Assembly (NCBI GenBank): GCA_031380185.1 | Contig: JANNFT010000418.1 | Coordinates: 1-39,954, forward strand | Length of the DNA: 39,954 bases | Direction of reading: 5' to 3' | From: Pseudomonadota bacterium | Lineage (GTDB): Bacteria > Pseudomonadota > Gammaproteobacteria > Burkholderiales > JALYOK01 | Shown here: in pieces, positions 1 through 39,954 of the stretch | How positions within the stretch are numbered: position 1 is the stretch's first letter | Layout: the number at the start of each line of letters is the position of its first letter | The notes under the pieces: generated by a model | What the model saw: the letters and a program-made list of their open reading frames with translations, nothing else | What the model was told of the DNA's origin: nothing | Databases searched by the model: none | Made by a program: the position numbers and the translations under genes

Positions 1-83
1 GCAATTACGGGTCGGAAAACATGACGTGAGATAGCGACGTAACGGCTTCGTTCACAGGTTTAATCATTTTAAGGAGAAGATTC

Positions 84-356
84 ATGATCAACATAATTAT
101 ATGGCTCGTGGTCGGTGGAATTCTTGGCTGGCTCGCAAGCATAGTTATGAAAACGGATGCGCAACAGGGCATTATCTTAAATGTTGTCGTTGGTATTGTC
201 GGCGCAGTGCTGGGCGGATGGCTTCTGGCGCCTTTGTTTGGTACGGGCACCATCAACCAAGACAACTTAAGCCTAGCGTCACTCGCGGTCTCATTTCTTG
301 GCGCCGTTATATTGTTGGCGATTGTAAATATGTTTCGTAGAGGCACAGCGCGCTGA
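84..356 (+). CDS. GlsB/YeaQ/YmgE family transglycosylase-associated stress membrane protein
   Basis: 90 aa, Gly-rich with 3 TM segments (IIIWLVVGGILGWLAS..., VVVGIVGAVLGGWLL). AAGGAG RBS lies 8 nt upstream of the ATG. Confidence 0.9.
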   Translation: MINIIIWLVVGGILGWLASIVMKTDAQQGIILNVVVGIVGAVLGGWLLAPLFGTGTINQDNLSLASLAVSFLGAVILLAIVNMFRRGTAR

Positions 357-530
357 TATCGGATGTCACGCGCTACTCGCCACTAGCACCACGTCCCCTA
401 ATTACGCTACAGAGTGGAAGCGCCAATTCATCTCGTTCCCTCGTCCGTCGCTCGCCGAGGGACGGGGGAAGTGGGGATAGAAGGAGTCTGGCGGACTTAA
501 AGGCCATCGGCGGCAAAAAGCGTTGAACGT

Positions 531-2459
531 TCATGGCCCGAGGCCACCCTGTATTTCACCGCTTTCTTGGACAATAGAACCACTATCGCCGGGCGAAATC
601 GTCAAAATCTGTCCTCGGTCAGGATCTTTTTCGCTACGATTCTGCAAGTCCGGCGGGCTCCCCGGCAATAACAATCGAACTGCATCGATCTGATGGCAGG
701 TCTCTTCCAGCGTTGTTGCTACATCGGTCCCGCCCGAAGCCAATAGTTGCGCTCGCATTTTCTTTGCATCGCCGACGTACCCCCACCGGCCAACCAGAAT
801 TTTCAGCTCGGGGAAGCGCGCGCGCAACCGCATGCAGAGCAAACGTGCCTGGGTACCGCCGCCCGGAGGCAACGACGCAATGCAAACCAGCGCTGGCTGA
901 TGCTCGACGGTGCGTGCGATTGCGTCCGACGCTAAGAGCCCTGGATCCATTATTGAAAGGTCCAACCGTGCATTGTCGATACACTCTCGCAACATTGTCA
1001 GGGCGAAGTGATCAGACGCGTCGCGAGCGGGAATACCTAAAACCCGGATCGGGCTATCGACCGGCGGCGCGGAGTCTGAAGAGGGCTGCGCGCCGCCTTT
1101 CGCCTGATTTTCGGACAGAGTGGCAAGATGTTCCGCGACTCCGCGCGCGGCGTCCACCACTGCGCGCTGCTCGTCGTCGCTCAATGCATTGCGTTCCACA
1201 TCACGCCTGCCGTTAGTCAGAGCGGGAATCAATAACGTATCATAGGTCGCCACCAAGGACGCGTTCTCGAGATGAATTTCGGCGACTTCAGATGCTTCGT
1301 CGTGGTCACGCGCAAGGAGGCGCTGATAAAAAACTATTTGCGGTTCAAGTGCCGGCTGATCGCCCAGCAGGGTGTCGAGCACGCTGAGTGATGGGACGTA
1401 CTTGCCTAAGACCAATATACACACGGTCAATGGCGTCGCCAGCACCAGACCAATCGGGCCCCACAGCCAGGTCCAAAACGCAATCATTATCAAGGTTGCC
1501 GTCTCGGAAACGCCAATGCCGCGGCCGTATAGCCACGGCTCGATCAGCATGTTGCTAACGAGTTCGAGTGTTGCAAACAAACCCAGCACCAGCAAAGGCG
1601 TGCTCCAGCCTTCGGAGACGATTAAACTCAAGCCAAGCGGTAGCATGGCGGCGAGCCAGGCGCCGAGGTACGGGATATAGCGCAACACGGTGGCCAGAAA
1701 ACCCCATAGCAAAGCGTACGGAATGCCGATGGCGAATAGGCCGGCGGCAACGGCGAGTCCGTAGGTTCCATTGACAATCAACTGCATTAATAAATATCGG
1801 CTGATGCGATCGCCGGCCTCATCTAACGCCTTCGTTGTCAGCGTGAGGCGGCCGCTTCCCACGATGCTGATTAGACGATCGCGCAAATCTTCGCGCCGCA
1901 GCAGCATGAAAATGACGAGGACGATTGATAGTCCTATCATGGCGATGGGTTCCAACACCGGACTTAACGCGGACCACAAGGCGGGGTACTCAAACGGATT
2001 GCCGTCTTCGACGATTTTTACAGGAAGCGGTGCTTTGCCACGCTGCCCCGTCGGGTCGCGTAACTCCGCCTGTCTGTCAATCTGGCGAGAAATGCGACTT
2101 ACAATGCGCTGCACTTTATCGACGAAACCGCCTTTATCCGGTTGAAAAGCGGCAAGCTTGGAATTGAAGTTTTTTTCATACTGCGGAAAGGTGTCCACCA
2201 CACTCGTCACTTGCCGACTGAGCAACCATCCGAGGGCGACAATTAACGAAAACGCGATGGCGACCACAATCATAACAGCCAATGCGCGCGGAAATCTTAA
2301 GCCCTGGAGCAGTGACACTAGGGGACTTAACAGAAAGGTCAGCAATATCGCAAGCGCAATGGGGACCAGCACGGCTTTCAGCCAGAACAACAAGGCGAGC
2401 ACCACCGCACTGCTGATCAGGATGGCGAAGCCCCGACTTACGTTGGATGTCACTGGCAT
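531..2459 (-). CDS. AI-2E (PerM/YhhT) family transporter with ~250-aa cytoplasmic C-terminal extension
   Basis: 642 aa. The N-terminal ~370 aa is multi-TM with the typical AI-2E pattern. The C-terminal alpha/beta region (RVLGIPARD...LVCIASLPPGG...KILVGRWG) looks like a flavodoxin/B12-binding-like fold. Confidence 0.85.
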   Translation of the reverse strand: MPVTSNVSRGFAILISSAVVLALLFWLKAVLVPIALAILLTFLLSPLVSLLQGLRFPRALAVMIVVAIAFSLIVALGWLLSRQVTSVVDTFPQYEKNFNSKLAAFQPDKGGFVDKVQRIVSRISRQIDRQAELRDPTGQRGKAPLPVKIVEDGNPFEYPALWSALSPVLEPIAMIGLSIVLVIFMLLRREDLRDRLISIVGSGRLTLTTKALDEAGDRISRYLLMQLIVNGTYGLAVAAGLFAIGIPYALLWGFLATVLRYIPYLGAWLAAMLPLGLSLIVSEGWSTPLLVLGLFATLELVSNMLIEPWLYGRGIGVSETATLIMIAFWTWLWGPIGLVLATPLTVCILVLGKYVPSLSVLDTLLGDQPALEPQIVFYQRLLARDHDEASEVAEIHLENASLVATYDTLLIPALTNGRRDVERNALSDDEQRAVVDAARGVAEHLATLSENQAKGGAQPSSDSAPPVDSPIRVLGIPARDASDHFALTMLRECIDNARLDLSIMDPGLLASDAIARTVEHQPALVCIASLPPGGGTQARLLCMRLRARFPELKILVGRWGYVGDAKKMRAQLLASGGTDVATTLEETCHQIDAVRLLLPGSPPDLQNRSEKDPDRGQILTISPGDSGSIVQESGEIQGGLGP

Positions 2460-2696
2460 GCTCTCGATACAATTCGACGCAATGCGGCTGTGATTGTAGT
2501 ACAGCGGAGCCGCTCAATCGTATTCAGATGCTCGTGCGTTTTTACGACGGGGGTTGGGGCGACTTGCTGAAATACACGAAACAGTTTTTGCCGAGCCTTG
2601 GTAAGTTCAACACTTTGTATCGCTAACGTCCGTGTCGTCCTCGAGTTGCGTCCCGCATGAATCAACGGGCGCTCCGGGCGGCCGGCATCGATTCCA

Positions 2697-2897
2697 TCAA
2701 TTGGCTTTTCGTTTTGTGGCGGAACGCTTACGTGCCGAGCCGGCTTGCGTGCCTGAAACTGACAATTTATTCACCGTAGCCCACGCGCGGGCATCTGCTT
2801 CTTCGTCGCTCACGCCGCGTTCCCCGTAACCGTCCTTGATGTGGGTCGCTTGGCGCTTTTGCTTGTCGCTATAAGTTTTGTCATCGCTTCTTGGCAT
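2697..2897 (-). CDS. small hydrophilic protein (family often annotated 'plasmid stabilization protein')
   Basis: 66 aa from the internal ATG at 2897, with GGAG 8 nt upstream. Motif: DKQKRQATHIKDGYGERGVSDEEADARAWATVNK. Confidence 0.6.
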   Translation of the reverse strand: MPRSDDKTYSDKQKRQATHIKDGYGERGVSDEEADARAWATVNKLSVSGTQAGSARKRSATKRKAN

Positions 2898-3153
2898 CTT
2901 GAAATCTCCAAACGTAGAATGGGAAAACTGGAACACGCGGCGAATCGGAAAATTTACGCCGATTTCACCGTGAGGTTTTAAGTCTGAATCGACTAATGCT
3001 AACTATGTGTCAAGGCACGGCGAACAAAATCCCAGCGAAGTTCGAGTCGGCATTGTATTCGAAGCAACGTCGGCGCGCCCTTTCAAAGTCTTTCGAGACA
3101 ACGCTGGGAAAAATTTTATTGCGTGCACGTTAGCCTGGGAAAGTTTGCCGCGC

Positions 3154-3627
3154 TTAGCGGTTTAACGACCAAATTGTAGCGTTCAACAATAGTGCGAAGG
3201 TTACCCATAACAAGTATGGAACCAACAATAATCCCGCGGCAGGTTTTATGCGGTAGAAAACAATTATATTAAGCAAAATCACAAGACATTGGGCGACAAT
3301 ATTGATGAGCGCTAATGCAGGACTGTGAAGGCCGAAAAACAAAGGTGTCCATAACGCGTTCAGAATCAATTGGGCAGAGTAAATCAAAAACGCACGTTGC
3401 CGTGCACGACCGATGCTGGAACTCCATGCAAGGTAGCCCGCATACCCGATGAGCATGTAGAGAGTAATCCAGATCGGACCGAATAACCAGCGTGGTGGCT
3501 CCCACGCTGGTTTATTCAACATTTCATACCACGTGTCAGGCGGGAACGCGGCGCCGATCAGAGTCGGAGCAAAGGCAAGTCCAAAAAAAATGAACAGTGT
3601 CGCGACGGCGTCGCGGGGCGCGTCCAT
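3154..3627 (-). CDS. tspO: TspO/MBR family tryptophan-rich sensory protein
   Basis: Motifs PDTWYEMLNKPAWEPPRWLFGPIWITLY and 5 TM segments. The start is uncertain: the ORF opens at 3672, and I chose the ATG at 3627 because it avoids overlap with the upstream small ORF. Confidence 0.85.
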   Translation of the reverse strand: MDAPRDAVATLFIFFGLAFAPTLIGAAFPPDTWYEMLNKPAWEPPRWLFGPIWITLYMLIGYAGYLAWSSSIGRARQRAFLIYSAQLILNALWTPLFFGLHSPALALINIVAQCLVILLNIIVFYRIKPAAGLLLVPYLLWVTFALLLNATIWSLNR

Positions 3628-3640
3628 CCCCTGCCTATTT

Positions 3641-3844
3641 CTAGTGTTTGCCGTCATGCTGGTTGCGATCATTTCCGGAAAAATCCTTGCACCGTCGGGT
3701 TAGAGCGTCGTAGTCGCCGTCGGCTCGTGCGTTGGACGCGTTGAACTCCGCTTTCGTTTGATCGGTTTTCTTTGTTGCCGTCACATTAATATCTGCGTCG
3801 GAGATTGTCACGGCCGCCGATAAAGCGATTGGTAAACGACTCAT
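3641..3844 (-). CDS. hypothetical small protein, possibly exported
   Basis: 67-aa ORF with AGGA 8 nt upstream of the ATG. The segment KAEFNASNARADGDYDALTRRCKDFSGN resembles small periplasmic A.ADY..AK.KC-type proteins. Ends 13 nt before the chosen tspO start. Confidence 0.35.
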   Translation of the reverse strand: MSRLPIALSAAVTISDADINVTATKKTDQTKAEFNASNARADGDYDALTRRCKDFSGNDRNQHDGKH

Positions 3845-4037
3845 AATTAATTCCTAATTGGCAACAGTTATTAGTGCAGCAAGGAGCGTGCCAGGATACA
3901 GCAAGCGCGGGTTCTCAGAGCCGGCCGGACGCGAGATTATGATAAATAAAGGAGGGGTTCCAATTTTCGGCGGCGCGACCGACAGCCTGTCCCAATGTAA
4001 AACTTACTAGCCAATCGGGAATATTTACCAAGGCGCG

Positions 4038-4142
4038 TTAATGTTCATCGCCGCAGAATAGACGTTTAGCCCTTGCGTGACCGAGCAGGCACTCGGGCAT
4101 TAAAATTGCTTGGTAGTTAGCATCGAACTTATTTTTTTGCAT
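4038..4142 (-). CDS. hypothetical 34-aa ORF with very strong SD
   Basis: MQKNKFDANYQAILMPECLLGHARAKRLFCGDEH, with AAAGGAGGAGGAAG ending 8 nt upstream of the ATG. No family recognised. Confidence 0.3.
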   Translation of the reverse strand: MQKNKFDANYQAILMPECLLGHARAKRLFCGDEH

Positions 4143-4226
4143 CAAAAGACTTCCTCCTCCTTTACCTAATTTCTCCCTCAGTGGTAAAGGATTTGCCCCC
4201 CGATCCAGCCTCGGGGGTCTTTTTTT
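4141..4226 (+). ncRNA. candidate ~85-nt sRNA (CU-rich 5' region, stem-loop, intrinsic terminator), cis-antisense to the 5' UTR of the 34-aa ORF
   Basis: Possible promoter TTGCTT(4106-4111)-N17-TTATTT(4129-4134). CUUCCUCCUCC lies at 4150-4160. An 8-bp stem joins 4159-4166 to 4183-4190, with a CUCCCUC-containing loop. The terminator is at 4196-4226. No plus-strand gene lies upstream that this terminator could serve. Confidence 0.3.
4196..4226 (+). terminator. Rho-independent terminator
   Basis: 7-bp GC stem CCCCCGA/TCGGGGG with a 7-nt loop, followed by TCTTTTTTT. Confidence 0.65.
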
Positions 4227-4724
4227 GCCAGCGTGGCTGTACGAGCCAATGTGAAGTACGTGCTGCGCGCAACACTAAACTTCTTTATGGCATGCGCCTT
4301 GCTCAATAATTTACGGAACGCTGTCCGCGGATCCGTTTAATTTTCAATAGATAGGAGTTATCGTCATGAGGAATTTGCTCGTAGTACTACACATCAATAA
4401 AACGGTGCAGTATCTGCCGTCTGTTGCTGCCGCCGCAATGCAGCCGACTACGACACGGAATCCGGCTGCGGGTAACAAACGCGGTAAACCTGCGAATTGA
4501 CAAGAGCCGGCTATGCGTATTCGATCCAACACCGTAAAACTACTCGCACAGGGATCAGTCGAACAACCTGTCGCTAAAGGTAAGCAGAAATCGTCAAGTA
4601 ACCCGGTCGCTGAAGCACTTCGAGACCGGTCACTTCATCGAAGGAAACTTGAGAATCTACTTAATGGCGTTGGCATCGAACGACTGTATCGCCGGTTGTC
4701 TGACAAACCCCACTAAAGGAAAAA

Positions 4725-5156
4725 ATGATGGACACACATGACACGACACGGCAAGACAAAACGCAACGGATCGTCGGAAAAAATATTTACGACGATCATG
4801 TCGGTCCGGGCCCGGAAATTATGAGCGCTGCGACGCTCACCGGCAACGATGTAGTTAATGTAGCGGGCGAGGCTCTCGGTGAGATCGATGCCATTATGTT
4901 GGACGTTCCGAAGGGCCGCATTGCGTATGCCGTGCTGTCGTTTGGCGGATTTCTTGGCATGGGCGAGAAGTTATTCGCCATTCCTTGGCATGCACTCAAA
5001 CTCGACATCGAAAACAAATGTTTTATTCTTGACGCCAGCGTGGAACACTTGCAAAACGCACCGGGGTTCGACAAGGGACAATGGCCTTCGATGGCTGACC
5101 AAAAGTGGGCGCGCGAAATTCATTCCTACTACTCGTCACCGCCCTACTGGGAATAG
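4725..5156 (+). CDS. PRC-barrel domain protein
   Basis: GNDVVNVAGEALGEIDAIMLDVPKGRIAYAVLSFGGFLGMGEKLFAIPW is a typical PRC-barrel signature. AAAGGA RBS. Confidence 0.85.
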   Translation: MMDTHDTTRQDKTQRIVGKNIYDDHVGPGPEIMSAATLTGNDVVNVAGEALGEIDAIMLDVPKGRIAYAVLSFGGFLGMGEKLFAIPWHALKLDIENKCFILDASVEHLQNAPGFDKGQWPSMADQKWAREIHSYYSSPPYWE

Positions 5157-5177
5157 ATCGGGCGGTGGACGTTTGCC

Positions 5178-5208
5178 GAGGGGCCAGCGCAAGTTGTCCC
5201 CTTTTTTA
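5178..5208 (+). terminator. putative intrinsic terminator after the PRC-barrel gene
   Basis: Short GAGGGG...CCCCT stem followed by TTTTTT. The stem is only about 5 bp. Confidence 0.4.
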
Positions 5209-5554
5209 TACGAGGGTGGCGCCGGATGAATCCCGATGATTTGAATATGTGCAGAGTTAAGCGCCCGACTGATGAATGAATTGCATTCCATCGCGAATAG
5301 CGCCAAGCATGGAAAAATTAGCGCTATTGTTGTAAGTTGTGCCGGCCGCAATACAATCCGCACCCGCGCCGTAATGCGGGCGACCTCTACAAATCTATAT
5401 CGTTCTGCCAGGCGCTAACACGGTAGAAAAGTCGGCGCGGCTTTCGCCGGCGCCGGCCATTATTCCTCTCCCACTTATTTGGCATAGTACTTGCTCCTCA
5501 ATCTGACAGGACCCAACCGGGCCTGATTATCCATACTCTCAAGGAGATTTAACC

Positions 5555-5887
5555 ATGAAGTTGAAAACACTTCCTTTAGTTCTTTCCGCTGCTCTGTTAT
5601 GCGGTAGCAGCCTTTTTGTAACTGCGGCCGATGATGTAAAAAAGCCAACGGCCGATCAAGGCACATCGATGCCGCAACCGGAACAAGGCACGCAAGCCAA
5701 TCTGCCCGCCAAGGATGCGTCAACGCAAATGAAATCGCTTGATGCGGATGGCGATGGCGTTATTAGTAAGGCAGAAGCGACAAAGATGAAAGGTATGACG
5801 GAAGGATTTGACACGGCCGACGCAAATAAGGATGGCAAGTTGGATGCCAATGAATTCAGCACCGCGTTGTCGCAAATCAAGAAATAA
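5555..5887 (+). CDS. secreted EF-hand calcium-binding protein
   Basis: Signal peptide MKLKTLPLVLSAALLCGSSLFVTA, plus two EF loops (DADGDGVISKAE and DANKDGKLDANE). AAGGAG RBS. Confidence 0.85.
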   Translation: MKLKTLPLVLSAALLCGSSLFVTAADDVKKPTADQGTSMPQPEQGTQANLPAKDASTQMKSLDADGDGVISKAEATKMKGMTEGFDTADANKDGKLDANEFSTALSQIKK

Positions 5888-6040
5888 TTTTTGACTTAAA
5901 TGGAAGTGTCGCTGGCGTTAAAAGCTGTTAGCCAAATCGCTATAAGGTGCTCCTTGGCGCAACGACACTTTCAATGTTCTTCGATCGTCGTTCAACGCGG
6001 CAAACTTTGTGGGACAGCAAAACTATTTAAGGAGTGATAT

Positions 6041-6217
6041 ATGAACAAGGATCAAGTTAAGGGTCGAACGAAACAGGTAACTGGCAAGATCAAAGAGGTG
6101 GCGGGAAAGGTCACCGGTAACGTCAAGACGGAAGCCAAAGGTATGGGAGAAAAAGTCGCGGGTAAGGCTCAGGCCGCCTATGGTGACGCCAAACAACAGA
6201 TTAGAAATGGCCGATAA
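6041..6217 (+). CDS. CsbD family stress protein
   Basis: 58 aa, below the ORF-track cutoff: MNKDQVKGRTKQVTGKIKEVAGKVTGNVKTEAKGMGEKVAGKAQAAYGDAKQQIRNGR. AAGGAG RBS. Confidence 0.85.
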   Translation: MNKDQVKGRTKQVTGKIKEVAGKVTGNVKTEAKGMGEKVAGKAQAAYGDAKQQIRNGR

Positions 6218-6248
6218 CCGCTTATGGGTATTCTAGGGCTCTATCGGG

Positions 6249-6490
6249 CTTAAAGGGAATCGGCAGCAAAAGGCGCTGAGCAGTTCATGGCCCTAGTCCA
6301 CCATTCCGCCGCTTTCTTGGGCAATCGGCGTTCTCTTGCCCGGCGAAATGGTCAAACTTGGCCCTCGCTCAGCACCTTTTGCGATTCTTTAAAAGTTCGA
6401 CCGGTTCCTAGACCGCGGATCGTACGCCGCGCGATTCAATGGGCTCGCGCTGGTTTCAAAATCGAACGCTGGCAAAATATAGGCACATGA
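6249..6490 (-). pseudogene. remnant of the 3' end (plus downstream flank) of an AI-2E-family paralog
   Basis: 6249-6388 aligns by eye at roughly 70% with 496-643, the C-terminal codons and 3' flank of the 531..2459 gene. It translates as ...ERGPSLTISPGKRTPIAQESGGMVD* versus ...DRGQILTISPGDSGSIVQESGEIQGGLGP*. An in-frame TAA lies upstream and there is no start codon. Confidence 0.5.
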
Positions 6491-6565
6491 GAAGGTGGAC
6501 ATCAGCGAGGAATTGTTTTCGAGTTATGTCGCGGCATTTCGACAATTTATTTTTGGAGAAATAGT

Positions 6566-6643
6566 ATGGGTAAATATTTCATTGGGTGGCTCTTGGGCGT
6601 TCCGGCAATCGTACTCGTGGTGATCTACTTGTTAATGAACTAA
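6566..6643 (+). CDS. hypothetical 25-aa single-TM peptide
   Basis: MGKYFIGWLLGVPAIVLVVIYLLMN, with GGAGAA 5 nt upstream of the ATG. Confidence 0.35.
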   Translation: MGKYFIGWLLGVPAIVLVVIYLLMN

Positions 6644-6674
6644 GCAGATCACGGAGTGGTCCTTGCGAGTTAAG

Positions 6675-7130
6675 CTAGCGCTTGTTAACGCATAATCGGA
6701 TGCCGTTCGACAATGCCGCACAGCTGAATCCAGGCGCCAGGAAAATTTTAATATTGGCCGTCGACCGCGCCGGGGTCTCGATGGGAATTTTAATGATGCT
6801 AGAACGATACATCGCTGCATCCGCTGCTTTAAGTAACACTTGATAGGTCGTGCCGTCTCTGGGGTACAGGGCGGCGCCGACCCTCACTTTTGGGCTGATT
6901 ATTTTCTTGTAGATCGCATAAGGAAGGTCCGGGTTCGCCTTGATTTTCCGCGCGACCGCCGCCGCAGTGTCGCCTTCGACAAACTCGGGCAAGATGACAA
7001 CGAATTCGTCTCCGCCATAACGCTACGGGGTGTCAGAACTCTACGAGTATTCGATTGAATTCCGTGACATCGTCAACGGCCCGCTGTAAGCGCGCTAGGG
7101 TAGTTCTTGTGATCGTTGGGATCATCCGCG
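6675..7130 (-). pseudogene. decayed GGDEF-domain (diguanylate cyclase) gene
   Basis: The minus strand reads RYGGDEFVVILPE...VRVGAALYPRDG...LLKAADAAMYR. A TAG lies immediately before RYGGDEF. The upstream D.D.FK/GH..GD segment is missing and the frame is broken, and the C-terminus has decayed. Confidence 0.6.
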
Positions 7131-7579
7131 CGATCCGCGATCGAGCGCGAGGCTTCACTTACATGCGATGGCGGCGGATCGCGAAATTAAAACGGGGTTC
7201 CGCGATTAGCACGCCATGCACAACCGTGACTGGGTTAAATTTAACTCAATAACTAAATGAAAAAATTACGAAAGCCTGACCCTTGGATCAGTAATTGCTA
7301 CAAATACCCGGCAACTTTTACACTAAAATCTACGACGACGCAGGACGCCATCAACGAAGCACCGTGTGTTTTGATTCGATCCGGGGCGGGGACGTTACTC
7401 TTGGAGAAAACCGCGAACATCATCCATGCGCAGACGCATTTCGGTCTTGGCAAGGTTCTTGCGTTAGTGCTTTTGCGACCCTCGTGAAGGTCGAATCACG
7501 TTGCACATGATTTCATCATCTTTACGTAATTTACGCAAAGACCTGATGTATGTTTAATTAATCGTTAAGGAGATTGGAA

Positions 7580-7915
7580 ATGACGATCAGAAATTTAAGG
7601 CACGTTCTTGGATTGGTATTTGTTAGCGCAATGCTCAGCATCGCGGCAGTTGGTTGCACACCAACAGCAACGACTAGATCGGTCGGCACTACGGTAGACG
7701 ACGCATCGATAACCGCTAAAGTTAAAACAGAAATTGCCAAGGAACAAGGGCTGGGCGAAGCGCTCGCTATTAATGTCGACACCTATCGCAGCGTTGTTTC
7801 CCTAAGTGGCTTTGTCGACTCGCAAGAGCAGGTGGCAAAAGCAGGCAATTGTGCCCGTCGAGTAGAGGGCGTGGCGGAAGTGAAGAACAATCTTTCGGTC
7901 AAACCCAAGTCTTAA
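7580..7915 (+). CDS. BON-domain lipoprotein (OsmY-like)
   Basis: Lipobox AAVGC. BON motif DDASITAKVKTEIAKE...INVDTYRSVVSLSGFVDSQEQ...VEGVAEVKNNL. AAGGAG lies 7 nt upstream of the ATG at 7580. Confidence 0.85.
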   Translation: MTIRNLRHVLGLVFVSAMLSIAAVGCTPTATTRSVGTTVDDASITAKVKTEIAKEQGLGEALAINVDTYRSVVSLSGFVDSQEQVAKAGNCARRVEGVAEVKNNLSVKPKS

Positions 7916-8261
7916 AATGTCCTGGTCGGGGTGATGCAACGCCGGTTACGATTGCAGCTCGTCGTAACCGCCCTTCCCATCTGTCGCGACGTTTCCCAAT
8001 CGATTGCGGTTTGTAACTGCGATAGTTTGATAGACGGCGGGTGGAATTCCTGCTCCTCCTTTACATCAGCGAAAAAGATTTCAGTGTCGGTTCTAACGGC
8101 GCTTTGTTTTAGTGTTTCGCTTGAATGCGATGAAAATCCGCGGCGGCTATCATTTCCAAAAGTTGGCACTAGTTTTGCGTTGTCTCAGGATAGCGGTGGT
8201 GGTTGAATTGATGCGTCGAACATCGCCATTTTGACCGAATCGAAAATCTAAGGAGTCAGTG

Positions 8262-8579
8262 ATGAAAAAGCAATCGGACATGCAGGGTGAAGGTAACCGC
8301 GAAGCGGCGAAGAATTTTAACCAGGCACAACAAAAGTTTGTGCAATCCGGCCGGGTTGCCGATGCTTCCAGAAACACTGCGCCGAAGTCGCGCGAAGAAG
8401 CTAATGAATTGGAGCGTGCCGAAATTCTCGCGCGCAGTCGCGCAAAGGAAGATCCCGCGGTGCATCGCGATGGGAAAAAAGTGGGCGGCACAGAAAGAAC
8501 GGCGAATCTATCAAGAGTCGCAGCGGGAGCGACAAGTAAAGGCGTGCGTCACGGTTTGAGTTTGAATGGCCTGCGCTAA
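8262..8579 (+). CDS. small hydrophilic hypothetical protein (stress-protein-like)
   Basis: AGGAG lies 6 nt upstream of the ATG. MQGEGNREAAKNFNQAQQKFVQSGRV...SREEANELERAE resembles conserved small proteins of beta- and gammaproteobacteria. Confidence 0.5.
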   Translation: MKKQSDMQGEGNREAAKNFNQAQQKFVQSGRVADASRNTAPKSREEANELERAEILARSRAKEDPAVHRDGKKVGGTERTANLSRVAAGATSKGVRHGLSLNGLR

Positions 8580-8667
8580 CGCACAATTGCAACGAGCGAA
8601 ATTCAGGTACGGTGCGCGGTTATATGGGGACTTTGCGCCTCGATTCCTAGCCTGAGTAAACCGCCCG

Positions 8668-9990
8668 ATGCGCAACGCCCCTGTTATTCATTTCTTCGCC
8701 GGTTTGGTCACCCTGAATATTGTCGCGTGCGGTGACGTAGCGACGCTGCCGGAGAAAGCCGGCATTGGACCGCACCCCACGTTACCGGCGCCAAATCCGT
8801 CGTTGATACCGACCGTCAATATCGCCCCCGCCAAAGGTTGGCATGCCGGCAAATCCCCCATCGCGGCGAATGACCTTGCAGTAAGCGCATTTGCGAATGG
8901 CCTTGAGCATCCGCGTTGGTTATATGTTCTTCCCAATGGCGATGTACTGGTTGCGGAGACAAATGCGCCGCCCAAAGAAGGAGGGGGATCAATCAAACAA
9001 TGGGTAACGAAGCTACTGATGAAACGCGCCGGTGCCGGGGCGCCGAGCGCCAACCGAATTTCCCTACTGCGTGATGCCGACAATGATGGTGTTGCAGAAC
9101 AAAAAACGCCGTTTCTGCAGGCGCTGAATTCGCCTTTCGGTATGACGCTTGTAGGTAGCACGCTTTACGTCGCCAATACCGATGCGATCGTACGATTTCC
9201 CTACACCAAAGGGCAAACCCAAATCACAGCGCCGGGCGTAAAAGTAGTCGATCTGCCGGCCGGAAAAATTAACCATCATTGGACCAAAAATGTGATTGCA
9301 AGCCCAGATGGTTCACGTCTTTATGTAACGGTCGGGTCGAACAGTAACGTCGGCGAAAACGGCTTGGTGAACGAAACCGACCGCGCCGCGATTCTCGAAA
9401 TCGACCTGTCGACCGGCCGCTCAAGAGTCTTTGCCACTGGCTTGCGCAATCCGAACGGCCTTGCATGGCAACCGCGGAGCGGAGCGCTTTGGACCACGGT
9501 CAATGAACGGGACGAGATCGGCAGCGACCTCGTTCCCGACTACCTGACCTCGGTGCAGGAGGGCGGCTTTTACGGCTGGCCGTACAGTTATTATGGTCAG
9601 CATGTTGACGCGCGCGTACAACCGCAGCGTCCAGAGTTGGTCGCCAAGGCGCTAGTTCCAGATTACGCGCTTGGCGCACATACGGGTTCGCTCGGGCTAG
9701 TTTTTTATTCAGACAACTATTTGCCCGAACGCTTTGCCGGAGGCGCGTTTATCGCCCAACACGGATCATGGAACCGGAAACCGCGCAGCGGCTACAAAGT
9801 GCTATTTGTACCCTTCTCCGACGGGCTTCCGGATAACGCAGCGGAAGATGTGCTCACCGGCTTTATCAGCCCGGACGGCGAGGCCTATGGCCGCCCTGTG
9901 GGTTTGGCGATTGATCGCACCGGCGCGTTACTTGTTGCCGATGACGTCGGCAATACGGTGTGGCGTGTAAAAACTAAAGCGAGGCCTTGA
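8668..9990 (+). CDS. PQQ-dependent sugar dehydrogenase (sorbosone dehydrogenase / YliI-like) lipoprotein
   Basis: Lipobox NIVAC. Motifs [45 protein letters not shown] and GGFYGWPY. Confidence 0.85.
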
Positions 9991-10069
9991 ACGTCTGGGT
10001 CAAGTCTTCGTCGGAAAAGCGGGGTCAAGTCCTGCAAAACCACGTCTTAACCCACAAAACGCCCGGAAT

Positions 10070-10121
10070 TTGGAACCATAATGTTGAATAACCGAAGGAG
10101 CGGTCAACTGCCGTTTCTAGG
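10070..10121 (+). repeat. 52-nt terminal fragment of the MITE-like element found at 18328..18565
   Basis: 50 of 52 nt are identical to the reverse complement of 18328..18379. It ends in the same 17-mer, CAACTGCCGTTTCTAGG. Confidence 0.7.
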
Positions 10122-10656
10122 TTAAAGCGTTGGCAGTCCTCGCCGAACACGTCCAGCCAGCCGATTCGATAAGTGTCGGATAGATATATCTCTTCGCGCC
10201 CATCGCTACGCGATGTGACGTGGTAGATACTGACTTGATAGACCGTGGCGATTGCTAAGCCTTGACCGACGATGCTGCGAGCTTGCGGCGCTCAATATTG
10301 ATCGGCCTACAGCCAAGTATTCATGCGGCTTTCCAAGCATGCATTGCTGCGAGGCAGGCAGGGAACGGTTCGTGGCACGGCCGTTCTAAACGTAGGTGCG
10401 GGGGTTAGCGGGGAATTCGACCAGCACGCTGGCCGCCCGCGAAGCGACTGCGATGTGGCGCGTAGCGCGTAAGTTGCGGGTGAGGCACGATCCCCAACAT
10501 AGTCGCAATTTCTCGCACGGCCGCTCGCGCAGGTCCGCCGCGAGCGTGTCAGGCCAAATTTATTTTCGTCATGACGTTGAATCGTCCACATGGCGTGGGC
10601 AAGTCAACTCAACACTCGCTTTCTTTGAAATTATGTTGGAATTTATACTTCACCCG

Positions 10657-10736
10657 CAACCGCGCGCGCTTTCGTAGCGTGCGCACCGCGCATGCGAAAA
10701 GTTTCCGTAGGGTGCATTAATGCACCCTACGCCTGC
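10657..10736. repeat. REP-like unit 1 (contains a 24-nt perfect palindrome)
   Basis: CAACCGCGCGCGC..CGTAG.GTGCGCACCG.GCATGCGAAAAGTTTCC followed by GTAGGGTGCATTAATGCACCCTAC (10707-10730). Confidence 0.85.
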
Positions 10737-10826
10737 TTTTTTCTTGATCTCTGCTATGTTTGCGCCTCGCTCCTGTGGCGTGATGCTTGTGCGCAAGATT
10801 TGACCCCGGCGTTTTTTTCTTTATCC

Positions 10827-10908
10827 CAACCGCGCGCGCTCTTTCGTAGGGTGCGCACCGGGCATGCGAAAAGTTTCCGTAGGGTGCATTAATGCACCCT
10901 ACGCCTGC
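10827..10908. repeat. REP-like unit 2, direct repeat of 10657..10736
   Basis: Near-identical to unit 1, with the identical 24-nt palindrome at 10879-10902. The units are about 171 nt apart. Confidence 0.85.
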
Positions 10909-11215
10909 TAAAGCTTCCGTTTGATATCTGATAGAGGCGCAGGATGTGCCCATCGGCATCGGATTGGTAGTTGTAGCCTTGGGCGGCGGCGACAACTAAT
11001 CCGGCACGGGGGGTAAGTTCGCCATACCTCTATCGAACATGCCATAAAGCTTGTCCGCGCCAAGGCGGGGATCAAACCTCAAAGTGTCTCGCGGCAAAGT
11101 CACGGCCTATATTTTTTTTAAAATACCAATTAATTCATTGTGTTCAACGTTATTTTTAATGTAAAATAACAGATATGTCATCCTTTTTCATCAATTGAAT
11201 TTCGGAGAACTGAAC

Positions 11216-12613
11216 ATGATCGATAGTCGTAGCCCACGCTTAGGCGCGTCCTTGCTCGTGCGTTTGGCGCTGATAGCGCTTCTGCTTAGCCTTCATCCCG
11301 GCGTTGCGTTTGGTGTGGAGATCGTGAGCTACAGCGCCCCCGCTGCCAGCGCGAAGGACCTCATCCTGCGCGGTGGCGATGGCAATATTTTCTTTACCCA
11401 GGGACCCAATAAGATCAGCCGCATCTCGCCGTCAGGGCGGGTCAATGGCAAGCGTCTGGGAACGCCGGACGACGTTGCCATCGCCGGCATCGCAGCCGGC
11501 GCCAACGGCAATCTTTGGATCACGGACACCATTTCGGTCAGCATCGGCATCCTCGAACTCCATGCCCTGGCGCCGCGCGCCAAGGCGACACTTTCGGAAC
11601 ACCGGCTTCCGGGCCGACACCGGCCGCAACATATTACGCTCGGCGCCGATGAAAACTTTTGGATTGCGGACAGTACGCGCGACCGCGTAATGTGGGTGCG
11701 AGACACATTTTTTGTCGAGTATCGAGTGCCGAGTTTGAATGTGGGAATCGCGGGCATGACCGTTGCTCCCGACGGCACATTGTGGTTCACCGAAAGCAAT
11801 GTCGCTAAGATTGGTCAAGTCATTCCGGGCGGGATCGTGACAGAACTGTCGTTGCCGTCTACTGCCAGCCAGCCGACCGCGATCACGGTTGGGCCTGACG
11901 GCAACGTGTGGTACACCGACCCCGGGTTGAATGTCATCGGACGCGTTAATCTCGACAACTTGGCGGTCACCGAATTTCCCATCCCCTCGGCGCCGGGCGG
12001 CCTGCCCAACCATATCGCTAGCGGCAGCGACGGCAATCTCTGGTACACCGCAACCCGCGCAAACAAAGTTGGCCGGGTTACGCCGCAGGGGGTCATAACC
12101 GAATTTGATCTTGCCGGCATCGAAGAACCGGGTGCGTTGACCCAGGGACACGACGGCAATCTGTGGGTTATTGCCAAAGATCGCGTGGCCGTATTGAAAC
12201 ATTCGACCTTCATTTCGCCGCCGCCGCTTCCGACCGTGTTCAGTTTCGAAGTGGCCGCGCATCGAGGCTACGGCAGCGAGGCCTCCGTCAGGATCACCAT
12301 AAAGCGAGCCGGCAACACCACCAACACTGCCAGCGTCCGATATCTTGCCAGCGACTTGACCGCGATCTCGGGTACGCATTACCTCCCGATTTCCGGCACG
12401 CTCAGTTTCGGGCCGGACGAGGTTTCCAAAGTTATTTCCATTTCAATCTTGGGTAATCAGTTTTACGAGGCCGAAAAAGCGTTTAAGTTGCGACTATCTC
12501 ATCCGAGCGATAACGCAATTTTAGGTCCGACCAACGAAAGCATTATCACCATCATCGATATCCACGCGCCAAAGGACGAGGTGGCGCCGGCTGGTGAAGG
12601 CTCACTTGGTTAG
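11216..12613 (+). CDS. secreted Vgb-like (virginiamycin B lyase-type) 7-repeat beta-propeller protein with C-terminal Calx-beta domain
   Basis: Signal peptide ...LLLSLHPGVAFG. There are seven ~42-aa repeats of the G.DGN.W(Y/F/I)T type: GGDGNIFFTQ, GANGNLWITD, GADENFWIAD, APDGTLWFTE, GPDGNVWYTD, GSDGNLWYTA and GHDGNLWVIA. The C-terminus is Calx-beta-like (ISGTHYLPISGTLSFGPDEVSKVISISILGNQFYEAEKAFKLRL). GGAGAA RBS precedes the ATG at 11216. Confidence 0.75.
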   Translation: MIDSRSPRLGASLLVRLALIALLLSLHPGVAFGVEIVSYSAPAASAKDLILRGGDGNIFFTQGPNKISRISPSGRVNGKRLGTPDDVAIAGIAAGANGNLWITDTISVSIGILELHALAPRAKATLSEHRLPGRHRPQHITLGADENFWIADSTRDRVMWVRDTFFVEYRVPSLNVGIAGMTVAPDGTLWFTESNVAKIGQVIPGGIVTELSLPSTASQPTAITVGPDGNVWYTDPGLNVIGRVNLDNLAVTEFPIPSAPGGLPNHIASGSDGNLWYTATRANKVGRVTPQGVITEFDLAGIEEPGALTQGHDGNLWVIAKDRVAVLKHSTFISPPPLPTVFSFEVAAHRGYGSEASVRITIKRAGNTTNTASVRYLASDLTAISGTHYLPISGTLSFGPDEVSKVISISILGNQFYEAEKAFKLRLSHPSDNAILGPTNESIITIIDIHAPKDEVAPAGEGSLG

Positions 12614-12786
12614 GCGCTTTGCAGGCCGAACGGCTAACCCCGACAAGAGCATTCGCGGCGACGCAGCAGCGCATTAGTTGCGGCGAAGATTAAATTTATG
12701 GGTGCATTGCCAGAACCGGCATCTGGCTTGCCTCACAGCAAAGCATGCGGGAAGATACGCACTCCTATTGGCTCATCGGCCTATAA

Positions 12787-13242
12787 CTATTGTGGCTCGG
12801 GTGCGTTCTCCAGCCCCTTGATCCGCGTCCCGGGTCCAAGCTTGCGTTTTTTGAACCAGCCGGTGTTCATCTCGAGGGAATATTTCGCGGGTGCTTTGGC
12901 CATATGAGCGTCGAGGGTTTCAGGTTTCATTTCTTCAATGTTGATGATCACGCCTTGGTTATCGATAAACGCAACGCTTAGCGGTATCAGTGTGTTCTTC
13001 ATCCACATGCCCGTTATATGCGGTTGGGGATAGACGAACAACATGCCCTCGCCGTCCGGCATTTTCTTGCGAAACATCAAACCCTGCGCGCGATCCGATG
13101 GAATGCTTGCGACTTCCGCCACAACTTTGTGTACCCCTCCAATTGCCAATGTCACTTTAGGTAATTTCAGCGCTACCATCTCGCCGTAAGCGACGCTCGA
13201 AATTAACAGCGCGCCAAGGGCGATAAGTTTTTTCATGGTCAT
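12787..13242 (-). CDS. DUF192 domain protein (periplasmic)
   Basis: Signal peptide. Motifs [18 protein letters not shown] and [17 protein letters not shown]. Its ATG overlaps the dut stop codon (ATGA). Confidence 0.85.
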
Positions 13243-13688
13243 TTTTTTCCTGTGGAGCCGAAGCCGCCCGCGCCGCGATTGCTCGTGGCGAATGATTCGA
13301 CGATGTTAAGTTTAACTTGCATTACCGGAACGATAACCAATTGGGCGATTCGTTCCATTGGGTTGAGCGTAAAATTCAACTGACCGCGATTCCAAAGGGA
13401 AACGAACACTTGTCCCTGATAGTCGGAATCTATCAGCCCGACCAAATTGCCTAAGACAATGCCGTGCTTATGGCCGAGCCCTGAGCGGGGTAGAGCGATG
13501 GCGGCGTAGCCCGGGTCGGCAATGTGGATCGCAAGTCCCGTCGGGATCAGGTGAGTCGTAGCGGGTTCAATTTGCATTGCTTCATCTATGCAGGCGCGCA
13601 GATCCAGTCCCGCTGCGCCTGCCGTGGCATAGGCCGGCAGTTGATCGCGCATACGCGGATCGAGAATTTTTACGTCTAGGGTTTGCAT
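13239..13688 (-). CDS. dut: dUTP diphosphatase
   Basis: 149 aa with [44 protein letters not shown] and GGFGSTG motifs. Confidence 0.95.
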
Positions 13689-14926
13689 CAGGTTTTTGCT
13701 TTATTGGATTTCTTGGTGGTGCGGGCGCGGGTGGTGAGTCGCCGTGCCAAAAGATTCGCAATATGTTCGACGAGTCGACGCGCCAGTGCTTCTTTGGGTT
13801 GACGATTCAACGGATGAACGCCGTCATCGTCGAATAGAATCAGCTCATTGTCATCACCACCGATCGCGCTCTGCACTAAATTGGCGGCGAGCAGCGGCAA
13901 CTTTTTGCGTCTGCGTTTGGCTTCTGCGTATTCGTGCAAATTGTCGCTCTCCGCGGCAAAGCCGACGCAGAACGGCGCATCCGGCATTTGCGCCACCTGG
14001 CCGACGATGTCGACGGTGGGTGTCAGTTCGATGTTAAGCGCCGCGGAAGATTTCTTAATCTTGCTGCGACTTGGCTGCTTGACGGTATAGTCGGCGACGG
14101 CGGCAACGCTGATGAAAATATCCTTGCCGGTAATGTTCCCCATGACGGCCCTATGCATCTCGGCAGCGCTGACAACGGGAATAAGCGTAGCGCCCAAAGG
14201 CGCGGCAAGGCTTGACGGCCCGCTCACTAGGGTCACGCTTGCACCCGCATCAAGAGTCGCACGGGCGATCGCATAACCCATCTTTCCAGAGCTGCGATTG
14301 CTAATACCGCGCACCGGATCGATCGCCTCGAAGGTCGGTCCCGCCGTGATCAATACATTCTTGCCGGCCAAAATCTTCGGCGCGAAGTAAGACAAAATTC
14401 CAGCAAAAATCTCTTCGGCTTCGCGCATTCGACCCATGCCCACTTCGCCACAGGCTTGATCGCCCGTAGCCGGACCGAGCAGCGTAACGCCATCATTTGT
14501 CAGAGTCTTCACATTGCGCTGCGTGGCGGGGTTGTCCCACATTTGGCGATTCATCGCGGGCGCGATTAGCAGCGGGCACTCGCGCGCGAGGCAGAGCGTT
14601 GAAAGTAAGTCGTCGGCCAATCCGTTGGCCACTTTCGCCATAAAATCCGCGCTAGCCGGCGCGATAACGATCCCATCGCAATCCCGCGACAATTCGATAT
14701 GCGCCATGTTGTTGGCCACCCGCGGATCCCAAAGATCAGTGTGGACCGTGTTCCCGGATAGGGCCTGCAAAGTGACAGGGGTAATGAAGCGGCACGCCGC
14801 TTCCGTCATCACGACTTGAAGTTCGATGTTACTTTGCCGCAATAGTCGAACCAACTCTGCGACTTTGTAGGCCGCGATTCCGCCGGTGAGGCCCAGTAAC
14901 AATTTTCGCGGAAGATTTTGATCCAT
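13688..14926 (-). CDS. coaBC: bifunctional phosphopantothenoylcysteine decarboxylase / phosphopantothenate-cysteine ligase
   Basis: [20 protein letters not shown] and [25 protein letters not shown] motifs. The start was chosen at MDQNLPRK by analogy with the length of E. coli Dfp; the ORF itself opens at 14959. Confidence 0.92.
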
Positions 14927-14958
14927 AATGGCTATCATTCTAACGAAAAGAGATTGCA

Positions 14959-15633
14959 ATGGCGATTCGCGATTGGCCGGAGGATGAGCGACCGCGCGAG
15001 AAACTGATCGCCCGCGGTCCCGCAGCTTTAACCGATGCGGAGTTATTGGCGATCTTGCTGCGAACCGGCGTGGCCGGCAAAAGTGCGGTTGATCTCGCGC
15101 GCGAGTTGATTCAACGCTTTGGCAGCCTCAACCAATTATTTGCCGCCGGAGAAACTTCGCTGTGCGAAGCGCCCGGCATGGGGCCGGCGAAATTCGCGCA
15201 GTTTCAAGCCATCTTGGAAGTTGCACGTCGCGTACTGTCCGAAAACATAAGGCGCGGAGACTTTCTTTCATCACCCAAGGCGGTGTGCGATTATTTGCGC
15301 CTTTATTTTCAGAAACATCAGCGCGAAGCGTTCGTTGCGATTTTTCTCGATATTCAAAATCGCGCTGTCGCCATAGAAGAGTTGTTCGCCGGCACCTTGA
15401 ATCAAACCAGTGTTCATCCGCGCGAAATCGTAAAGCGCGCCTTGTTCCTGAACGCGGCGGCAATCGTGTTTGCGCATAATCATCCGTCAGGCATCGCTGA
15501 ACCAAGTGCGGCCGACCGCCATCTGACGCAGGTTTTGAGGGACGCACTGAACTTGATCGATGTTCGAGTGCTTGATCATTTCATTGTCGGGGATGGCCAG
15601 CCGTTTTCTTTTGCCGAGCATGGCCTGCTTTGA
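14959..15633 (+). CDS. radC: RadC/YicR family JAB-domain protein
   Basis: [12 protein letters not shown] and the JAMM motif HNHPSG..EPS..D. It shows the classical divergent radC/coaBC arrangement. Confidence 0.9.
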
Positions 15634-15853
15634 TGCGGTTTGCGGCGTGATTGACAACGCGAGGCGGGTTTTAGTGGACATTTTTTCGCCGCGGAACTCG
15701 GCGACCAGGTTGTTGGCGGCGCCGGCGTACGGCGCGCATGTCTCGCGACGTCGCATCGTGCAAGAAGCGATTTGCAGTAATAGTTCGATCCGCCTTGCAG
15801 GAGGCAAGCGCGGGAACCGGACTTGTCGTGACCCCTGATCACGGGAGCGCACT

Positions 15854-15883
15854 TTGACGATTGAATAATTACTATGCGATAAT
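15854..15883 (+). promoter_or_regulatory. candidate sigma70 promoter of rpmB-rpmG
   Basis: TTGACG(15854-15859)-N18-GATAAT(15878-15883), about 25 nt upstream of the rpmB ATG. Pattern match only. Confidence 0.35.
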
Positions 15884-15907
15884 TAGTGTTTGGTTTGGAG
15901 CATCGCC

Positions 15908-16144
15908 ATGGCAAGAGAATGCATGATTACCGGGAAAAAGCCGCTTGTCGGCAACCATGTTTCCCACGCAAATAACAAAACCAAACGACGTTTTCTACCG
16001 AATTTACAGCGTCGTAGGATTTGGGTCGAAAGTCAAAATCGTTATATCAGCTTGCGTCTAACCACGTCCGCGCTGCGCACGATCGACAAAAACGGTATCG
16101 ATGCCGTCCTCGCCGATTTGACTGCTGCTGGTATAAAATTCTAG
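15908..16144 (+). CDS. rpmB: 50S ribosomal protein L28
   Basis: [38 protein letters not shown] lies 7 nt upstream. Confidence 0.95.
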
Positions 16145-16155
16145 GGAGATAATCC

Positions 16156-16311
16156 ATGCGCGATAAAATTAAGTTGGAATCCACCGCTGGGACTGGTCAT
16201 TTTTACACGACGACCAAAAATAAGAAGACCATGCCGGAGAAAATGGAAGTGAAGAAATTCGATCCTAAGGCGCGTAAACACGTGATCTATAAAGAGACTA
16301 AGCTTAAGTAA
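16156..16311 (+). CDS. rpmG: 50S ribosomal protein L33
   Basis: 51 aa, below the ORF-track cutoff: [51 protein letters not shown]. Confidence 0.95.
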
Positions 16312-16332
16312 ATCCGCCCGAGGCTGTGCAAT

Positions 16333-16362
16333 AAAAAAGCCCGCTGATGCGGGCTTTTTTAT
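16333..16362 (+). terminator. bidirectional Rho-independent terminator (rpmG / desaturase convergent)
   Basis: AAAAAAGCCCGC-TGAT-GCGGGCTTTTTTATT, with an A-run before and a T-run after a 7-bp GC stem. Confidence 0.8.
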
Positions 16363-16379
16363 TCGGTACAAATGCGTGC

Positions 16380-17579
16380 TTAGGCGTAGCAGCGCAATCG
16401 ACGCGAGAACTCCCGTAACGCCGTAATGCCGCTCGATTCCGCGCGATGGCACCAATCTTCCAGTTGCTTTACGAGCTGCTCGCGAGTCGCATTCGAGCGA
16501 CCCCAAATAGCGTCCAATTCCTGGCGCATCGAATAGACGGTCTTCAACACCGAACTGGAGCTCATCACTGTGTTGAATTTCTCCCGATCCGGCGCCGTCA
16601 AAGCGTCAGGTTCGAGATGCAGCCAATGTTTCAGGGCGCGGAAAACACCCGAATCAGTGATCGTCGATAGTGACGGTATGCGTTGCTTCAGGTATGCGAA
16701 CTCCTCGCTGCAAGTCCGCTGAAGCGCGCGACGATAGTTGTTCAATACTTCGTAGCGATGGGTAATGATTGCTTCCAGGGTTTCGCTATCGCAGGCTGCC
16801 TTTGCTTCGTTGAGTTTCACTTTCGGCGCAATTTTTTTAACTTTCGCCAGGCCTAGAAATTCCAGAATACAAATGTAAACCCAGCCGATATCGAATTCGT
16901 ACCACTTGGTGGAGAACTTGGCCGACGTAGCGTAAGCGTGGTGATTATTGTGTAGTTCCTCGCCACCGATGAAGATGCCCCACGGTATTAAATTGCGGCT
17001 CGCGTCGTCACATTGGTAATTGCGATAACCCCAGTAATGCGCGACGCCATTGATGACACCCGCCGCGAATAACGGAATCCAAATCATCTGCACGGCCCAG
17101 ACCGTGAGGCCCATCGTGCCGAAAAGCACCAGGTCGATCGCCATCATCAAACTTACGCCAAGCGTGTGGTTACTTGAGTAAAAACGTTCCATAAAGTCGT
17201 CCGGCGTGCCGCTGCCAAATCGATCTAACGTATCTTGATTTTTTGCTTCGACGCGATACAGTTCAGCGCCTTCCCACATGACCTTGTTAATGCCCAAAAT
17301 CTGCGGGCTATGGGGATCTTCCGCAGTTTCGCAACGTGCGTGGTGCTTGCGGTGAATAGCGGTCCACGCCTTAGTGCTCTGGCCGGTGGTGAGCCACATC
17401 CAGAAACGGAAAAAATGACACACCGCCGGGTGGAGTTCCAATGCGCGATGGGCCGAATAACGATGCAGATAGACCGTGACGCCAACGATGGTGATATGAG
17501 TCAGGACAAGACATAAAACGATGTATCCCCACCAGGGCAAAACGATGAGTCCGTTAAGTAAATTGTTCAAAAGCTCCAC
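16380..17579 (-). CDS. acyl-CoA (delta-9 type, DesA-like) fatty acid desaturase
   Basis: Histidine boxes HRYSAHR, HRKHHA and HNNHHAY, with TM hairpins. The start is set at the GTG at 17579, which has GGAGA 7 nt upstream; the ORF opens at 17639. Confidence 0.88.
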   Translation of the reverse strand: MELLNNLLNGLIVLPWWGYIVLCLVLTHITIVGVTVYLHRYSAHRALELHPAVCHFFRFWMWLTTGQSTKAWTAIHRKHHARCETAEDPHSPQILGINKVMWEGAELYRVEAKNQDTLDRFGSGTPDDFMERFYSSNHTLGVSLMMAIDLVLFGTMGLTVWAVQMIWIPLFAAGVINGVAHYWGYRNYQCDDASRNLIPWGIFIGGEELHNNHHAYATSAKFSTKWYEFDIGWVYICILEFLGLAKVKKIAPKVKLNEAKAACDSETLEAIITHRYEVLNNYRRALQRTCSEEFAYLKQRIPSLSTITDSGVFRALKHWLHLEPDALTAPDREKFNTVMSSSSVLKTVYSMRQELDAIWGRSNATREQLVKQLEDWCHRAESSGITALREFSRRLRCYA

Positions 17580-17807
17580 TAAGCTGTCTCCAAGGACATG
17601 AATGGAACGAAATTGTACACGTCGCTCCGGGGGACGCAAGCGCTAATTGTCGTAAATTTGTAAACTTTCATACACAAGAAGCGCTTACAACCTAAAAAAT
17701 AATAATTAATAAAAACAATGGCCTGCGAGCCGCTTCCAGACTGGCTCTCAAGGCATTTTGCGGTTTAGTTTGGCGCCAATGAGGCCAACTTAGGCTGAAT
17801 GCAATCC

Positions 17808-18407
17808 TTATTCGAATGGGATTGCGTGCCGCCAATGCTGTTTCCAGTTGTCAATATAGGCTCGGGCAAGTGGTTTATCGTTATAAATCAGCACGACATT
17901 TTCAGCATTGTGCTTCTGCGCCGCCTGCGTAAAATTGAAGCTGCCGGTGATAATTTTAGGGTTCGCCACTTCGGCATCAATCAAAATGATCTTGTTGTGC
18001 GCCGCGCTGTGGGCGCCGTCGAGCCGGATTTCGATTCCGCCATGCTTTAAGTCTTGCAGGATGAAGGCGGCGCCTTTTTCGAATTGTTCGCGATCCGCCA
18101 AAATATTGACGTCGACGCGACGCCGGTGTGCGTCCAGCAGCGCGCGACCAATCGCCTTGTTGGTGAAATTAAAACATTGCACTCGAATGCTTTGCTTCGC
18201 GTCGCCTATCGCCGCAACCATCGCGGCGGTGATATTGTCCCCGGGCGTGAATAGTACTTGAACTTTTGCGGCATTGGTCGTTGTGTCCGCCGCGGCGCCG
18301 CCGGCTAATACGGCCAAAAGGAATAATCCTAGAAACGGCAGTTGACCGCTGCTTCGGTTATTCAACATCATGGTTCCAATAACATTCTTCATAACTTGTG
18401 TGCTCAC
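17808..18407 (-). CDS. periplasmic phospholipase D-family endonuclease (Nuc-like, single HKD motif)
   Basis: HNKIILID...GSFNFT HKD motif, with a signal-like segment LGLFLLAVLAGGAAA. The first ~26 codons lie inside the MITE-like element, so the start is uncertain (GTG at 18407, or ATG at 18392, 18371 or 18368). Confidence 0.8.
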   Translation of the reverse strand: MSTQVMKNVIGTMMLNNRSSGQLPFLGLFLLAVLAGGAAADTTTNAAKVQVLFTPGDNITAAMVAAIGDAKQSIRVQCFNFTNKAIGRALLDAHRRRVDVNILADREQFEKGAAFILQDLKHGGIEIRLDGAHSAAHNKIILIDAEVANPKIITGSFNFTQAAQKHNAENVVLIYNDKPLARAYIDNWKQHWRHAIPFE

Positions 18408-18565
18408 CCATTTGGTGAGAATGCGCTACGGGGCGGATTGCGCGGTTCTGGCGGCGCAGGGTGTCGTTGCAACTCGTTGGAATGGAATGACTATTCCGCC
18501 TCGCCGCGCCTTGCCCTGCACCCCCATAACCGCACACTCCACCCCGTCCAACTGCCGTTTCTAGG
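18328..18565. mobile_element. 238-bp MITE-like non-autonomous element
   Basis: Perfect 17-nt terminal inverted repeats, CCTAGAAACGGCAGTTG (18328-18344) and CAACTGCCGTTTCTAGG (18549-18565). They are flanked by a direct ATAAT at 18323-18327 and 18566-18570. There is no ORF of transposase size. A 52-nt end fragment recurs at 10070-10121. Confidence 0.6.
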
Positions 18566-18589
18566 ATAATGCGAAAAGCTTTGCCGTCG

Positions 18590-19843
18590 TCAAATTTGCC
18601 GTTCCAGCACCGCGGCAAAAAATCCGTCGGTGTTATGGCAATGCGGATAAAGCTGAAACGTTTCGCCGCAGTCGATTTCGATCTGCTGCGCGCGCAGAAT
18701 TTCCTGGCTGTTGGCCAAGCGAAAATCAGTGTTGTTCGCAAGAAAGGCATCGACGATTGCCTCGTTTTCATCATGCAAAATGCTGCACGTCGCATAGACT
18801 AAACGTCCGCCGGGCTTGAGCAAGCGTGCGGCGGCGGCGAGAATGTTGGTCTGCATCACCGCTAATTCAGCGATGTCTTCGGCGCGCTGGCGCCACTTCA
18901 AATCCGGATTGCGGCGCAAGGTGCCGAGCCCACTGCACGGCGCATCGACCAGCACGCGATCGACTTTTCCGGCGAGGCGTTTAACGCGCGCATCTTGCTC
19001 ATGCTCGATCCGTACCGGTTGCACGTTCGACAAACCCGAGCGTTTCAGTCGCGGTTTCAGATTGGTTAGGCGCTTTTCCGATACATCGAACGCGTAAAGC
19101 CGTCCGGTCGAATGCATCAGCGCGCCGAGCAATAAGGTTTTCCCGCCGGAGCCGGCGCAAAAATCGACGACCATTTCGCCGCGTCTGGGCGCCAGCAAAT
19201 AGCCCAGCAATTGACTGCCCTCGTCTTGTACTTCGACGTGGCCTTCAAGCAATAATTTATGCTGTTGCAACGCCGGTTTGCCGGTGACGCGAATGCCGAC
19301 CGGGGAAAATGGCGTGGCACTCGCCTCCACTTCAATTTCGGCTAACTCGGCCAACACCGTAGCGCGATTGGTATGCATCGTATTCACGCGCAAGTCCAAC
19401 GGTCCGGGTTGATCGAGGCCGCGCGCGAGTTCGATCAGTTCTTGCCGGGTGTGGCGTTTTAGGTAATGTTGAATCAACCATTCCGGGAAATTGGTCTCGG
19501 CGGGCAATGACAGATGACCCGGCGCCGCAGCCGCAATGCCGCGTAGCATTTCGCGTTCGTGCGCTTTGGTGAAGCCGCTCATCGCCTTGACGTCCCAGCC
19601 TTGCACTTTCACCAGCGTCGCCAGCAGCAGCAAGCGCGGTTGATCGCTCTGGGTCAAATGCATCAACCACGAACGTTTGCGCAGCAACGCGTAAATCGTC
19701 TCGGCGATCAGGCCGCGATCGCGCATGCCAAGACTCTTGTTGTCGCGAAAAAAATGCCGCAACACGGCATCGGCCGGATGGACAAAACGCAGAACCTGCT
19801 TCGTTGCTTCGAGCAACGCTTCAAACTGGAGCGGAGAAATCAA
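18590..19843 (-). CDS. RsmB/NOP2-family SAM-dependent RNA (cytosine-C5) methyltransferase
   Basis: DFCAGSGGKT and DAPCSGLGTLRRNPDLKW motifs, and a catalytic ATCS motif. Confidence 0.88.
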   Translation of the reverse strand: MISPLQFEALLEATKQVLRFVHPADAVLRHFFRDNKSLGMRDRGLIAETIYALLRKRSWLMHLTQSDQPRLLLLATLVKVQGWDVKAMSGFTKAHEREMLRGIAAAAPGHLSLPAETNFPEWLIQHYLKRHTRQELIELARGLDQPGPLDLRVNTMHTNRATVLAELAEIEVEASATPFSPVGIRVTGKPALQQHKLLLEGHVEVQDEGSQLLGYLLAPRRGEMVVDFCAGSGGKTLLLGALMHSTGRLYAFDVSEKRLTNLKPRLKRSGLSNVQPVRIEHEQDARVKRLAGKVDRVLVDAPCSGLGTLRRNPDLKWRQRAEDIAELAVMQTNILAAAARLLKPGGRLVYATCSILHDENEAIVDAFLANNTDFRLANSQEILRAQQIEIDCGETFQLYPHCHNTDGFFAAVLERQI

Positions 19844-19868
19844 ATGGGGAAACGGTATCGACGCAACA

Positions 19869-21320
19869 CTAATTTACGCTGACGACTTTCATCGCCATCA
19901 GCGTTTGCTCGATGACACTGCCTTTCTTGTCGGTGACTCGGATTTTAACAGGTAGGTAATGATGTTCCAGCGCCAGCCATACTTCCATGCCGTCTTCGTC
20001 GCCTTTGCGTTGCTTTAGAATTTTCAACGTATGAAACTTTCCGCCTTCTAAACTAATGACTTCGTTGCCAGCGCGTTCAAATGCATAGCGTTCGAGCTTA
20101 CGTCCATTCGTCACGATCACGGTGAGATCGTCGCCGAGCGGCGGTGCGAACGCTAATTGAAATAACAGGCTCAACATATCTTGCGTGCCAGGTGTCGCGG
20201 CCTCGGTGCGATCGCCGCTCTTGCCGGTAAAGCGTACCGAATTTTCGCTCCAATTAAATGCGGCACTGTCTTTTTTGCCGCGCCGTTCCATGCTGAAGGT
20301 CGCTGGGCGTAATCCGGTCGCGCCAATATCGCCTTCACTGGCTTGCACAAATTTGCCGGCGATGGCGAAGATTCCCGAACCTTGCGCGACGCTATCGAGA
20401 CGGTAGTGGCCATCCGCAAACTTCCAGCTCAGCGTCAGCTCGCCTGACACGATGCCCATGCGCAATTTGTATTGCGCCTCGCCGCTCGCCGGAAGTGGTA
20501 ACGCCTTCGGATCGATGTTCGCGGTCGTTGCAGGCGCGGGCGGTGGCGGCGTAATGACGGCAACATTGTCCGGCGCCTTGGCAACGGCTGGCGCCGGAAC
20601 GGTCTCCGGCGCTCGCGGCGCTTCGGACGCCGGCGCAGCAATAGCAACGGGCGTCGGCGAGTGTTTGCTAACAACGGCCGCTGGCGCGTCGACACGCGGC
20701 GGCGCATCTTGACCGACCGGTTCAAGCGGATGCGGCGCGGTGGCGATGGCGGGAATCGGTGTTGGCTCCGGCACGGGTTCCTCGACGATTTGCCGCTCTA
20801 GCGCGACGACATCCTCGGCCGGCATGGTGGGATTTTCGATCGGCGTCGGCGCGCGCACTTTAGCGCCGGAACGTTCTTGTAGGTTCGCGATTGTTGTTGG
20901 CGCGGGCGATGCGATTGTTTCGGGTGCTGGACTGCGCGCTATTTCTGGTGCGGCTTCTGCCGTAGTAACCTTGGGGATCGGCTCTGGTACGGGGTGGCCT
21001 TGGGCCATTGCTTCTACAGGAGGCACTTGCTTTGGATTGGATTTTTTCGCGATCGTCTTGGCTACTTTTTTCGGCGCCACTGCGACCTTAGCTACCGGCT
21101 TTTCCATGGCGATATCGGCTGGCGGTGCGACAATCGGTTCAGGGCTGGCGCCAGGTTTTGCCACGATGGTCGCCTTTAACACCGGCGCAGGCAGCTCGTC
21201 GAGCGATTCGGTTTTTACCTGAATGCCGTACAGGAACAGCGCGTGCAGGGCGCCCGACAACACGATCATCGACACAAACGCGCGGGAGTATCGGAATGCC
21301 GGTAGGACGAACGCGGTCAC
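19869..21320 (-). CDS. DUF3108 domain protein with N-terminal TM anchor and long Pro/Ala-rich (TonB-like) linker
   Basis: TM segment MIVLSGALHALFLYGI. About 230 aa of P/A/E/V-rich low complexity follows. The C-terminal ~210 aa is similar to the adjacent DUF3108 protein (GLRP..F...........FNW.....). Confidence 0.75.
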   Translation of the reverse strand: MTAFVLPAFRYSRAFVSMIVLSGALHALFLYGIQVKTESLDELPAPVLKATIVAKPGASPEPIVAPPADIAMEKPVAKVAVAPKKVAKTIAKKSNPKQVPPVEAMAQGHPVPEPIPKVTTAEAAPEIARSPAPETIASPAPTTIANLQERSGAKVRAPTPIENPTMPAEDVVALERQIVEEPVPEPTPIPAIATAPHPLEPVGQDAPPRVDAPAAVVSKHSPTPVAIAAPASEAPRAPETVPAPAVAKAPDNVAVITPPPPAPATTANIDPKALPLPASGEAQYKLRMGIVSGELTLSWKFADGHYRLDSVAQGSGIFAIAGKFVQASEGDIGATGLRPATFSMERRGKKDSAAFNWSENSVRFTGKSGDRTEAATPGTQDMLSLLFQLAFAPPLGDDLTVIVTNGRKLERYAFERAGNEVISLEGGKFHTLKILKQRKGDEDGMEVWLALEHHYLPVKIRVTDKKGSVIEQTLMAMKVVSVN

Positions 21321-21325
21321 GGAAA

Positions 21326-22015
21326 TTACTGCACCGTTTCGTCGATAACGATTTTGCTAAGCACCTGCTCCAAGCGATGCTCGTCGTTCGCGGCGATCAC
21401 TTTAATGGGTACGAAATGCTGATCTTTGCCGAGCCACAGTTCGAAACTGGCGTCGTCGTGTTCATGTTTGATCTTCGCCACGTGCACTGTGTTGAATTCT
21501 CCCGCCGGCGTATTCACCATTTGATCTTTCAGCACACGGTAGGGATACTCCTCGACTTTCTTGCCGTCGGTCAGCCTCACCAATCCATCGGTGTGGGGCG
21601 GCGCGAACATGAATTGATACTTCAGCGACAGACTGTCGAAAGTTTGTGCTTTGAGTTCGTGCCGTTTATTCTCGCCATTGCGCGTCAGCAATAATTCGGC
21701 ATCGGTCCAATTAAAGTCCGCGGTAATATCTTTTTCTGGCTTGTTGCTCTGGGATTGAGTGAAATGGTCTGGCCGCAATCCTTCTGCCGTCACCGTTCCG
21801 CTCGCGGTCTGCGTCAGACTCGGCAGCAACCAACTCAGAATCGGTTTCGCCACGCTCTCGATGAAATACTTGCCATCGCGAATAACGAATTTCTCCGTCA
21901 CTTCGCCGAGCTTAGTCGTGCCTTTGAGCAAGAAATAGGTTGTCTTGATTTCGCGCACCTGCGCTTGCGCATAACCGGCGCACGCGATCAACAACACTGC
22001 AAACAATCGTTTCAT
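21326..22015 (-). CDS. DUF3108 domain protein (periplasmic)
   Basis: Signal peptide MKRLFAVLLIACAGYAQA and a beta-rich body. Its ATG overlaps the purN stop codon (ATGA). Confidence 0.8.
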   Translation of the reverse strand: MKRLFAVLLIACAGYAQAQVREIKTTYFLLKGTTKLGEVTEKFVIRDGKYFIESVAKPILSWLLPSLTQTASGTVTAEGLRPDHFTQSQSNKPEKDITADFNWTDAELLLTRNGENKRHELKAQTFDSLSLKYQFMFAPPHTDGLVRLTDGKKVEEYPYRVLKDQMVNTPAGEFNTVHVAKIKHEHDDASFELWLGKDQHFVPIKVIAANDEHRLEQVLSKIVIDETVQ

Positions 22016-22653
22016 CCAACTTCCTTTGGGTTTATCAGCGCGCCGCTTGCGTCCGCGCTTCGGTTGAACCTAACGCGTTGATCGGCGCCGAGGCTGACTT
22101 TGTCTTCGACTAACCAACGCAGCGCGTTCGGGTAAATCACATGTTCTTGCTGTAACACGCGAGCCGCTAAAGTTTCCGCGTCGTCGTTCGGTAACACCGG
22201 CACGGCTGCTTGAACTATGATCGCTCCGTGGTCCAACTCCGCAGTGACAAAATGCACCGTACAGCCATGCAGTTTGACACCGGCCGCCAACGCCCGTTCG
22301 TGCGTATGTAACCCGGTGAACGACGGCAGTAACGACGGGTGAATATTGATCAAGCGGCCAACATAGCGATCGACAAAGTTTGGCGTCAGCACACGCATGA
22401 ATCCGGCGAGCACCACGAAGTCCGGTTGATGTTCATCGATCACTATCGCCAGTTGCGCATCGAACGCATCGCGTGTCGGAAACCTCGTATGATCAACAAC
22501 CGCCGTTGCGATACCGCGCTGCGCAGCGTAGTCCAAACCCTCCGCATCCGGGCGATTGCTGATGACTGCGGCGATTTGAACGGGGAGCTTCGCCTCGACG
22601 ATCGCCTGCAGGTTAGTGCCGCGACCGGAAATGAGGATAACGACGGATTTCAT
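22012..22653 (-). CDS. purN: phosphoribosylglycinamide formyltransferase
   Basis: ISGRGTNLQAI, NIHPSLLP and HFV..ELD.G motifs. Confidence 0.93.
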   Translation of the reverse strand: MKSVVILISGRGTNLQAIVEAKLPVQIAAVISNRPDAEGLDYAAQRGIATAVVDHTRFPTRDAFDAQLAIVIDEHQPDFVVLAGFMRVLTPNFVDRYVGRLINIHPSLLPSFTGLHTHERALAAGVKLHGCTVHFVTAELDHGAIIVQAAVPVLPNDDAETLAARVLQQEHVIYPNALRWLVEDKVSLGADQRVRFNRSADASGALINPKEVG

Positions 22654-22803
22654 TCAACAAGTAATCATGAATGATTAATCTAGGATTATGTCACAGCCAC
22701 TTGCTTTTCTTCGTGCTGTATCTTCCGGTGTTAGCGAATAACCATTGAAAGCAAACGCCACAATTGATAGATTGCGGGATCGACACTTTTTGCGAGGTAC
22801 ATC

Positions 22804-24108
22804 GTGCTGCACAAATTGTTCTTTTTCGTCGCCGCCCTGGTTTGCGCCAACCCGTCGAACGCCGCCGACTCTCTTTCTAGCGGAGATATCGATCGCCTCG
22901 CCTACGAAGTCGAGGCGAAAGTAATCGAATGGCGGCGTGACATTCACCAGCATCCCGAGCTTGGCAATCGTGAATTTCGCACCGGCAAGTTAATCGCCGA
23001 GCATTTGCAAAAGCTTGGCCTCGAGGTTAAGACAGGCGTCGCGAAAACCGGCGTCGTCGCCGTGCTCAAAGGCGGTAAGCCGGGTCCCGTCGTGGCGCTG
23101 CGCGCCGACATGGACGCACTGCCTGTGGTCGAAGCGGTCGATCTGCCCTTCGCATCGACGGTGAAAGGCGAATACGAAGGCAAGGAAGTCGGCGTGATGC
23201 ATGCTTGCGGCCACGATGCTCACGTTGCCATTCTGATGGGTGTGGCTGAAATGTTCGCTAAGATTAAAGACCAATTGCCCGGTACGATCAAATTCATATT
23301 CCAGCCGGCGGAAGAAGGCCCGCCACGCGGCGAAGAAGGCGGCGCGGCGCTGATGGTGAAAGAGGGCGCGCTGGAAAATCCTAAGCCGAATGCGATCTTC
23401 GGTTTACACGTCGTCGCGATGATGCACACGGGAAGCATCGGTTATCGCGCCGGGCCGATGATGGCGTCGGCGGATATTTTGCGCATTAAAGTCAAAGGCC
23501 GACAAACTCACGGCTCGCAACCTTGGAGCGGCGTCGATCCGATCGTCACGGCAGCGCAAATCGTGCTTGGTCTACAAACCATTGTCAGCCGCCAAGTGAA
23601 TATCACCAACGAACCGGCAGTCGTCACCATTGGCAGCATTCATGGAGGCAATCGTTTCAATATCATTCCCGAAGAAGTGGATCTGGTCGGAACGATTCGT
23701 ACGTTCGAAGAAGCCATGCGCGACGACATTCACAAGCGCATAAGAACTACGGCGGAGATGATCGCCGCGAGCCAAGGCGCGACGGTGCAAGTGGAAATAG
23801 AAAAACCTTATGCGGTGACGATCAACGACGAAGAGTTGACGGCGCTGATGGTGCCGACCTTTAAACGAATCGCCGGGGAAAAGAACGTTATCGTTCGCGC
23901 CAAGACAACCGGCGCGGAAGATTTCGCTTTTTATCAGCAAAAAATTCCCGGCCTATTTTACTTTGTTGGCATCACGCCGGCCGGCACGGACCTGACCAAG
24001 GTTGCGGTCAATCATTCGCCGAAATTTTTCGTCGACGAGTCAGGACTGTTGCTCGGCATTCGTTCGCTTGCGGCGCTGGCCGCCGATTATTTGCAGATGG
24101 GGAAATGA
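22804..24108 (+). CDS. M20D family amidohydrolase (aminoacylase / hippurate hydrolase type), exported
   Basis: Signal peptide, then WRRDIHQHPELGNREF, ALRADMDALP, HACGHDAH and FQPAEEG motifs. GTG start. Confidence 0.88.
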   Translation: MLHKLFFFVAALVCANPSNAADSLSSGDIDRLAYEVEAKVIEWRRDIHQHPELGNREFRTGKLIAEHLQKLGLEVKTGVAKTGVVAVLKGGKPGPVVALRADMDALPVVEAVDLPFASTVKGEYEGKEVGVMHACGHDAHVAILMGVAEMFAKIKDQLPGTIKFIFQPAEEGPPRGEEGGAALMVKEGALENPKPNAIFGLHVVAMMHTGSIGYRAGPMMASADILRIKVKGRQTHGSQPWSGVDPIVTAAQIVLGLQTIVSRQVNITNEPAVVTIGSIHGGNRFNIIPEEVDLVGTIRTFEEAMRDDIHKRIRTTAEMIAASQGATVQVEIEKPYAVTINDEELTALMVPTFKRIAGEKNVIVRAKTTGAEDFAFYQQKIPGLFYFVGITPAGTDLTKVAVNHSPKFFVDESGLLLGIRSLAALAADYLQMGK

Positions 24109-24212
24109 ATCCCTTACGTATGCGCGCGGCTAAATGGTCTGGCCGATGCCTGGCGAGCCGCTCTGGTATTGGCTTGCAGGCCAATGCGCGTCGCATTTAG
24201 CGCACCCATGGC

Positions 24213-25418
24213 ATGACTGTCACGCTGAATGATGTGCAATCGGCTGCCGCCGCGATTCGCGGCAGCCTGGTAGAGACGCCTTGCTTGCATTCGCGCACGC
24301 TATCGCAGATCAGCGGCGCGAACGTTTATCTCAAATTCGAGAATCATCAGTTCACCGCGTCGTTTAAAGAACGCGGTGCGCTGAATAAATTGTTGTCGCT
24401 GTCATTGCAAGAGCGAACGCGCGGCGTAATCGCGGCGTCGGCCGGCAATCATGCCCAGGGGCTCGCCTATCACGCCAAACGCCTCGGCGTGCCCGCCACC
24501 ATCGTCATGCCGCGTTTCACGCCGAATGTGAAAGTGGAGCACACCCGTGGTCATGGCGCCGAAGTGATTCTGCACGGCGAGAATTTCGATACCGCCAAAG
24601 TGTTTGCAGTCGGCCTTGGCGCCGAGCGTGGCTTAGTATGGGTTCATCCCTATGACGACGAAAAAGTTATTGCGGGGCAAGGCACCATCGCGTTGGAAAT
24701 GCTTGCGACGGAACCCAAACTCGATGCGCTGATCATTCCCATCGGCGGCGGCGGAATGATCGCGGGCATGGCGGTTGCCGCGAAAGCGATCAATCCAAAT
24801 ATCGAAATTGTCGGCGTCGAGACCGAACGATTCCCGTCAATGTATTGCGCGATCAAGGGTGAGATACCGCACTTTGGCACTAGCACGATCGCCGAAGGAA
24901 TCGCAGTGAAAGAGCCTGGCGGCATTACGCAAGCGATCGTGCGAAAACTGGTCAGCGAAATAATATTGGTGGACGAAGGCGATATCGAAGAAGCGATTGT
25001 CTTACTATTGGAAATCGAAAAAACCGTAGTCGAGGGCGCCGGTGCGGCGGGCCTCGCGGCGCTGCTGAAAACGCGCGAACGCTTTCGCGGTAAGCATGTC
25101 GGGATTGTATTGTGCGGCGGGAACATCGATCCGTTGATGTTGTCTGACATTATCGAACGCGGCATGGTGCGATCGGGACGCTTGGCGCAGATCAAAGTGG
25201 AACTGCGCGATTTGCCCGGCTCGCTGGCGGAAGTGACGGCCTGTCTCGCCGAAGTCAACGCCAACATCGAGGAGGTTCATCACCAACGCGCGTTTAGCCA
25301 CTTGCCGATACAAAGCGCCGAAGTGGATTTCGTGTTGCAGGCTCGAGGTCACGGGCATATTGTGCAGATACTTGCGGCGCTCGAAGAGAAAGGTTTTAAA
25401 GCGCAGCTCATCCAATAG
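24213..25418 (+). CDS. ilvA: threonine ammonia-lyase (about 400 aa, single ACT-like domain)
   Basis: The PLP lysine motif FTASFKERGALNKL, SAGNHAQG and GGGGMIAG, with a C-terminal ACT-like region. Confidence 0.9.
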   Translation: MTVTLNDVQSAAAAIRGSLVETPCLHSRTLSQISGANVYLKFENHQFTASFKERGALNKLLSLSLQERTRGVIAASAGNHAQGLAYHAKRLGVPATIVMPRFTPNVKVEHTRGHGAEVILHGENFDTAKVFAVGLGAERGLVWVHPYDDEKVIAGQGTIALEMLATEPKLDALIIPIGGGGMIAGMAVAAKAINPNIEIVGVETERFPSMYCAIKGEIPHFGTSTIAEGIAVKEPGGITQAIVRKLVSEIILVDEGDIEEAIVLLLEIEKTVVEGAGAAGLAALLKTRERFRGKHVGIVLCGGNIDPLMLSDIIERGMVRSGRLAQIKVELRDLPGSLAEVTACLAEVNANIEEVHHQRAFSHLPIQSAEVDFVLQARGHGHIVQILAALEEKGFKAQLIQ

Positions 25419-25466
25419 AGATGACGAGGATAAAATGCAAAGGTGTGGCCCGAGGCCAGCCCCTCG

Positions 25467-25531
25467 TTCCCGCAAAAGCGGGAATCCATTTGGCTTAGAC
25501 GACACTGGATCCCCGTTTTCACGGGAATGAC
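25467..25531. repeat. inverted pair of short REP hairpins (TTCCCGC-AAAA-GCGGGAA type)
   Basis: CGTTCCCGCAAAAGCGGGAATCC lies at 25465-25487. The reverse complement of GGATCCCCGTTTTCACGGGAATGAC (25508-25532) is a diverged copy of it. Confidence 0.6.
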
Positions 25532-25604
25532 AACAATAAAAGTTAGTTGTTTTTTTTGCTGGAATTGATTCAATACCAAAACAGCTTTCGACCAGGAGTA
25601 TTTA

Positions 25605-26567
25605 ATGACTGACTCGCACCAATTATCTCGCCGTAACTTTTTAAAGCTCGCCGGCGCCACAACGATTGCAGCCGCCAGCCTAAACGCACGCGCCGCCGAC
25701 GACGAAAAAGAGGACGCCAAGGACGACAATAAAACTACCGTGATGACCGATGACGGCACCGATCTGCATTTCATCGCCAAAGGCACGGGCAAACCGCTCA
25801 TCATGATTCCCGGCTGGTCGCAAACTGCGGCCATGTACAAGCATCAAATCGATGCTTTGTCGGACAATTATCGCTGTATCGCCATCGATATGCGCGGACA
25901 CGGCGATTCCGAAAAGGTCGCGCACGGCTATCGCATGCAACGCCTCGCGGCCGATTTGCGCGCGTTTATTTATTATGAAGATCTCGCCGATGTGACCTTG
26001 ATGGGGCACTCCATGGGCTGTTCCGTGATCTGGTCCTATTGGGATATGTTTTCAGGCGATCGCGTCGCCAAAGTAATTCTGATCGATCAAGCGCCGACAG
26101 TGACGAGTCAGCCAGGTTGGAGCGACGCGCAAAAGGCCGAAGCCGGCGCGATTTTCGATCCGCCTACGCTGTACGGCATCGCCGCCGGATTACGCGGCCC
26201 GGACGGCGTGAAAACCACAGAAGGTTTTTTCGCGCCGGAAGGCATTTTTTTCACCAAAGCTTTTCCGCAAGATCAGCGCAACTGGGCGCTGCAGCAAAAT
26301 CTGAAGTTCCCACGCAAGCACGCCGCCGAGTTGCTGTTGAATCATTGCACACAAGATTGGCGTGACGTGATTCCACGCATTAATAAACCGACGTTGGTCG
26401 TCACCGGCAAAGCGAGTTTCTTCCCGCTGAAATCGCAAGAATGGATCGCCAATCAAATTAAAGGCGCGAAGCTTGAAGTGTTCGCTGCCGAAGAAGGCGG
26501 AAGTCATTTTATGTTCCTGGAGAATCCAGACAAATTTAATAAAGTGGCGCGGGATTTCTTAGGGTAA
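25605..26567 (+). CDS. Tat-exported alpha/beta-fold hydrolase
   Basis: Twin-arginine signal SRRNFLKLAGATTIAAASLNARA. HG-box IPGWSQT and nucleophile elbow GHSMG. Confidence 0.85.
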   Translation: MTDSHQLSRRNFLKLAGATTIAAASLNARAADDEKEDAKDDNKTTVMTDDGTDLHFIAKGTGKPLIMIPGWSQTAAMYKHQIDALSDNYRCIAIDMRGHGDSEKVAHGYRMQRLAADLRAFIYYEDLADVTLMGHSMGCSVIWSYWDMFSGDRVAKVILIDQAPTVTSQPGWSDAQKAEAGAIFDPPTLYGIAAGLRGPDGVKTTEGFFAPEGIFFTKAFPQDQRNWALQQNLKFPRKHAAELLLNHCTQDWRDVIPRINKPTLVVTGKASFFPLKSQEWIANQIKGAKLEVFAAEEGGSHFMFLENPDKFNKVARDFLG

Positions 26568-26574
26568 AGAGAGC

Positions 26575-26743
26575 GGGGTCAGGTCTCAATGCTGTTCGCT
26601 TAAGTTCCAATGCGGTTCGCTTAAGCTCGTTCGCCCTGAGCCGTGAGCTTGTCGAGCGGTCGAAGGGTAAATGGGCTTCGATCGTTCGACAAGCTCACGA
26701 CTCAGCCCGAACGGCGAAACGAACAGTATTGAGGCCTGACCCC
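26575..26743. repeat. 169-bp nested palindromic (REP/BIME-like) element
   Basis: The outer 24-nt arms, 26575-26598 and 26720-26743, match at 22 of 24 positions. The inner 23-nt arms, 26637-26659 and 26683-26705, match at 21 of 23. A partial third copy of the arm end (GAGGCCTGACCC) lies at 26812-26823. Confidence 0.85.
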
Positions 26744-26934
26744 GTCCTCTGACCCCGTCCTCGCAAGGGACTGGCCATAGAATTAGGAAATCAGAACCGA
26801 TGCGATAAAGAGAGGCCTGACCCTGGCGTTTTTTAAGGCATCGCCAGAGCCCTCGCCGTTGCTGCTTCTCCCGCCATGTGCCGTCGATATCCGCGCCTCA
26901 TCTGCTTCGTGGCGCGTTGTCCTACGAAGAATTT

Positions 26935-28860
26935 TTACTTCGGCGCAATGGCGCGGCTCAGGGTTTCGCTGAGTTGTGTGATCACCACCGGCTTGTGCAA
27001 TAACATCAGTTTGCTCTCGCGCACTTCGCGCAATTGGTCTACTCCGGTATCGCCGGTCACCAGCACGGCGGGCATATTTGGTCTGGTGACCGCACGAATT
27101 TGCGCAATAGCATCGATGCCGTTCGCGCCGCCGCGTAGTCGATAGTCAGCGATAACCAAATCCGGTTGACGTTCCGATTGTTCAATTCCCGCTGTCGCTT
27201 CGTCTACGGTCGACGCGGCAATGACGTGGCAGCCCCAATCGGTCAGCAGCAGTTGCATCGCGTTAAGCACCGTTTGATCATCGTCCAGCACTACGATGCA
27301 GCGGCCGCGCAAATTCTTGATGTGCTGTTTTGTATTTTCTTTCGCATCCACCACTGAAGCCGCGGTTTCGCCACGCGGGACTGCGACGCTAAATATCGAC
27401 CCGCGGCCTACCGCCGAGCGCAGACGAACTTGGCAATCGAGGATTTTTTCGATGCCTTTCACAATCGCCAGGCCAAGTCCGAATCCTTTGGCGCGGTCAC
27501 GTTCGGGATTGTCAATTTGATAAAATTCCTGGAATATTTTTTCCTGCTCGTCGTGGGAGATACCACAGCCGTTATCGCGAACTTCAATACGCATGCGGCC
27601 ATCGCGTTGCTGCCGGCATGCCACCAGGACGACACCGCCTTCGGCGCAGTAGCGCACCGCGTTGGCAACGAAATTTCGCACCACGCGCTCGAGCAAAATC
27701 GGATCGCTGAATAGATTGGCGTTCGAGGCGCGAACGCGCAATGTGATATTTTTCTCAAGCGCCGGCGCTGTGTAATCGGTGCGCAACTTATCGAGTAATT
27801 GATTGGCGCGAAAATGAATTGGCATGGTCTCGACCACGCCCGCTTCAAAGCGCGAAATATCCAGCAGCGAGTTAAACAACGCCTGCAGGGCCTCGACGGA
27901 TGCGTTGATGTTGTCGACGATATTTCGTACTTCGGGATAATAGATGCGTTGGCGCAACGCTTCGGAAAATAATGCGATCGCCTGCAACGGCTGGCGTAGA
28001 TCGTGGCTGGCGGTCGCCAGAAATTGCGATTTGGCGCGGTTGGCAATTTCGGCATCTTCTTTAGCGCGTTGTGCTTCCCGGGTTGCGTATTCAGCCTTTT
28101 CGGTGGCCGATTCCGCAGCCTGTGTTTGCGCTTTGAGTAGCTCAATCAATTCGGTATTTTCGTAGCGGATCTTCAGCGTCTCGACGACAAAACGATTTTG
28201 CCGACGGGCGAATCCCAAGAACGACACCAGGAAGATCGTACAAATGGCGGCGATGAGCCAATGAATGGGTTCATGCATCACGGCATGGCGGACGATACTG
28301 GGCAGTACCAACGGGATGGCGAACGCATAAAACGCCGGCAAGTAATAGCCAATTACGGTCACACCGCCGGCGCAGATCGCAAACAGGCAGCCTAATAAGA
28401 ACATCTGCAGCGCGAGTGAATCCGGGACGAACATCAAAATACCGATACTGCCCCAGATGGCGCCTGCGCCGGAGGAGCCCATCACAAATCGGCGTTTCCA
28501 ATGGTTAATCGCATCGATTGGCGGTTGTTGCCGATTGAATACGACGGACCAATAGGCGCGAATGCCGGTCGCGCCGAAAAGTACCGCAAGCCAACCCAGT
28601 AACAGTGCATGGGAAATTTCTTGCCACATAACGGCAACCACCAAGATGCCGCCGAAAAATGGAGGAATCGCGCCAGGTAGGTATTCGCGATAGGCGTAAA
28701 CGATTTGATCATGGAGCAATTCGCGCTCGCGTCCGGAGGCGGTCAAGTTACTGGAGTGCGATTCCAGATGAGTTGTGGCAACTACGCCGGAGTTGAGGGA
28801 AAACGAACGCAACGCTATTGCCTTAGCCCGGCGTGCTTGTCTGGCACGGATCGGAGCCAC
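26935..28860 (-). CDS. hybrid sensor histidine kinase / response regulator (multi-TM sensor, HisKA, HATPase, REC)
   Basis: About 6 TM segments at the N-terminus. H-box SHDLRQPLQAI, plus N, G1 and G2 boxes (DNGCGI, GFGLGLAI). C-terminal receiver VVLDDD...ADYRL...LHKP. The start is uncertain: the ATG at 28860 overlaps the upstream gene, and a TTG at 28812 is an alternative. Confidence 0.88.
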   Translation of the reverse strand: MAPIRARQARRAKAIALRSFSLNSGVVATTHLESHSSNLTASGRERELLHDQIVYAYREYLPGAIPPFFGGILVVAVMWQEISHALLLGWLAVLFGATGIRAYWSVVFNRQQPPIDAINHWKRRFVMGSSGAGAIWGSIGILMFVPDSLALQMFLLGCLFAICAGGVTVIGYYLPAFYAFAIPLVLPSIVRHAVMHEPIHWLIAAICTIFLVSFLGFARRQNRFVVETLKIRYENTELIELLKAQTQAAESATEKAEYATREAQRAKEDAEIANRAKSQFLATASHDLRQPLQAIALFSEALRQRIYYPEVRNIVDNINASVEALQALFNSLLDISRFEAGVVETMPIHFRANQLLDKLRTDYTAPALEKNITLRVRASNANLFSDPILLERVVRNFVANAVRYCAEGGVVLVACRQQRDGRMRIEVRDNGCGISHDEQEKIFQEFYQIDNPERDRAKGFGLGLAIVKGIEKILDCQVRLRSAVGRGSIFSVAVPRGETAASVVDAKENTKQHIKNLRGRCIVVLDDDQTVLNAMQLLLTDWGCHVIAASTVDEATAGIEQSERQPDLVIADYRLRGGANGIDAIAQIRAVTRPNMPAVLVTGDTGVDQLREVRESKLMLLHKPVVITQLSETLSRAIAPK

Positions 28861-29506
28861 GGTTCTCGTTGATTTGGGGCGAGGTCAGGTGCGATGCCAG
28901 CGCGCAGAGCTTTGCGATTGACGTGGCGTTCGGAAAAAAATCCGGATCTTGCACCAGGTCTAGGATTTGTTCCGCCCAGTCCTGCGCGCTTAACCAACCG
29001 GTATCGGCAACGAGGTCAAAATTTTCGGCGCGATTGGGAGAATCGATCCTAAAACAAGTCTCCAGAATCCAGTCGGTCTGGCGATCTTTGCGGTTAATTT
29101 CTTGCAGCGCTTCGGCTTCACTGCAGCCGTTCGCCGCCGAAAAATTCCGCGCGCGTTGCGTTACCGGTGCGCGCACCCGAATGCGCGGGATATGGCTGAT
29201 TCCAGCCAACAGATGTGGGGCATAGGGACTATGAATCAACATGCTATTTTTTCGTGCGAGAAACATAATTTCCGCAGAGATTATCTTCCCAATTTCGTGC
29301 TGTCGCCAGTTGTTTTCTTGCGCGGCGCCGGCCAACGCTTGCGGCGTCGGGCATTCCGGTAAGGAAAAGCCATGTTGTGCGAGCCTATCCAGTACGTTGC
29401 TATGGTCCAGCATTGATAGCCCAAGGCGCCGCGCAACACGATTGGCGATATCGGGTCCTTCACTGCCGGTTTCCGAAACGATGACGATAACAGGCATGAT
29501 TTTCAA
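28823..29506 (-). CDS. cytidylate kinase-like family (PF13189-type) protein with a degenerate P-loop
   Basis: IVIVSETGSEGPDIANRVARRLGL stands where the family has I.ISR..GSGG..IA..LA..LG. Also RIRVRAPVTQRARN, EINRKDRQTDW and NFDLVADTG. Confidence 0.6.
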   Translation of the reverse strand: MKIMPVIVIVSETGSEGPDIANRVARRLGLSMLDHSNVLDRLAQHGFSLPECPTPQALAGAAQENNWRQHEIGKIISAEIMFLARKNSMLIHSPYAPHLLAGISHIPRIRVRAPVTQRARNFSAANGCSEAEALQEINRKDRQTDWILETCFRIDSPNRAENFDLVADTGWLSAQDWAEQILDLVQDPDFFPNATSIAKLCALASHLTSPQINENRGSDPCQTSTPG

Positions 29507-29586
29507 ATAGGTATTGTGAATCAGTGTTATGCCATAGCACCCTGGCGCTTCCTATACCTCTTATGGCCGATCCAGATATGAACTAT

Positions 29587-29642
29587 TACTTTCGATATAG
29601 GCCAAAAGTAGTAGTACCTTCGACATAGGCCAGAAGTTGTAG
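29587..29642. promoter_or_regulatory. 2 x 28-nt tandem direct repeat in the divergent kinase promoter region (candidate regulator binding sites)
   Basis: TACTTTCGATATAGGCCAAAAGTAGTAG followed by TACCTTCGACATAGGCCAGAAGTTGTAG, identical at 23 of 28 positions. A third TATGGCC lies at 29562-29568. Confidence 0.45.
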
Positions 29643-29754
29643 TCCCCGAAAATACCTTGACGCGTTAATTGCGCTACTCAATAGTACGATTTATCCAAGC
29701 AACGCGATTGACGCTTACGATAATGCTATTTTTTCGACATGCAGGCTTCGAGCC

Positions 29755-31332
29755 ATGAATTTCGGCGGCATTCGCACTCGCATACTGGTGATCGCATTGT
29801 TGCCTGCGTTCATCATGGCAATTGTGCTTGGACTTTGGTTCGTGATGGCCGGTTGGCACGTCATTCTCTTGTCCGAGTGGAAAACCCACGGTGGTGTTTC
29901 CGGGTGGGGTTGGGCGGTCGGATTGAGCGGTCTTTGTCTGTTGTTTGGCGCGCTGGCGGCGCGCAAGATCGGCGGTCAAATCGCGGCGCCGATTACAAAC
30001 TTGGCGCGCGCCGTCGCGCGCATCGGTAAAGGCGATTTTGATGTGCGGTTAGCGTCCGATTCGGGCGGCGAGTTGGCGCTGCTTGAATCCGGCATTGCCG
30101 ACATGGCGGCCAAGCTCAAGCAGGGTCAGGCGCTTTTAGAACAACGCATCGAAGAGGCTACGCGTTTGCTTACGGCGCAAAAAGAAGAAGCGGAGCGCGC
30201 CAATCTGGCAAAATCTCGTTTCCTGGCTGCCGCAACGCACGATTTGCGCCAACCCATGCACGCGTTGACGCTGTTCGTCGCTGCGTTAAAGGAGCGTATT
30301 CACTATCCCGAAGTGAGTCGAATCGTTCACAACATCGAATCTTCTGTCACGGCGATGCAGGGGATGTTCAACGCGTTACTTGATATTTCTCGCTTGGATG
30401 CGGGCGTATTACAAGCGCATCCGCGCGATTTTCATTTGCAGGCATTGTTCGATCGCTTGATATTGGACTTTTCGCCGCACGCGATGGAAAAACAGATTCG
30501 ACTCAGTATCGTGCCGACGCGAGCCATTGTGCGCACCGATCCGGTGCTGCTGGAGCGTATCCTGATGAATCTGATTTCCAACGGCATTCGCTATACCGTC
30601 GAAGGCGGCGTCGTAGTCGGGTGCCGCCGCGCCAAGGGCGGTTTGCGCATCGAAGTCTGGGACAGTGGTAAAGGCATTCCAGGACATCGGCAAAAAGAAA
30701 TTTTTCAGGAATTCGTGCAACTTAATAATCCGGAGCGTGATCGCAACAAGGGTCTCGGGTTGGGGTTGGCGATCGTCGAGCGGATGGCGCGTTTGCTGGG
30801 CACTCGAGTCGAAATCAAGTCTATCGAGAACAAAGGCTCGGTATTTTCCATTAAAGTTCCGCGCGGAAATGCAAAACGCGTGATTGAAAAGCCGGCGCCC
30901 GGCGGCGCCATCCGGCGTGGCGAAATTAAGGGCGCGTTGGTGGCGTTTGTTGACGACGAGGCGACTATTCTGGAAGGCATGGAAGTCTTGCTGCGCGACT
31001 GGGGCTGCGAGCCAGTTATCGCCGCCAATGGCATGGGCGCATTGGCGGCGCTGGTCGCGGCCGGACGCCCGCCGGATATCATCGTCAGCGACTATCGCTT
31101 ACGCGAACAAGAAAATGGCATCGATGTCATCGCGCAAATTCGCGAGCACTACAATTTAGATATTCCTGCCGTGTTAGTCAGCGGCGACACCGGGCCGGAA
31201 TTGTTGCGCGAAGCCAAGGCGAAGGGCTTGCGAATCTTGCACAAGCCGGTGCGACCGGCAAAATTGCGCGCGCTGATCGAGCAACTAATACAGCCGTCAT
31301 CCGGCGAAATCGGCGCAGCGGGTTACCAATAA
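29755..31332 (+). CDS. hybrid sensor histidine kinase / response regulator (2 TM, HAMP, HisKA, HATPase, REC)
   Basis: H-box THDLRQPMHAL, plus DSGKGI, GLGLGLAI and receiver FVDDE...SDYRL...LHKP. Clear paralog of 26935..28860 across the kinase and receiver regions. Confidence 0.88.
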   Translation: MNFGGIRTRILVIALLPAFIMAIVLGLWFVMAGWHVILLSEWKTHGGVSGWGWAVGLSGLCLLFGALAARKIGGQIAAPITNLARAVARIGKGDFDVRLASDSGGELALLESGIADMAAKLKQGQALLEQRIEEATRLLTAQKEEAERANLAKSRFLAAATHDLRQPMHALTLFVAALKERIHYPEVSRIVHNIESSVTAMQGMFNALLDISRLDAGVLQAHPRDFHLQALFDRLILDFSPHAMEKQIRLSIVPTRAIVRTDPVLLERILMNLISNGIRYTVEGGVVVGCRRAKGGLRIEVWDSGKGIPGHRQKEIFQEFVQLNNPERDRNKGLGLGLAIVERMARLLGTRVEIKSIENKGSVFSIKVPRGNAKRVIEKPAPGGAIRRGEIKGALVAFVDDEATILEGMEVLLRDWGCEPVIAANGMGALAALVAAGRPPDIIVSDYRLREQENGIDVIAQIREHYNLDIPAVLVSGDTGPELLREAKAKGLRILHKPVRPAKLRALIEQLIQPSSGEIGAAGYQ

Positions 31333-31396
31333 ACGGCTCGTTAGCGCAGCAGCCGCATCGATCGCGGCAGGGCCGCTTAGCCGCGCCAAATCAGTT

Positions 31397-34294
31397 TCAT
31401 AGTGCCATCTCTAAAACGCGCGCAACGTGCACAGCCTGCCTTCCGGCGCCGTCGCGAATTTGCTGCCGGCAGCTCACGCCGTCGGCGACAATGGTGGTGT
31501 GTTTGTCGCTGGCGCGAACGGCCGGAAGTAGATTGAGTTCGGCCATCTGCATTGAAATGTCAAAGTGATTCGCATCAAAACCAAACGAGCCGGCCATCCC
31601 ACAGCAGCCCGATTGGATCGTTTCCATTTTCAACTCTGGAATTAAACCCAACACACCCTCGACGGCCCCCATCACGCCGAAAGCCTTTTGGTGGCAGTGG
31701 CCGTGCAGTAGTACTTGTGGTGGATTTATCGGATACAGCGTCAAATCTAATTGTCCTTTTTGATGCTCCTGATATAAAAACTCTTCGAACGTGAGCGCGT
31801 GCTTCGCCAAGTGTTCGGCATCGGCGTTGCTCAATAATGCCGGAAATTCGTCACGCAATGTGAACACACAGGATGGCTCGAGCCCGATAATGGGAATGCC
31901 TTGTTCGACGTAGGGTAGCATCGCCGCGACTAAGCGTTGCGCTTCCTGTTTCGCTTTATCGGCCAGCCCGACGCTCAAAAAAGTTCGCCCGCAACACAGC
32001 GGTCGACTGCTATCGGCGGCGTGCGCAATGTGCGCGTGGTAGCCAGCGGCGCGCAGTACTCGCAGCGCGGCGCGCGCGTTCTCCGGCTCGAAATAACTGT
32101 TGAACGTATCGACGAATAGGACCACGTCGCGACCGCTAATAACCGGCGCTCGCGGCGCTCTGTTTAGGCGAAAGTAATCGGATCGCCAACGCGGCAATGG
32201 CCGGCGTGCGCTTAGGCCCAGGTATTTCTCGCTCCAATGCGCAAGGCGCGGAATGCTATTGCGCAGATTAAGCAGGCCGCTAATTTTAGTTGCATACGGC
32301 GCGTAGCGCGGAAGGTAGGCGATCAGCTTGTCCTTGATCGACAAGCCGTGGCGTTGCTGCTGCTGATGTAAATATTCGATTTTCATCTTTGCCATGTCGA
32401 CGCCGGTCGGACACTCGCGCTTGCAGCCCTTGCACGACACACACAGATCGAAACTTTCGCGCAGCGCATCCGACGCCATGGCGTGGGCGCCGAGTTGGCC
32501 GGACAATGCCAGGCGCAGGGTGTTGGCGCGGCCGCGGGTGGAATGTTGCTCGTCGAGCGTGACCCGATAGGACGGGCACATTACGTCGGCGTCGAACTTG
32601 CGGCAGTGGCCGTTGTTGTTGCACATTTCCGCGGCATGAGCGATGGAGCCGTGGTCGGACCAATCGAGCGCGGACTTGATTTCGATATGTCGATAGCCGG
32701 GCTTAAAGCGGAATAGGCTGCGATCGTCTTGCTTACTTGGGTTGACGATCTTGCCAGGATTCATCAAGCCAAGTGGATCGAACAGTTGTTTCACTTGCGC
32801 CAACGCGGTGGTCAAACGCGGCCCGAAGAACGGCGCGATCCATTCACTGCGCACCAAGCCATCGCCGTGTTCACCAGAATAGACGCCTTTGTATTTGCGC
32901 ACCAACTCGCAAGCCTCCGCGGCTATGGCGCGCATTTTCTGCGCGCCGTCTTGTTTCATATTGAGGATCGGCCGAACGTGCAACGTACCGACGCTGGCGT
33001 GGGCATACCAGGTGCCGCGCGTGCCGTGCTTCTCGAAAACTTGTGTGAGACGTTGCGTGTAATCGGCGAGATGCTCCAGCGGCACGCAGCAATCCTCGAT
33101 GAAGCTCACCGGCTTGCCGTCGCCCTTCATGCTCATCATGATATTGAGGCCGGCTTTGCGCACGTCCCACAAGGATTTCTGTTGTTTCGCATCCTTGAGT
33201 TTGACTACGCTGTCGGGCAAGCCCAAATCGGCGAGCAGCGCGGCGAGTTCCTCGAGTTTGCGAGTTTGTTCCGCGGCGTTATCTCCGGAAAACTCGACCA
33301 ACAGAATCGCATCCGGCGCGCCGATCAACGCGGCGTCGATGATCGGTTGAAACGACGGATTGTTCCGCGCCAGATCGATCATCGTGCGATCGACTAACTC
33401 TACGGCGCTCGGATCGAGTTTGACGATGTGCTGGGTTAATTCCATCGCCCGGTAGAAAGTCGGAAAGTTCACCACGCCCAACGTTTTGTGCGTCGGCAGC
33501 GGCGAAAGTTTGAGCCTGAGGCGCTTGAAATAAGCCAGCGTGCCTTCGCTGCCGACCAGTAAATGCGCCATGTTTGGCCGTTCGGTGTTGTAACGCAGCG
33601 GATCCTGCGGCTCGAAAATATCTAAGTTGTAGCCTGCCACACGCCGCGGCAAGCGCGGGAAACGTGCGCGAATTTCGTAGGCCTCGCGCGTGGCGATGGC
33701 GCGGAAACCCGCGACGATTTCAGCGTAGCGGCCGGTCGTCGTCGCATCATCCAATTCGGAAAACCACGCGACATTGCCGTCGGACAGTATCGCCTCGATA
33801 CCTTTGACGTTGTGCACCATGTTGCCGTAACGAATCGATCGGCTACCGCAGGAGTTGTTACCCGCCATGCCGCCGAGCGTGGCTTGCGCGCTGGTGGATA
33901 CATCCACCGGATACCATAGCCCGTAGGGTTTCAAAAAGCCGTTGAGTTGATCGAGTACGACGCCGGGCTGCACATCGATTTGCGTTGCGCCCGGCTCGAA
34001 TTCAAAAATGCGATTGAGATACTTGCTGTTATCGATAACCAGCGCCGCGCCGACGCTCTGGCCGCATTGAGACGTTCCGGCGCCACGCGGCAATATCGGG
34101 ATATTCTCTTCACGCGCGATTTGCAGCGCGATAGCGGCGTCTTGCTCGGTTTTTGGCGCCACGACGCCGAGCGGATCGATCTGATAAATCGATGCGTCCG
34201 TGGCATAACGTCCACGCGACGCGGCGTCGAATAAGACGTCGCCCTCTATTTCTCGCCTAAGCCGTTCGGCTAAGTTGGATTGAACAGTCTGCAT
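31397..34294 (-). CDS. ydiJ: FAD-linked oxidase fused to a GlcF-like Fe-S/CCG module (YdiJ-type, D-2-hydroxyacid dehydrogenase-like)
   Basis: 965 aa. N-terminal FAD_binding_4 (PRGAGTSQCGQ). Middle CxxCxxCxxxCP cluster (CVSCKGCKRECP). C-terminal CCG repeats (CCGRTF, CCGMAGSFG). Confidence 0.85.
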   Translation of the reverse strand: MQTVQSNLAERLRREIEGDVLFDAASRGRYATDASIYQIDPLGVVAPKTEQDAAIALQIAREENIPILPRGAGTSQCGQSVGAALVIDNSKYLNRIFEFEPGATQIDVQPGVVLDQLNGFLKPYGLWYPVDVSTSAQATLGGMAGNNSCGSRSIRYGNMVHNVKGIEAILSDGNVAWFSELDDATTTGRYAEIVAGFRAIATREAYEIRARFPRLPRRVAGYNLDIFEPQDPLRYNTERPNMAHLLVGSEGTLAYFKRLRLKLSPLPTHKTLGVVNFPTFYRAMELTQHIVKLDPSAVELVDRTMIDLARNNPSFQPIIDAALIGAPDAILLVEFSGDNAAEQTRKLEELAALLADLGLPDSVVKLKDAKQQKSLWDVRKAGLNIMMSMKGDGKPVSFIEDCCVPLEHLADYTQRLTQVFEKHGTRGTWYAHASVGTLHVRPILNMKQDGAQKMRAIAAEACELVRKYKGVYSGEHGDGLVRSEWIAPFFGPRLTTALAQVKQLFDPLGLMNPGKIVNPSKQDDRSLFRFKPGYRHIEIKSALDWSDHGSIAHAAEMCNNNGHCRKFDADVMCPSYRVTLDEQHSTRGRANTLRLALSGQLGAHAMASDALRESFDLCVSCKGCKRECPTGVDMAKMKIEYLHQQQQRHGLSIKDKLIAYLPRYAPYATKISGLLNLRNSIPRLAHWSEKYLGLSARRPLPRWRSDYFRLNRAPRAPVISGRDVVLFVDTFNSYFEPENARAALRVLRAAGYHAHIAHAADSSRPLCCGRTFLSVGLADKAKQEAQRLVAAMLPYVEQGIPIIGLEPSCVFTLRDEFPALLSNADAEHLAKHALTFEEFLYQEHQKGQLDLTLYPINPPQVLLHGHCHQKAFGVMGAVEGVLGLIPELKMETIQSGCCGMAGSFGFDANHFDISMQMAELNLLPAVRASDKHTTIVADGVSCRQQIRDGAGRQAVHVARVLEMAL

Positions 34295-34338
34295 TGAGCG
34301 ATAATATCACCGGGCAATCCAACTACAGAGCGAATTTC

Positions 34339-35508
34339 ATGCGCTATCCCAGCGGCCGGCATTTTCTGCAGATTCCTGGTCCGACCAATGTGCCAGACCG
34401 CGTTTTGCGCGCGATGGATCGGCCCACCATCGATCATCGCGGCCCTGAGTTTCAACAGCTCGGCTTCGACGTATTGGCCGGGATGCAACAAATCTTTCAA
34501 ACCAAAAATCCAGTCATAATTTATCCTGCCTCGGGCACCGGAGCGTGGGAAGCCGCGCTGGTGAATACACTGTCCCCTAAGGACAAAGTCCTGATGTATG
34601 AAACCGGTCATTTTGCAGCGCTTTGGTGTGATATGGCGCGACGTCTCGGCTTGGAAATCGAACTTGTGCTCGGCGATTGGCGTAGTGGTGTCGATGCGAG
34701 CGACGTCGAACGGCGCATGAGCGAAGATCACGATCGCAGTATCAAGGCCGTCGCCATCGTCCACAACGAAACATCGACCGGCGTCACCACCAACATCGCC
34801 TCGATCCGCGCAGCAATCGATGGCGCCGGGCATCCGGCGCTGTTGCTGGTCGATACGATTTCGTCCCTTGCATCGATTGACTTTCGCCACGATGCGTGGG
34901 GCGTAGACGTCAGCGTCGGTGGCTCGCAAAAAGGCTTGATGTTGCCGCCGGGATTAAGCTTTAACGCTATCTCCAACAAAGCTTTGGCGGCAAGTCAAGC
35001 ATCGACGCTGGCAAAGTCTTACTGGGACTGGGAGCCGATGCTAACGGCGAACAAGAACGGATTTTTCCCATACACGCCGGCGACAAATTTATTGTTTGGA
35101 TTGCGCGAAGCGATCACGATGCTAAGCGGCGAAAGCCTGGAAAATGTCTTCGCCCGTCATATCCGCCACGCCGAGGCAACGCGCCGCGCCGCCCGTGCGT
35201 GGGGTCTCGAAGTGCTGTGCAAAAATCCGCGCGAATACAGCCCCAGTCTCACCGCGCTATTGATGCCCGCAGGGCACGACGCCGACGCGATGAGAAAAAT
35301 CATACTCGAGCGCTTCGACATGTCCTTAGGCATGGGGCTCGGACGGCTCGCCGGCAAAATTTTTCGCATCGGGCATCTGGGTTATTTTAATGATTTGATG
35401 TTGGCGGGCACCCTCTCCGGCATCGAGATGGGATTGATCGCGGTAAACGCGCCGATCGAAACCGGCGGGGTGAGTGCGGCGCTAAGTTTTCTCGTTGAGA
35501 GAAAATAA
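34339..35508 (+). CDS. class V PLP aminotransferase (serine/alanine-glyoxylate aminotransferase type)
   Basis: GRHFLQIPGPTNVPDRVLRAM, HNETSTGV and the GGSQKGL PLP lysine motif. The start is set at the ATG at 34339; the ORF opens with a TTG at 34294, abutting the ydiJ start. Confidence 0.85.
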   Translation: MRYPSGRHFLQIPGPTNVPDRVLRAMDRPTIDHRGPEFQQLGFDVLAGMQQIFQTKNPVIIYPASGTGAWEAALVNTLSPKDKVLMYETGHFAALWCDMARRLGLEIELVLGDWRSGVDASDVERRMSEDHDRSIKAVAIVHNETSTGVTTNIASIRAAIDGAGHPALLLVDTISSLASIDFRHDAWGVDVSVGGSQKGLMLPPGLSFNAISNKALAASQASTLAKSYWDWEPMLTANKNGFFPYTPATNLLFGLREAITMLSGESLENVFARHIRHAEATRRAARAWGLEVLCKNPREYSPSLTALLMPAGHDADAMRKIILERFDMSLGMGLGRLAGKIFRIGHLGYFNDLMLAGTLSGIEMGLIAVNAPIETGGVSAALSFLVERK

Positions 35509-35636
35509 AAGAAAACTCGCGTTATGCCTTGTAATCCAGTATAACGCCACAATATCTATTCATCGATCATGTCTTTGGGATCGCCCTCGCGTATCACCTC
35601 TCGGTGCCACCCCGGTCTAATTCCATCGTCCTGCTC

Positions 35637-35777
35637 GAGAAGCTCTGAATTATTGCGAGTTCTAAGCGAGACAACGCGCGAACAAAAAATATCGACTTAG
35701 TATAGTGGGAAAATACTGAGATATTTTCTGCGCGCAACGCAGTGGCGCAATGAAATCGGAATAATTCAGAGCTTCTC
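35637..35777. repeat. 18-nt perfect inverted repeat pair enclosing 105 nt, upstream of csp
   Basis: GAGAAGCTCTGAATTATT at 35637-35654 and AATAATTCAGAGCTTCTC at 35760-35777. No flanking direct duplication was seen. Confidence 0.8.
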
Positions 35778-35828
35778 TAGATGCTTGGCGCAATCCTGCG
35801 CTAGGCCACGCCTTATTCGGAGGACATT

Positions 35829-36035
35829 ATGTCGACCGGCACCGTTAAATTTTTCAATGCAGCAAAGGGTTTTGGTTTTATTCAACAAGATGATGGTTCG
35901 AAGGACGTATTCGTCCATATCTCCGCCGTTGAGCGTGCCGGTTTAGGCACCCTCAACGAAAACGACAAACTAACGTTCGACCTTGAAAAAGGCGACAACG
36001 GCAAGATTGCCGCGGTTAATCTGAAAAAAGCCTGA
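35829..36035 (+). CDS. CspA-family cold-shock protein
   Basis: GTVKFFNAAKGFGFI (RNP1) and DVFVHISAV (RNP2). Confidence 0.95.
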   Translation: MSTGTVKFFNAAKGFGFIQQDDGSKDVFVHISAVERAGLGTLNENDKLTFDLEKGDNGKIAAVNLKKA

Positions 36036-36039
36036 GTTT

Positions 36040-36090
36040 TCATAACCGGGCGCCTCGTGTCCGGTTATGAATACCGTGTTTTCTATTTGT
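36040..36090 (+). terminator. putative intrinsic terminator after csp
   Basis: Perfect 10-bp stem TCATAACCGG/CCGGTTATGA with an 11-nt loop, followed by a moderately T-rich tract (GTGTTTTCTATTTG). Confidence 0.55.
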
Positions 36091-36150
36091 TCCCGCCCGC
36101 CGGCAACCGGCGGTGTGCGGCTGTTTTATTACGCATGAAAGGCTATAAAC

Positions 36151-36417
36151 TTGGCAAAGGAAGAAACGATTGAGATGGAAGGAATGGTCAGCGAGGTTTT
36201 GCGCAACACCCAATTTCGTGTCACGCTGAGCAACGGAGTGGAAATCACCGCCCACGCTTCCGGCAAAATGCGGCAACACCGTATTCGGATTTTGGCCGGC
36301 GATAAAGTCACGTTAGAGATGTCGCCCTACGATCTCTCAAAGGGTCGAATCAATTTCCGCCATAAAGATGAAGCTGCGGCAGGCCGGATGGCGCCGCGTC
36401 GACCCTTCAAGCGCTAG
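36151..36417 (+). CDS. infA: translation initiation factor IF-1 (TTG start, about 16-aa C-terminal extension)
   Basis: [69 protein letters not shown]. Confidence 0.9.
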
Positions 36418-36446
36418 GTGACTGTCGGGATCGCATCGCTTGGAAG

Positions 36447-37610
36447 CTATTTTTGCGGGTAGCCTAACGTCCCGAGAATAAAGCGCGCCGAACCGTAAGC
36501 AAGCCATGCCTCGAAGCGTTCCAAAAATGGCCGTTGTTTCCATTCGCTTAACTCGACCGGCACGGCGCCGTCATGAATCGCGGCCAGGAGGCTGTGGCGT
36601 AACTGGGCGCAAAAATTCGCATCGCGAACGATGACATTGGCTTCGCGTGACAACATAAAACTAAACGGATCAATATTGCTCGAGCCAACCGTCGCCCAAT
36701 CGTCATCGATGACGGCTACTTTGGCGTGCATAAAGCTCTTGTGATATTCGATGATCTCGACGCCGCCGGCAAGCAACGAACCGTACAGCGCGCGCGTGGC
36801 GTGATGCAGCCAGCGATATTCGACTTTTCCTTGTAGCAACAATCTCACTTTAACGCCGCGTGCCGCGGCGGTAACGAGGGCGCGGCGGAAACGCAGTCCG
36901 GGGAAAAAGTAAGCATTCGCGACGATGATTTCGTGTTGCGCGTTCTCGATCGCGTCGAGGTAGGCTTCTTCGATATCGTCGCGATGTCGCAGGTTATCGC
37001 GAATTACCAGGGCGGCCAAAAGCGCGCCGCGCGGCGGCGCCGGCGGGACGCTGGGAAACATGCCGCGCATGCGGGTGCGCACGCGAGTCCACGACAGCAT
37101 TAACCACAGCCGATGCACCACCGGCCGAACCTCTTGCAGCAGCGGGCCACTAAGTTTCACTGCGTAGTCGTAACGCGGCGGCGTATGGTGGGGCGTATTA
37201 ACGTCGTCGATGATATTGATGCCGCCGACGAAAGCGGTGTGGCCGTCGATCATCGCGATTTTGCGATGCATGCGGCGTAGACGATAACGCCGAAGACTGA
37301 AACGGAATGCCTCGGTTCGGTAGATGAATACCTCAACTCCACTTTTCAGTAGCTCATCCGCCATTTCCGGCGGGAACAAATCCCGGCTGCCGAAACCGTC
37401 GATAACAATGCGCACGACAACGTTTCGCTGCGCCGCGCGGCGCAATGCCGCGGCGATGCGCTGGCCTGCGCTATCATCGGCAAAGATGTAGGTCTCGAGA
37501 TGAACTTCCGTTTGCGCAGCGTCGATCGCGGCTTCCAACGCCGGAAAAAAGTCTGCACCATTTTTTAGCAGGGTAATCGAGTTACCTGCGACGTAGCGTG
37601 GCGTGGCCAA
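36447..37610 (-). CDS. clsB: cardiolipin synthase ClsB-type (two HKD motifs)
   Basis: HRKIAMIDGHTAFVGGINI and HAKVAVIDDDWATVGSSNID. There is no N-terminal TM segment. TTG start 6 nt after the upstream stop. Confidence 0.88.
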   Translation of the reverse strand: MATPRYVAGNSITLLKNGADFFPALEAAIDAAQTEVHLETYIFADDSAGQRIAAALRRAAQRNVVVRIVIDGFGSRDLFPPEMADELLKSGVEVFIYRTEAFRFSLRRYRLRRMHRKIAMIDGHTAFVGGINIIDDVNTPHHTPPRYDYAVKLSGPLLQEVRPVVHRLWLMLSWTRVRTRMRGMFPSVPPAPPRGALLAALVIRDNLRHRDDIEEAYLDAIENAQHEIIVANAYFFPGLRFRRALVTAAARGVKVRLLLQGKVEYRWLHHATRALYGSLLAGGVEIIEYHKSFMHAKVAVIDDDWATVGSSNIDPFSFMLSREANVIVRDANFCAQLRHSLLAAIHDGAVPVELSEWKQRPFLERFEAWLAYGSARFILGTLGYPQK

Positions 37611-37616
37611 GACGTC

Positions 37617-38366
37617 CTAAGGTCGACTGACGTGAGCCGACAATGCCGCATGGTCGGACAATCTCGACCAGGCTTTTCCATGCATCAGGCGCGCGCTTTT
37701 TACGCGCAGGCCACGCACATAAATTCGATCCAAACTGAATAGCGGCAATCCGGCAGGAAAGCTGCGCGCGGGCCGGCCGCGCGTCGCTTCGAAGACTTCG
37801 TGAACGTCAAGACGATTGCGCAGTAAATTGCTGAGTTGCTCGCGCCAATCGTTGAAATCGCCGGCGATCACCAGCGGCGCGTCGTGTGGCACCATGCGAT
37901 CGATGCGATCACACAGCGCGCGCGCCTGTTGCGCGCGCCAGCGCGAAAACAAACCCAAATGTACGCAGACGCAATGTAGACGCCGGTCCCAGCCGGGCAC
38001 GTCCAATTCGCAATGCAATAACCCGCGCCGTTCTAACGGATGGGCAGACACATCTTCGTTTTCCCAACTGACAATGGGAAAACGGCTCAAAATCGCATTG
38101 CCGTGATGACCTTCCTCATACACAGCGTTTTTTCCGTAGGCGAAATCGCCCCACACCGAATCAGCGAGGAACTCATGCTGCGGCGCGGTCCATAGCGTAT
38201 GGTTCAATCCGTGGGTTTCGTTCGAGCCTTGCACCTCTTGCAGAAAAATCAGATCGGCATCGAGCATGCGCAAGCGGTCGCGAACGTCATGCAAAATCAT
38301 GCGTCGATTGAAATTCGAAAATCCCTTGTGGATATTGTAAGTTGCGATGCGTAAGGTTTCGATCAT
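37617..38366 (-). CDS. endonuclease/exonuclease/phosphatase family protein (YbhP-like)
   Basis: YNIHKG, LQEV, GDFND and SDH motifs. Adjacent to clsB, as in the E. coli ybhP-clsB arrangement. Confidence 0.85.
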   Translation of the reverse strand: MIETLRIATYNIHKGFSNFNRRMILHDVRDRLRMLDADLIFLQEVQGSNETHGLNHTLWTAPQHEFLADSVWGDFAYGKNAVYEEGHHGNAILSRFPIVSWENEDVSAHPLERRGLLHCELDVPGWDRRLHCVCVHLGLFSRWRAQQARALCDRIDRMVPHDAPLVIAGDFNDWREQLSNLLRNRLDVHEVFEATRGRPARSFPAGLPLFSLDRIYVRGLRVKSARLMHGKAWSRLSDHAALSAHVSRP

Positions 38367-38378
38367 CTCGCTTGTTCT

Positions 38379-38846
38379 TTATTGCGACGATTCATTCGCC
38401 CGGCTGGCAAATTGCGGCAACAACAAAATGGCTTCACGATTGCTCCACGAAAACACTTTTTCGGCCGCCGCCTGCCAGGGCAACCACGCATATTGTAAAT
38501 GTTCGCGCGGCGCAATGGTGATCGGCGTTTGGCGGGGCAAAGTCAGGCCGAATACATGCTCGGTATTGCGCGTGATTCCCGGCGCGTAGCGACGGCGCCA
38601 CACCGGATAAATCTCAAACTCATTTTGTTTCTGCCAATCGATGAGCACGTGGTCAGCGGCGTTGAGCCCGGTTTCTTCCTTCAATTCTCGAATAGCGGTA
38701 TCGCGCAACATTTCGCCCTCGTCGTCTTGGCTGCCGGTGACCGATTGCCAAAATCCCGGCCGGTCGGCGCGTTCCAACAATAACACGTCGAGATCGCGAG
38801 TGTGGATCACGACCAAAACGGAAACCGGAATTTTATAACGGTTCAT
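38379..38846 (-). CDS. nudB: dihydroneopterin triphosphate diphosphatase (Nudix)
   Basis: KIPVSVLVVIH...FWQSVTGS...AIRELKEETG Nudix box, similar to E. coli NudB. Confidence 0.88.
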   Translation of the reverse strand: MNRYKIPVSVLVVIHTRDLDVLLLERADRPGFWQSVTGSQDDEGEMLRDTAIRELKEETGLNAADHVLIDWQKQNEFEIYPVWRRRYAPGITRNTEHVFGLTLPRQTPITIAPREHLQYAWLPWQAAAEKVFSWSNREAILLLPQFASRANESSQ

Positions 38847-39100
38847 TTAGCGCGAATCATTGATTGCTAAGACGCATTGGAAATATTAACGGAGGATTAA
38901 TCGATGATCCCTAAGTCTGCCACTTCCGCAGTAATCTGACCGCCCAGGTAGGATCTTCGTGAGTGTTGTTCGGTGGGTTTCACCTGCTCTACATTGTCAT
39001 TTTATGACTAAGCCACGAGCCGCTCGCGTCTTGCTTCGTGGCGATACATGTCCTGGGAGCCAGTATCCATACGCCATCTGGCATGATGCCATTTTGACTT

Positions 39101-39194
39101 GTCATTGCGAGGAGCGTTCTTTGCGACGAAGCAATCTCGATTTTTTTGGCCTGCAAATACGAGATTGCTGCGTCGCGTAGCTCCTCGCGATGAC
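39101..39194. repeat. 94-nt long-hairpin REP-like element
   Basis: GTCATTGCGAGGAGCG..TGCGACGAAGCAATCTCG, then a loop, then CGAGATTGCTGCGTCGC..GCTCCTCGCGATGAC. Confidence 0.85.
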
Positions 39195-39225
39195 CGGAAC
39201 TAAGACGATTAGGCGCCGCAGGACG

Positions 39226-39954
39226 CTATGCATTCCCTTCCGTTCGCGCCCTCTCCGCCTTCGCGAAATCCAACATCCGGGTAATGCACAGTTGCGCTTT
39301 GCGACTGATTTCCGCGTCGATGTGAATTTCGTTTTTGCCCGTTTCTAACACGGCCGCTAGGTTTATTAGGCCGTTCATCGCCATCCACGGGCAATGGCCG
39401 CAGCTTTGGCAGGTGGCGGCGTGGCCGGCGGTAGGCGCTTCGATGAAAATTTTCTCCGGCATCAATTTTTTCATTTTGTGCAGGATGCCGTTGTCGGTCG
39501 CGACGATGAATTCCATCGCGCCGGAACGTTGCGCCGCTTGGATGATGCCGGTGGTCGAACCGACGGTGTCGGCGAGGCGAATCACATTGTCCGGCGATTC
39601 CGGATGCACCAACACTTTCGCGTTCGGATGTTGCGCCTTCATTTCGGCGAGTTGCTTAGCTTTGAATTCGTTGTGAACCACGCACGAGCCTTGCCACAAC
39701 AACATGTCGGCGCCGGTTTGTTTTTGGATGTATTCGCCGAGGTGTTTGTCCGGGGCGAATAGGATTTTTTTGCCTTGGTCGTGCAAGTGCTTGACGATTT
39801 TTTCCGCAATGCTGGAGGTTACCATCCAATCGGCGCGCGCTTTCACCGCCGCGCTGGTGTTGGCGTACACGACCACGGTACGATCTGGATTCGCGTCGCA
39901 GAAGGCGGCGAATTGATCCGGCGGGCAACCCAAATCGAGCGAGCATTCCGCTTC
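39226..39954 (-). CDS. nadA: quinolinate synthase, C-terminal ~240 codons (5' end lies beyond the window)
   Basis: [28 protein letters not shown] and CxxCxxCPWM ([13 protein letters not shown]). Confidence 0.93.

Follow-up and report, generated by a model that had tools for sequence, protein, structure and literature searches.

A probable IS1380-type-derived MITE in the signal-peptide codons of a Nuc-like nuclease gene

Where does a secreted nuclease begin when 238 bp bounded by inverted repeats stand between its first codons and the rest of its gene? This question is raised by a PLD-family Nuc-like nuclease gene in the window, i.e., the whole stretch of 39,954 nucleotides that was analyzed. 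The original prediction was that of a MITE-like insertion into the signal-peptide codons of this gene, an interpretation that the present analysis supports. The features of the locus are the following:

17808-18392, minus strand: PLD-family Nuc-like nuclease gene, 194 amino acids as called in public assemblies
18323-18327: target-site duplication, copy 1, ATAAT (gene strand ATTAT; family consensus N-T-N-A-N)
18328-18344, minus strand: terminal inverted repeat, 3' end of the structured transposase-sense strand (parent right-end side)
18345-18402, minus strand: poorly conserved segment, unpaired across the family by alifold (partly paired in the minimum-energy fold of the window's own copy), holding the ATG codons at 18392, 18371 and 18368
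18403-18419, minus strand: conserved small hairpin CTCACC-AAAT-GGGTGAG, homologous to the parent's transposase-ATG hairpin
18423-18430, minus strand: conserved linker CGTAGCGC, matching GGTAGCGG in the parent's 5' untranslated region
18428-18547, minus strand: long irregular hairpin, element-specific, with arms 18428-18461 and 18514-18547 plus an apical stem-loop
18549-18565, minus strand: terminal inverted repeat, 5' end of the transposase-sense strand (parent left-end side)
18561-18593, minus strand: remnant of the ancestral nuclease start, TTG plus nine codons (MTTAKLFALS), then the TAG of the element
18566-18570: target-site duplication, copy 2, ATAAT
18590-19843, minus strand: upstream rsmB-like gene for a 16S rRNA C5-methyltransferase, with a stop codon that shared bases with the former start of the nuclease
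10070-10121, plus strand: truncated second copy, consisting of the 52 nt that end the transposase-sense strand, inverted repeat included

Ends of the element and its empty site

The 238-bp element spans 18328-18565 and is closed by perfect 17-nt terminal inverted repeats, CCTAGAAACGGCAGTTG at 18328-18344 and its reverse complement at 18549-18565, which are flanked by the direct repeat ATAAT (18323-18327 and 18566-18570), exactly as had been claimed. The window contains the 17-mer three times, where shuffling predicts 0.09 occurrences, and none of 100 shuffled sequences contained it three times or more. The truncated copy reported at 10070-10121 is also present, shares 50 of 52 nt (96%) with the end 18328-18379, and is adjoined by TTAAA (10122-10126), compatible with the target of the family. 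A CGGTTAT motif had been noted near both ends; it is indeed there, but the family alignment shows no conservation at these sites, and the motif is treated as incidental. The element has no coding capacity for a transposase, as stated earlier: it is 238 bp long, and its internal ORFs are frame-inconsistent across copies.

An empty site exists in a relative. The nuclease of the related locus L001 is 98% identical to the protein restored by removal of the element, and its gene lacks exactly 243 nt, i.e., the element plus 5 nt. The junction predicted for the restored gene is found in protein P0001 (180 amino acids), which begins with MTTAKLFAVLLL and whose start, MTTAKLFAVLLLAVVAGGAVADTTT, is read from a TTG with a 4-nt overlap with the upstream gene. 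More distant nuclease orthologues possess signal peptides of ~21 residues, with an A-x-A end before DTT. The length of the duplication, first called ambiguous (2-5 bp), is now settled as 5 bp, because the occupied allele exceeds the empty one by 243 nt and perfect 5-nt repeats flank 50 of 80 family copies. The target in L001 is AGTTT and not ATTAT; the 5-bp duplication at this locus therefore rests on the length arithmetic and on the family pattern. None of the checks proposed at the outset speaks against the insertion; they also gave at least 114 stretches with further copies in other genomes, besides the truncated one in the window, and an autonomous insertion sequence whose ends match. Six hallmarks of a MITE are found: terminal repeats, a duplication of fixed length, small size with no transposase, dispersed copies, an empty site and an autonomous partner.

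A 238-bp non-autonomous, IS1380-type-derived MITE inserted in the nuclease signal peptide with a 5-bp duplication is the reading to which a probability of about 0.85 is assigned. The element entered the Nuc-like nuclease gene within its signal-peptide region, after codon 9 and before codon 10, duplicating ATTAT. That the 238 bp are instead native to the locus, for example as a nuclease leader RNA, and were deleted in the relative, would agree with their very stable predicted fold (-136 kcal/mol, z = -7.4), but is extremely improbable: the segment is bounded by terminal repeats and a duplication, ends almost identical to its own occur at no fewer than 114 loci in unrelated contexts, and all orthologues of lower identity have a short, uninterrupted signal peptide.

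The nuclease start

Only 17808-18322 is native nuclease sequence. Codons 1-22 of the called gene (18392-18327) consist of the element plus one base, the Gly22 codon being completed by the last base of the duplicated ATTAT, and the repeat 18328-18344 reads on the gene strand, in the nuclease frame, CAA CTG CCG TTT CTA GG, or QLPFLG. Among solved structures, the Nuc endonuclease 1BYR matches the nuclease best (E 4.6e-24).

The loss of the old nuclease start is a structural fact. The ancestral TTG overlaps the stop of the rsmB-like gene (TTGA), as described in the original prediction, and now opens an ORF of 10 codons, which is closed by the TAG (18563-18561) of the inverted repeat 18549-18565, where the old reading frame ends. 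Judging from the sequence, the gene must now begin inside the element, where the in-frame candidates GTG 18407 and ATG 18392, 18371 and 18368 are all present as listed before. The relic transposase ATG (18411-18409) is not in the nuclease frame, and GTG 18407 lies in the 3' arm of the small hairpin. Exact-protein look-ups gave no record for the 417-aa rsmB-like ORF or for the 199-aa nuclease starting at the GTG.

It had been proposed that the element might also donate a promoter. This is not supported, as no sigma-70-like site is found inside the element in the nuclease direction. The operon transcript would still cross the element, since neither a terminator-like nor a promoter-like site was found inside the window copy. 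Ribosomes arriving from the rsmB-like gene would halt at the TAG of the element, so that translational coupling would be lost. The nuclease, if still made, would begin at ATG 18392, 18371 or 18368, and its predicted N-terminus is longer and still signal-peptide-like, ending in ...NNRSSGQLPFLG-LFLLAVLAGGAAA before the D. This N-terminus displays a net charge of +1 or +2 ahead of the hydrophobic core, a 12-residue Kyte-Doolittle mean of 2.7 as compared to 2.8-3.0 in the ancestral core, and the A-x-A before D is retained.

Two further assemblies carry the same insertion, namely L205 (99.94% identical) and L206 (98.3%), and the 194-aa protein is unaltered in both. L206 differs from the window at 2 of 758 nt over the nuclease and the element, and by one synonymous change in the 520 nt of native coding sequence, a divergence too small for purifying selection to be demonstrated.

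These data bear on whether the insertion merely inactivated the nuclease, leaving a fortuitous open frame in a young pseudogene before decay. Such an outcome is a serious possibility, although it is not the favored one. Shine-Dalgarno pairing is weak at all candidate internal starts (-0.9 to -4.0 kcal/mol), but it is equally weak at the ancestral TTG (-3.9 kcal/mol). In the folded RNA, as modeled, a 17-bp terminal stem sequesters the codons immediately 3' of the internal starts. The missing promoter-like site and the single synonymous change between L206 and the window, too little for a selection test, also fit inactivation, as does the frequent occurrence, in GC-rich family copies, of long open frames on both strands that are non-coding. 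Against it, the frame leading from element to gene runs for 22 to 27 codons free of stops and has four in-frame starts, it yields a positive n-region and a hydrophobic core of normal strength, and the allele is found in three assemblies, one of them with flanks 3-6% different, with no disabling mutation.

The locus illustrates cleanly, in a natural setting, how a fragment of a transposon can rewire the beginning of a secreted enzyme: translational coupling with the preceding gene would be lost, a new start would be needed and the predicted signal peptide is chimeric. As occupied and empty alleles both exist in related environmental populations, the consequence is directly testable.

The element family and its IS1380-like partner

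The same ends are found in at least 114 genomic stretches from many genera of Beta- and Gammaproteobacteria. Eighty copies are paired, with a modal size of 232-238 bp, and the perfect 5-nt direct repeats of 50 of them (e.g., ATAAT, TTGAA, TTAAA, ATGAT) follow the pattern N-T-N-A-N. BLAST of the whole element against PLSDB plasmids returned one partial match; a short-query search with E up to 10 revealed copies in Polaromonas and Variovorax/Hydrogenophaga, which were found only in this way. Most of 43 solo repeats are contig-end or degraded copies, and the ORFs beside them include no common transposase. The 17-mer is also seen on two viral contigs (L122 and L123).

A reading of the element as a coding unit, with an ORF from a TTG in one repeat to the TAG in the other, was rejected because the lengths of the copies do not differ by multiples of three and all three codon positions are conserved. 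With neighboring genes delineated by a crude ORF caller, the orientation of the copies shows only a weak bias (41 vs 26 for the upstream gene). The duplicated T-N-A is the stop codon of a gene in 30% of the copies, as compared to 7% of control sites. Rfam 15 gave no match at gathering score for the whole window, and permissive thresholds over 18250-18650 yielded only chance-level matches (E 0.15 or worse). Full-text literature searching with k-mers of the terminal repeat retrieved no matching paper, and searches for IS1380 together with MITE or non-autonomous retrieved no description of such an element. The family, although widespread, is in neither Rfam nor the searched literature and is apparently undescribed.

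The autonomous partner is an insertion sequence of ~1.63 kb with the same ends, 5-bp duplications and a single ORF encoding a 510-aa DDE transposase. An example on a Polaromonas plasmid, L125:3592-5224, has the ends CCTAGAAACGGCAGTTAG / CCTATTTTCGGCAGTTAG with TTTAA on both flanks, and its transposase gene occupies L125:3606-5138 on the minus strand. A MITE copy of 234 bp is located 357 bp away. Relatives of ~1639 bp are found at 79 further loci, and some copies end in exactly CCTAGAAACGGCAGTTGA; L183 reads ATAAT, CCTAGAAACGGCAGTTGA...TTTTTAGG, ATAAT. Insertion sequences of the IS1380 family have ends beginning with CC, a 4-5 bp duplication, one ORF and a length of ~1.6-2 kb. The insertion sequences sharing the ends of the element (L125:3592-5224, L183, L160 and relatives) have CCTAG... 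ends, 5-bp flanks (TTTAA, ATAAT, GTGAT, TTGAG) and lengths of 1633-1666 bp. The transposase of the Polaromonas element matches Pfam PF13701 (86.5 bits, threshold 34.7), and its best NCBIfam match is IS1380 (NF033539; 155.5 bits, E 1.6e-45), below the curated cut-off of 180, so that it is a divergent relative that is not certified as a family member. It has at least 7987 relatives, and a large, mostly unnamed group of IS1380-like insertion sequences is now linked to a widespread non-autonomous derivative.

The likeness of element and partner goes beyond the ends. Both share the 5' order of terminal repeat, GTAGCG and TCACCC-N3/4-GGGTGA with the transposase ATG, the counterpart of the hairpin 18403-18419 being GTCACCC-GAT-GGGTGAG. 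The element is probably an internal-deletion derivative of such an insertion sequence. It keeps both ends, left and right, together with part of the 5' untranslated region and the transposase-start hairpin, and has in addition acquired the long internal hairpin of ~120 nt. The strand equivalent to transposase sense is the nuclease sense strand. The partner transposase would act in trans on the two 17-nt ends; tblastn with it against the whole window gave no match and no transposase was found either there or at any of the 114 genome loci, so that only the shared ends point to mobilization in trans.

Could another transposase family that makes 5-bp duplications (Tn3-family TIMEs, the IS3/IS2 group or others) mobilize the element, its IS1380-like ends being coincidental? 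The Tn3-derived TIMEs are, as is this element, non-autonomous, a few hundred bp long and flanked by 5-bp duplications in AT-rich DNA (PMC4133298). They carry 38-bp Tn3-type repeats, whereas the element has 17-nt CCTAG... ends and no 38-bp GGGG-type repeat. Moreover, 16-18 of its terminal 18 nt match IS1380-like insertion sequences, as do duplication length, target and the internal 5' sequence, and mobilization by another family is highly improbable.

Among known systems, the IS1380 family and ISEcp1 are the closest. IS1380 is the best family match of the partner transposase, which also aligns with that of ISEcp1 (22% identity, E 4e-18), and the single ORF in ~1.6 kb and the 5-bp duplication of an AT-rich target are shared with IS1380. 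The ends of the element begin with CCTAGA, as does CCTAGATTCTACGT of ISEcp1, whose ends, when checked, begin CCTAGA / CCTAAA. Conversely, the window element is devoid of transposase, the partner transposase is 510 rather than 420 amino acids long and falls under the NCBIfam cut-off, and no outward promoter is detected in the element, unlike in ISEcp1. 

PiggyBac elements have CCC... ends and a TTAA target. The element resembles them by its CC-initial ends, its first 8 nt being presumably close to a piggyBac end, and by its T-(N)-A-centered target, but its duplication is 5 bp instead of 4 and its host is a bacterium, not a eukaryote. IS1380 transposases serve as the prokaryotic outgroup of piggyBac (PMC10813416).

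The element also resembles bacterial MITEs with an RNA-level fold (ERIC, Correia/NEMIS, RUP, BOX) in size, terminal repeats, duplication, dispersal and palindrome. ERIC and Correia are short, with terminal repeats, a target duplication, a long imperfect palindrome and dispersed copies in or near transcription units. Parent, ends and target differ (TA for Correia, N-T-N-A-N and 5 bp here), and no sequence similarity of the element to ERIC, Correia/NEMIS, RUP or BOX was found. Bacterial MITEs have been reviewed (PMC10969869), with no mention of IS1380 in that review. Rickettsia palindromic elements and other intragenic MITEs contribute residues to the product of the host coding region (PMC10969869). 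The window element likewise lies within a coding region and would contribute residues to the predicted product, with the difference that the incoming frame is stopped by the repeat TAG and the element would supply a new start rather than read-through. The element itself is non-coding, because the frame is not maintained among copies of 233, 234, 235 and 237 nt.

The hairpin core

The insertion event is ordinary in kind; the conserved fold of the family is unusual. An nhmmer search for the hairpin core in the insertion-sequence loci L126-L204 gave no match, and the core is therefore specific to the element; beyond the window and the genome-scan loci, its only matches are the known MITE copies in L125, L205 and L206. 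New here is that this long core displays strong covariation across the family, with G·U pairs 14-fold more frequent than A·C pairs on the transposase-sense strand. This excess suggests selection on RNA or single-stranded DNA. A general G+T mutational skew as its cause is unsupported, the GC skew of the 3' variable region being 0.001. That compensatory changes in the internal hairpin are confined to one strand is not what transposon remnants usually show, and it suggests a role besides cut-and-paste.

Tentatively, the ~120-nt core and the start-codon hairpin may form a functional RNA module selected on the transposase-sense strand. Such a module could damp the partner transposase or reshape the expression of host genes, and the habit of inserting at stop codons would then be part of the persistence of the family. 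It is just as possible, and just as doubtful, that the constraint acts on single-stranded DNA, for instance through snap-back of the transferred strand in transposition or replication. G·T is the most stable DNA mismatch and would produce the same asymmetry over A·C, and the window copy has no conserved promoter. In 16 of 22 copies abutting stop codons the structured strand is antisense to the gene, which fits selection on read-through transcripts poorly. Conversely, the terminal repeats and the 5-bp duplication point to a double-stranded DDE mechanism, and the structured strand is that of transposase sense, including the start-codon hairpin, an RNA-level device in the parent. The unpaired positions of the core are A-rich and T-poor (31% vs 10%), as in structured RNAs, and in long variants the tip of the hairpin and its internal loops hold additional, self-contained stem-loops.

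The nuclease locus with and without the element

The 238-bp element at window positions 18328-18565 belongs to a MITE family linked with IS1380-like insertion sequences, and the main interpretation of the original prediction was right. Its repeats, the flanking ATAAT and a partial copy 8 kb away (10070-10121) were all recovered where predicted. The features of the locus are:

18328-18344, and as reverse complement 18549-18565: terminal inverted repeat CCTAGAAACGGCAGTTG, by sequence inspection
18323-18327 and 18566-18570: direct repeat ATAAT, flanking both element ends
18407 (GTG), 18392, 18371 and 18368 (ATG), minus strand: candidate nuclease starts within the element, frame open into it

With as many as three mismatches allowed, the window yields three occurrences of the 17-mer, against a mean of 0.09 in shuffles, none of which reached three. 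The third occurrence ends the 52-nt stretch 10070-10121, which is 96% identical to the 18328-18379 end and has TTAAA directly after it. The window contains no transposase and gives no Rfam family match at gathering score over its entire length.

The nuclease is Nuc-like (best solved-structure match 1BYR, E 4.6e-24) and the gene upstream is rsmB-like. The best match to the restored nuclease, that is, the protein encoded once the element and one ATAAT are removed, is P0001, a 180-residue protein with 98% identity along its whole length. Its N-terminus reads MTTAKLFAVLLLAVVAGGAVADTTT, which bears out the predicted ancestral junction. In the alignment, its contig L001 is collinear with the window minus strand up to ...AAGCTTTTCGC and resumes at TTGGCCGTA..., the window having exactly 243 nt extra (238 + 5): the element is an insertion, and L001 shows the empty site. 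In this empty allele the nuclease TTG start shares 4 nt with the upstream gene, the overlap also anticipated. More distant orthologues (58-77% identity) all possess a short signal peptide with A-x-A then DTT. The duplication had been put at an ambiguous 2-5 bp: the 243-nt arithmetic and the family repeats make it 5 bp. The ten bases about the target are unlike in the window and L001 (AGTTTTGCTA against ATTATTCCTT), so the duplication at this site is deduced from length and family pattern.

The old TTG start now opens MTTAKLFALS, after which the repeat's TAG (18563-18561) ends the frame, so the coupling to the rsmB-like gene is lost, as proposed. The nuclease frame runs open into the element with the four starts foreseen, and public gene calls use ATG 18392 (194 amino acids). 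At each of these starts Shine-Dalgarno pairing is weak, between -0.9 and -4.0 kcal/mol, and it was similarly weak for the ancestral TTG (-3.9). In chimeric form the N-termini retain a positive n-region and A-x-A before D, with a hydrophobic core of 12-residue Kyte-Doolittle mean 2.7 (ancestral, 2.8-3.0). RNA of 18300-18600 folds at -136 kcal/mol (z = -7.4), with the QLPFLG codons inside the terminal stem and the start region unpaired in the centroid structure and partly paired in the minimum-energy fold. Initiation at a candidate internal start is plausible. The suggestion that the element also donates a promoter is unsupported: no promoter-like or terminator-like site lies within it in the nuclease direction, and the copy in the window showed no conserved promoter.

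The occupied allele is found in two further assemblies, the MAG GCA_031431895.1 (99.94% identity over 3585 nt, element identical) and contig ERZ27315235:k141_6435927 (98.3%). The latter differs from the window at 2/758 positions of the element and native nuclease, 15/265 of the rsmB-like 3' end and 5/168 of the downstream spacer. This mosaic divergence suggests that the occupied allele was transferred by recombination; it says little on selection. L001, compared with window 15873-18691, is 97.5% identical at the rsmB-like 3' end and only 85% overall from the nuclease to L28, beyond which BLAST finds no match to the window, yet the nuclease proteins are 98% identical. The region around the nuclease is a recombination mosaic in these populations. 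The near-identical contig L002 (99.5%) breaks off 62 nt before the element, at window 18266; a break there fits a repeat or insertion polymorphism upsetting assembly.

Family members and partner insertion sequences

A scan of 185,579 species genomes returned at least 114 stretches with the repeat and its four subterminal bases, the further copies that had been predicted; since the exact 21-mer was required, part of the conservation that the ends show between taxa comes from ascertainment. The stretches listed include Comamonadaceae, Oxalobacteraceae, Rhodocyclales, Nitrosomonadales-like MAGs, Hydrogenophilales, Chromatiaceae (including Thiohalocapsa halophila) and Rhodanobacteraceae, and the isolates among them Ottowia beijingensis, Undibacterium arcticum and Denitromonas halophila. 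No description of this family was found in the searched literature. Pairing of repeats gave 80 complete copies among the matches listed, 49 of them at 228-238 bp, with shorter (108-170 bp) and longer (245-340 bp) variants. A perfect 5-nt direct repeat flanks 50 of the 80 and fits N-T-N-A-N (ATAAT, TTGAA, TTAAA, TTCAA, ATGAT, GTCAC and others). On the strand opposite transposase sense, its central base is A in 17 copies, T in 2, G in 18 and C in 12.

In 15 of these 50 copies the T-N-A centre serves as stop codon to an ORF 100 or more codons long (for example L120:4268-4384, L102:4100-4233 and L117:6044-6279, from the scanned loci L008-L121), whereas the share among control N-T-N-A-N sites of those loci is 6.9%. 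Such an insertion restores the stop codon through its duplication, so the protein stays intact. The 18-nt repeat end has two matches in each of three Hydrogenophaga plasmids. On the Variovorax sp. PBS-H4 plasmid NZ_LR594677.1, a 177-bp copy (L124:4001-4177) splits a long ORF, a candidate transposase by the look of its translation:

L124:2305-4068 and 4176-5471, minus strand: ORF halves split by the copy

The downstream part starts MAQLPFLG...; here too the frame that leaves the repeat encodes QLPFLG.

The 43 solo repeats of the listed loci have no adjoining transposase. Short-query BLAST against plasmids located a copy of 234 bp on a plasmid of Polaromonas sp. P1-6 (L125); another repeat, 357 bp away, directly adjoins the end of an annotated transposase gene at its stop codon. 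A search for an autonomous parent with the same terminal repeats had been proposed, and three such loci are:

L125:3592-5224: partner insertion sequence, 1633 bp, ends CCTAGAAACGGCAGTTAG and CCTATTTTCGGCAGTTAG, TTTAA on both sides
L183: insertion sequence, ATAAT then CCTAGAAACGGCAGTTGAACC...GTGACTGCCGTTTTTAGG then ATAAT
L160: insertion sequence, ends CCTAGAAACGGCAGTTGAATC...CAACTGCTGTTTCTAGG

The L125 transposase (510 amino acids) passes Pfam PF13701; IS1380 tops its NCBIfam list at 155.5 bits (E 1.6e-45), under the curated 180-bit cut-off. It aligns with the transposase of ISEcp1, annotated as IS1380-like in plasmid pC15-1a (ends CCTAGATTCTACGT and ACGTGGAATTTAGG), at only 22% identity (E 4e-18). 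A metagenome scan found at least 540 relatives of the Polaromonas transposase, with insertion sequences of ~1639 bp at 79 loci among the matches listed (ends of type CCTAnnnnCGGCAGTT). At E <=1e-20 the family of this protein numbers at least 7987 members, almost all without a name. On metagenome contigs LNAO01/LNAQ01 (L133-L142), about ten near-identical 1639-bp copies have target-like yet unequal 5-nt flanks (TTTAT...ATAAT, ATAAT...ATGAA), which suggests recombination between copies of one genome.

Derivation and strand-specific fold

The insertion sequences begin with the left end, a ~60-nt leader with GGTAGCGG, and GTCACCC-GAT-GGGTGAG, which forms a hairpin whose loop contains the transposase ATG. 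Read on the strand starting TIR-GGACG (alignment A3), the miniature elements comprise, 5' to 3', the repeat, a long hairpin, CGTAGCGC, CTCACCC-NNNN-GGTGAG, ~60 poorly conserved nt and the other repeat. By this order the TIR-GGACG strand corresponds to transposase sense; the window has it as its minus strand, which is also the nuclease sense strand. No insertion-sequence locus contains the long hairpin. Among the miniature elements, short variants have lost all or part of it, and long ones carry additional self-contained stem-loops inside it. In the window, the loop of this hairpin, the conserved one, keeps a relic transposase ATG at 18411-18409, which opens a 17-codon ORF in another frame (18411-18358, minus strand). 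That ORF overlaps all three candidate nuclease ATGs, and could therefore interfere with their use or couple to it.

The one-strand covarying hairpin is the most interesting remaining point. Over the 49 full-size copies among the matches listed, RNAalifold gives -83.4 kcal/mol on the transposase-sense strand (56 pairs, 35 with compensatory changes) against -35.3 on the opposite strand. Scored on this structure, 96.1% of cells pair, where shuffles reach 77.6% and controls with the partner slid by 1-3 columns 33-42%, and both-sided changes occur in 452 cells against 127 in shuffles. There are 287 G·U cells to 20 A·C, or 125 to 20 when the count is limited to pairs with Watson-Crick bases in 60% or more of the copies; G·U predominates over A·C in 25 pairs and A·C over G·U in 5 (p = 3e-4). 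On the opposite strand, by computation, ~86% of cells would pair in the same structure. A general mutational skew does not account for this bias, because the 3' variable region shows no GC skew. Base composition supports a structural cause, unpaired core positions being 31% A and 10% T. The pattern points to selection on one strand, as RNA or single-stranded DNA. A simple read-through RNA is argued against by orientation: of 22 copies abutting stop codons, 16 have the structured strand in antisense to that gene and 6 in sense. This asymmetry, like that of the central duplication base, could reflect asymmetric target recognition or selection.

Other repeats in the window

The gene-poor stretch 9990-11195 contains the truncated element copy and two direct repeats (10661-10737 and 10833-10909; 77 nt each, 96% identical, 172 nt apart), each with the palindrome CGTAGGGTGCATTAATGCACCCTACG; they look like REP-type repeats. 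L002 and L003, contigs of near-identical strains, lack one 172-nt unit; both start ~50-90 nt upstream of the truncated copy and carry it. The intergenic stretch 35634-35780, a 29-nt inverted repeat (90% complementary) around 89 nt, may be a second, unrelated miniature element. Just past an ORF ending at 26567, a 38-nt inverted repeat (26628-26713, 87% complementary, 10-nt loop) has a sequence (…CCCTGAGC…GTCGAGCGGTCGAAG) similar to repeat units inside one element subfamily (L101, L111, L121).
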